Assembly (NCBI RefSeq): GCF_041956535.1
Contig: NW_027192201.1
Coordinates: 548,206-612,205 of the forward strand
Reading direction: 5' to 3'
DNA: 64,000 bases
DNA from: Calcarisporiella thermophila CBS 279.70
Taxonomy: Eukaryota > Fungi > Calcarisporiellomycota
Part shown: in pieces, positions 1-64,000 of the stretch
Position numbering within the stretch: position 1 is the stretch's first letter
Layout: each line of letters begins with the position of its first letter
The notes under the pieces: generated by a model
The model's input: only the letters and a program-made list of their open reading frames with translations
Told to the model about the DNA's origin: nothing
The model's database searches: none
Position numbers and translations under genes: made by a program

Positions 1-1473
1 CATCACAGCCTGACGCGCTTTCTCAAGCGCCACGGCCAGCTGGCGATTCTTGCTTAAGGATTTCCAGGTGTGAGTTCGCGGCGGGGAGCCCGCGGCGTCG
101 GCGGCCTTTGGGAACAAGGAGGAAAACACCAAGGGGTCTCTCTCGCCCATTGTCGTGTCCTTCAGTCGGCGGGATTGCTAAGTGGAGGCGGTTAATTCGC
201 AAATGCAGACCGCGCAGGGAACGGCAATGTCAAATAAAAGAGGGTTTCAGGTGCAAGAGAGGGGGTCGCTAAGCCTATTTGCTATGTATCGAAGAGACGA
301 TCGTAAATTTGCGTTTCAGAACCTAATTTTTTTTTGTGGCTCTCCCATGCGAGGCAAGTGTGTCCACAGGCGGGAACAGACACACGCACAAAGCTGTCCC
401 TTGCTTGCCCAAAGCTCCCATGGCACCGCCCGTGGCCTTCCCTCGGCCCTCCAACCTGCTCAGCCTGGCCGCGGGGCGCCGCCCGGCCGGCTCGCCGCTG
501 CAGCGAGCTGGCGTTGAAATCCGCCGTAATTTCGATCCAATTTTCCCGTTTTCAAAGTCATCCCCTAATGGCCTGCCCGCGGCGGTGATTTATGCACCCG
601 GGCCCTCTCAGCTGGGCAGGCTTCGATATGGTAATATCAAACCCACCCGTGCCAGAAACTGAATATCAGCTTATAAAGTAACTGCTCGGAGGGCCGTGGG
701 CGGCCGCCATGACGACATAGGCTCCGTGCCGCGGCCGCACAAAAGAAGCACTGCGAAATGTGCATAGTTGTGGGCGACGAAGATCGAGCTCCATCCCCGC
801 GCTCATTCGTCTACGCAGCCTTATGTCATCCGCCATTGTTCTGTGGACTGAGACTGGTAGAGCTTGGCTTTAGGTGCCCAGGAGCATGGCCTGTAGCCGG
901 AAGGAGGGCCTTCCTGCGGCACGGCCCTTGAAAGGCCACTGAGAATGCATCGGCCCGGGAAAGAGTTAAGCTTTGCGGGGACAGCTGCACAGTCTGATCA
1001 AGAAAAGCGGGAGCGTCGGCAAAACCTGTCAGATCAACGAGGGACTGTGCGATGTGTTTAGGGAAAAAAAAAAAAATAGCTGCAGGCCACCGTCGGAATA
1101 TGAACCAGAATTTAATCTATTGTTTTTCTAGATGCACAATTTCTGGCGTAGTTTATATTAGCATGTGCTAACACAACGACGAGCCGTGGATTTCTTCTGT
1201 TTCTCCTTGCAAGCATTTCTATATGGCCGCCCATTTCCGCTCATTTTTTTTTTTTTTAAATCTGGACCCAAGGATCCCGCTGTCTTTGAGGACCAACATT
1301 TCCAGCCATGTATGGTACAATATGATTTATATAAAATTGGAAACCCTTGGAGCTAATACAACAAATCTGGTTGTTTCTAAGAATCGAGTGGAACCATGGG
1401 AATCATAGGAAACAAAGCTACCCCTCCTCCTAAATATTCGCGGTGTATTTTTAGTTCTTCATGCGTTGGGCCG

Positions 1474-4305
1474 CTAATGCTCGCTAGATTTTCGTTCCTG
1501 GGTTTCATCATCGTGCGCACGGTTGTAGTCCTCCTCTTCCTCCTCGCTGTCCCCAACATCAAAGTGTCTATCAGCCGCAAAGAGCGCGGGCGACTCTGCC
1601 ACCAGCTCATCCAGCTCATTGTCATCTTCGCTTCTTAGCGCCGCGAAACGGGCTTTCGCATTTTCTCGGTTGCGGCGATACCATAGAAATCCCGCTAAGC
1701 CAACAAGGCCGCCCACCACTAATAGCGCAACGACGCCAGTCGCCGCATAGTAGTGATTCCATTTACCAGAGCCAAGGCCCGTGGGGTCCTCCCAGCCAAA
1801 AGGAGCCTACACATTGAAAATTAAAAGGGCATAAGCAATCCCAATTCAACAACGCTTCCAAGTAGAACGCACCCCAGAGGTGCCCACCCAGGAAGGCACT
1901 TCTGCAATACTCTTGTCACCCAAACCCATGAACCGATTCACCATGTCAAGCTCAGGTAAAGGTTGATCGTAACCCACGGCATGGGACGCCTGACTCACGA
2001 GAACATATGTAATATTGCGAGCAGATTGATAGGTTCCTACTTGGGTGCCGTTCACAAACCAGGGAAGGACTGGAGCATCGCCCATGCCTACCTCGCCGCC
2101 CCACGTAAGATTAGCGAGAAGAAGTTCGTGGCCGAGATGGTTATAGGCGAGATCATTATCGCCGCTAGATAGAGGGAAGGAGAGATGGGGGGAGGGGGGA
2201 GAGGAAGGTTTAAATGTGATCCTATGGTTAGAGTGAATATCGATATTAAAATACCTGTAAAGTAACAAAGGTATTTTTTCTAGTAATTCCGGTAGAATCT
2301 GTCACAAGAGAGGATTAATAAATGCACGATTAAATTCCATGCATGATATTCTTATCACCCACTTTGACCGGCGGTTCGCTAGTATCCGTATTAAGTGCAG
2401 ATGCAATACGCCCATTGCACTCCGTCCACCCGGTCAGTTTAATGTTTGCGTGGAGCGATTTTACAACTTTGGGATTCTATGAAATGAACAGAATAAAGCA
2501 CTTCATCCCTTCAACCTCACAGAGTTGGCATGGATAATTACCCGTAGATACATAGAAAGGTTCGCTTGCTCATATGGCCAGGTAATACCACACTTCGGGT
2601 AGACATCATGTAGTCGGATGTCGTGCTGATTGACACAGTGCATAGCGCCATCTTGCCTATCAATTTTAAAAATAGATAAAGTATTGAATCTGCCACATGC
2701 TCCCAAAAAGTTATCACTAACGAGAACAAGGTATGGTCAAGCACATTTTGAAGGATCTTATCGCAAGTTGCAGACCGAATCCGAATCCCCGTCGTCCGTT
2801 GCTCCTGGTGGCATTTGGCGAGGAGATCTTCCGAGTCTTTCTGTAATAGGAGACACGTTAGAACAAGCCAATGCACTACATGCTCTCCAGAAGACAACTA
2901 CCTTTTGGGAATCGTCCTTCAGCAAATTTTTTTCTACACTAAACTGATGGTGTGCATGGTACTATTAACAGAAGAATGAGTAACAAGGGAAACACCTCGC
3001 GTGTTATTGCTCACAGAAACCTACTTGGTGCCATGGATCCAACCAGGGATTGCCCATGATTAGACCTTTTACATTATACTATTTCCAAAGAAAAACGAGG
3101 TTGTGAATTCGATCAGATCATTTTACATGTAAATCTGAAGAGTGGGATACCTTGGAAGTGGCATTGCTTCTTTTCAGCATCTCCTGTGCAAAATAGGGTA
3201 CAAACACGCCGCCATATCCTTTCCCCGCTAAATAGATCTATATTTGATAGAGGCGGTGTAAAAAATTTGTTATTCCATGCAGTGAGTATATACTCGGAGC
3301 GGCAAGACTTACATCCGCCTCTTTGAATTGATTGAAGGTATCAAGAAATTTGTCGATAAACGTCAGGAAATGGGCTGACACCTATGGGGCATGAAAATAT
3401 CAAAATAAGAATGGCAGAGACGCATCCACTTCACAGAAAATAATAGAACAAACCTCTGGAATACTTTGGTCATAACTATCTGTGCTAACGAGACTAAATC
3501 CTGTTCCGAGAGGTTGGTCCACTATAATTGTCAATGAGAATGAGGCAATGGTTACGGAAAGTACATCGTCTCTTCACCCATATACCATATAGCACGTTTG
3601 CATAAGTATTCCAACTACCCTTGTTCAACTGCGACGATGTCGTGTCATTGGGGCGGAATGGTCCATTATCTAGGTATATATCACCAATACTGCGGAGCCG
3701 CATTAGCAACATCGACTTCATCATTGTATACTACTAAAAGAATTTACCTCGAACTATGCAACATTTTCAAAATTGACAAAATAAGAATAAAGATAGAGTT
3801 AAAAAAACTCTTACACTCCGGAGATGGAGTATCTAACTATCTCACCATCCAGGGCCACCATTGAGCCAAACAATCTATAGGAATAACGCTGAATGTATTA
3901 GTGGACCTAAATAATAGTGCATCTGGACATATATACCAGTTTTTCATTGCCCTTTGACTCGCGCTTTTGAAATAGCCAGAAAAAGATTTGGGCATTTTTC
4001 GATTCATCGACGATGATATGTCTTGATGCAGAAGCAGAGGATAGGGGTTAACAAATAGTATAAAACTGGCTGGAAGAGAGAAAGCAATACCCTGCGTAGG
4101 ATGGAACTGTATCTTTCGGATCAGGTAGATCCCCGACCGCATAAACATCTACGATGTAGGTGTTGGAGTTGGTTAGATTGGTAGGAATTGGATAATATTG
4201 TAATAGGTGAAGATAATAGATTTCAGTAATAACTCCAACGGATGAATCGAGATGAGAACACAAAATGGAATAGGGTCTTCGGTTACCTTTCGTGGGATTG
4301 CTCAT
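1474..4305 (-). CDS. Kex1-like peptidase S10 membrane protein, multi-exon, catalytic Ser absent; start codon uncertain
   Basis: Spliced motifs SYAGH, IFFWLF, VWLNGGPGCSS, DQPLGTGFS, GNPWLDP, YSGDNDLAYNHLG, ASHAVGYDQP; C-terminal TM (LLVVGGLVGLAGFLWY) and acidic tail; GKGYGG in place of GESYAG. Confidence 0.88.
3748..3753 (-). other. 6-nt microexon (TTCGAG) of the Kex1-like gene
   Basis: Minus strand tgcatag|TTCGAG|gtaaat; needed to join GGA TG| to |T ATT GGT as GGPGCSSIG. Confidence 0.8.
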
Positions 4306-4417
4306 CTCTAATGTTCTGTAGCGATCATTGAAAACTTAATATGAATATAGACTTGCCACGGATAGAGGCTTATTGCACTCGCCACCCATTGCGGGGGGGA
4401 AAATAAATTTAAAATTA

Positions 4418-6251
4418 CTATTGACAGGAGAATTTCTCTTCGAGCCGCCTTTTTAAATGGCTGTAAAAAGACATAAATACATCACGATCCTGCCCACTCG
4501 TCCAGGCAATCCAAAGGGCACATTTCCCTTCCTCTCCACCCCCAGATATCTCGCACTGAAACTCAAAGAGTGGCGTATCTGTAACCATTTGCTCCGTTAG
4601 TCGCGAGTCCGGTAACCGTACCTTTTCACGACGCGAGGCGCGAGACCATGTATTTCTCGATGCAGAGCCATGTATCTTTCCCTCCTCCTTTACGACGATT
4701 CTTATTTCAAGCAAAGAAAGAAGCTCTGTCAAGTAGAGAAGTAGAAGCTCTCTCTCAACACGCCATTCGGTGGTGAATTCGGTCTTGGGTGGAGCAGAGC
4801 TTCTGAGCCTCTTTGATTTTGGTCGCGCTATGCTCTGTGGGAAAATACGTTGTAGCATACTTACACATAAACAACAGAACAAAGAGTCTATTCTTACATC
4901 TGGCGGCCGCCGCGCTCCAAATGACCATCCAATCCCCCACCGTCGTGTATAACCCTGGCAAAATTCATGGACGGCGAAATTTTTGATCTAATCATAAATT
5001 AAATGATCAGTAGGAGTAAGCTCACTATTGTAAATGCAATTACATTATGAGCCTTTAATTTTGCTACGATTCGCTCAACAGTATCTTTTTTCCCCGTCAT
5101 GGAAGTATACCACCTGATACCCAACTCGTGAGAGAAGTCGCGAAAATGATCGGACCTAAACTTAGCACTTACAGAATTCGATCTTTGAGCTCCAAGCTCT
5201 CTTGTAAAATCCTGCTAATGAAGCCGAATTCTCCACCTTCTGTCAATAACTCGTGCGATGATCCGGTGCATATCTAGAAAAACCAAGGTAAACGCTCTAT
5301 AGTTTGCACTACCATCGGCGTAAGTTCTGGATAGATTACCGCAAAGGGGGCCAGATCTTTATTGCGACTGCTTTCATCCATCTCTTCAAAACTCTCGTAA
5401 AATGGTGGGTTACACATGCAAAAATCATAGTTATCTTCCGTTAGTGCCTTGGGCGGGAATATTCGATCAGGTGTATTATGATATAGAGATATGTTTCTGT
5501 TCATCCCGTTTCGATCGACGTTTTCTGACGCGTATCCAAGCGCCCGCTCGTTAATATCTACGGAAGATATAAATGTTTGCAAGAATATAAGAGAGCCAGT
5601 GCAATGATTACCGGTGGCCAAAAACCGCCATTCTGGATGCAGAGCACATCCAAGCAATGGATAGATGCAAGAGGCACCAGTTCCGATATCAATACCAGTT
5701 ATCCGAGCATCAATATTTTTCCCATTTGCTGTTAGCAAATCCTCGATCCAATGTATATAATTCAATCTGTTTGGGACCTACTCCGCTTTAATATTTAACC
5801 AAGTTCTTCGAAAATATAAGAGACATACAAAATCTTATTACCGCTGGGCAAAGAACGTCAAGTGGAATGGTGAGGTCGATTCCAAAATCCTCTTTCAGGA
5901 GACAACAAGTTAATTCTCTAGCATAGTCAAGTAACATTTTCGTATTATAATACAGCTTATACCAATACCGAGTATAAGATGGTATTGCAAAGACGGATTT
6001 ACCTGACAGCCTCTGGATTCGTGAAGTCAATGGTCTTTCCGCCGCTCTTTGAAGGCAGTACGCTATTGAATTTTATAAACCATTATAATTCATTTAAAAC
6101 TAAACCGATATAAATGTGGTTACAATGGTTGAAAGCGAGGGTATTTTGCTGCTAATTCTGCGAAATTGGGAGGTCTATCCTTATATCGATTGCGATCATG
6201 CATCGACGAGCTGACATTACCGAAAAGTTTGTGCTTATTTTTTTCCGTCAT
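4418..6251 (-). CDS. METTL16: U6 snRNA m6A methyltransferase (METTL16/RlmF family), multi-exon
   Basis: MHDRNRY..PPNF, LCPAVPNRLNYIHWIEDLL, GIDIGTGASCIYPLLG, FCMCNPPFY, WYTSM.GKK, QG.TRRWGIGWSF, NTWSR. Confidence 0.93.
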
Positions 6252-6468
6252 TTGCGATAATTTCTGTATAAGAAAATCAAACTCAAAATCGAACTGCAAT
6301 TTTTTTTTCTTTTTGATCACTTTTTTCTCTTCTCTGCTTCAACCAAGATCATCCATAATCAAACAGCGTTTATGAAATTTGAAGTTTAGCGGTGATTATA
6401 TATTCATCGGCATTCACTCCAGTGCACAACCTCCTACCATTTAGTGGACATCAATCGGATCATTCATC

Positions 6469-9084
6469 ATGAGCAGACGCAAACTAGATCAAACTAGAAT
6501 GATGCTCGCTCTCTCACCGACACTGACACGTTCAAAGGCTGATGAAGAGGGCGGTGCATTAAAAAACTTTTCTGATAGGTAAATTGGGGTCAATCTTGGG
6601 GAATTTCCACTGATCTTGATCTAATACAAAACCATGTATTAGTGGTCTCTTATTTCTCTCCTTAATGCAGTCGCGCCAGGCATGGACGACATCGCTCCTT
6701 ACTCCTTTTGGAAAACAATCTAATGACGGTACACTACCAAACAATACACCAGCTACCTCTCCTCCGGTATCTTATCTTGGTTCCGCTTGCATCACCATCG
6801 GCCCCCATAAATTCCCAGATACTAAATTTTACGAGGTCATCCGTATTGATCAACCAGCGGTACCTATTTCTGGCGGATCGGTCCCCGTGGATAGCAAAAT
6901 ATCTCTGCTAGAAGTAAAAAATGAAGTCATAATGCATGATGTACATTCAGAACAAAAGATTACCTCGAAAGATGTTACTTCGACTTCAGATTGCAGCATA
7001 GTCATCGAATTCAGCGAGAATCCATCTGAACGATGGCTGTTACCCAAAAACATAGTTGGGGAGTTACTAAACATGAGCGAACCGTTAGAGGTGTGTGGTT
7101 GCGGAGCATTTTTATTATATTAACAAGGACATCATTCTCAGCTATATTCAATTAGATTCTCGCGTCATTTTACTTACCAGCTCAAACTGTCCATCACTCT
7201 GTTCGAAACCATCAGTTAATCAGTGTCCGTATCTCTGGAGCAACCTATGTATTGTGGAATGCTATCCGACGTTCCAATTGCGCAAATGATATATTCTCAA
7301 TGTTGACCGGAATGAAGCATATGGTAATCAGGAAAGAGATTCATACTTTGGTTTGGAATAGGTTTTAATCTTTCTGCGTATTTAGATTGATGTTCACGCT
7401 AGCCGGTACTACTTTCAAAACTGCCTCTCTCCTGAACTGCCTCCCATCCTAAACGAAGTAATTGTTATATTTATTGACCCGGCATTTATGCAAAACTCAC
7501 TTTCGCCTTAATTTTTGCAGTATGCCTCTGGAATGACTCAAACGGTCGAAGCAATTACGCCAGCTAGTGGGAATAAACGAAGAACAGGCTCAACAGAGGT
7601 CGGAGGAACAAAGCAAAAGCGATTCAAACCGGGCTCTCATGGTGCGCATGCACATAATACATGCCACTGGTTTCTTGGGCTTTTACTCATCTCTTTTTTT
7701 TTTCCCGCTTAGACCCAGGCTTTAAAAAGATGCCAAAACCAATGCCAAGAAAAGCCCACTCAACTACTTCTGTCAATGGCGCTGGTGGAAACATTGGTGG
7801 TGCTGGAGGAAATAACAACAGCAACGGAACGAAAAAATGTGCTTACTGTGGATCCAGAAATACCCCAATGTGGCGGCGTGGTCCCGATGGAGCGGGTAAT
7901 GGCATAGATTTTTACCTTTACCGAACTAAGTCTGACCTTCCATCAATACAGGCACACTTTGCAATGCTTGTGGTGTCAAATGGAAACATGGAAAGATACT
8001 TGGTCATGCTGCAGCTTCACAGGCCCAGGCCGGCTCGCCCACGAATGAGTCATCCAGCTCTTCAATCACTCCAACCGCACCCTCTCCCAAGATCAAAGCG
8101 AAAAAACCGCCATCATCGCAAAGTTTCATCCGCCCACCTCTTACAAAATCCTCCATATCTACACCCTCTGATCTATTATCCTCCGAAAAAGTGCGTGAAA
8201 ATATAATCAAACCGCGTCCGCAAATGACTCCTGCAACTGAACGTCCGCCCCCTACTCCAACTCCTCCAGCCAGCGCTGGGCCTAAAGCAATGAGCGCACC
8301 ACTTAAAAAGAGATTCTCCAAGGTTAACGTTATGGAAATGTCTCCGACCAATACTCTGCCTCCCTCTGTGACTCCCACTGCTTCAACCAACACCATCCTT
8401 TCCGAGCAAATCACAGATTCTCCTAGTAAGTTACTCTCGAGTGCTCTACAAAATGCAGTTGACTGACTTGTGTATAAATTAGCTGCTGCTTCTCCTTCCC
8501 TTCCTTTGCCCCCAAACCCTGTGCCAACTCAACCAGCCAAGTCATCGTTTTCCCTCCCCCCTGCAGAACCCGTGCCACCTGTAGAGAAACAGTCAAACGC
8601 AAGAGGTGCAACTCCTCCACCTGCACAAGCTAAACCGGTTGAAAAGCAACAACCGCAGCAACAGCAGCAGCTAGCAACCCCATCGTCGAAATCACACCGC
8701 CCTGGCCCCGTCTCTCTCCCCACCTTGTCAATTGCATTTGGCCCAGACAACGCAACCTTTATTCACCCAAAATGCCAGATCGAATTACGTAATGATCACT
8801 TCAAGATTCGGTTGGAATATCCCGGATTCGAAGCAACTACGGCCGAAATTTTTCGGGCTAACGTGGAGTGTTTCGAGTTCGAGGTCACCAAGGATGAGGG
8901 TGGTGCAGTGTTGGTGTTACGAGCGATCGTTGGCCAACATCTCCATAAGTTCGGAAAGGACCTGCTAAATCCTGTAGGGGATGAGACTGTCGTTGTATGC
9001 AAATTCCGGGAAAAAACCCTTGACGGTGAGCCTCAGGGAGTGGTGCAAAAGCTATTAGAGCGATGGTTAGCAACGGATGAATAG
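6469..9084 (+). CDS. GATA zinc-finger protein with probable N-terminal Swc3-like domain, multi-exon
   Basis: Spliced [31 protein letters not shown] finger; N-terminal SGLLFLSLMQSRQAW, LGSACITIGPHKF, IVIEFSENPSERWLLP, ILASFYLP; Pro/Ser/Gln-rich linker. Confidence 0.85.
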
Positions 9085-9315
9085 TCGCTTAATTTGAGTT
9101 TTATTATATTTCAAATTGTTTATAGTACTATATTGAATCTTCCTGCTACTCTTCTGTAATAATATGTTCTTTCTCGTCAGAGTCTACCCGAAATGAGTGT
9201 TCATATTACCAACCAATGCAACATAAAGCTTCATTCCCATTAAGTGGTTTGTTGATTGATTGTGAATTTTATTCTGCTTGCAAGGTGGAGGAAATAGTCA
9301 ATAATACAAAAGGTC

Positions 9316-9374
9316 ACTGCCAAGGAAACCATTAGAGTACCAGTAACTGGTACTCTAATGGTTTCCTCGGCAGT
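9316..9374. repeat. Near-perfect inverted repeat (29-bp arms, 1-nt spacer, 1 mismatch)
   Basis: ACTGCCAAGGAAACCATTAGAGTACCAGT-A-ACTGGTACTCTAATGGTTTCCTCGGCAGT. Confidence 0.95.
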
Positions 9375-9576
9375 TGTCAATTGTTGACAATTTGGATGAA
9401 TTGCAAATAAACATCATCCAGCATAGCATTTTATCTATCAGCATATCGAATGGTGTCAAGGGTGTCCTGAATGCAATTTATCTTTATTTTTATTATTCTA
9501 TTTATTTGTTCGACATCTAAATATATAGAGCTGTGTTCAGGGCACTCCCATTTTTCGAGGCTCACAATATAAATAG

Positions 9577-11569
9577 CTAGCCATGTCCTGCATCTGCCTT
9601 CTTCTCCTGTTTCTTCTCTTCATCTTCGTTCTGCTGTTGTTCCTGGGATCGATCTGGGCACAGCTTCTCACGTAGTTTTCCAACTGCACTGCGGAAGAAC
9701 CCATTTTCATTGCCTTCAGTGGGCTCGTTCTTGCCCTCGTTTTGAGGTTTTGATGCTGAAGTGGGGTTAGACGAGCTAGAGGTAGCAGAAGAGGAGCTGG
9801 AAGAGGAGCCGGAAGAGGGGTTGGAAGAGGTGTTATCAGGATGGCCACCCTCCAATGAGGCAGCATACTTTTCGATAAGTTCACGCTGATTTGGAGTGAG
9901 AGATCTAATATTATTGATGCATGCAACGAGTTAGAAAGCCCTTCAATATCGCCCAAATTTTAATTTTTTTTTTTACTTTACCTAGGGAGCTCAACTTTTA
10001 ATACCACCACTTGATCACCACGATCTTGCCGATTAAGACGGCGAATGCCCCGTTGTCGAAGCAGAATGTTATCGCCAGGCTGAGAGCCAGAGGGTATTTT
10101 TAATTCAACATCCCCGTCAATCGTGGGAATACGAGCTTTTCCTCCAAGAATGGCCATGTGGAAAGGCACTTTCTTGTCGACAAAAATGTTTGCGCCCTGT
10201 CTGCGGAAAATCTTAGAGGGGGACACCTATCCACACCAAACATATTTAGTAACTCTAGTACGTAGAGAACAATATGGCGAATAAATCGTTTCACTTACCG
10301 AGAGCCGCACGTAAAGATCACCTCGCGGACCGTTTCCTTCCAGAGGAGCGTCACCTTCACCCGAGATCCGGACACGATTCCCCTCCTCCACTCCCGCAGG
10401 GATATTCACCTCCACTGTCTTGCGAGTTCGTACACGGCCTCCACCCTCACAGGTTCCACAAGCGGCTCCTGGTGGCAAGTAGCTACCCAATCCGCCACAT
10501 GCTGAACATGTGGCTGACATATGAAACCCACCCCCTATGGAGATGGTGGTCGAGCCTGTTCCTCGACAGGTTCGGCACACTTCGCGTGAACGGCCAGGTC
10601 GAGTTCCACTCCCATGACACGTATCGCAAACCACTACCGGATCAACTGTAACCGTACGCTTTGTTCCTTTTGCTGCCTCCATGAACGATATATTGAGTGG
10701 TACTTCTAAATTATCTCCAGGTGCACGGCGGCCTTCTCCTGGTGATGCACCGGGTCGCCGCGTACCGAAGCCGGCCGCTCCCCCGAAAAATTGGTTAAAG
10801 ATATCTGCGGGATCAAAACCAGGGAATCCTCCTCCTCCCCCGCCGCCTGGGAATCCTCCCGCGCCAGGTGGTACATCGCCAAATGCGCTATAGCCGAACT
10901 GGTCAAACTGGGCACGCTTCTTATCGTCGGATAAGATCTATAAAAGTGACGGAATCGAGCTGATTAATGATGGGATTATATATACAATGGATAGATATAT
11001 ATACTTCGTAAGCCTCCTGGATTTCCTGAAACTTTTCCCGGGCTCCAGCCTCCTTGTTTGTATCCGGGTGGTACTTTTTGGCTAGCTGAAAAAAAAAAAA
11101 ATAGCAAAGTCAATTTCGCGTATTCCTATACCGTCATAGGTGTTAAAATTACTTGGTAATATGCTTTTTTAATATCTGAAGCAGATGCATCTTTCTTTAC
11201 ACCAAGCACTCCGTAGGGATCTTTGCGCTGCGTTGCAGGAGTAGTCGCATGGAATCGTCGCTAAATTTAAATAAACTGATCAATTTCATTATTATTCTCT
11301 CCAAAAGGTCAAACGCTAACTCACCCTTTGCTCACACCATATTGAAGGTGCAGGAGCAAATGCTCTACACTGTCCTTTGCTGACTAATAAAGGGAAAACT
11401 TGTTAATTGCGGGGGGGGGGATTATTCAACCTCTAAAATCAGTCATACTTTTTTGAATGTTAATTCCTACAGTCCATCCTCCTTTCCCGGGCTTATGAGC
11501 AAAATCACTTGCGCAGGAATTTAGCCTTTGATGTAGAACGAATCTCCCTAGACGACGGGCTGTCGACAT
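9577..11569 (-). CDS. MDJ1: Mitochondrial class A DnaJ chaperone, multi-exon
   Basis: Arg-rich presequence, [22 protein letters not shown]-domain, G/F-rich region, four CxxCxGxG repeats, DnaJ C-domain. Confidence 0.92.
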
Positions 11570-11947
11570 TGAGCCGGTACCAAGCAAAGATTTTTCCCGC
11601 GTATGATGAGATAACTTCACGGGTTTTCAGGTCTCAATATTGTTTTCGGGACTGCTGTTTTCAATTTGTGACAATCAATTTTGTAATTTCCAAGGAAAGA
11701 GATAGAAAAAACTAGACAACATGCAAAGAACTGTACAGAAGCGAAAAAAAAAAGAAAAAAGAAAACAAAGAAGAGGAGGAATAACATAAAAAATGAGAAA
11801 ATATAATATAAAGAGAAAAGATACAGGAGTGTTCTTGCTCTACCCTAATATTAAATACTAGGACAGGTCAAAAAGATAAATTTAACTTACAAAAGAAAAA
11901 AATATATATAAAGAAATTGTGCCAAGTCCTTGGTAATTTTTTTCCAT

Positions 11948-14514
11948 TTAATAAAGCGAAATGCCGTCTCCTATTATTTGAGTGGGTCTAGTGAGACGTT
12001 TGCTGATCAAGTCTAAAATCTCCTCTGGAACTGATGGGAGGATATGTTGATAGGGCCGGTCCTCAATATGAGACCCATTCACGGCTTCACCATTTCCATT
12101 CTCTTTTCCGCCATTATCTTCATGCTCCAGCTTGGCAGCAGATCCCAATTCACGTAACATCACCGTCGTTGGCAGAGTAAAAGGAAGAAGCATTTGCGAG
12201 TCCTTCATCTCCATTAGCATAGACATCTCGCTATGCTCACTGTTTTGAACCCCCTCAGAGTAAGAGCGCCGCCTCCATTCAGCCATTTCTGCATCAGCCT
12301 GCGAAGGGCTACAAGGTCTGTCACGCATGAATGGAGGAGTAAGCAGACCCCTATGTGATGAATAAGCGAAGCGCTGTTCTGAGTTCAAGTGGTCGCCATC
12401 CTCGGCGCTGCGTCGAGATGCGCGATGTTTGAATACATTTTCCGCAAGTTGTTGGACATAGGCTACGCATTCGGGCGGTAACTTTGGCTCATCCACTTCA
12501 TAACGATATGAATTCACGCAACGCTTGAGTTGCACAGGATTGAGAGCGTTCACATTTTTCAGTGTATCGATGAATTGTGCAAAATCTGTCTGCTGCGATA
12601 ATATCTGGATAAGCTGAAGAAGCTGCACAAGCGGGGTCAGATGCTCAAGACTAGAGGCAAACCCGTTAGTGCGCACCCACTCCTCAAGAACGCTGACATT
12701 CATTCGAGCTTGAACTGCTTTAGACCGGCAGATCAGTTTGCGATTGCTCAAGACTTTGTTGAAGAGCTCGCAGGCAACAAAATGGACGAGTTGTCCTATC
12801 ACCTGCTCCACCACCAGTGGATGTACACAATAAGTACGCAGCACATAAAGCACCGACGACAGAAGAGCGGTAACACTTTGCGGTGTTGTGGGAGCGGCAG
12901 ATGGACCACGTCGTCTAAGGCTTAACCCAGTGGTTGTGTTGCTACGTTTAAGACCATTAGCAGCTGTCTGCTCAAATGCCGAGAGCTTATTTCCATCCTG
13001 CTTCCGCTTGATATTGAACAGTCGCCATTCACCCTCGAATTTAACGTCTAGGCCTGGAATGGCGTCATGATCCAACATAGCCGCCTCAAGTATCTGATCC
13101 AATCGGTGTTGGAGGTGATGAACGAATACAATATAGATCTCCGTTATCACTTCACAAAAACGAAGCTGATGCGAAACTGTAGCAACGGTGATCTCGTGAT
13201 CTTTTTTGAGAAACAGCAGCAGCAAAGTGACGTTGGATATCCAGTAGGCAATCAGTCCATTGTTCCCAGGAGAAGCCTGTATATCATAGGAAATTAGAAA
13301 ATAATATGGAAGAATAGAACTGTCGTCCGATTGTACCCTTATAACTTCAAGAATTCGTTCCGCTGCACTATCCAGTAGCTCGTTTAAAAGCTCCGATGGG
13401 CCGTAATGATGCGCAAAACGAGCACAGAAGTAAAGGGTATTTGCAGAAATATATCTATATTTACGGTTTTGCAGTGGAAGCGACACCTCGGATACCGCCA
13501 CGTCCAAGATGTCTTGGGTATTTTCCCAGGCAAACGCTAGCATCTGATGTGCTTTACATGCATCCCAGTCGAACTCCTCGATACCCTCTTCCTCCTACCA
13601 AATTCAAGAAACGAGTAAAAACCATTATCCACAAAATACTACATTATGGATATAATCTACCTCCAGCTTTGCTAGTTCAGCATCCAGATGTAATGACTCT
13701 TCCATTAATTGAAGAGCCTGCTCCGCCTCATCCTGCAAAAAATATTCAGGTTTACTGTTTGGCGAATTCTCACGCTTTTTTACTTTGATGCCGTCGCTGG
13801 ATCGCCCTAGAAGCAAGTCCAGCATCTGGCGATTTTCTGAATGGACAAAGTTGAACACTGTTCTCTCTCGAACAGTTTTTATGTCGGTGTAGGCATTATA
13901 CTCAAGTAATAAGCGCGCTATTTCTAGATGGTTATTATTTGCAGCCCACACAAGTGGAGTCCATCCATCTGATTAATACATAGACATGTCAGCACTTGAA
14001 TGGACACACAAAAAATCGCAATATTACAGTTATCTTTGGCATTGGGATTAGCGCCCGATTTCAATAAGAGCCTTGTTGCCTCCAAATGACCAAAACAACA
14101 AGCGTAAATCAATGCTGTTGTTCCATCCTCATCGCCAGCATCTATATCCAAATATTTTCGGCAATTATTTAGCATCCTGGAAAGGGTAAACGCGTCGCCA
14201 TTCGATGCCGCCCGTAAAAATAGCCGGGTCAGCTTCTCAAATTTCCGATCTTGTGTCAAGCCAGGCTGGTGAAGCACTGTGTTTTCATCCTCCAATGGAT
14301 CGATTGCATCAAGCATGCTCACTCGCGTTTTTGTCGCCGGATCACCCGTTACTTTTCTTCTACTCTCATCATGAACGATAGTAGGAGGAGGCGAGGGTGG
14401 AGGGATTCCGGGACTAGATGCTAAATTAGGGGATTCAGAACGAAGGTTTGTATCCCAATTGTCGTTGTGGTTATCATTAAGTTGGTTCTGCTCGATGTGC
14501 GCCGTGACGAACAT
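11948..14514 (-). CDS. Ankyrin-repeat plus Dilute (DIL) domain protein (YPR089W-like)
   Basis: DEDGTTALIYACCFGH and WTPLVWAANNNH ankyrin repeats; FCARFAHHY; ELFNKVL..RKLICRSKAVQARMNVSVLEEWVR..LNPVQL..Y DIL motif. Confidence 0.9.
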
Positions 14515-14849
14515 AATATATGTATATATGAAGGAGATGAATACAAAATGGGGAGATATAGGTGTAAGAGTCTAAATATCATGCACGAGAATAGATTATC
14601 CGAAGAAAAGGCCCTGAGGAGCCACACAATTTGACAAGAGCCTCAGAATGAATTCTCGTATGAATACTATGTGAAATCGAAATGTCCGTTGTTGCTTATT
14701 CTCAGCAAAAAAAAGGATTCAAATCTAAAAATAAAGACGATCGGAAATAAAAGACGAGATAATGAAATAAGAATGGCTGGAGATTTTAGGCCAAGCAAAA
14801 TAGGTTGAGCTTAATCTGACTACGGTTAATAAAAAAAAGAAGGGGGACT

Positions 14850-15625
14850 CTATAGTTAATAGAAGTCTCAAAAGCAGCTCTCTCAGATTATAAAATGATA
14901 CAAGAATAGACTTCGACAAGAAACTAGGTATCTATTGAACTGTCCCAACCTAACCTAATCTAATATTGTACATCTCTAAACTCGATCAAAAAATAGACAT
15001 TTGTAGATCAGAAATAGTCGAGTTTTCTTAAGTGTATGCAATTATCCGAAAAAGCTTCCAGTGAGGAGTGTATAGTGTATTTCTTCTTTGAATCTAAACT
15101 AATTTTTACAGGTATATATATTATATACCCTAAGCAATAATAAGGGAACTCCAAAATGGATACGGTTGGATATTTCTTTCCATCTCGATTATATCTCAAC
15201 CTCATAGATATATCTTTCTACTAAGATATGATATGAAATTTCTATCCTTTACACTATCAATATTACAGAAAATAAAAAAATCACCGATCTCAGATGGTGT
15301 ATTAGGCGGAGCAGGTCTACTAGGTCTAGAACTGGGAGGGGGAGATTTTTCTACCATACTTCTAATGATACAAATTAAGGAAATGGTTACGACATTGATT
15401 TTCTACTAAAACTACCTACCGAATTTAATAAGTTGACACGCTTTTGAGAGCACTAATTTCTCATGCAAAACAACTAGTAATTTTTTTGTCTTGGGAAAGT
15501 TTTTCCAGAGATAAACTGAGATCCATCTAATATGAATTTTTGATGTGGCTTATTTAAATTTCTTTCTGGTGTTACGTTTCGTAGTTTCAGCTTGTCTTAT
15601 ACTTGTGGCTATTTGTGACAACATC
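14850..15625 (-). pseudogene. Decayed, possibly F-box/LRR (RNI-like) gene remnant
   Basis: Fragments PPNTPSEI followed by an intron-like segment, LEAFSDNCIHLRKLD, FYNLRELLL; many stops; residual GT-AG introns. Confidence 0.3.
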
Positions 15626-15689
15626 ATTATATGCATATATATATTGGGGTTTGGACATTGGAATAAACTAAGCAGAGTTTTCTCTTACT

Positions 15690-16570
15690 CTCCTATCTCA
15701 AACCATCCTTAACACCGGAATCGATAGAAAGGAGCCAAACGAGAGTCTTACCGGTAACGAAGCCAATACAATTCAGAGCGATATGAAGGATAATGATAGC
15801 TTGTTTGATACAAGGTTAACATCTCCATCAATAACTAGTAGCGTTCGAAACAGTCCTTCAAATATCAAATCAAGCCAAAAGCGTACATCCAGTGGGGTTG
15901 GCGATTCGCAAATGGAGTTGTTAAAAGTTTTGGCTGAATGATGGGATTCAAAACGACAGAAAGAAGATGTAGAGAGAAGTAGCGTTGATAATCAATACCG
16001 TTTAGTTCAATGAAGCAAGGATGGAGGAGCTATGTTTACGCAAACATGAATTTGACAGGAATAAATTATAATAAATACTAAAGAGAGAAAGAGCAGATGG
16101 AGCTTAAAAGATAAAAGATACAGAATTGATTCAAGAAGCCATTTGGGTAATCAAGTGTATCCATTTCTTTGAGAGCACTTCAGTCAATAAGGTATCCCAC
16201 TATTCTTTGCTCAAAATGCGCTCAATTCTGTCATATTCCGAAATACTTGTTTCCCAGTTAATTGCTTCTTCCGTTATATTCTCTCCATCATCTTCCCATC
16301 CTTCTCCAAAGGATTCAACGAAATTGTGCAAGATAATCCCACAAGATATCAGTCTAACAATAGGCTTCATTTCTTTAAGTCGCAAAGAATAGAAAGCCAG
16401 GAAATGGCGCTTAAGAAGGCCGATGGCCCAACAATATTTCGCACTTTTCTTGACAATATCGTGTTGAAAATTCTCTCTTGTTGGCTCCTAGGAGTTCGAA
16501 AAGGTGCGATGAAAATAGGTAAAAGATATAAATTTCTGAGTTCTTTTTCAGATAGCGCAGGCATGGAAGT
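15690..16570. mobile_element. Degenerate PIF/Harbinger transposon (DDE_Tnp_4/HARBI1-type nuclease remnant on minus strand, convergent partner ORF remnant on plus strand)
   Basis: Minus strand FIAPFRTPRSQQERIFNTILSRKVRNIV, frameshift, AIGLLKRHF..LRL..IVRLISCGIILHNFVE then acidic tail; plus strand Ser/Lys-rich and coiled-coil-like fragments with stops; TIRs not found. Confidence 0.72.
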
Positions 16571-17035
16571 CGATTAAAGCATAAGAATGATGTGACTTGG
16601 ATATTATATTTTAAACAAGAAAATTAAACCGCAAAAATGCGAAAAATCCATCGTGAACGACCCGACAATGGAGGAAGGAACTAGTGATACATGATTGGAT
16701 GGATTAATTTTTAACCAAAGTAATCGATTATTCAAATAATCGACCAAACAAATTCATAAATGTTCCAATACTCTTATTCTGATTTCTTATTCTGTCCCAA
16801 TTTTTAAATTCAATATCACTTTTCAGGCTTGGATACTCTCATATTATCATAAAACAAGAACGTGTGAACAAAATTCGCAGCCTACTATCCCAAATAAGAA
16901 TCAGAAAGTTTAATGAGCCATGCCTCGTGATTTGAATTCGAACAATAAAACAGTTTATTTTTTGTTCCCATTTTCCCTTTCACTATAAAGTCTTTGTCAG
17001 TTTCATTAAGCTGTTCCTATTCAGAGTTACGATAA

Positions 17036-19289
17036 ATGTTTTCACAGATCGCCTCTACAAAAGAAGTGAAAGACAATAGAGGAGTCGTATTAACTGGAAA
17101 TACGAATATAACCGTGAATCATATAGTTGGTATGAAATATTTAAAGACGTACCTATAACTTGTTGCATACTAAATTTTATCATATCTACATGAAGGGTTA
17201 AAATTGACCACCAATCGACATAAAAAAATTGACTTAAATAATATAGATAAGTGTTTCTTTGGAGTACCACCAGAAAATCAAGCGTTTATCGACCGAAAAA
17301 GGGTTTTTAAAACCATGAGGAGGGCACTTAGTGAGGATTATTCAAACGGATGTAGAGTCCTGGCGCTTACAGGACTCGGTAAGACACAAGTTATGCTCCG
17401 ATATTGCTATCTTCACCGCTGTGAATACGATTATGTTTTCTGGCTTTGAATTGAGAATTGGAGTATGGCGATTTCCGCTTTCAAAAATCTAGCAAAATAT
17501 CTTGGTTACAAGAAGAGATTGACCACGAAAATGGACCATAATGAGATTTTCAATTGGGTCCGCTCCTGGCTGGAAGATAGAACTAAGTGGCTCCTTTTAT
17601 TAGATAATGCCAATGAGGAAACGGTTAAAATAACTAAGTTTTTACCTCGCGATGGTGGAGTAGTCATCATCACCACACGCGAACACATCTCACCGAAAAG
17701 CGCCAAGGTGATATCCATCAATAAATTAAATAAAGAAGAAGCACTTTCTCTACTTCTCCAACCAATGCCAATTGATTCGATTGACCAATCAAGTTCACAA
17801 TATCGATATGCTTGTGAAATCATCAATGAACTTGATTTCATGCCACTTGCAATTGACCTCGCACGTGCATATATATAATACTGGTATATCTTTTCAGGAT
17901 TATCTCAGTCAATTCAAAATGAATAACCATATCTTACTTACATATCGTGACGAGGATATTTCTGATAGTTATGATCATACAATCTCAACTGTCTGGAAGA
18001 TTTCATTCGAGCGCATTCGTAAGTTAAATCCTGTCACAAATATGATACTTGAGGCCTGCGCATTTCTCCATCCATATGGAATTCCAATAAAATTCTTCGA
18101 GCGACAATATTTCATTCTAAATCTACAATCCAGTAATGAACAAATATTCACAATTAATTTGGATGGCATAGCATTGGTGGAGCATATTCGAAACGCTATA
18201 GGGATTTTATTAAAATATTCTTTTGTGTCAAGAGGTTTTCAAGATGAAGGTGGGGAGGATGTTGTAGTTGGTGAAAGAATATCTATACATCGACTCGTGC
18301 AGAAAGTCGTTTATGATGCAATTACTGGTACAAAGAGGCTTCAATTGGCTCATAATATATCCAAGGCTCTCAACTGCAAAACTGAATTTGCTGATCCATT
18401 CGAGCTGCTGACGCAAAAACTCTTGATCATATATATTCCTCACGTTTTATACTTCATTAACTTACTCAACCATTTCCATCTGAAAGACTATATAACGAGA
18501 GATCTCAGCGATTTGTTGTTACGAATCGTTCCCAACATGATACGCAGTGAAATATTTTTTGTGATAGAAAAACTCGCACAGTTCTCACTCAGAGTTTCTG
18601 AGGTTTTATACGGACTGGACCATCACGATATTGTAATATCTCTCTACAATTTGGCATGGCTCTATACAATCTGTAGTCACGATAAAGCAGAATATGTTTT
18701 TCAGAGAGCACTAAAAATTCAAGCGAGAGTATCAGGGTGTGAGCACTTAGAAACAGCGAAAATATTAAAGAAGCAATGCTTTATCCTTCAAATAATGGGT
18801 TGCTATTATAAAGCAGAATATTCTTATAATCAGGCTTTGATTATTCAGGAGAAGAAGTTGGGACTAAATAATCTAGATATATCAGATACTTTGAAAGCTA
18901 TTGCAATTCTCTATTATGATCAAGAAGATTATGAAAAAGCTAGACAGTTTTACCAAAGATCACTTGCTATTCGGGAGACGACACTTGGACCTGAACATCC
19001 AGATATCGCATTTATACTGAATTATTTATCTATGATACACAGACGCTCTGGTAATATCGATAAAGCTATATCATTTTGTCGACGAGCACTGGATATCCGA
19101 GAGAAATGGTTGGGATCTAAACATGTATTCACAGGTACATCTCTAAACAACTTGGCATTAATCCATTATATGCAAGGAAAATACGATTCTGCCGAGCACC
19201 TATATTATCGAGCATTGGAAATATATGAAATGGAATTAAAGTCCAAAAGGTCACTTATAATAAAAATCACATCAGCTATGGGTATTTAG
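17036..19289 (+). pseudogene. NLR (NB-ARC + TPR repeats) pseudogene with a short N-terminal exon
   Basis: FGVP..N..F.DR, shortened P-loop LTGLGKTQ, YVFW, WLLLLDNA, IITTR, MPLAIDLARAYI, IHRLVQ, ~42-aa TPR repeats (LGPEHPDIAFILNYLS); TGA at 17447-17449 and frameshift near 17870. Confidence 0.88.
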
Positions 19290-19328
19290 AAATGGAACAT
19301 GATACCCACTCTCTTATATAGATCAAAA

Positions 19329-19870
19329 ATGCCACCAAATCGAATGCTGTGCAATTGTTCCGTGTGCAAAAGCCAATGGATGGGCAGATCAACAAAGTGG
19401 AATCACGAACTAATTCTATGTGAAGAAGATAAGGCCCAGAGAGACTGAAATTTCTACCGAAAGTCTACAAAGAGAGAGATAGTATTGAGAATGCTTGGAC
19501 TCTTTTTCGTTTAGTCAACACACATTTCTTAGTAATATCAGTTTGAATCATTTTCTAAAGCTTCGATAGTTCAAATCATCTCTCCTCACCAATACAATGG
19601 ATAATAGTTATGAAGAGGCCGTAGAAGAATCACCCCATAGACTGAACTCTGAATACTTAAGTGAAAAAGATAATTATTATAGCAATGAGAGTGGAGCTCA
19701 AAGCGATGAAAGTCCAACACAAAACAGTGAAAGCGAAAGCACGAATTCTGAACCTGGACAGGATTGTGAGTCCAGCTATTGCTTGGTATCGGTCCTTTAT
19801 TAAAATTATGCTTTAAGCATACAATTGTGCATAAACAAATTGCCACAAAGTCTTATTAGAGGCATAATAT
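19329..19870 (+). mobile_element. Possible remnant of a DNA-transposon ORF N-terminus (CxCxxC..H followed by acidic tract)
   Basis: MPPNRMLCNCSVCKSQWMGRSTKWNH, then stop-interrupted Asp/Glu/Ser-rich sequence; starts just after the NLR TPR array ends. Confidence 0.3.
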
Positions 19871-20969
19871 GCCTCGAGGTGAATGTTGAGTTCAGAGCCT
19901 CCAACTAAGCTTTCAGTGTTATGTATAGAATAGTAAATACTGATACCGAGTCAACTTGTTTAATTGAAAAAAGGGCTACAAGTGTTAGTAGGAATCAAAC
20001 CAGATTGATAGATTGTTGCATCAATAGTTCCATTGCCTACGCTCGCGAATATTCCCATCCTACCAATCTGTAAAGAATATCTTTACAAAATAAATTCTTC
20101 ACCTGGTAAAAAGCGACCACGAAAAATGTTTCCGTACTTTTTCACTTATTGAACAATTTCGGGTTCAATATAAAACTTCGGTATGATCAAATAAATTGAG
20201 ATTGCAACTAACACAATTTATACTATTCAAGCTTGGTAGAAAATTTATATATACTATATATTATCCCGTAAAAATAGATACAGACAACATGTTGGCCAAT
20301 CTAGCTACAGTACTTTCATTCAAGTTCCTCAGACTATGAATCCAATGACATTTTTATGGAAAACGTTATATAGAACTCGTCCAGAAAGGAATGTTTAAGA
20401 ATCCTCGTGACATTGCGCTATATCTGTATCGACTGATGAATTTCAGCTCTATAAACAATAAATTAATATAGTATTTTTCTACTCAATCTATTCCCTTAGC
20501 AATTGGTTATCATTTATTTTAGAAGTATTTATGAATGCTGGCCGGTCAGTTTGATCAACAATAATGCAAAAACTAAAGGAAGCAAAGAAATATTCAAAAA
20601 CTCCTAAATAATCCGCTCAAGAGATTGAGGTCTAAATGTGACCCTATCTCAATCTGTGCCAGCTTGTACACTCTTGTTTATAGAGTTTTTTGGATTAATA
20701 ATGTGTGGCTTCTAAAGTATCACCGGAAAATAGTTTTAGTGGGTAAATGTAATGATTTATTTTGTTATGAGATTGTATTCTTGTGAAACAATATGGCATT
20801 AAAATGCCATTAAAAAAACACTTAAAAGAGGTAGAGGTTGATGTATTTTCTCCTTACACTCCTTATCTTGCAATTGCTCGCTTGTATCTAGATAGTTTCA
20901 TTAAAGCACTTTTACTAAAATTGATTGCATTTTGTAACCAATTCTATTTCCAAAAGTATTCACATAACT

Positions 20970-23073
20970 ATGGATGAAATTTCTCAGAGCAAGGAAGAAC
21001 AGCATCAACAAGGAGTAGTGAACATGAGATTACATGGAACTGCATTTCTAGATCACTTTTCAAGTGCATTATCCAAAACTAGCTCGCAACCAAATTCCTG
21101 TTCATTTTCAGGGACAGTAACTGAAACCTCAATAAATGACCAACAAGAAGTATTAGATAACCAAGTAGCAGCACTTAGCCCGCCACAACCACCAGATGGT
21201 GGACTGCAAGGATGGCTTGTAGTTTTAGGATCTTATCTGAGTCTTTTCGCCACATTCGGGATAGTTAACGCATATGTATGTAGCTATTCCAAACGGCAGT
21301 ATTATTCCCTTTGACTCTTAGTCCAAATACTTTTTCTCAATTGCATTTTTATTTGTAGGGAGTATTTCAGGATTACTATCAATCAACAATGCTAAGTGAA
21401 TACTCTAATTCAGTAATTAGTCTAATAGGCACCACTCAGCTTTTTTTGTTATACGGCCTGGGCCTGCTAGTTGGACAGGTTTGCTTAACGCTTTATTTAT
21501 TGTTGATATATTAATGTTCTAAGATCATACTTCAACTTGAATTGAAAGTGGTTTGATATATATGGAACAAGAGTAAGATAATAATAATTGACTCAATATA
21601 CTGGGTTCTAACATATCGAATGTGTTTAACATACCCTTTATTAGCTTTTAATTCCTGTCGGCTCTTTTCTTACAGTGTTTTCTCTTATGATGCTGTCTAT
21701 TTGTCAGAAAAATCAAATATACCAATTTTTTATCACCCAAGGTATTCTCTTCGGATTAGGAAATGCGTTATTGTAAGTATTTTTTTATGGTCACATCTTA
21801 ATAGGAATAAGCTAATTTCGCTTTCAAATTTATATATTTTTTTATTTAAAAGATTCACTCCTGCCCTAGCTGTCATTGGGCAATGGTTTGATAAACGTCG
21901 CGCCTATGCAATCGGTATTGTGGCTTCAGGATCTTCATTAGGAGGTGTTGTCTTTCCTATCATGTTACATCAACTGCTTTCTCGAGTTGGATTCGGTAAA
22001 CAGTACTCTTATATTTATTCCATGCCAATAGTTTTTGGTCTTACAAAATATATCATTCCTATCTATCAAAGGTTGGGCTGTTCGAATCATGGCATTTTTT
22101 GTACTTGGCTGCCTTTCTATTTCAATCCTTACTGTCAAAAGTCGTCTTCCGTCGCAGTGTCCAAAATCTCTGATCCAACTTATTGACTTTGGAGGCTTTC
22201 GGGATGTGCGATACACACTTGCTGTGATCGGTGCATTTTTGTAAGTAAAAACGTGATATTGCGTATTAGCAAAGTAAATAATACTCAAGGAATATCAATG
22301 TTGATATATGTTTTTAGGATATTCTATTCCGTGTTTATACCATACTTCTATATTCAAATTTTTGCAGACTTTGAAGGCGTGTCAGCAAATTATACTGCTT
22401 CGCTTCTCCCTGTCCTTAATGGGCTTGGTATTCTTGCTCGAGTCTTGCCTGGGTTTTTAGCTGATCACTATGGATGGTAAGAATTTCTCATCTCCTCAAT
22501 TATTTTTAAGAGTCTTGACTTCTCTTGTAATATAAAGTCTTAACATACTTGTTCCTACAACTTTCATATCAGCGAGTTTGATTTTCGTGCTATGGTTACC
22601 CTCCAGGACTGCCCCAGCTGTTATTGCCTTTTCTGCTCTCTACGGGTTATTTTCGGGTAAAAAGCATTGCTTTACATGCGTGACGGATATTTATATAACG
22701 ATTTAATTAATACACATATCGTTGTGATATGTTACAATTTTCATTCATTGCTAGGTGGTTTTATATCTCTTTTACCGGCATATATTGCCAAGATTAGCCC
22801 AATTGAGAAATACGGTGCAAGATTGGGTATAATAATTATTGCTAATTCATTATTCATATTTGCTCATCTCTATAATTTTAAGGTATGGTATACGCGTTTG
22901 CTAGTATTGCAAATTTAATCGGTCCTCCCACAGCAGGCACTCTCATTAAATCGGTAGACCAAACAAGTTTCAATCATCTCATTATTTTTACTGGCATAGT
23001 ACAGTTGTTTGGCTCGGTTGTCTGGATAATCGTACGATATAAATGCTCACCAAGACTGCTTGTACTTATTTAA
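20970..23073 (+). CDS. MFS monocarboxylate-porter-like (MCH family) transporter, many exons
   Basis: PPDGGLQGWLVVLG, FG..NAYGVFQDYYQ, QWFDKRRAYAIGIVASGSSLGGVVFPIML, ARVLPGFLADHYG, LIGPPTAG. Confidence 0.92.
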
Positions 23074-23933
23074 TTTTGCTATATTCATGTATATTTATAT
23101 CTGAGAAAGAGTTTAGAGTTCTTTCTTTGGATCATATCGACTCTCTCGAATTCCATGCTGTATTGTATTTTTTAATGGGCTTATATTATATTAAAAACAT
23201 GAGTTTTCAGTTAAATGCCTTGAGTGCATTCAGTAATCCACTTTTTTTCGATCAACTGCTATACTATACACATAAAAAACAAAAAAAGTGGACGTTTATT
23301 ACGAATGATGGTGGTTACATTAAGCAAAGGGGTTTTTACTTATTAACAGTATTTCACTAAAGCACATAATTGACTAAACATTAGATAATATTTATACATT
23401 GGTAGTTTATTAAATCCTAAGGTTACCAACCTAACGCAACAGTCGCGGTACTTATTGGAAAGGTTGTGATTTATAAATGATAGAGGGAAGGATACATTTG
23501 TTAAATAAGAAATTATATTTTTGTGTAAATTATGCTATATCCTCACCTAAATTAATAGAACTATAGTGGTAAGAATCAAGAAGTAAGAAATATTGAAATT
23601 GGGTTGTATAGGAAAAGAGAGTAGTACGAAAGTGTTGAGAATAACAAATGGAAATATAAAAAACTAGTCACAGCAAGTTCTGAGTAGGATCTGGCCGTGT
23701 TACAAGTACTGAAGAACTGGAAGTTACCCTGGAGAAAGCGAAGCACAAAATATTTGCGTTGTTATGGACTAAGCCGCTTATCACGTGTTACAAGTTAATT
23801 AATCGTGTATCATATTTTGTCAAATTCATAGATAATACTTCGATATCTAAAATTCAATTCTAAAATATATTTCGTCTTATATCTTTTATTTTGCATTCAT
23901 ATTCATTAAGAGCAAAAGAATATATTTAATATT

Positions 23934-26290
23934 ATGTCGAGATTTCTTACAAGAATGTCTCAAATGGCAAGTCAAAAAACTGGCGAAGTTAAAATGTCAG
24001 TAGTAAATTTGTTGAAGTTTATGATTCCAAATATTTAATTTATTTCTCAACAGTCATCGAGTGAACACCCAGTCGCTCGTAGGATGCCGGCATTCTTCGA
24101 CCTCCTCCCAGCTTAACAAATATAGCTCAAAAATCACCCAGCCTAAAGCCCAGGGTGCAGCACAGGCAATGTGTAATTATCTTAATATTTTCTACTGATT
24201 ATTTTCGAGGTAATTAATATTTGCATTAATCTTGATCTTTTAGTGTACGCTACTGGTCTAAAGCCGGAGGATATGAATAAGGCACAAGTAGGAATTTCAA
24301 GCGTGTATGGATTACTCATATTCCAGTCTCTACTTTCGTATATTAACTTTCAGACTATAGGTGGTATGAAGGCAACCCATGCAATATGCACTTGCTTGAC
24401 CTGGCTGCTCAAGTAAAAGAAGGCGTACAAAAGGCTGGTCTCATTGGGTACCGCTTCAACACGATTGGCGTCAGCGATGCTATTGGAATGGGTACGCGTG
24501 GAATGTGTTTTTCACTCCAGTCTCGAGATTTGATTGCTGATTCAATTGAAACGGTACGTTTATGATTCACAATCATCAAGAAGTAAACATTTTATTAAAC
24601 CTTTTCTTTAGGTAATGAGTTCTCAGTGGTACGACGCCAACATATCAATTCCAGGTAATATTGCAATAGTATTGTGTTTTTTGTTTATTTATATCCTGAC
24701 TCTCTACCCAGGCTGTGATAAGAATATGCCGGGTTGTCTGATTGCTATGGCGCGTCTTAATCGTCCATCGCTTATGGTTTATGGTGGCACTATTCGCCCA
24801 GGAAGATCCTCCTGCCACCCGGAAAAATCTCTTGATATTGTATCTGCTTTTCAATGCTATGGAGAATATTTATCCGGGGCCATCTCAGAGGAGGAGCGCG
24901 CAGATATTGTAAGGCATGCATGCCCTGGTGCTGGCGCCTGTGGTGGAATGTACACCGCCAACACGAGTAAGTTACTCATTTTTGAATTTTAGCGTTTCTC
25001 TCTTGATAATCTAAATTTTATATTGGTGCAGTGGCGAGCGCTATTGAAGCTATGGGTATGGCACTTCCATATAGTTCATCTACACCAGCGGAATATCCTG
25101 AGAAAAAAGCAGAATGTCTCAGGGCGGGTGAAGCAATTCGCAACCTGCTCGAAAGAGATATTAAACCAAAAGACATAATGACGCGTGAGGCGTTTGAAAA
25201 CGCAATAACTCTTACCATGGCCCTTGGAGGTATACATTATAGTTTTTTCAGTTGAATAGATATTTAAATTATACTTGCAACATTAGGTTCAACTAACGCG
25301 GTGCTTCATTTGATCGCCATCGCTAGAGCATTGGAGGTTCCGTTAACTCTGGAGGACTTCCAGGCAATTAGTGATCGTACCCCTTTCCTCGCAGATTTGA
25401 AGCCAAGGTATATTATCTTCATATAATCAAATTGATTGTTTTCACGGTTTCACTACATATCAATGTCACCTCATATTTAGTGGTAAATATGTAATGGAAG
25501 ATTTGCACAAACTGGGCGGTACACCGGTAGTGCTCAAGTACTTGCTTGAGAATGGAATGATCCATGGAGACTGTCTCACTGTCACCGGTAATACTCTCGC
25601 AGAAAATCTCGCTGAAGTGCCTTCACTAGGCGAGCAACAAATTATCCGCCCGCTTTCAGATCCAATCAAGAAGACGGGCCATCTGCAAATCCTTCGTGGT
25701 AACCTTGCGCCTGAGGGCTCAGTTGCAAAGATTACAGGCAAGGAGGGGCTCCAATTTGAAGGAACAGCTCGTGTGTTTGAGGGGGAAGATGACTTCAGCG
25801 CTGCAATGGAACGCAATGAAATTCCGCGAGGTGAAAAAACAGTGGTTATCATTCGCTATGAAGGACCTAAAGGTGGACCCGGAATGCCCGAAATGTGTAT
25901 GCATATTACTGTCTATTTGTTGCATATACATATTATTCATTTTTACTTTGTTCGATAGTGAAACCTACCTCGCTTATCATGGGCGCTGGTCTAGGAAAGG
26001 ATGTTGCCATGCTTACAGACGGCCGTTTCTCTGGTGGATCTCACGGTTTCATTATTGGGCATATAACTCCTGAAGCGCAGATGGGTGGCCCAATTGCATT
26101 GGTTCGCGATGGAGATCGTATCACGATTGATGCCGAAAAGCGAGTCATCGACCTTCATGTGTCTGAAGAGGAGATGTCCAAACGTCGCAAGGAGTGGGTT
26201 GCACCCCCTTTCAAAGCTAAAAGAGGAACCCTTTACAAATACATTAAGAATGTCAAGACTGCCAGCGAAGGCTGTGTCACAGATGAGTAG
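23934..26290 (+). CDS. ILV3: Mitochondrial dihydroxy-acid dehydratase, multi-exon
   Basis: [78 protein letters not shown]. Confidence 0.97.
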
Positions 26291-26398
26291 ACTTTTATTC
26301 AACCAGTCATTTTAATAAATTCACGCCACAATTCACCACTAAAATTAAAGTCTCTCAATATTCAAATTATCAAATATCGCTAAAGTGTCTATGTGTCT

Positions 26399-28350
26399 AT
26401 GGAGTTAAATAATATAAATTCGAGATTAACAAGTTGGCTGGTAGGGCAATGGCTAGCGAGTGCGTCCTTTGGCCGATACGTGCGAGGCGTATTATTACTC
26501 TTGTGTGTGATTTTTCTTTGGGTATCGTCATCCTTCATAATGAATGACATATTTCAAGACCAAAGCTTCAATAAACCGTTTTTTGTCACGTATATAAATA
26601 CCAGCGTAATTACCAAATCATCCTTCTTATAGAATGATATCAAATTAATGCTTTGTTTTCTAATAGTCGTTTTCATTTTACTTCATCTTGTTCGCATTGG
26701 GCGACACGTTGAATTGTCAACGAAGAAGAAAAGCATATGAGGTGCTTGATGATGAAGAGAATCAGTAACTATTTTTTATCGAAGCTATGTCTTGAACATT
26801 ATCTGATATTGAATTCAATAGTAGGCCTCAAACTCTTAGAGACAGCGTAGATTCACGGGTAAGTTTTTTTTTTCAATAATAAAATATATGTTTTCGGTGT
26901 CCTATTTGTATCCTTTTCATTCCCTAATTCGTGGTTCCTTTTACTCTCCAGGCCTCCAACGAAAGTTTAGTAGGGGCAGTAGTGAAAGCTGTTGTTGATG
27001 TTACCAAAGCCAAAATCAGGCACCGTCTGCAAAGACACAGAGAACACAGTCAAAATGTGTCTGATACCCCAACCCATGTAGATACTGATTTGGCTTCTAT
27101 GGAGAAGTTGACATTGCGGGAGGTGAGTATTTTAGAATTTCGAAAGTCCCTTTATTAGCTGCTAGCTCTAATACTTATTCTGTTTCAGCACTCATGTTTG
27201 GGAGCAATGTTTTGCTCACTATGGTTTCTCGCTAACTGGGCTTCCAACGCAAGCCTTGCATACACCACGGTGGCTAGCTCCACTATCTTATCATCGATGT
27301 CTGGTACTGAAATGTCCATGAAATGAAGTATTTTTATCTTTTACTTATCAGCTGACCTCCATTATGCTCTAATAGGTTTTTTTACCCTACTGATTGGAGC
27401 TGTGGTAGGAGTTGAAAGATTCAGTTTAACTAAGCTTCTAGCTGTACTAGTCAGCATCCTTGGAGTTATATTGGTTTCGACTTCAGACAATTCCCACGCA
27501 TCTGATAGTACACAGAAAAATAATGCACCCTTTGCATTATTTGGAGATTTTTTGGCTCTTACAGGGGCATTTTTGTATGGAGCGTATATTATCTTACTTA
27601 AAACTCGTAAGTAGGAGTGAATATCTTGTCGCACGCTCCAAAGCTAATTTATAAAGTTGGGTGTTCTATAGGGATTAGAGATGAAAGTCGTATTGATATG
27701 CCGCTTTTTTTCGGATTCGTCGGAATCTTCAACATCTTGATGCTTTGGCCGATGTTTATTGTTCTCCATTATGTTGGCCTTGAAAAGTTTGGGTTACCAC
27801 CCTCAAGCACCGTGTGGATGATGGTCTTGATTAATGCCTTTTTTGGAACCTTTTTGTAACTATTGTATTGCTGTGAAAACATATTCTCTGACATTTTACG
27901 CTAACTATTTTACTACGTAGATCCGACTATCTATGGTTGCTCTCTATGCTCAAAACTTCACCTTTGGTAGTCACGCTAGGTCTTTCCCTAACGATTCCCC
28001 TCGCACTTATTGGCGATACCATCTATAAGCATATCTCCCTTGGGATTGCATACTATTTTGGTGCAATCCTTGTTCTCGTTGCTTTCATTACGGTGAATCT
28101 GGCCGCTCTTACCGAATCCTTGAACTGGGCGGCAGACCCGACAAATGCTGCATCTACAGTGGCTGCATCACTACTAGACGCTGCCGAAGAAACTATTTTA
28201 AAAGAGCATCAGAGGGAAACTCAATTAACTCGCGGAGAGTCTAGTCACCGCCCTGTACTCCATTCTCCTCCTTCATCCAGCTCAAGCAGATCCTCAATAA
28301 GCGCCAACGATCTGCTAAAATATGTGGTCAACAGTGTTGATCAGGCATAA
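26399..28350 (+). CDS. EamA/SLC35F5 (Thi74-like) transporter, multi-exon
   Basis: VIFLWVSSSFIMN, FNKPFFVTYINTS, WFLANWASNASLAYTTVASSTILSSMSG, GDFLALTGAFLYG.Y, TSPLVVTLGLSLTIPLALIGD. Confidence 0.9.
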
Positions 28351-28553
28351 TTTTACTGTTACGAGTAATATGTTGATGCTGCTTCTTTCTGTAAAAATAT
28401 CTTAAATTTGATCGTTATGCTTTTATTTTTGCAAATATATACTAATCAAAAACAAAAATGATACAAAAACTTTACAAAGAAGAAAAAAGAATATAAACCC
28501 GTAACCTGAGTAAATAAAATTAAAAATTGTTACATGCTAAAATGGGCAAAATC

Positions 28554-30044
28554 TCAAAATGGTCCACCTAAATCATCGCCTTTGTTACCGAGTAACGCCA
28601 ATGCAGCAATGGCATCCTGTTCGCTTCTACCTATGCTCTGGGAATGTTGTGCTGAAGGTAGTGAGCAATTAATAGTTGAGTGAGTGTCCGACAGATGCTC
28701 AACTGAAGATGATCGAGAACTTTGAAGTGAGAAACATGAAGGGGAGCGTGGGGTTTGGAGATCATACACCATTGTCTCTGCCGCAGATCGCTGTGCATTC
28801 TCGATTTCCAGTTCAATTCCTCCACCTGCTAGCCTGCGTTCACGCTCCTCCTCCTCCAGCTCAGCCATAGGTGATAGTCGTGGGTAGTGTACGGATGAGC
28901 GCCGAGCAGAAAGGCGTGGAGTTTGAAGCATAGGGCACGCTATATACACACTTTTATCAGAGCGCTGGGTGGGGTATTTTATACCACGCTGACGCTGATA
29001 CCAATGAAAGTAGTCGTGAAGAGGTCCAGATACCGAATGCCGCCGTCCGTTTAATTGTTGAGGTCCTAATTCTCGCCAATCTTCCTCTTCGGTGGAAGAT
29101 GAGCTAGGTGTGCCGCACTGCATATCGTCCATATCTGCGACGAGATCTTCTTTTTCAAACGGAGACCGATCCATCCACCAGTAGCTTGGAGTTTTAACTC
29201 TTTTGGCTGGTTTATGCGGAGTTTCTTTGGGCGAAGAGTTATCTTGGCTATCAGATCCAGAGCTAGGTGGAGTGGCAAAAGTAAAAAACCGTTTCTTTGG
29301 TGGAAGTGTAGAAGTTGAAGGTTCCCCATCTGCATTTTGATAAGTGTTTTGCACAGGATCAATCATCTCGTCCAGTTCGATGTCCTCAATGCCAGAATCA
29401 ATCGTCGAGTGCACAGGACTGGCTTTTTCTGCTGTATTTTTATCACAGTTATCCATCGTAGTTGAACCGCCAAAACTATACATAGGGTTCTCGGGTTTTC
29501 TAGAGGTTGCTATATCATCGTCCTCATCAACGACACTAATCTCAACATCTTCATCTTCCTCATCTTCTACTTTTAATTCGGGTTTCTTCGATTTTTCATC
29601 TCTATCCAAGTACCAGCTCTTTTCTGTGATCTCCTCCCGAATCTTAACCGATCCCGTAATAAAGTCTGCTGATGGCTTTTTATGCGGCAGAAACGTCCAT
29701 GTTCCTCGAGAGACATTGCTAAAACAATCATACTGTTGCAAAGTTTCACGCATGCGCTCCTGAACTGTTTCCGAACGCTCACTCCGTAAACGTGGATACT
29801 GGTCAAGTAAATAGCGCTTTAGCTCCAATTCACGATAGGTAAGAGTACGATCGAAATCATGCTCAAACGCATTAATTAGCATGGTAAGCCACGAATCGGT
29901 GGTAGAGTCAACCGAAGAATGGCCATGGATTGACTGCTGCTGCTGACGGGATATTTTCCTTACTGATCTGGACTTCGAGTTCTTTCTCACTCCTTTGTAA
30001 ATAAATTTAGACTTGGGCGAGATCCTTAATTTTGGTGATACCAT
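28554..30044 (-). CDS. Probable Stb3-like (Sin3-binding) transcriptional regulator, single exon, 496 aa
   Basis: Winged-helix-like segment ending FSNVSRGTW; STEEEDWRELG and C-terminal EQDAIAALALL resemble recalled Stb3-family motifs. Confidence 0.6.
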   Translation of the reverse strand: MVSPKLRISPKSKFIYKGVRKNSKSRSVRKISRQQQQSIHGHSSVDSTTDSWLTMLINAFEHDFDRTLTYRELELKRYLLDQYPRLRSERSETVQERMRETLQQYDCFSNVSRGTWTFLPHKKPSADFITGSVKIREEITEKSWYLDRDEKSKKPELKVEDEEDEDVEISVVDEDDDIATSRKPENPMYSFGGSTTMDNCDKNTAEKASPVHSTIDSGIEDIELDEMIDPVQNTYQNADGEPSTSTLPPKKRFFTFATPPSSGSDSQDNSSPKETPHKPAKRVKTPSYWWMDRSPFEKEDLVADMDDMQCGTPSSSSTEEEDWRELGPQQLNGRRHSVSGPLHDYFHWYQRQRGIKYPTQRSDKSVYIACPMLQTPRLSARRSSVHYPRLSPMAELEEEERERRLAGGGIELEIENAQRSAAETMVYDLQTPRSPSCFSLQSSRSSSVEHLSDTHSTINCSLPSAQHSQSIGRSEQDAIAALALLGNKGDDLGGPF

Positions 30045-30562
30045 GTGAGATTACAATTCAGTGTGAGTTTAAGAAATGTACAGAAGTCATTCCTAATGAT
30101 CACAGAAATAGCAAGGTAAAAGGAAAGAAAACAAATAAATTGCTTAAGATTACGGTTCGAATCAGAAATAATGAGAACGTCTTAGATATATAGACTTTTC
30201 CAAGATACCGTCAACAGCAATAAGCATCACGGTGGCTTAAAATAAAAATAAATTGGATTCGATTTTGAAAAATTCTCCAAATTTTCGATTTTACGCACAT
30301 ATTAGGAAATTGAGATTTCAATTTGTTATCAGGAAGGAGGGTATTGGTGCTGGTCAGCTCTATTAGACTTGGCATTGTATGGTACGTATTACACGATTTA
30401 ATATTAGCAGCTAATATTAACAAAGAGCCATGCTATATTAATTTATTTCCGGGCATAGCACATTTAGAATCGCAAAGTTCCCAAAAATCATAATTTCTCG
30501 AGCTCTGCTAAAAGGTTGCAAGCTCCCGATAAGGCATACATATGTACAGCTTAGTTTAGGCT

Positions 30563-33436
30563 CTACTCCTTGTTACTTAGCACACGATCGAGATGGAATG
30601 CAGCACTAATATGAGAGACTGAGAAACATAAAGGAATTAATTGCTGGCTCCTTATTTTTACAAATTAAAGCCTCTACATACTGTGTGTGAATGCCTGAGG
30701 CATATTTCCTAGGAGCTCTCCCGAACGAGCTACTTCCTCTGAGAATAAGCCAAGCGGTGTTGCATATCCCATCATTTGCTCAAATATAAGAAGGGCCTGG
30801 GATAACAGCTTACGATCATATTTCCCAGCACGCGTTAAAGCCTCTACTAGCCAGAAAGTGCACATACTGAACGACCCTTCTTCGCCGCTCAGACCTTAAG
30901 TCATAAAAAGCTCAATGAAAAACCAAATATTAAATAGGTCATTAATACCTACCATCATCGGTCGTTAAAACGTTATACCGAAATACGAGATTGTTCACAA
31001 GAAGGCCGCCTATCCAAGAAGAAAAATGTGCGTCAATTTATCTGCGTCTCAATCAAGGCTTTTATGCGGACCTACCTTTCTCTGGTGGCTTCATAATCTG
31101 CTCTACTGTGCTCAAAAATCGAGGGTCGCTTGGGCTAAGGAAGAACACGAGGGGCATGATCAGAACACTTGCATCTACTGCATCACGAGACTCATAAGAT
31201 TGTGAGAAGATGCCAAGTTTGGGATTCCATCCAATGGTCATAACTTCCTATTTTCGACAATACAATGAAAATCTAAGATCTTTAATAGCAGATGAAAATC
31301 AAAGAGCCCTATACCTCGAATATTTCATCCCGTACTGCCATCCACCTAAAGCGATCGGGACAAGGAAGGGTGCGTTTTTCTGATAGTCTAATACCTGTTA
31401 CGAGATAGATATCAGCTCTTGCTCTTTACAATTGATGGTTGTGCATCCAACCTCGATCTACAGCAACCCAGCACAATACTTTGCTGTATATGAAATTTTG
31501 TTGCATCCCACGTACTTCCCAAATCGACATATCTTTGCGTTTCCAATTATCACAAACGTAATTCACGATACGCCTTATATAGGTCCAAATTTGATAGCTT
31601 ATAGGGGTTCCCCATTTATTATAGAGATATATGCCATCTAGCAGTTCTCCATATATATCGAGTTGCAAATGGTCATATGCTCCATTGCCAATGCGTACGG
31701 GACGAGAGCCACGATAACCCTCCAAATGATCTAACACTACCTCGGTAAGCTCATGCTCCCCCTCAATTCCATACATGATCTGAAGAGAGCCGTCATTCTA
31801 AAGATATAAATGTTTATATTTAGCGTAATCGTTTGGGAGGAGGGAAGGAGGCAGAAGGTTAGATAAAGAAGTAATACCGATTCAGCGCAGCGTTTCTCAA
31901 TAAAATTCATATAAGCGTTGGCTTCGTCAGTTAAACCCAGTCGAAGGAGGGCATATATCGTGAATGCGGACTTAAAATAGATGTCAATTAACTGACTCTC
32001 ACCCCAGACTAATATGCAAATGAATACTCACATCTCGAAGCCAGACATAGCGATAATCCTTAACGCAACAAGTATATTTAATATGAAGTTTACTTTAGGG
32101 ATCAATACTATAAACTTACCCAATTTCTTTCTCCTCCAATTTCCTCTGGAAGCCCAAAAGTCGCGGCGGCAACCACTGCGCCTGTTGGCTCATAAGCCAA
32201 TAATTTTAATGTGAGAGCACTTCGTTGAACAGACTCTCTCCAGCGGCCGGTATATCGACATCGACCAATCCACTCTTGCCAGTAACCCAGAGTCTGGCGG
32301 AAGAGGGCCTCAATTAATTCAGAGCTAAGGGGCGGATCAGTGCTCTGGCGCGGTACAAGAGTCGGTTTGCCGAACCTAGAATCCACCACATAGTCCGAAT
32401 TGGTCACCATTCTTAGCGAATGCTGACTCTCAGCCAAGTGGTAAATGCGATCTTGCAACCCCTCTTTCTCCCCTTCTCTGTTTGTACTCTCTTGAGGGCG
32501 ACCCTCGTCCTTCAAATTACTATTGAGTGCGGTAGGGGGAACCTCACGAAAAATGAAGATGATCTCCTGGGTCTCTCGAAGAGTAATCTCTGCAACCACC
32601 CCCTTGCCCTTATGACCAAGGTGAGATCTGTCCTCAAGTTTTAACTCCACGTGTGGTTTATCCCCTTCGCCGCACCGTACAAAATAACGCAAATCCATTA
32701 CAAGTCCCTGGGACTTAAATACAGTCCGCTGGTCCCCGACAAAAGAATTGCAGCAAATGCTGGTGGTAGTGTATGGTTCTATGATGGTTTCGTGGGGGTC
32801 TCTAGCGTAATTAAAAGCTGGAAAGCATTCCACGCGGAAAGTGAATTCCCCACGATTAACTTGGACATGTCTGATTAGCCAATGTTGTAATGGCTTAGAT
32901 GAAAGACGCTAAAGAGTACAAAGTCGATCTTCCTGAATTCAAATAAATTAGTAGAAATAGAAACTTGCCTGGCTTCTCAGTGGAATGTGCATGTAATCCA
33001 TGACATGGCCACCTCCTTTTTCACTTAGATAGCGTGTAAGCAGTATGTTGCTATTAGGAAGATACTGCTGTTTGATTCGAGTTTCGTCGGTGGGAGCAAT
33101 ATAGAAATGGCCGCCCTATACAAAACGCGTTATCTCAAATGAATTTGTTCGAAGAGGCCAATTAGCGATCTACCTTGTTCTTGTCGAGAAGGCGCGCAAA
33201 CAAGCTTGGGCTGTCGAATTTCGGATAGCAAAAGAAGTCCACGGAGCCATTCCCGACGAGGGCACAGGTACGGAGGTTGCCGATAATCCCATAGTTTTCA
33301 ATAGGCAGATAGCCTTGAGCGCTGCATTAGAATCTAATTCAAATCCAGAGATATAGAATATATCACCTCTCTCACGGAGCTCATGCACGACCTTTATCGC
33401 ATCATCTGAGTTGACGATGGTTTCTTTTTGGGACAT
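30563..33436 (-). CDS. Glycoside hydrolase family 15 (trehalase/glucoamylase-like, no signal peptide), multi-exon
   Basis: [99 protein letters not shown]. Confidence 0.95.
32909..32968 (-). other. GC-AG intron in the GH15 gene
   Basis: CAG|GCAAGT...CTTTAG|CGT; in-frame TAA inside, so splicing is required. Confidence 0.8.
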
Positions 33437-34689
33437 TGTTAGGCGGCTGGCAATAAGTGTGAAAACACGAGAGGTTTTCTTCGGCTGGAAATCGAAGAGG
33501 CGAGTGAGAATGTGGCAAATTTCGAGGGCTTTTACGCTTTCTTTTTACCCCCGCACGAAACTATCTGACTAATAATCGATGCCCTGACTAATCACTCCTA
33601 GGCATCCGCTGCAGTCCGTTCCTTCGCTGGCTCTCCGCAATCTGCGTGCATCGACACGCCTGTCTCCACAGCCTCTGCTGCCAACGAGTGTCGTCTTGCT
33701 CCCGCTCGCGATATCGATGTCCTGCGCCAGCTGGATCGGTTTGCCAAACCTCCTACTCGAAATAGCAGTGGGCAATCGGAAGGTATCACAGCGGTAACAA
33801 AGCTCTACGGAAATTCGTCAGGCGGAGCAGAACGAGCTGGCCAAAAATAGATCATGATTAGTCGGCCGCAACGGCTGTGTGCGCTGTCGCATATAAAACA
33901 TTAGGCTTATGAAGCCTCTTTGTCCGTGCCCAACACTCAGACGTATGAATTTGCCGGATCATAGCTAATTGGCCGTAACGATCGCGCGTATCCTCTATCA
34001 TTCGTTAGGTTCAGAAAGTGAAAAGGGATCTATAGCATATTCAGTATCCTATTACTCCATATCAGAGCTATAAAACTTTTAACTTCTATATAACCAACAA
34101 TTAGACTAGAAAATCATTTCAGCCGAATCTCCAGGCATCGTAGAAGACAAACCCAACTCAACTACCCACAATTTTAAACCATGCTTTAACTCTATTGTGT
34201 CTACTTAAATAGAATATACAGTTCTTATCTCGTAGTACATAAATCGATGTTGACTAACCTCTATGTGTGATGAACTTTACTCTTGCAAATAGATTCAGAT
34301 TTCTTTTTTTTATCTTACATGTTTGCCTTATTAAAGCATGAGGCCATTCTAAGCATTACCAACTATAATAAACTTACTATGTGATAGCATATTATACTCA
34401 AGGTATATCAATAGATTAGGTACAAATAATCCTTGCATTCTCCTTGTTATTTAATGCACTCCTAGTTTTGTCTTTGGTTATATGTTATATTTTCGCATTC
34501 AACTCTGGACTTTATTCTTAATAAGTTACTGCTACAATTTGAGCGAGTTATTTGTGGCTTGAATTCATGTCGAAGATAAAGTATTAAAGAAATATCGAGA
34601 TCAAGTGTAGCAAACTGTGAAAAATCTTTGTACTTTTTACTCATTTCTTTTTCCTCCCTCCCTCGTTTTATATTGTGAGTTATTATAAG

Positions 34690-35717
34690 ATGCCAAGTGA
34701 AAATCCCGTAGTTTTTTTTGATATATCAATTGGCGATGTTCCGCAAGGACGTATAAAAATGGAGCTATTTGCTGATGTGTGTCCAAAGACTGCAGAAAAC
34801 TTCAGGTGAGATATGACCCTTTCTGGAGGCGATAAACGTGCAAATCGATAAACTCTTTATGCTTGTAGACAAATGTGTACCGGAGAATTCAAGTAGGCTG
34901 TTCTTTAAATATTCATACTGGCGCGTTTCTTAATCTATTTTTCATATTTAGAGTGAATGGAAAGCCGACAGGATACAAAGGTTGCTCATTTCATAGGTAG
35001 TATAATATTTTTAATCCCTGTACTACAATTACGATATAAATATCTTATGCATGCTAGAATTATCAAAGATTTTATGGTGCAAGGGGGTGACTTTGTTAAG
35101 GTAGTTAGCATTGACTGCGTTAGCATCAAATATCTCCATAATAATAATAATTTTAATGGAAAAATAGGGTGATGGAACGGGATCTCTTAGTATCTATGGT
35201 GAGACATTTAGAGATGAAAACTTTACGATGAAGCACACTGGTCCTGGCTTATTATCGATGGTATTGTAACATAAAATGAAAATATGTAAGTTTATTTAAC
35301 TTTTTCTTTCTATTCATGTTGATTAGGCAAATTCGGGACCTAATACAAACGGTTGCCAGGTAAAGTGGAATGTAAATCACTATTTTCAACTTGCTTTATT
35401 AATAGGATTATGTCTATTGCAGTTTTTCATAACATGCGCCAAATGCGATTTTTTGGATGGAAAACACGTAGTTTTTGGCAAATTGGTGGATGGGCTATTA
35501 ACACTTAGAAAGATTGGTAAGTCCACCCATCCAAAACTTTTCAAATTTCAGCTCTCATAAACTCTTGTCCGGTTTCCAGAAAACGTTCCAACCGGACAAA
35601 ATTATCGTCCGAAGTTGCCTGTTGTGATTACAGGTAGAGATTATGATTTATATTACCTTCTACTTTGCAATATTTCTCACTTGACTTATTTTTTTCAAAG
35701 AATGTGGAGAGATGTAA
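34690..35717 (+). CDS. PPIH: Cyclophilin H (U4/U6 snRNP PPIase), about 9 exons
   Basis: [77 protein letters not shown]-terminal ECGEM. Confidence 0.93.
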
Positions 35718-37324
35718 TGCATATTAAGAGCCCGGGCAATTTAATCCTAGTGGTGCTGGTGCACAAAATTTTTCTTGATATATATATAAAATCTAGATAT
35801 CACTATTGAATCGTTAGATTAATATAAAATAATAGTTGCTTTCACTTTACGCCTTTGTCATAGTCAAATTCAGATTGATATCTTGTAAAGATCAAACATT
35901 AAAGCATGTCACGCTGAAACTAGGGCTATTGACAAGTCCAGCATTTTGTACTTATTTTTCACCATTTAGCATGCCTGAATATATGTTGAATGTATGCTGA
36001 TTGAATCGCATTTCCCCCCTCTTATATAGTTGTTAGATCTGCCCAATTCAGTTGTGGGATGGTTTAAATATTCTATAATTTGGAAAATAATAGACAGTTA
36101 GTTTAACAAATAACTTAAGACTTGGTTGGCCAAATTTTTGCCAATCCAGTGTATATCAAGCAATTTCCAAATGAAAAAATCAGCTCTGGCCTGTCTTGTG
36201 AGGTGGAGATAACTTTGAATTTCATATGGATAAAGAGACTATCTTACTCCTATTCAAGACTATGAAGAGCGATCAATGGAAAGCCTGGAATAATATATAC
36301 AAGGTTCTCGAGATCAATTGAATCTTGGCTCTCATCGACAAGCTTTTGCAAAAATTATTTTATTAATAAATTTTCATGCCCTACTCATCTTTCCCAGTGA
36401 AAATAATGAATTTAACAGACACACTCTCTACTGCTTCATCTTTGGACGGAATATCGTTTTATTGTTGCGCGAAGAGTTTTTATATTCGTCACAGTTATTG
36501 TATCTAAAATGTGTACGTCAATGGATGAGTTGATATATTCTTTCCTTTGAGAATCCCTTTATTTTCAGCAGGATTTCTCTCATATATCTAATGTTCAATA
36601 CGGGTAATAGTAAAACTGAATCTGGTCAACTAAAATTGGAATCCAAGTATATGGCAGTCCTTTACTTGCAGCTATCGTTATCTTTGCTCTTGAGCATTCG
36701 AATTTCGATCTTGGTTTTGGATTGGATTTGAGTTACGTTTTACACTATGGGGTCTATTCAAGAAGCAATCACAATATTACTAATAACTGGAAAGCAATTA
36801 GAGCTAATGATCTCAAGAATCGATTGTTTTTTCAAGAATACTTCATGCCAAGTTCTGGTTCTACATAACCCCCATTTATTCCCAATATCCTTAGTAAAAA
36901 CGGATATGATAGGGAATAAACACTTTGTTTTGTTTTTGTTTTCTTTTAAAATATTATCAAATGTTATTTTCATATATTTTTATCGTCAGAGCTGTATTTA
37001 AATGTGAATCCAACAAAATGTGTGACCGCTGCTATAATCTTCATTGCAACCCACAATCTGTGCAGAGAATTATATTCTAGATAAATTGTCCGCAGCAGTT
37101 CATTTGTAATACTTTGCGTTCTTGTCCAGGGGAGTATTATTGACCTTACAATGAAGGTTGCTGAGAAGGTCATATGCTGAATCTTTTAAGACCTTGGATT
37201 AAAATTTTTGGAATTACAATTCCAATAGGAAGAATCTTTATATTCGTTATGATAAAAACAATATTACCCTGTTACTTATACAACATGAAAAATTAACAGA
37301 GTTCTCGAGCAATTAACTAAATCA

Positions 37325-37567
37325 TTAGCTTCTTTCCCTCTTCTGTTCCTTTTCAGCTGATTGTTGATCATGTAAATTCAGCTCCTTTGGGTTATTTTGA
37401 TTCTCTCGCTTCTGGAGCTCGTAGTCAGCAATTAAACTGTCAAGTCTTTTATTGAGAGTGTCTGCTCGTGACTCTAATTCGCCAAGTGCATTATGAGTAA
37501 CATCTGGATGTTCTTTTGCTTCATGGACGTCAATGGAACTTTTTCGTTGAGGCTTTTTGGATGACAT
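37325..37567 (-). CDS. 80-aa coiled-coil microprotein (possibly UPF0184/bublin-like)
   Basis: ATG in A-rich context, protein-like composition, heptad NALGELESRADTLNKRLDSLI. Confidence 0.6.
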   Translation of the reverse strand: MSSKKPQRKSSIDVHEAKEHPDVTHNALGELESRADTLNKRLDSLIADYELQKRENQNNPKELNLHDQQSAEKEQKRERS

Positions 37568-38323
37568 TTTTATTTTTGCATCAATTCGCTGAGAAATACT
37601 GATCAGAGAGAGTCCTGAGAACTCAAGAAAAAGAAACTAACCCCACTCTAGTAGGAAATTTTTAATTGGCTGAACTTGTTCTCGGCGGAATGCCTCGATC
37701 AAACTGGCTTCCTTATTATCTATTAGGACACCACAAACTGGAGCTTGAAATAGGAATACTCTTTGCTATATTCCCCCTTTTCATCACATAACTATATCGA
37801 AACATTATTTAAATAGACATTTATATTTACTCGAATATTTGATCAGTTGGCTATGCATGAGGTGCTTGCAATAAAAGATGGTAAGAAAAGGAGCATATCA
37901 AAATATCATAAAAAAAGTGGGTAGAAAGTTGTTGGATCCAAGTTAGTAATTCTTGGTAATTCTATTTAACTCCTTATGAAACATGATCTTTTGAACAGCC
38001 ATAAACTTCACTCGATAATCATTTGTATATTCAATATCAATCTCTATTCTTGGTTATTAAACACAGGATTCCATGTTAAAGAGAGACCAGAAATCTCACT
38101 TATGAGAAATAAATAAGAGAGTTAAACTGCAAAAATATCTCCGTAGCATTTTAGCATTTTACAGTTATGCCGCTATGCTTTTGTGTAATGTCAATGTGCA
38201 GCCTTGGTTTTAGGTGACCGTCTCGGGTTTATGTCCAAATATTTTGCGGTTTATTCACAAGCATAAGAACTTTTCATAACGGGTGTGAAATATATGAAAT
38301 GCCAAAATATTAAATAATTCTTT

Positions 38324-39976
38324 TTAGTACACTAAAAATCGGTCCCATTGACACACAATGCGAGATAAACCAGGTTTTTGTAACACCAATTCTGGCTCTT
38401 TCGAGATAGTTAAGCTAGCCAGATCAGAAATATTCAACAGATAGACATTCCCAGATGTTGAAATAGCTGCCACATGGGAAGTTCCGGCCGAAACACTGAT
38501 AATATCCTCGGACAAAGGAAGACGGAATATGTTGGATCCAACAATATCCGTGATGTACGCAGAATTATCACCTTAGCCAAATTTAAAGTAAATAAATATT
38601 ATAATAGAATATAATGATATACTCTTTACCTAGTAGCAGTACGTTGTAACCTGTATAGTCAAAAGCAGAAGCAATATAAGTTTTGGAATAGTATAAATTT
38701 AAGTCGTTTATTTTGTACCTATGCCAGCTGAAATTTGACGGATAATTGCATTATTTCCCAGAGCTGCTGCAACAGAAAATCGTGAAAGGGGCTGCTCTGA
38801 GTAAACTTCGCCAGTTACCTCAGTCTCATGATACTGCGGATAATATGGTTTTTCTATATTGACTTCTAATGGCTCCAAATCTTCTGAGCCAAAAGTTAGG
38901 ATTGATTGGTTTTCATTTTTGTTAACTATAGCTGAAAAATGCCGGGGTCCACATGCAATGTCCTCTATTCGACCAACGGCGTAAAGATGTTCAACAAGAG
39001 AGGGAAGGAGCGACTTCCGTATGTTCTTGGATTGAGTTGGATAATAGCCCCAAAGGTAGACTTCTTGATTTTTGGAACCTCCAGATAAAGGTGATGCAAT
39101 AGCTATCGTATACGCACTAGTTCACATATTTCCTGTTAGAAATTGGACAAAAAGTTCAAATTACAAGGACAACAAACCTGCTGGCGTATACTCGTTCAAC
39201 AAACCTCTCAATAGAGTCAAAGAATTGAATCTGTTTTGGAATACGATCATATATCTCTGATAACAATATTAGCTACCCTACAAGCTATTAAAAATGAATA
39301 TGAAGAGCTCACCATCGCCGAGGCCTAAAACGCCAGCTCCCCATGCCCATGCTTTTCCAGAAGCAGATCTCACTATATTATGGAATGAACCTGACGCTAC
39401 TTCGAGCAGGTTTTCATTTTCAAGCGTAGAGACATGGTGTGCTTTATCCACGTAGTCGATATCTTCATCTTCCAATAATACAAATGGTTGCTCTAGTGTT
39501 TGACCAACCTATGCAGAACTTAAAGGTAACTACACGAGGCTAACGCGAATATAACTTAAATAAATTTACTTGTCCATAGTAATTGGAGCCCCAACTGTAC
39601 AATTGATTTTCGATGACCACGCAGCCGTGAGCAACCTGGAGATCAAAATTTGAGAATGCGTTATCAGAAGTATACTAGTAATATCTATTACCCCAGAGCT
39701 TGCAGATTGAAAACCGTAACCGTCAAACTGGTCGAGTAACAAAGGAACAAATCCATTTGTAGTCGAATCTAATTTTTCTAACAAGAAAGCTCTAGGAACT
39801 GTGTCATTCCATTTAGTTTGTATATTAATAGGTTTCGCCGATATTTCTCCTTGGTTTGCGCGAAATAAGCCAAAAAGTGAACGTTTAAACGAACGGGTTC
39901 CACATGAAAGCGACTTATTTGATGAAAAATGCGCTGCTTTGGTGAAAATGGGAGTTACTAGTGCTCTTAGTGTCAT
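38324..39976 (-). CDS. RCC1-repeat protein with probable mitochondrial presequence, multi-exon
   Basis: VASGSFHNIV..GKAWAWGAG.LGLG, VYLWG, IACGPRHFS, VSAGTSHVAAISTSGNVY; basic/hydroxylated N-terminus. Confidence 0.82.
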
Positions 39977-40076
39977 GTAATGGAAAATAAAGTGACAAAG
40001 TAGTTTATTCACAACTGAGCCACTAATATTTTAAACTTTTGCTCTTCATCGTCTCTTAATTTAATAATTTAGTAAA

Positions 40077-42551
40077 ATGGCAGCCAGCGAGAGTGCTGTC
40101 GTTGCCGTTCTCGTCGTAGGATTTCACCATAACTTCGGACCGATTGTTGAGGCATCTTTTCCCCCTTTTCCTGGTCAAGAGCCTAAAACTAAGCTCGAAA
40201 GACTTGAACTCCCAGAGGCGTGGCATTTTTTACCGTTCCTCGCGCTGCCTGGTAATTATTGAGTTGTGAGATAGTTCTCTTTACATTTTGTTTTTTCATA
40301 TTATAAAAGCGTAGATGGTGCTCATCGCAATGAGCAAGACTTCACATATTTTCACCTGCCTCCAGTGCCTGGATGGTCGATCGCTGAAAAAACTCTATTT
40401 GGTATAGCATGTAACCGCCAGATTAGTTCTAAGGTATTAAATTTGTGTGCGTAAATTTTGATCTTGATATTAAATCTGTAATTTTGAAGGATCTTCTGAA
40501 TCGCAATGCAGAAGTAACAAGAACTACTGTCCAAAAGGCAGTCGTTGTACTCGCTCGTCAGGTATAGCATTACAGCTTTAATATTGTTACTTAATCTTAT
40601 TCTTCAATTTCATTCTTTAGCCTGTATTTAGCCTCATTCGCGAGAAATTGGCAGTGGTCACAGCTGCTTGGTTCGCTCAAAGAGATTTTGATCAGCTTGA
40701 GATTTTGTCTGTATGTAAATGACTTAGTATACATGACAAGTTATATCTGAAAATTTACTTTTATATCAAAGGATTTATATTCGAATTTTACTACATCTCT
40801 TTCTGCAAATCTTCCAGAATCTGCTCTTTATTCAGGTAAATATCCCCTCTTTCTTACAATATCCTATAAATTTTTTAATCCCCGTTCCAACATAGGCACG
40901 TCCCTTAGAGAGCTCATTCATAAATTCAAGCATAAAGTTCTAGTTCTATTCAAATTACTTCTACTCGAAAAAAAGGTTACTAGCATAATATAACTTAATA
41001 TTCCATATTCTCACCAATTTTCTCGGCATACTTAAGATAATGTTTTATGGTCACCCCGTTGAACGCTTGTGTACATACCAATACTCGCTAGTATCCCTCG
41101 TACCAGGTAACTAAACATAATTCTCATTATGCTTTGTCGATGGCTTTAATTTGATTGCAATACCAGATCTACTTGGACATTTACAAGATTCTGGTACGCC
41201 GGATCTTGATACAAGTGAAGAGTATATGAAGAGCATTAGCGGTGAGATACTAAAATCAAATGACAAAAAGTCTCTTAGGCGATATGCTGGTCTTCCACTT
41301 CACGTGTTCGGAAAAGTAACCGCTCTGGATTTTTAGATATGGCATTCCCATAGTGTATACCAATACTTGAATCTCTCTAGGGGTGTTTTTTCCAACCATA
41401 CCTCCCGCTTCAACAAATCGAACTATTACAAGACCCATCCACGCGATCATATCTTGTTGGAGTCACCAATTCTATATTTCTCCAGCATAGAGATTGCCCA
41501 ATTGACGTTGTAGTTAATGTATGTTTCAACTTCACCGAATCACAGATTTTACCTAGTATAACTAACTTATTCGATTTATTATAGGTAGAGGATGGAACTA
41601 TAAATTTTGTTAATCAAGCTCTCGCGAATATTTTAACCCCTACTGCAGCTGATAAAAAATTCATGAATGAACTTGTTGCAGTTATTGAAGAGAGCTGGAG
41701 CGATAATGGTTAGCCAGATAAAATCCAGCCAGTATTATGCATTCATTTTTTTTATTGTTCTAATTATTATAATAGAGTATCAATCGAACACAATGGAATA
41801 TATCGGGAGCGACGACTTTCTCCGCGCACGATTTGAAGAGTATCTACTATCGATATTAGCTAGTATTCGTCATGCTGAATCGCTTGAATCGGAAAATTTA
41901 GAAGTGATCACCGTAACGAATGGTAATTAGTTTCAAACAATGGGAAATAGTATTCACTTAATTTCTAACCTTATAAAAATAGAGAAAAACTATCTTTCAG
42001 ACTACAATTTAAATTGGGTTACTACTTGGAAAACAACAAACAACTACCAAATCTGGAACCGATATGCTGATTACGAGATATATGAAATATGCGAACCCGG
42101 TCATCCTTATGCGAGTAATTCAAGTTTAAGCGAGTTTCAGCGACAGTTTACAAATCGGCTACGTGATATCAACTTTGAAAATAATCTCGCACCGATTCGC
42201 GAGAGTTTTTCGCGAGCAGTTTCTAGTGGGAGTAACAGAGTGTCACGTTTAGTGGATACTTTGTGGACCGAGTTGGATCACCTCATTGCTGAAGAGAGCT
42301 CGAGCAAATCTGTGGAGAATAATAATAATTCAAATATAGATCAGTCCGAATCCCAGCCTCAATCATCCTTCTTCAGCAACCAACAGAGTAATTTAGATAG
42401 CTTTGCGTAGATATTAATTCAATGCTCATCTTTTAATATTACAGTTCCAAAAGTTAATATTGAAGCCACAACCCGCAGCATTAGTAATTTTTTTACTAAT
42501 ATGCGTCGAGATTTTTTTCAAGGCCAACAGCATCAAAGGGTACGTCAGTGA
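40077..42551 (+). CDS. AVL9: Late secretory pathway protein Avl9 (DENN-related), many exons
   Basis: VVGFHHNFGPIVE, LPFLALPDGAH, TLFGIACNRQI, TRTTVQKAVVV, LCTYQYSLVSLVP, FQPYLPLQQ, YIGSDDFLRARFEEYL. Confidence 0.93.
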
Positions 42552-43362
42552 GTCCTTTATCATAGCACTATAACATATGTTTATTTTATTGTTACACATT
42601 TGGATGTTAGTACCCATGAATACAATACAATGGCTGAATCACCGACGCAAGAAATGGATTTTTCAATTATTGTATTTATAATCACAGGATATAATATATC
42701 CAGATAAATAAAGACCACATTATGTGCTTTTAAGATAATCCCTTGCTCTCACCTCTTTTCACTGGCTCTCATTGTTCAAATATTCTGTAACTACAAAGAA
42801 ATGAATTAATTGTTATATTGTAATTTAAAATAGCTTGATATTACTAATTTTTGAACTATATCAGATTTATCTTAATATCAATTCTAAAGCCCTCAGTACT
42901 TTCCGATATTGGCCTATTATTGAGCATAAAATGTGTATCATCTACTATTTTTTTGTGAAACTTAGGAAGTTGACTTCTGGATTTGATTTAAATTTGAAAT
43001 CAATGAGATAAAAGCAAGATTCTCAGGTATATAAGATGCGCACGCATAGCTTGACCGTACATATTAATTTCAATTAACCAATGGATTTTCAAAGGCTCTG
43101 ATTTTCCTATTTTGGAAGATCAACTCAGGAAATTCTGCGAATACTTATTCCATCTGAGTGATATCATGTAAAATGACTGCGATGCAATATTTCCGAATAC
43201 AGTACAAATGAAGATCTCCATACTTTGTATTCGTATTTTCCTCTGCTCTCATCCTCTCTCTTCCCTTGTTCCTATTCCTCTCTTTAGCTCTTCGAAACAA
43301 TTTCGTATACCTCTACGAAAGATTTTACTCTGTACCTATGTTGTCTTTACTATTTTATTTAG

Positions 43363-44052
43363 ATGAACAATAAAATGAAAAAGACATTCGCAGTATTTTT
43401 TTCTCTCTGCGCTCTGTTTTTTATCTCCTTTTCAGAAGCACAACTTGGTGGTCTATTGGGTCACTTGCCTAATAAGCTCATTCCTAATGTTCCATTATTG
43501 AAGGAAGATCAACAAAAAGAACCCAAGCAGGCGAAGCATGAAGTGCATGAGCATAAGCATGGTCACATTCCTCACACTCATCATCAAGAACAGCAGGAAC
43601 AACATGACCATTCTTTGGTGAACGACCTAGAAAATATAGAATCCTCGGCAGTATCTCTTCTTCCACAACACATTCCAGCCCCCATTGACTTATCGCTTGA
43701 ACCAGCAGACGTGACTGATGAGGAAACAACGCAGAATACTGATGTGAATGAAGATAGCTCGCCTCTCCCACTTCCTTCTCACTCGCCACCGCAGCCTACA
43801 ACCTTTTCTACTACAGACCCACGTCAATATATCGCTACTACTTCTAAACCACTTAGTGGTGGCAGTTTACCAACCGATAATCTATTGGTTGCTCCTGCGG
43901 TCGTAGTGGCTACTGTCACTGCGCCTCAGAGCCGACCTAGTGCAAATCTATTATCAAGTGGGAATGGGAGAAATAGGCCTCTGTTCTTTTGTTGGATTTT
44001 TATGGTAGTATTATATGTAATTACTTTTGAAGTAGGTACCATACTTAATTAA
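43363..44052 (+). CDS. Secreted, probably GPI-anchored His-rich and Ser/Thr/Pro-rich surface protein
   Basis: Signal peptide (..FISFSEA/Q), His-rich tract, S/T/P region, LSSG followed by hydrophobic C-terminus. Confidence 0.75.
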   Translation: MNNKMKKTFAVFFSLCALFFISFSEAQLGGLLGHLPNKLIPNVPLLKEDQQKEPKQAKHEVHEHKHGHIPHTHHQEQQEQHDHSLVNDLENIESSAVSLLPQHIPAPIDLSLEPADVTDEETTQNTDVNEDSSPLPLPSHSPPQPTTFSTTDPRQYIATTSKPLSGGSLPTDNLLVAPAVVVATVTAPQSRPSANLLSSGNGRNRPLFFCWIFMVVLYVITFEVGTILN

Positions 44053-44187
44053 AGCATCAGACCTTTTTCATTCTGCATAATTAAACAAAACGAGATAATA
44101 GTTCGTATTTTAAAACATTTATTTAAAATTTCTATATTGAAAAAGTCTATTATTGCTTTATATAATGATAATATCGCCTAACGATCC

Positions 44188-45072
<885 letters not shown>

Positions 45073-45240
45073 AGAAGTTACTATTATCAGCTATTCTGTT
45101 GCTTTGGCACGGTATTCAATACAGAGGGAAGAAAGAAGAAGGAAAAATATCAGGAGAATAAAATTAAACATAACCTGGTGGCAAAAACCTCCGTCGGGGA
45201 AAAATGCTAAGCCATCTTGGGCTACCTTAAATAACACCCA

Positions 45241-45956
45241 ATGATGAAAACAAAATATTCAAGTTATTATAAAATGGCTCATAGAATTCAATCTTTATCC
45301 TCTTATTCCAAATTTTTCTACCCGCTGCGTTCTTTCCGGTTCTCTCATGTAACTTTAAAAAGAAGTTACTCCTCGAATGGTATAAATATTACTATTAGTA
45401 TGAGATTTACCGTGTTGTTAATCGCACAATTCATATTTTATGTGTAGCACAATCATCTGTTTTACAACAAGTTAAAGCTGATCTTAAGCTCGCTATGCGA
45501 CAGAAGAATCAGAGAAAGCTTAACGTATTAAAAGGGTTGCTCTCTGATATAACATATCTCGAAAAAAACACGGGAAAGCAGATTATCAATGATACAGAGA
45601 TTGCTTCTCTTATTCACCGAGCAATTGCGAAACGCGATGAGAGCATAGCACAATTCACTACAGCGGGAAGGTATTAAATAGATGCACTCTTATCTATACG
45701 TATATATAATAACAGCATCTCTTGGCAAATTAGACAAGATCTAGTTGCACAAGAGCAAGAAGAAGCCAGTATTCTTCGTGAATATCTCGGAAAGCAACTT
45801 TCGGAAGATGAGATTAAGACGCGTGTCCTGCAAGCTATCAAAGAAACAGATGCTCAAAATATTCGCGACATGGGTAAGGTAATGCATAAGTTGGATGGAA
45901 TAAATGCGCCGAGGAAGACTATAGCAGATATGGTCAAGAAATTTTTGAAGCAATGA
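45241..45956 (+). CDS. AIM41: Mitochondrial GatB/YqeY-domain protein (Aim41-like); start may be 45274
   Basis: Presequence ending RSYSS, VKADLKLAMRQK, KRDESIAQF..AGR.DLVAQEQEEASILREYL.KQLSEDEI, DMGKVM. Confidence 0.85.
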
Positions 45957-46355
45957 AAATAAAGTACCTGTTAGATATCTATTTTTTGGATAATACCAAG
46001 TGTTCATTCTTTAGTAACAATAAAGTTATATTGTGAATATCCTTTTATGCTATCTTAAATATGAATCTGATTTTGAAATAATAAATAGATTGTCGAAAAT
46101 GCTAATTGTACAGCAATTTTCCATCCAAAACAAAATCTCAATAATAAACAAGATATTTATTGGGTTCCACTGTTAATCCTGGCTTTAAGAAACTTATATA
46201 TCAAGTTAAATATATAATATTATGATAACCATAAATAAGGTTCAAATTTGACTATTGCAAATGAAGTATTTAGGATTTCTTCTAATTTTAATAATAGGAC
46301 AGCTACAAAGAAAGTAGAAAGTAGAATTCTCTATTATATTATAAGATTGTAGAAC

Positions 46356-47279
46356 CTAAGCTTTCAAAATCTTAGGTTTTGAATATAACAATACTTGGTA
46401 AACAATCCAAGCATCTACAGATACTTGGAAAAGGCCACTCACCAAAAATTGGAGTGGGGAGTTGTTTGTGAAGTAATAAATTGTCTTGCCAGCATCGCCC
46501 AGCAGATTTGAAACGACTAAGATAATGCTTAATCCCTCAGTAGATTTTCGGGTATAATTCGTGAGGGCTTGTGGAATAGGGACGCTGGCTTCGAGACTAG
46601 TTGATATAAAACCCAATAATTCCACCGCGAAGTAGGTTGAGCCAAATACCAGGTAAAAAATTATCAGAGATAGGCAACTGGTGATTAAAAAATTCACATA
46701 AAAAGAAAACCGCGGCCATCTCCAAAACTGCGAGATAATGGAAGGTGCACCAGCACGAGCTCGAGGACGTTGCAGGTAGACACAACGCTCTAGAAGTAGT
46801 AGTTGAAGTATTATCATTACGATAGATTGCCATAAAAGTGTGATGTCAAAACGTTTTCCGAACCTTTCTTAGACAAATATAGTATGAATATATAAGATAA
46901 AAACAGAAATAAAAAATAAGCTACCAAAAAAATATACGAAATAAACTGGCCATCAGCAATAGTCCACAAGAATCAATACTGAACCCGATTTCGCCATCTT
47001 CATGAGTCAATTGACTGTGAACTCTAGTAGGCCTTTTGGAAAGCAGCAAACGATATTGGTCTAATCAGGAAATATTTAATTAAATAATATTGATGATTTG
47101 AATGCTTAAGTTCTCTTTCTGACCTAGTAGAGGGAAAGCGGGTCCTATGACCTTATTTTAGAAAAAATAATAGTAATAAAGTATTAACTTATTAAGACCG
47201 AGTACTAAATAAAACCAACCATGCCCAAAGAGAATATCATTCCTGCGACACTTCTACTGTCTGAGTTACTTGAAGTCAT
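46356..47279 (-). CDS. PQ-loop membrane protein (Any1/PQLC1-like), multi-exon
   Basis: IGP..DQY, GFSIDSCGLLLMASLFRIFFWFGKRFDITLLWQS, FWRW, EASVPIPQALTNY, GDAGKTIYY..SPLQF. Confidence 0.88.
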
Positions 47280-47741
47280 CCTTGATGAGTGTATTCAATA
47301 ATAAATTGAACGAGAATATTGTGGGGGGAATTATATGTGGCTTATCCGAAAATCACTGTAAAGAATATTATACTTCATGCTCAAATAAAACTTACAACGA
47401 CTATCAATAAAAAAACCATATAATAGTAATAGTAATTATGTTATAATCATTAATTATTTTGTAATATACACCATATATGCGGAGTTGAGATAATTTACAA
47501 AATTCAACAATAATAGATTTTAATGAATTAATCCAATCATTTTCAATTTAATTGAATATTTTTTCGAGAATTGTTTCATTTTTTGTGATTTTCCAAAATT
47601 TTTAAAATTTCTTTTATATATATTTATGATTGGTCTTAAATCCTTCGAAATTATAAATTGGAATTATTGAAGTATATATTAATTTAGGTTTATTTATATA
47701 CCGAAATATTTAAATATGAGAGAATGTATTAATATTTTAGA

Positions 47742-49496
47742 TTAAGAAAGATATTTAGAATAAAGAAAAAACGAACAAAATATTAATATAATAACTACTA
47801 GAGCGAATGATCGAGTGTGAAAATCTGAGAGTGCCACCGAAATTGATGTTGCTCTATGCTCCATAGAGCTCATAGTCAACTCTAGATTATCAATAAATGA
47901 TTGCAACGAGAATGAATTTTCCACACGTTTCCGTCCACGTTCGCCCATATTTTTGCAATCCACTTGGCCAGTTACGATCCTTGCAATCGAAAACGCCCAT
48001 GTTTCTACATTTGGTTCACAAAGAAAACCAGTGACACCATCCAAAATGGTCTCTGTTGGACCACCACTATTTACCGCAATCACAGGCACACGTGCGTACA
48101 TGGCCTCAATAGGAACAATACCGAAATGCTCTTTATCTGGGGTATATAGAAGGCAGAGAGTGTTGGAGAGCAAGAACGTGCGCTGTTGCTCACTGAATGA
48201 GCACAAGAAGAGAACCTGCGTATCGTGTGGGGGTGTTTCGAGTGTCCCTGGAAAAATTGTACTGGTAGTTAAACCATAATTTCTGGCTAGTAGATCCAGC
48301 TCCTGGTGATATTCCACGTTTTCTGGTACCCTTTTGTCATATCCCCCTTTGGATATATATTATTAATATACAATTCGTGAGAAGACTAGCAAGAGTATCA
48401 TACCCGCAATCACAAGACGCAGATTGTTAAACTCAGATTGAGAAACAAAGTCTATATCTTTCAACTTGGCAAATGCATGAATAGCCAGTGCAATGTTCTT
48501 CTTGCGCTCATATCGATTTATGGAGAGTATTAATTTACGCTGGCTAAATAAAAGTAAGTAGAGATTATTTAGAATTAGAATGATTTCAAATTTAAAGGCG
48601 AATTATAACTACGTTTTCAGATTTGCTACGGATGGATCAGCTAGGTTCAATTTCTTGTCATAGGCATCTAATTGTATACCAGGATATAAAGTGTGTGGCG
48701 TTGTCTTGATTGAGCGGAAAGTCTGTTGAAAGATTCTAGCAGTGAAATCGCTATTAACGACAATACAGTCAGCAGTTCCTAATAATAATATTATGAGGGC
48801 TCGGTTTGTCGCCAAAAAATAAAACGGTGAATAGCAACCTGTTGTCCATTCTTCTAGCAGGTCTAAAGGGAGTCTATATAGTTTTTTCAGAATTGATTGT
48901 CGTTGAGTGAGAAGCATATCAGGAAAATGGCAATAAAAAAGAACCTGATGAACGAAAACATGTTTATATTAGCATGCTTTTAGTCAGAGCTTGGAGAATA
49001 TCTGCAGTTTACTTTTGCCCTAGTGACTAATCGCAGTATGGGAACTGAAGTGGAGAGTTGATCTATAAAAATAATATCATATTGATCTCCCTCCAAAATA
49101 AGTGAACAAGTGAGATGCAGCTGCCGTAATATAGCACAAATAATATAGAAATGGCCACAAAGAGTACGCGGGAATAGATTGTTGCCTCGAATGCGAACAT
49201 CCAGTGTACCTAGAGTGTTCAAACAGTTTAGTAAATTTTAACATGATTGATTAGATTACTTATACCATCTCGAGTCTCCTGAAAACAATGATTTTGATCG
49301 TGATGAGATGTGTACAATACAACGGAATGTCCCTTATTTTGAAGGCCCACTGCAGCATCAACCACCAGTCTCTCTGCGCCCCCTAGATACAAATATATGT
49401 GTAAGCTTACGTGCAAATGAAAAAGACACATGAAAACCAACCAATTCCAAGATCAGGGTGAATGAAAGCGACACGCAGCGAGCGTTTGGGTGGCAT
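47742..49496 (-). CDS. ALG2: Alpha-1,3/1,6-mannosyltransferase Alg2, multi-exon
   Basis: [72 protein letters not shown]. Confidence 0.96.
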
Positions 49497-49973
49497 ATTT
49501 CATAAATAATTTATTTGCAATTCATACAGTATAACAGACTTGTCACTCTTTAGAAGTAATTTTATACTGCGCCCCATATAGAATAGTTCAAATTCAATAT
49601 TTATAAACCAGTACTTTAAAATTGGCAAACAATTACTGTAGTTTATTGGAATTTATAGGCTATTATTACAAGATCATTTAATCGAAATATCTTTAGTATC
49701 AAATTTATTCACAAAAATTAGTTGAGCTGTATTGCATTCTCGATAGTTACGATTTAACAGAAAGTAAGTGTTTAAATCTATATATAGGATATTTCGGACC
49801 CTGAATTAAAGCTTTTATCAAACTGGCTCGTTTAATACAAGATATTCGCAAGCTATAATCCTTTGAATGGGTGTAAATTTTTCAACTAGAGTCATATGTT
49901 GCTCATATCACTAATTCTTGTTCATCCAAAGCAAGATTGCCGAAAGAAGCTCTAAATCAAAATATACCAGAAG

Positions 49974-51429
49974 CTAAGCCTTTGGTCTCTTTGTTGTTGA
50001 CTCACTTGGAATTTGGTTTGACTCCACAGCATCTTCAGATTCTTGCTTTCGCTTACGGTCTCCTTCACTGGCTATTCCATTATTTTGGCTGGCAACATCT
50101 TTTTGTGGTCCATTCTTTGTAGAACGTATCAGAGAAGTCAGATCATGGACGGCAGTAGTCACGGTGGCCTTAGATGCATTTGCAGAATTGCCGGATATCG
50201 TGTTACGAATCATGGTCTCTATATCAGATTTACCAGATGCCTGTAAAGAATTGATATCTTCGAGCTGTTGTATTAATAAAGGATTTGATCTGAAATTAGC
50301 ATTATTATAATAGGTGAATTAACTGAAAATAATATTATATTACCTTCTGCTCCATATCGGGCAATAGTCCTTCGATTTCTTCAATTTCCTCCTCTATATC
50401 AACAGGAATTTCCGTGGTAACGTTCCTTTCCTTTCCTTTTTCACTCTCACTCGAATTTGAAGTCTTTAGGTCGCGTTGTTGTCGTAAAAATTCTAGACGC
50501 TGATGCAATACTTGTGTGGCCTTCACAATATGTTCTGCAGCAAGATGTTGCTCTGATGAACTAAATTCATAAGCTAGAGCTAATTTATAGTGCGCCTCAG
50601 CCAATTGTCGGTCGTTGGGAGAGAGAAGGCCAGCTTTGATTTGTAAAGCCTCCTTATAGTCAACTACTGCTTGATCAAAATTTTCTAAGGTATTAAAGAA
50701 AACATTTGAAAAAGAATAAATTGGTAATTCGAAATAAGTCGAATTAACAAATTCTAGTTAGGAAGTGTGAATATTACCAGATTCCAGTGATACATCACCG
50801 AGTGCAAGTAGAACGTCTCCCAGTTTTAGCTTGGCATCTCTTGTAGTCATGTCACTGTATATCAATCTTGCTAAATCCAAAATTTCCCAAGCATACGTCA
50901 AGTCATCTCCAGAATCATCCTCTTTTTCCTCTTCATTTTCACTGTTTTCATTTTTTTCATCGGTATCTGGATCGGGATCAGCTTCGAAATTAATGCGCGC
51001 TTTGCTAGGACAGGAAGCTGATATATATTATATAACTGATTTAATATGAAGCTATTTAGTTCAAATGAAATGCTAGCAAACCTTGTGGCAGTGATTCGTC
51101 CTTATCTTTGATAACATTACCACCTAGTACAGAGTTCTGCTGAATAGCACTGTGAAGTAAAGCCCGTCCATAAAGTAAATAGGCATCTGCGCACATAGGG
51201 GATCTTTCACCATATTCTCGTCCACTAGAAAATGTAGATTAATATCAGTTTTAATTTTTCGTTTAATTCTACATCATTACAGGATCTCGGAGGCTTCTCC
51301 AAATCGTTGTACGGATATCTCATATTCTTGCAAAGCAAAAGAGCGGGTTCCTTCATCCAGAAGCTCGTTCACTCTTTCTATAATGGAGGAATTCGCATCT
51401 GCTGAATCTGTTTTTTGTTTATCAGACAT
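49974..51429 (-). CDS. NASP/Sim3/Hif1-family histone chaperone (SHNi-TPR), multi-exon
   Basis: CADAYLLYGRALLH.AIQ.NSVLG, DDLTYAWEILDLARLIY, LGDVSLESENFDQAVVDY, RQLAEAHYKLALAYE, basic C-terminal NLS. Confidence 0.9.
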
Positions 51430-51742
51430 TATATCGTATAGCTAATATAAGACGAAGATTCATTTTGTTTTTTTCGTGTCGCGAATTATTACGATCGCCC
51501 TCAACAGATCTTAATTGGTTACATCCAAATAAACGAAACCGAGAAAACTAATACCGTTTTTTTATTTCCATCAGCTTAATTATTCTAATCAGTCATTTTT
51601 TTATTTTCACCAACTCAGCAATACGTGCAATTCAATTGAAGTGGAAAGAATTTTTTTCTTTATTATTATTATTACAATCAAATCAAAATCCAGCTTATGT
51701 TTTGTTGTTTCTACGTCAATACCATTTACAATATTTTAAATA

Positions 51743-54448
51743 ATGACCAAATCTTCGATTCCTACCCCAACCGCTTCTCCTAAGAGGAGATCACTTGGCT
51801 CATCGCGCGGTTTTTCCTATCGTTCCATGAGTGCCGAGGAAGAGGCTTATCTTGCCGAAGCCTTGGCTAACACAAGTCCTGAACTACTCGCTGAAATGCA
51901 GGCATTTGCAACTCAGGGCAAGATGACAAACAGTAACCAGCCGAACATTTCTCAGCGCAGAGTATCTTTGTCTGCTGTTTATCGAAAACCTAGTATGACA
52001 CGTGCACCGCTGCCCAATTTCTTTGATTCAGTATCTTCCACCTCTTCTAGCCCAGCGAATTTCTCCCAAATATACCACAATGAGAGCAGAATAGCCCCTG
52101 ATAATACAGAGCGCCCTAAGACTCCAACTTCAAGAAATTCTCTACCAGGTCTCTCAGGTATCCCGAGAACTCCCACATCTCGAACGCGTACTGCGACAAC
52201 TTCTCCCCTTAAAGTCGGCGATCGTGTAATGGTTGAATCTATGGGATCTTCAGGCACTCTACGTTTTCTTGGACAAACTCAATTTAAACCTGGAAGTTGG
52301 GCGGGTGTGGAGTTAGATCAACAAGGTTCAGGGAAAAATGATGGATCTGTTCAAGGGTAATACCGTAAATCTTATGCATTAGTAGGAGACAGCTATTTTA
52401 TTCTATACTTTTTGGTTAATTCTTTTAGTGTGAAATATTTCGATTGTGCTCCCAAAACAGGAATTTTTGTGTTGGCCTCCAAAGTGACAAAACTCTCATC
52501 CACTACCCCCAAACGCCGTTCTAGAGCGTCGTCCATTGTTCGCCCTTCCTCTGCTGCCAGTACGACTACAAATGAAATGCCTCTAATACAAGGCTCGTCT
52601 GCTCACCATGTAGCTATGGCAACAGCGCGCATTACCGCAGGTTCAATTGCTTCTCGCTATCTCCACGTAACTGCTTCGCAGTTGAAACAGAGAGCTCTCG
52701 CAAAAGCAGAGATGACTACTACATCTGAACGCATGCCTCCTCCACCGCAACCGTCCAGTTCAGTCAGAGCAAATTCCCCTGGAATAACGCGTAAGCACTC
52801 TTTTGGGCGTCAAAGTTTGGGTAACCATCGCCCTAATAGCCGCCCAAGTTCCACTCAGCCGACACACCCTAGCTCTTCGGCAAAAGAATATTCTACCTCT
52901 CGCATGCAAACAGAGCCTAATCGCCTATCTCACTACCGAAGCATGTCTGCCTCTTCGTCGAGCTCTGCTGGTATGGGTCATGTTTCTCCTGCTCGATCAC
53001 CAAAACTTGGCTCCTCTGGTCGTGGGTCACGCCCACCTACTCCCTCTTTGACTGAAGCACTTCAACAACAGGATTTATATGCTGAGGCTATTCGTAAGCA
53101 ATGGGATGAAGAAAAAGAAATATGGGTTGCGGAGCGTCATCAGAAAGATACTCATATTCGACGACTCGAAGAGGAGCGAAATCAATTAGAGAGGCGAGTG
53201 GCAGAGCTTGAATGTTTGCTAGCTCGGCAGAGAGTACCTGAAAGGCGACCGCTAGAAGAACCTGAAGATGGTCGTCAAACTCGTCACAGCATCCTTATTT
53301 CTGAGGATGGAGGGGAGAAAATTCTTGAGCTTACGGATCTGGTAAATCAAAAGGATGAGCAAGTTAAACTACTTGAAATAGAAGTTACTCGGTTGCAGCA
53401 CCAATTGAAAACTCGCGAGTCAGAATGGAGCGAGAGATTAGCAAAGACGGAAAAGGAGAACATCTCACCTGCGGATACGGAAATCATAAGTGAAAAGAGG
53501 CGACTTAGAGAGAAAATTGAGCGACTGGAACGTCAACTCCAAAATGGCAGTGGTGTTACCGAGGGTGAGGAGAAACGGCTGTTGAAGGAAAAACTAGCGG
53601 AATATGAGGAACAAATCGCTGCTTTGAAAGACGTAATGAGCGAACTACAACGAGTCAATAACGTTACAAGCAATGAGAATCGTAAACTTATGGCCGAGCA
53701 CGAAAAATTAATAGACGCACACCGACACCTTGAAACTGAACTGATTCAGCTGATGGATGAATTGGAGCGTTTGCACGGTGAAAATTCAAAGGCAAGGCTC
53801 GGCGTTGAGAAGGGCATTGATTCTGATGAGGGTCATGAGCTTGAAAAGCTTAAGCAACAATTAACGGAAAAACAGGCGGTGCTTGATCATCTTCGCAAAC
53901 AGCATGCTACTGAGGTGCGTGAAATGCGTGAGAAAATTGCTGAATTAGAGAAGAGTAAACAGCAAGAAATTAGCAGTTTAAGCAAAGATGTAGCAGAGCT
54001 GGAATCTTTAGTCGAAGCTAAGATATTTAGAGAATCTGACTTGGAGGAAATGCTAGAGGCCGAGAGAAAGCAAGTCAAACGGTTAAAAGAGGAGCTGTCA
54101 GAACTACGCCAAATGCGCCCACCTATTTTTGATATTAAACGCACGTCAAATTCTGAACGCGTCATATCATCTGATATAGAAGAGCCTGAAAGACTTTACT
54201 GTGATATATGCGATGTTCGTGGTCATGATATTGTCACTTGTAAGGCGACCATCAGTGACGGTGCATTCTCTCAGAAAGACACCAATGGGGCAAGCAAAAA
54301 TAACCGTCCGGTAAGCCGTACTATTTTCAATAGGTATTGTCATTATTCATTAATGCCTGTTTGTATTATCTTCTAGTATTGTGCTAATTGCGAGCAATTT
54401 GGTCTTCATTGGACCAAAGATTGTCCCAACGAAGATGAGACATTTTAA
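51743..54448 (+). CDS. CLIP-170/Bik1/Tip1-like CAP-Gly, coiled-coil and double zinc-knuckle protein, 3 exons
   Basis: GTLRFLGQTQFKPGSWAGVELD..GKNDGSVQG.KYF.C, long coiled coil, YCDICDVRGHD..C and YCANCEQFG.HWTKDC, terminal DETF. Confidence 0.92.
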
Positions 54449-55167
54449 TAATTTCTTGGAATATATATCGAATCATAATACCCCTAATATTTTACTGTAT
54501 TTTGTGTGCGAATATGTCCTTAATATTAAATTGGCTAATGATATAAACTTATATACATGGTTTATTCTATTTGTATTGGAGTAAAACTGTTGATTACTGC
54601 CGAGTTTATTAAATTGCATATAGATTTTGCAACTCACAGTTTTACGCATTACTACATATTATTAGCGTGTCATCCATTAATATAACCAACCTTTAAAATG
54701 CCCGTAACTTTTGATCTTGCAAATGTCCACTTGCTTTTGATCCAATTATATTTCTCTCTCCTTTAAAAACTTCAATTGTGGTGTCTTATAGATATATTAT
54801 TATAGAGTGATTATAAAAGAATGTAGTTTTTCATTATATTTTTACGCGATCTTCAAAATTTTCCATTCACGTAGGTATATTAAGACGGATATAAATACTA
54901 CCAATGCACCTTTTCTAGTACCAAGGCATTAGATTTTTATTGATATATTCTCACAATTTAACAAAATGTCAAAATTGAATATAACTATGCATGTTGATGA
55001 ACAACGTGCTAGGAATTTAGAGTTTTATATTTTCATCATCCAATAATATTAAACACATTAATGCAACGTCTTATCTCCGGCAGAGTATTGATAATGATTT
55101 AAAAGTCTGGGGCTTAGATGATTGTATTTCATTCTACATTATCGTTATTTTTTAACTCATCGATGAA

Positions 55168-56766
55168 ATGAGACAGTGCACTTTACTTACTGTAGCCCTA
55201 TTTTTTTCTACCTCTTTCGCGGCAATTCAGTTACCATTTTCTTCGCCATTTGTCGAAGAATTACATCAGCCAAAGAACCTAGTAGAAGAGAAGTTACATG
55301 GGCGTTTTCTTCATATCACTGATCTACATCCAGACAAGTACTATAGAAAACGTGCTAGCTTCAAATCAGCTTGTCACGAATTCCCTAAAAAGAAAAAGAA
55401 AAATAAAAAAGCTGGGACGTATGGTGCACCCGGGTACGATTGCGATTCGCCCACTGCATTAATAGATACAACTTTTAGTTGGCTTAACAAACATGTTAAG
55501 CATAATATAGATTTTATCGTTTGGACAGGCGATAATGTTCGGTAATTCTATTTCTAACGCGTATGCTAATATCGGGTTTAAATTATATATTTATTTGAAT
55601 CTAGCCATGACAGTGACAACAAAAGACCACGTACAGCAGACGAGCTATTTGAATCAAACAAAATAATTGCGAAAAAATTTTTAAATTTTCTGAATGTCTC
55701 TAGTCACGAAGGCTTCTCTCGATCCATTCCCATTATCCCAACAATTGGAAATAATGACGTGTTTCCTCATAACGTTTTATGGCCGGGTCCAAACAGAGAA
55801 TTACGTCGATTCTCTGAGGTATGGGAACCATATATTCCTGTTAATCAGCAGCCTTTATTCCGTTCGGGAGGATACTTTATGGTTGATATAGTAGAAGGAA
55901 AATTGCGAGTTATTTCGTTAAACACCATGTATTTTTTTAAGAATAACGGTGCAGTCCGTGGGTGCAGCCGAAAGAGACAACCTGGAACTCAGCAAATAAA
56001 ATGGCTTCGCAAAGAGCTTGAGCGGGCGCGTAAGGAAAATGTCAGAGTATATATTATAGGCCACATTGCACCATTGCAAAAAAACTACTTCCGGTCTTGT
56101 TTCTATGAATATGGCAAGTTAGCGCTCAAATACGGGGATGTGATCGTCGGTCAACTCTTTGGCCACAATAATCTAGACCATTTTTCGCTGATATCTAAGG
56201 ATGACCTTCGAAAGGCAAAGTTTTTAGGATCTCAAGAAGCTGGAAATACAACGAGAAATTATAGGCAGAAAAGTCTCTCACAAGGTATGGAAGGTTTAAG
56301 CCCGAAGGAAATTCTGAGTGCCCACTCTACGACGACATCCGAGATATCAGCATCCCTCATAGATTATATCGATGATCTTTTTGACATGTACAAAAATATT
56401 CCTCCGCGTGAAGATGATGGAGACGAGGATATAGTTTCACGAGAATATACGGTCATAAATGTAAGCCCTTCAGTGGTGCCAGTCTTCAACCCTACGCTCC
56501 GAGTTTTCAATTATAGTCTCGGAAATGGATCTGAATATCCATTTGGTGTTCCGCTTTCATACAGTCAGTTTTGGTTGAATGCTACTAAGTATAATTTACA
56601 GGAAAGCGAAGAGCCTGCATATGAGCTCGAATATTCGACAGATCGTGATTATCAGTTACCTGACCTTAAAATAGCGAGCTGGCTTCAACTAGGTCGTCGT
56701 TTGGTTAAAGAAGAGAAAATACGAAGAAGATATCTAAAATATCTGTTTGTGCATACGCGTGATTAG
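55168..56766 (+). CDS. PPN1: Endopolyphosphatase Ppn1 (calcineurin-like metallophosphoesterase), 2 exons
   Basis: LHGRFLHITDLHPD, CDSP, WTGDNVRHDSD, IPTIGNND..PHN, SLNTMYF, GHIAP, FGHNNLDHF, SPSVVPVFNPTLRVF. Confidence 0.92.
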
Positions 56767-56975
56767 ACGTATTATTTCTTTTTACATTTGTATAGAATTG
56801 TATTTAACTGTATTTCATTTATGTAAGCTAGCAATGTTGCTCTTTTTCTCGCATATTGTATTGTGCAATATCGATCAGATTTACTGTCTGAAAGCTTCAT
56901 TACATTAAGATAAATATATAGCAGTCACGATATATAATTTCAAGTCCACGCGTTTGTTAACAGATTTCGAAATTA

Positions 56976-59900
56976 ATGATGAACGCAATAGAAGAATTTC
57001 GAGCATTACTCGTTGATTGTCTCGAAAATAGGCTGGCTACGGTAATAGATCCTTAAAAATTAATCGAAACGGTTTTTAGTATTAACTTATTTTTTGGTTA
57101 GGATCCTAATACAATTAGACATGATATTGAAGTTTATTACGGGTATGAAAATTTTGCATCATTTCAAATTATAAATCCTTTTATTATATTCATTTGTATA
57201 TTTCTGTACTCTCTAGCCTTTTTGAACTAGATGGACCGCCACCAAAAAAATGGAAACAAAGCCCTAAGGATATCATTAGTGAGAATTCCCTGCAGCGAGA
57301 GCAAGAGCTTGTAAATCTCTTGTTCTCTGAATTTACAAGGGCATTCCAGGCCACTGGTAATATGGTAAATTACAAGGTGCTTATTTTTCGGCAATTCTAT
57401 ACCATTTAAACATTTTTGCTCTCTTTATCTGAAATAGATGGAGCTTCTCAATGTCCTCATACAAACTGTTATTGTATCTTCTCCAACCAATTCAAAAATG
57501 AAATTAATCATCGCAATCTTGGACTCTCTGATCAACGATACGACTAAAACTGACGCTTTGCTCACTTGCGCGACTCCTCGTCTTGAATCCATTATACCTG
57601 CTCATATTTCCATTTCGCAGATAATGGAGCTATTAATACCATTCCTAGATATTTCTTCGTCTTCGTTTTGGGATGAAATTCTCCGCTGGTTACTTCGCTG
57701 CATCAAATCTAGTCCAACCCTTCTCCAGTCGATCCCAAGCACTTTAGGGATTAATCTAATCAAACAACTAATTCGACAGATAAACTTGCTACCTGCCAAA
57801 CTAGACCGGTGCAAACTTGAATCGATTAGTTTAGCTCAAGATTTAGTGACAACCTTGTTAAACGGCGTAGATGATTCTGATGGATGCATTTCTTACTATG
57901 AAGCCATCTTAGCTGTATGTATTGAATCTCTTTCATATTATTTTGATATTCGGAAAACTATATACATACTAAAACTTTTTTGAAGTATCCAGAAATGTTT
58001 GGAAGTATCACACGTGGCTCCTTTACTCAAAATATCCATTGGACTTTGGAAACTTTTGCAAATGATTTGAGCAAACGACGTCGGCACCTTGCTTTTCTTA
58101 TGATGCCACCTGGTAAGAAGTTTTAATATGATTAGAATATTCTATTAATACTTTAATTTTATCCCGTATTTTCAGATGCATCATGGCCTCTTATATCGCA
58201 AATTAGTCGCCGTCATGAGTATAGCGATTTAACTACACGTATAAGTTTTCGAATGTTTGATAGTGACTTGGTAAGATATAGCTACTTTGACAGAATTGTT
58301 ACCTATGTTATATGCATTCTATTCTATAGATTGAGTTTGTGCAAGAAGGAAATTCTACTGATTTTAATTCTCATTTCCGAGATATGCTTTTCCAACGTGC
58401 CCCAATGGATGAATACCGTACACTTATTAAATCCACAGGCGGTAACAGTCCAGACACAAACCTGGTGCGCAAAGCAATAGTTGAAAAGATAAAAGACGTT
58501 GTCAGATATATTCAAAGCATATCGAAATTCGATGAAATACGTTCAGGTATATAACTTAATCATCATTACAATATTTTTTCCATTTATTCCCTTAATATTT
58601 ATTAATTTCTTTAGATTTGATTCATCGGGAACAAGAAGTTGCCAGTGGGGAAGATCTCGAAATGGTGATCCCAGAAAACACGGATTTCTGGGAATTGATA
58701 ATCGAGACAGCTGACCAACTTTATAGTTTCGTTGCAAATGAGTAATTCACCCGCATTTTTCTTTTTTTATCCAAATTCCTAATATATTTTCTTGATAGCC
58801 TCATTTCTTATGAAGAGTTACTAAGAGATTTTTATCGCATGGTGCACCCAGAAAACGAAGATACAATTAATTCAAAGCATTGTCTTCAAAAGGATAATAC
58901 ATTAATATGGCTTCTACTACAGCTTTTTCGTATCCTTTACTCAGATTTAAATGAACTCGTCTTTATATGTTTATCAATAGTCTTTTTCTTTAACTCAACT
59001 CGTCTTTTCAGATATCGAGAAAATTGGGGCCAATGTTATAGCTAGAGATTTTGCTTCCGACGAACGGCTCTTTAATATGCTGGTCAAGCTACATAATGAC
59101 AAACAAGTTATTTCAAGGGATGCTTTTTATCTTAGAGATCTAGCGCTACCATGTGCAGTAAGCTATGCAAAAAATATTGTTAAGATTTCAAGTATATTTA
59201 ACTTTGTTTTGATTTTAGGTCAGTCACCAGCAAGCTCACATACGAGACAGAACTAATATCAAATACCGTCACCCACAACTTGCTCTCGCTCTTCCATATG
59301 CACCTATATGTTATCATTTGCAACAATATTTTGCGAATCATTACAAAGGTTTTTTTTTTTTCTCCTATTACCACAATTTTTTACTTATGCATTTTTGTCT
59401 CTTAGCCAACGCTACCAATCCGGATATTTTCCGTGATATATCGTTCCAGGAGGTTATAAAAATTGCGATGGAAAGTCAATTGCGTCAAAATGTAGTTCCA
59501 AATACTCTCTACGTACACTTAGTTCCAAACAAGCTGGAAGTAAGTGTCCTGGCGTTTCCTGGTGCCACTTATTTAAAAGGCGGTGTTCTCGGATATCAAT
59601 TACTTGACTTTTTGACCATTAACGCGAAACACCGGTAATTAAAGCCTGATCAGGTTCTAACTCTTATTTCTACTCATTATGTTGCCTTCTTTCAATATTT
59701 GCATAGGCTGATGCAACTTATCTACAAGATGATGTTTGATTCCGAGTCAGGTCCAAGAGTACAACTGGAGGGCTCAAGCCAAATAAACTGCGTTTCACCT
59801 TACGTACTCGATGTTGTTTATAAGCTATTACATAGTGCACCTTGTTCGTATGTATCAATATTTTTGGAGCTTAGCTTTGTTGACTTTAATTGTTTATTAT

Positions 59901-62900
59901 TATTAGTGTTGAGTTAATGGTGAAGGAAATATTTGATAAATTACGCCGGTGTGATAGAGCAATTAAAGCTCGTGCTGATGGTGGCCAGCAGAGATTAACG
60001 GATATTACTTTGCGATGGCAACATACTGTGTTGCAACTGTTGAATTTCAGATTACTCCGATTTTTAAAATATCCTTTTTTTTTATTTTATTGATGCTTTC
60101 ATTCTTTTTAATGCTAACATATTTTCCTTAACATACACATACATGGTCTTCGATGTCCTTTAGTCTCCTGCATTATATTAAGTATTCGCTGTCGTATCTA
60201 GATAACCGGCATATGTATCAGGTGGTGGAATCATTCGCCATTAATATAATGGTAACCTAATCATATTATTGTATCTAGAACCCCTCTGACCTTGTTATGC
60301 TATCCAACAGAAAATGCAAATTGATATTAAGATACTTCGCTCTTTAAATGACCCCGGTCGAGATAAGCCTGTATGGTTTAACGAGTCCGAGTTATTGACA
60401 AGAGTTATGGTTATATGTATAGCAAAACTTCTTAAAATCAGGTAAGGGTATACTATCATCTGAATTTATTTGCAGACTCACTAATTCTATCTTTATAGAG
60501 GACAATCGGATCTTTCCACTGAGCTCGTGCACGGGGCCCTGCAGAGCCTCCATTCTCATAAAATAGAATGGTCAGCAGAAACTATGAATTGGTTCCCAGA
60601 AACTGTACGGTCTTATTTCGAAGGACCTGGAGCGCTACTTCCTGCTAGACAGCAAATCGTAGAGAATCAAGTATGTTCCTGATGCTGTAGTATTATAACT
60701 TAGTAGGTTGAAGTTGCTTATGTTGAAATCTAGATTCGTCAAATGATACAACGAAGCAAGATGCATAATATTCTAATGATGCCCAATCCCAATGCTCCTG
60801 CTGATGCTGAAAAAAACCTCAGAGACTACTATACTAAGGAAGAGAATCAGCGGTTCTTTTTGTGCACCTTTTGGACAATAATCTTCCTTAAGAAGCAAAT
60901 AGAACCATTCATGGTAGAACGTATCCTTTTTCTGTTTTCTCTCATACTTTCATCTTTTATTATTATTATGTTATTCTTAACACCTTAAATTAGATGCACG
61001 AAAGGTTATGCTCACTTTCCCACCCGCATGTATGTCAACGTATGTCATGGAGTTAATGGACTTTATTTTGGACAAGGATTATGGTGGAATTGATCCAACT
61101 GTGGTAAGTGTTGTTTTCAAAACAATGTTGTGGAGGATTATATAACTTGGTTTTCATATAGCCGCAAAAATTACTTGATGATTTGATTTGGAAGTATCAG
61201 CTTCTCTCATTTGAGCACGTTATTTTCTCTCTCACACATGCGAAGAGGAAAGGAGACATTGCGCTTAAATTCCTTGAATACCTTTTGTTCACCTCGCCAT
61301 CATTCATGGGCCGTGTTGCAAAATGGATGTCTCTTGGATTTAATAGTCGATATTGGACAGAGGTTGATTTTCACGAAAAACTAATGGAATACCTCAAAGA
61401 ATATCCCGAGTATTTCGAGTACGAAGCTTTCGCCATGAATGGTTATGACCACACCACTCGTAAACTTGACCCTCCGCCTTCTGCTGCGATGCCAGTCTAT
61501 TATAACAATATCGTACTACGCTCTACTGCCATATTCGATATTGTGATTGCCCGTCTTATAGAAAATGAACGAAAAGATTTATTGTTACAGCTACTTGAAA
61601 AATACGGGTGCATTTATCAATACCACGCAACTCCTCTCGCCTTCGTACAAGACCTCCTAAATTACTACTACGATTCTTCTATGCTACAAGACCATCAGGT
61701 GATGAAACGTATACTCTTTTTGCTGGGTGAGTAATATGTAGGCATATCTTAGGCCATTGTTACTTATCTATTGTTTTATAGATTTCTCGCAATATGAAAT
61801 CATACCAGACTTGGTTCAATTTGTGGAAGGTGCCGAATTCTCAGATTTTTCACCTGGACTAGGATTTGACCTTTCATATTTCGAGAAAGTCATCGTGAAA
61901 CTTGCCGATAGTAATCGATTGTTTAACTTTTTTTATATTTAAAATTTTAATTGCTATATTTTATATTATAGGTTTGAACCATAGTAAATGTGCTCCAAAA
62001 TCATCACCAAACCTGCCAGAGCGACATTTTCGTGAAATTGCAAATCCTGCTGTCCAAGCGCTTTCTATCGCATGCATAGAAATTATGGCGGCGCCCGTGA
62101 GCTCTATTGAAATTGTGGGATATCTACTCGATATCACATTAGCGCGCAGTAAACACAGTACTGGTATCCCTGCTTCCGTTCTTCATGCTGTTGGTCTATT
62201 ACTCTCGTGCTTGCCGGTAGAAAATTTTGTGAAGCCTGTTTGGGCAGAGTTTGCGTTTATGATTTCGTCTGATCCATACCTCTTGGGGTGGTCTGAACCG
62301 TGTCCAATGGTATTTTATAATTCTTATTATAAGAATAACAGTGCACTAAGTGGCTAATATATTGCAGGCACCATCGGGCGGTGATATTTTTGATAATGAG
62401 GCTTTACTTATGTCTGGCGTGGCATTACGCCAAGAGACGGCCACGGCAGTTTTCCCCTACGTATTCAATGACTATACTTTTAATTTACATAACTTCACGA
62501 CAAACACCCCAAACAGCTTTCTCACGCTATATCACAGCCTCTTGCATTACTCGAGTTTAGACCAGTTTTCACTCTTTTTACCATTCTTGCGTTCTATACG
62601 CGAGCAAGCCACAACGGATATACAACTGCTATATGTATGCGCTATAATTGGGCCTGCTTTACATAGAATTGAAAAGCTTCCTGCAATTGCTACTGAGGTT
62701 AAATTTTTTTAAAATATCCCACTACACTATCAGCCACTTACTCTTATTTTAATAGTATGCATTAGAGTTAATGTTAATGGTGAGCAAAGTTACCTGCAAG
62801 CTGGATATAACTATGGTCGGAACTACGAACGCGTTGGAGCGAGTGTATCTCTTTTTGTAAGTTCGATATATATTTTCAATTGAATACTAATTTCTCAATG

Positions 62901-63039
62901 CATTCATATGCCACGTAGGTTCCATGTTAAGCATCTCTTTACTCGCGATACTCAAACAATTACAAGTGTCCAAGAAATTATTCAGACAATGCACCCAACT
63001 GTGAAGGAACGTTTATACAAACTGACGTTGACTGTTTAA
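56976..63039 (+). CDS. MED23: Mediator tail subunit 23, about 25 exons
   Basis: LIWLLLQ, LLDFLTINAKHRL, VSPYVLD, ESELLTR, W.AET..WFP, FLCTFW, LIWKYQ, YWTEVDFHEKLMEYL..YPE.F, MPVYYNN, YQYHATPL..L.YYY, RHFREIANPAVQAL..ACIEIM. Confidence 0.9.
58930..59011 (+). other. U12-type GT-AG intron in MED23 (phase 1)
   Basis: 5' GTATCCTTT; branch TTCTTTAAC 58986-58994; splicing gives LLQLF-H-IEKIG and an open downstream frame. Confidence 0.85.
60069..60142 (+). other. U12-type AT-AC intron in MED23 (phase 2)
   Basis: 5' ATATCCTTTT; branch TTTTCCTTAAC 60122-60132; 3' AC at 60141-60142 restores RFLK-WSSMSF. Confidence 0.9.
60921..60993 (+). other. U12-type GT-AG intron in MED23 (phase 1)
   Basis: 5' GTATCCTTTT; branch TTCTTAAC 60974-60981; TAG at 60991-60993; gives MVE-H-ARKVML. 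Confidence 0.87.
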
Positions 63040-63456
63040 TTAATTCTGAAAATCAACCTTTTTATCTAATGAATTTTAGCGGGTTTTAATGCTAATTAAG
63101 AACCTAAATCGTTCTCAAGCTTTGGGCTAAACAGAAATATTTGGTCATCAAACTAATATAATCCCCACTGATGCACCAGAGGATGCGTTTCTTATTACTT
63201 ACATATTTCTATTGCTGAGAAATATATTCTCGAAGCGGATATTCTGCTTTTCATATGTCACTTTATAACTGAAATTTCATAGTCAGATTTATAAAATGTG
63301 GACCCCTTAACTTTATATGACTGCTAATATTTGTAAACATTAATTTTATATCCCTGTTAAAGTCGAAATTACGAATTTATTTATTCAATTTTCTTAGCGT
63401 TTCTCCCACTTAGACTCAATTGGTGTCAAGAACTTTTCAAGGTATACTGGATTATC

Positions 63457-64000
63457 ATGTCGGCTGCTCCGGGCGGTAAAATAATCAAAGCTTCTGAAAT
63501 TGCTGCATTTTACAGGTAACATATTTGTAAAAGTGTATAAGCATTTTTAACGAATAACATTTTTGCATTTCTCATATTAAAACATATTAAAGCGATGAGG
63601 TGAAAAAACTTGCCCATTCGCGCTCAGTGAAGCCCAAGCTTGTAGGCTTTCTTGCCAACGCTGATCCTGCTGCTGTTAAGTATGCTGAGTGGACCGGAAA
63701 ATCCTGCAACAATGTAGGAATTGAATTTGAGCTGCGAAAAGTTGACAAACAAGAGCTGGAAGAAGAAATTGTTAAGGCCAATGAAGATAATTCTGTACAT
63801 GGAATTATGGTTTACTACCCTGTTTTTGGTGACAGACAGGTATTTTTCTTATTAACAAACTATATTTTATTATGGTATGTATTAAATTTTATACTTTTAA
63901 ATAATATAGGATCAGTACCTTCAAAACGTAGTTAGCGTGGACAAAGATGTCGAAGGACTTTGCCATAAACATGTTTACAACATGTATCATAATATTCGTT
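63457..64000 (+). CDS. MTD1: NAD-dependent methylenetetrahydrofolate dehydrogenase (5' part, runs off the window)
   Basis: PKLVGFLANADPAAVKYAEWTGKSC, ANEDNSVHGIMVYYPVFGDRQDQYLQ..KDVEGLCH..NMYHNIR. Confidence 0.93.

Follow-up and report, generated by a model that had tools for sequence, protein, structure and literature searches.

U12-type introns have been described in several early-diverging fungi, including Rhizopus, Phycomyces, Rhizophagus, and Basidiobolus (PMC2396436, PMC2846911, PMC10639083). Among animals, mouse Med23 is a minor-intron-containing gene with a phase-1 minor intron (PMC12956336). Both the minor introns of Mucoromycota and the status of mouse Med23 as a minor-intron gene are thus already published. 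A further point of reference is the U6atac "CC variant," in which [GU]CCGA replaces AAGGA in lineages whose minor splicing is functional (Davila Lopez et al., 2008, PMC2396436), AAGGA itself having been found in both zygomycetes examined for U6atac (PMC2396436).

The MED23 locus of Calcarisporiella thermophila resembles the systems of Mucoromycota and other early-diverging fungi in its donor RTATCCTT, its branch motif TCCTTAAC, its mixture of AT-AC and GT-AG introns, and its avoidance of phase 0, as well as in having all four minor snRNAs, as candidates, in the same genome. Unlike other early-diverging fungi, however, C. thermophila appears to carry three minor introns in a single gene within a genome whose total is perhaps only dozens. 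This species is sister to the rest of Mucoromycotina. Neither the main text nor one supplement of a pan-eukaryote survey of minor introns mentions it by name.

Putative U12-type introns in the MED23 gene

The window analysed is a 64-kb stretch of contig NW_027192201.1, to which all coordinates refer (Table 1). Identification of the gene as MED23 comes from significant profile matches to Pfam Med23 (PF11573) in exons 61162-61726 (E 1.2e-27) and 61972-62309 (E 8e-11), and from collinearity with orthologues, as seen in tblastn for the proteins of Ambispora, Diversispora, and Basidiobolus. There are 124 homologues, and those looked up were named or Pfam-annotated as Med23. Exons were searched and aligned individually, not as a spliced protein, and the N-terminal ones were positioned from homology and phase. 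Homology to three orthologues is continuous over every junction, with no residues missing.

Table 1. Features of the C. thermophila MED23 locus in the 64-kb window.
Feature	Position	Strand	Length and phase	Signals	Remarks
MED23 gene	56976-63039	+	~1509 codons	ATG 56976, TAA 63037-63039	25 exons, 24 introns
Probable U12-type GT-AG intron 1	58930-59011	+	82 nt, phase 1	donor GTATCCTTT; opens with GTATCCTTTA, closes with AG; branch site TTCTTTAAC at 58986-58994	
Probable U12-type AT-AC intron 2	60069-60142	+	74 nt, phase 2	donor ATATCCTTT; opens with ATATCCTTTT, closes with AC; branch site TTCCTTAAC at 60124-60132	
Probable U12-type GT-AG intron 3	60921-60993	+	73 nt, phase 1	donor GTATCCTTT; opens with GTATCCTTTT, closes with AG; branch site ATTCTTAAC at 60973-60981	
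Ordinary U2-type intron	61911-61971	+		GTAATC	site of AT-AC U12 intron in starfish MED23
Ordinary U2-type intron	62857-62918	+		GTAAGT	site of GT-AG U12 intron in Basidiobolus and starfish MED23
Public truncated model XP_069251499.1	60153-62357	+	592 aa		tblastn, 100% identity over exons

Introns 1-3 share an RTATCCTTT start and a TYYTTAAC branch site. In each of them /RTATCCTT stands right at the exon-intron boundary, a motif near TCCTTAAC lies within the ~8-21 nt expected of a U12 branch site, the termini are AT-AC or GT-AG, and removal restores the reading frame; the two variant branch positions still form G-U wobble pairs with the U12 box. An earlier note on this DNA had proposed three U12-type introns, one of them AT-AC, and the boundaries read exactly as it claimed. 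Its phases of 1, 2, and 1 were borne out by frame tracking, which gives CAT, AAA, and CAT as the split codons, and the TTYYTTAAC-type branch sites, said to lie about 11-19 nt from the 3′ end, have their branch adenosine 18, 11, and 13 nt from it in introns 1, 2, and 3, respectively. Frame tracking and the unbroken homology likewise uphold the claim that all three introns are required for the MED23 frame, and the RTATCCTTT donor, which the note had seen on no other intron, is absent from the remaining 21 introns of the gene. The frame across junction 2 can be maintained by AT-AC pairs only, and by no GT-AG or GC-AG pair.

RTATCCTTT occurs six times in the 64-kb window, against 2.08 expected. 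For the shorter RTATCCTT, a branch motif lies 45-50 nt downstream at three of the nine sites in the window, namely at introns 1-3 only. The other RTATCCTTT sites (3214, 26908, and 46037), without a proper branch site and 3′ end, were rejected.

If these introns are read by the minor spliceosome, the 5′ end of U11 snRNA (AAAAAGGGC) would pair with the /RTATCCTTT donor and the U12 snRNA box GUAAGGAU with the TYYTTAAC branch site, leaving the branch adenosine bulged out; the U4atac/U6atac.U5 tri-snRNP would then displace U11 and catalyse excision at the AT-AC ends of intron 2 and the GT-AG ends of the other two introns. None of the three lengths is divisible by 3, and retention would create stops at 59043 (intron 1), 60091 (intron 2), and 60986 (intron 3). 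Retention of any one intron would therefore end the protein prematurely, so that full-length MED23 would need three minor-splicing events. We infer the excision of introns 1-3, and any regulatory consequence that it may have, from sequence.

The public protein XP_069251499.1 is a truncated fragment of this gene. In tblastn on the window its first residue falls at 60153 and its last at 62354. It starts at the first ATG past the AT-AC intron, 11 nt after the intron end, follows the junction of intron 3 exactly (...MVE-H-ARKV...), and finally reads into the intron at 62310-62367. The start just beyond intron 2 agrees with the expectation that standard gene finders would mis-annotate the AT-AC junction.

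Minor-spliceosome components and other candidate introns in the genome

The 28-Mb C. thermophila assembly was searched genome-wide with Rfam families, and the four snRNAs that the earlier note had named for checking are all present as candidates, each as one full-length copy. U11 (53.1 bits, cut-off 39) and U6atac (47.6 bits, cut-off 33) score above their thresholds, while the U12 (44.4 bits) and U4atac (42.9 bits) candidates fall under the Rfam gathering cut-off of 53; the latter two are full length, with functional boxes and Sm site intact. In addition, the 5′ end of the U4atac candidate is complementary to the U6atac candidate. The four loci lie at C6:999547-999746, C1:926673-926772, C11:412021-412144, and C2:193832-193964.

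The 5′ splice-site box of the U6atac candidate is GUCGA, not the canonical AAGGA reported in Rhizopus and Phycomyces. It is one base off the CC variant, here in a fungal host, and like that variant it combines a non-AAGGA box with intact U4atac and U12 pairing and a single U6atac gene. Two pattern searches and Rfam scans, covering 15 candidate loci, yielded no second U6atac with the canonical AAGGAGAGA box; the best-looking of these loci had no Rfam match at E <= 1 and looked protein-coding by eye.

The check for U11/U12 proteins gave a mixed result. A homologue of U11/U12-59K (PDCD7) scored 33.9 bits (cut-off 27), and zf-U11-48K gave no match in the genome, its Pfam model having 25 positions and being weak in a six-frame search. 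Together, the four snRNA candidates and the 59K homologue support the view that this fungus may have an active minor spliceosome.

Strict donor and branch patterns gave 32 matches in the genome versus 8 in controls. Among the 31 matches outside MED23, 24 are complete candidates with donor, branch, and terminus, and the genome appears to hold at least 25 textbook U12 introns, biased toward AT-AC. The branch consensus of C. thermophila has A at -1 in 19 of 29 matches (P ~9e-5), in agreement with an A-to-U substitution found in its U12 snRNA. A relaxed branch pattern, TYYTTAAC, was discarded as too noisy for counting (39 matches versus 35 in the control). The proposal that this genome may be rich in minor introns is only moderately supported, as the counts suggest that U12-type introns number dozens, not hundreds.

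Conservation of intron positions and competing readings

Intron positions were aligned across fungi and a starfish, a comparison of the kind that the earlier note had suggested for separating ancestral from gained introns. At the intron 1 site, Basidiobolus, Ambispora, and Diversispora have U12-type introns that agree with it in residue and phase and start with GTATCCTT, so that four lineages share one and the same 8-nt donor; in Basidiobolus it is found together with CTCCTTAAC. Radiomyces has a U2-type intron (GTAAGG) at this site. At the intron 2 site, Radiomyces possesses an AT-AC intron of matching residue and phase (ATATCCTTTT...ATCCTTAAC), over whose ends its public MED23 protein is spliced, and the AT-AC donor and TCCTTAAC are common to both species. 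Beyond donor and branch, the orthologous introns at each of these two positions vary in length, and their 3′ sequences, where inspected, are not alike. The intron 3 site, in the same phase, is U2-type in Basidiobolus (GTATGT), Radiomyces (GTAAGT), Ambispora (GTTTGT), and Diversispora (GTAAGT).

Massospora, Dimargaris, Umbelopsis, and Dissophora have no intron at any of the three positions, and Conidiobolus MED23, which is broken by an assembly gap, is intronless in the intron 3 region. In the search for further taxa bearing on intron 3, a first metagenome scan gave no match and a second gave two loci, intronless at all three junctions. A Diversispora "intron" near position 2 turned out to be in-frame coding sequence that had been wrongly annotated.

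Starfish (Asterias) MED23 likewise bears U12-type introns, an AT-AC intron at aa 1086 (phase 1, ATATCCTTGA...TTCCTTAAC) and a GT-AG intron at aa 1311, but these positions are U2-type in C. thermophila. By matching of alignment columns, the first corresponds to the intron at 61911-61971, and the second to that at 62857-62918 and to Basidiobolus aa 1434, where the Basidiobolus and Asterias introns are both in phase 2 and both begin with GTATCCTT. The alignment places no starfish intron at the three U12 positions of C. thermophila. Animal MED23 (mouse, starfish) and C. thermophila MED23 have U12-type introns in common but at different positions.

Overall, C. thermophila MED23 very probably contains three genuine U12-type introns. 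It is quite improbable that the AT-AC intron is the sole true minor intron and that introns 1 and 3, with their GT-AG ends, are removed by the major spliceosome despite U12-like signals. The U2-type donors of this gene are indeed loose (GTTTTT, GTTAAA, GTAACC), intron 1 closes with CAG and a good pyrimidine tract, and four other fungi carry a U2-type intron at position 3, all of which would suit such removal. However, both introns carry the full 9-nt RTATCCTTT donor and, 18 and 13 nt from the 3′ end, branch motifs that pair with U12 (with a G-U wobble at the variant position). Moreover, GTATCC pairs poorly with U1, and the retention of the GTATCCTT donor in four lineages at position 1 is sensible only under U11 recognition.

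We also consider it highly improbable that the U12-like motifs are coincidental and that other nearby splice sites are in use. Frame-compatible alternatives exist at 58969-59011 and 58959-59019 for intron 1 and at 60914-61004 for intron 3, with an alternative AC at 60136 for intron 2, but this AC is just 5 nt from the branch adenosine, and the public model itself employs 60921-60993. Orthologue alignments run through the proposed junctions without gaps or insertions, orthologous introns occur at exactly the proposed residues and phases, and the Poisson probability of three chance RTATCCTTT motifs within 2,064 nt on one strand is ~6e-6. The fragmentary public model could further point to a decaying or untranscribed MED23 copy with its introns as unspliced relics, which is scarcely credible for a gene with 25 of 25 exons open, no frameshift or stop across ~1509 codons, and proper ends on 24 of 24 introns; the fragmentation of the model stems from the AT-AC intron together with a single read-through rather than from gene damage.

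Intron age, class switching, and significance

With three U12-type introns as the preferred reading, the comparisons suggest that intron 1 dates back at least to the common ancestor of Basidiobolus and Mucoromycota, and intron 2 at least to Mucoromycotina, while intron 3 appears to occupy an old position where the class of the intron varies from lineage to lineage. Minor-to-major conversion is a known kind of change (PMC10639083, PMC2846911). Position 1, U2-type in Radiomyces, resembles such conversion in that class varies at a conserved site, as do the starfish U12 sites, where several or all of the examined fungi carry U2-type introns. Position 3 runs opposite to this pattern, being U12-type in C. 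thermophila only and U2-type in four fungal lineages, and would call for three conversions from minor to major in parallel or else a single one from major to minor. Minor-to-major intron conversion was reportedly described by Burge et al. in 1998, and to our knowledge its reverse is generally assumed not to occur. One U2-to-U12 switch would be more parsimonious than three in the reverse direction because Basidiobolus, two Glomeromycotina, and one Mucorales species are U2-type at this position. A major-to-minor conversion of intron 3 (60921-60993) in the Calcarisporiella lineage is put forward tentatively, as an unlikely event that nonetheless deserves consideration.

The MED23 introns do not overturn current understanding. 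C. thermophila joins the fungi with a complete-looking set of minor-spliceosome RNAs, in this case with a non-AAGGA U6atac and a U12 that co-varies with the branch consensus. The AT-AC intron leaves the public MED23 model with 592 of ~1509 residues, or ~40% of the real length, and re-annotation would be worthwhile for the remaining minor-intron genes of this genome. If the conversion of intron 3 is true, this intron would be a rare documented case that departs from the assumption of change from minor to major only, and, together with the AT-AC intron found in Mucoromycotina only, it would mean that MED23 both gains and loses minor introns. MED23 may thus serve as a compact natural experiment, with five conserved positions that appear U12-type in at least one opisthokont lineage and U2-type in others.

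The MED23 gene and its three minor-type introns

The three introns that the earlier note had assigned to the minor spliceosome (U12-type) lie in a MED23 gene with Pfam Med23 (PF11573) matches in exons 61162-61726 (E 1.2e-27) and 61972-62309 (E 8e-11). We searched and aligned its exons singly, as separate fragments, and enumerated every GT-AG, GC-AG, and AT-AC pair that keeps the frame from one homologous open segment to the next. Each exon of the resulting chain is open in its phase, and an in-frame stop lies 5' of the ATG, at 56958. The three-intron observation is confirmed, as the boundaries are identical in the raw sequence, and six-frame inspection with explicit phase tracking reproduced the proposed phases (1, 2, and 1; split codons CAT, AAA, and CAT). 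At junction 2, only AT-AC pairs keep the frame, with no GT-AG or GC-AG pair working among all those enumerated, and of these AT-AC pairs 60069-60142 alone carries consensus signals, puts the branch site at a workable distance, and leaves the homology to Radiomyces and Basidiobolus free of gaps. The other 21 introns (55-74 nt; donors such as GTAAGT, GTATGT, GTAATT, GTTTTT, and GTTAAA) all start with sequences other than GTATCC.

The U12-type motifs in MED23 exceed chance expectation: the window has six RTATCCTTT sites versus 2.08 expected, three copies within 2,064 nt on one strand have a Poisson P of ~6e-6, and a branch motif at an intron-like distance accompanies three of the nine RTATCCTT sites of the window, namely those of the MED23 introns only. 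The RTATCCTTT sites at 3214, 26908, and 46037 lack the branch site and 3' end of a proper intron and were rejected as further U12-type introns. The 44-nt stretch 26908-26951 (GTATCCTTTT...TTCCTTTTACTCTCCAG), which lies in AT-rich, apparently non-coding DNA and has a U12-like donor together with a degenerate branch-like motif, is probably due to chance.

An exhaustive HMMER search with a 190-aa MED23 exon as the query yielded 124 homologues, the best match being XP_069251499.1/KAL1920232.1 ("uncharacterized protein VTP21DRAFT_1378", Calcarisporiella thermophila), which is 100% identical to the window exons. This public model starts at the ATG at 60153, 11 nt past the end of the AT-AC intron, splices 60920/60994 (i.e., intron 3 exactly), continues into intron 62310-62367 (ordinary GT-AG) as far as a stop, and misses the last three exons (62368-63039). 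Because it lacks everything 5' of the AT-AC intron, the expectation that GT-AG gene finders would fail at this junction was borne out.

Features of the MED23 gene and minor snRNA candidates of C. thermophila (G000, genome assembly; C1, C2, and C11, its contigs; L001 and L003, loci; other positions are those of the window; U2-type, major-spliceosome intron)
Feature	Position	Strand	Description	Same position in other lineages
MED23	56976 (ATG) to 63037-63039 (TAA)	+	25 exons, 24 introns, ~1509 codons, including three N-terminal exons	
Intron 1	58930-59011	+	U12-type GT-AG; starts GTATCCTTTA, ends AG; branch motif TTCTTTAAC (58986-58994), branch A to last intron base 18 nt	U12-type GTATCCTT in Basidiobolus ranarum (with CTCCTTAAC), Ambispora, Diversispora; U2-type GTAAGG in Radiomyces
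Intron 2	60069-60142	+	U12-type AT-AC; starts ATATCCTTTT, ends AC; branch motif TTCCTTAAC (60124-60132), branch A to last intron base 11 nt	AT-AC in Radiomyces (ATATCCTTTT...ATCCTTAAC), same residue and phase
Intron 3	60921-60993	+	U12-type GT-AG; starts GTATCCTTTT, ends AG; branch motif ATTCTTAAC (60973-60981), branch A to last intron base 13 nt	U2-type in Basidiobolus, Radiomyces, Ambispora, Diversispora
Intron	61911-61971		U2-type (GTAATC)	AT-AC U12-type in Asterias (aa 1086, phase 1)
Intron	62857-62918		U2-type (GTAAGT)	GT-AG U12-type in Asterias (aa 1311) and Basidiobolus (aa 1434), both phase 2
XP_069251499.1	60153-62357	+	592 aa, mapped on window exons	
U11 candidate			53.1 bits (Rfam cut-off 39); 5' AAAAAGGGC	
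U6atac candidate	G000:C2:193832-193964 (L003)		47.6 bits (Rfam cut-off 33)	
U12 candidate	G000:C1:926673-926772 (L001)	minus	44.4 bits (Rfam cut-off 53); 5' UUGCCUCAAUCUAAUGAGUAAGGAUAAU, Sm site	
U4atac candidate	G000:C11:412021-412144		42.9 bits (Rfam cut-off 53); Sm site AAUUUUUGG	

Candidate minor snRNAs and U12-type introns in the genome

A search of the 28.16 Mb assembly with the Rfam families U11, U12, U4atac, and U6atac found one full-length candidate for each, and the U4atac 5' end (ACCGUUUUUCUCAAGG) pairs as a complement with U6atac CUUGAGAAGAACGG. The U4atac candidate shares a contig with the window, ~136 kb upstream of it. A homologue of U11/U12-59K (PDCD7) scores above the Pfam cut-off, and the zf-U11-48K Pfam model, which is short, has no match in the genome. 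The 5' splice site-pairing box of the U6atac candidate reads GUCGA where AAGGA is expected, whereas Rhizopus and Phycomyces have AAGGA (PMC2396436), and no second or canonical U6atac copy was found in the genome. GUCGA is, however, one base off the published "CC variant" ([GU]CCGA) known from Acanthamoeba, Physarum, cnidarians, oomycetes, and Physcomitrella, lineages that the same study counts among the carriers of minor spliceosomal RNAs (PMC2396436). Therefore, we regard this box as an oddity rather than an objection.

A strict pattern, TATCCTT-N-TCCTTAAC, was searched across the genome in two gap ranges, each with a control, giving 17 matches versus 3 for gaps of 25-55 nt and 15 versus 5 for gaps of 56-86 nt. 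Thirty-one matches outside MED23 (loci L034-L064) were retrieved and inspected: 29 have a purine at the start, and 24 of these matches, in which the branch A is in addition followed after 8-24 nt by the appropriate AC or AG, are complete candidates. Sixteen are AT-AC and eight GT-AG, an AT-AC share that the perfect-branch-site filter may inflate and that is unusually high against animal and plant figures. Since two of the three MED23 introns fall outside the strict branch pattern, the genome probably holds several dozen U12-type introns in total. Such a total is clear evidence for the predicted active minor splicing that the earlier note had proposed, but does not point to a genome of exceptional richness; its "minor-intron rich" is reduced to "dozens", and with this change the minor-spliceosome interpretation is supported as predicted splicing.

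The U12 candidate reads AAGGAUA versus AAGGAAA in the Rfam consensus (longer stretch GUAAGGAUAAU versus GUaAGGAAAAu). Among 29 of the strict U12 candidates in L034-L064, the base preceding TCCTTAAC is A in 19 (P ~9e-5) and the second base before it is T in 16. The species branch consensus looks like TATCCTTAAC, apparently co-varying with the U12 snRNA, which supports both the U12 candidate and the introns. From established knowledge and the snRNA boxes seen, the U11/U12 di-snRNP would recognize the donor and branch signals of the three MED23 introns, and U4atac/U6atac.U5 would then catalyze their removal.

Evolution of the MED23 intron positions

We used an exact spliced mapper to place public MED23 proteins on the loci that encode them. 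The introns were then set on a shared alignment that also contained the window exon peptides, each as a fragment of its own. Introns 1 and 2 have U12-type counterparts at the same sites in other fungi; on this alignment, position 1 has no intron in Umbelopsis, Dissophora, Dimargaris, Massospora, and Asterias, and position 2 has none in the other lineages mapped. Overall, the map indicates five conserved MED23 positions with a U12-type intron in at least one lineage. Two such introns (15913-16357 and 19555-20641), a phase-1 AT-AC and a phase-2 GT-AG intron, lie in Asterias rubens MED23 (L021), and a U12-type intron of Basidiobolus ranarum (L022, 6718-6792) shares its position with the second starfish one. 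An annotated Diversispora eburnea "intron" near position 2 (L017:5115-5276, 162 nt, GTCATC...AAAG) was rejected as in-frame coding sequence comprising a Gly-rich stretch and conserved residues, and the public protein is thus short by 54 residues.

C. thermophila has been placed as sister to the remaining Mucoromycotina (bioRxiv 10.1101/2022.06.24.497490), which, with the Radiomyces match, suggests that intron 2 is at least as old as Mucoromycotina; the Basidiobolus match dates intron 1 at least to the ancestor common to C. thermophila and Basidiobolus. Intron 3 is absent in Conidiobolus, Massospora, Dimargaris, Umbelopsis, Dissophora, and two metagenomic loci. Given the U2-type introns at its position in four other fungi, a single major-to-minor switch would take fewer events than three parallel minor-to-major conversions, but we consider such a switch unlikely because minor-to-major conversions clearly occur elsewhere in MED23.

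Minor introns and minor snRNAs have already been published for zygomycete fungi (PMC2396436, PMC2846911, PMC10639083), Dikarya are described in a pan-eukaryote survey as having neither (PMC10639083), and in mouse Med23 has been validated as a minor-intron gene, its minor intron being in phase 1 (PMC12956336). The main text and one supplement of that survey (PMC10639083) do not mention C. thermophila, so its MED23 introns add a species to an already published phenomenon. The lengths of the three introns (82, 74, and 73 nt) are not divisible by three, and retention would bring a first stop at 59043, 60091, and 60986, respectively; full-length MED23 would therefore require three minor-splicing events. 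Minor splicing might thereby limit or regulate MED23 output; the survey makes the case that neutral processes account for much of minor-intron evolution (PMC10639083). The most interesting remainder of the MED23 case is intron 3.
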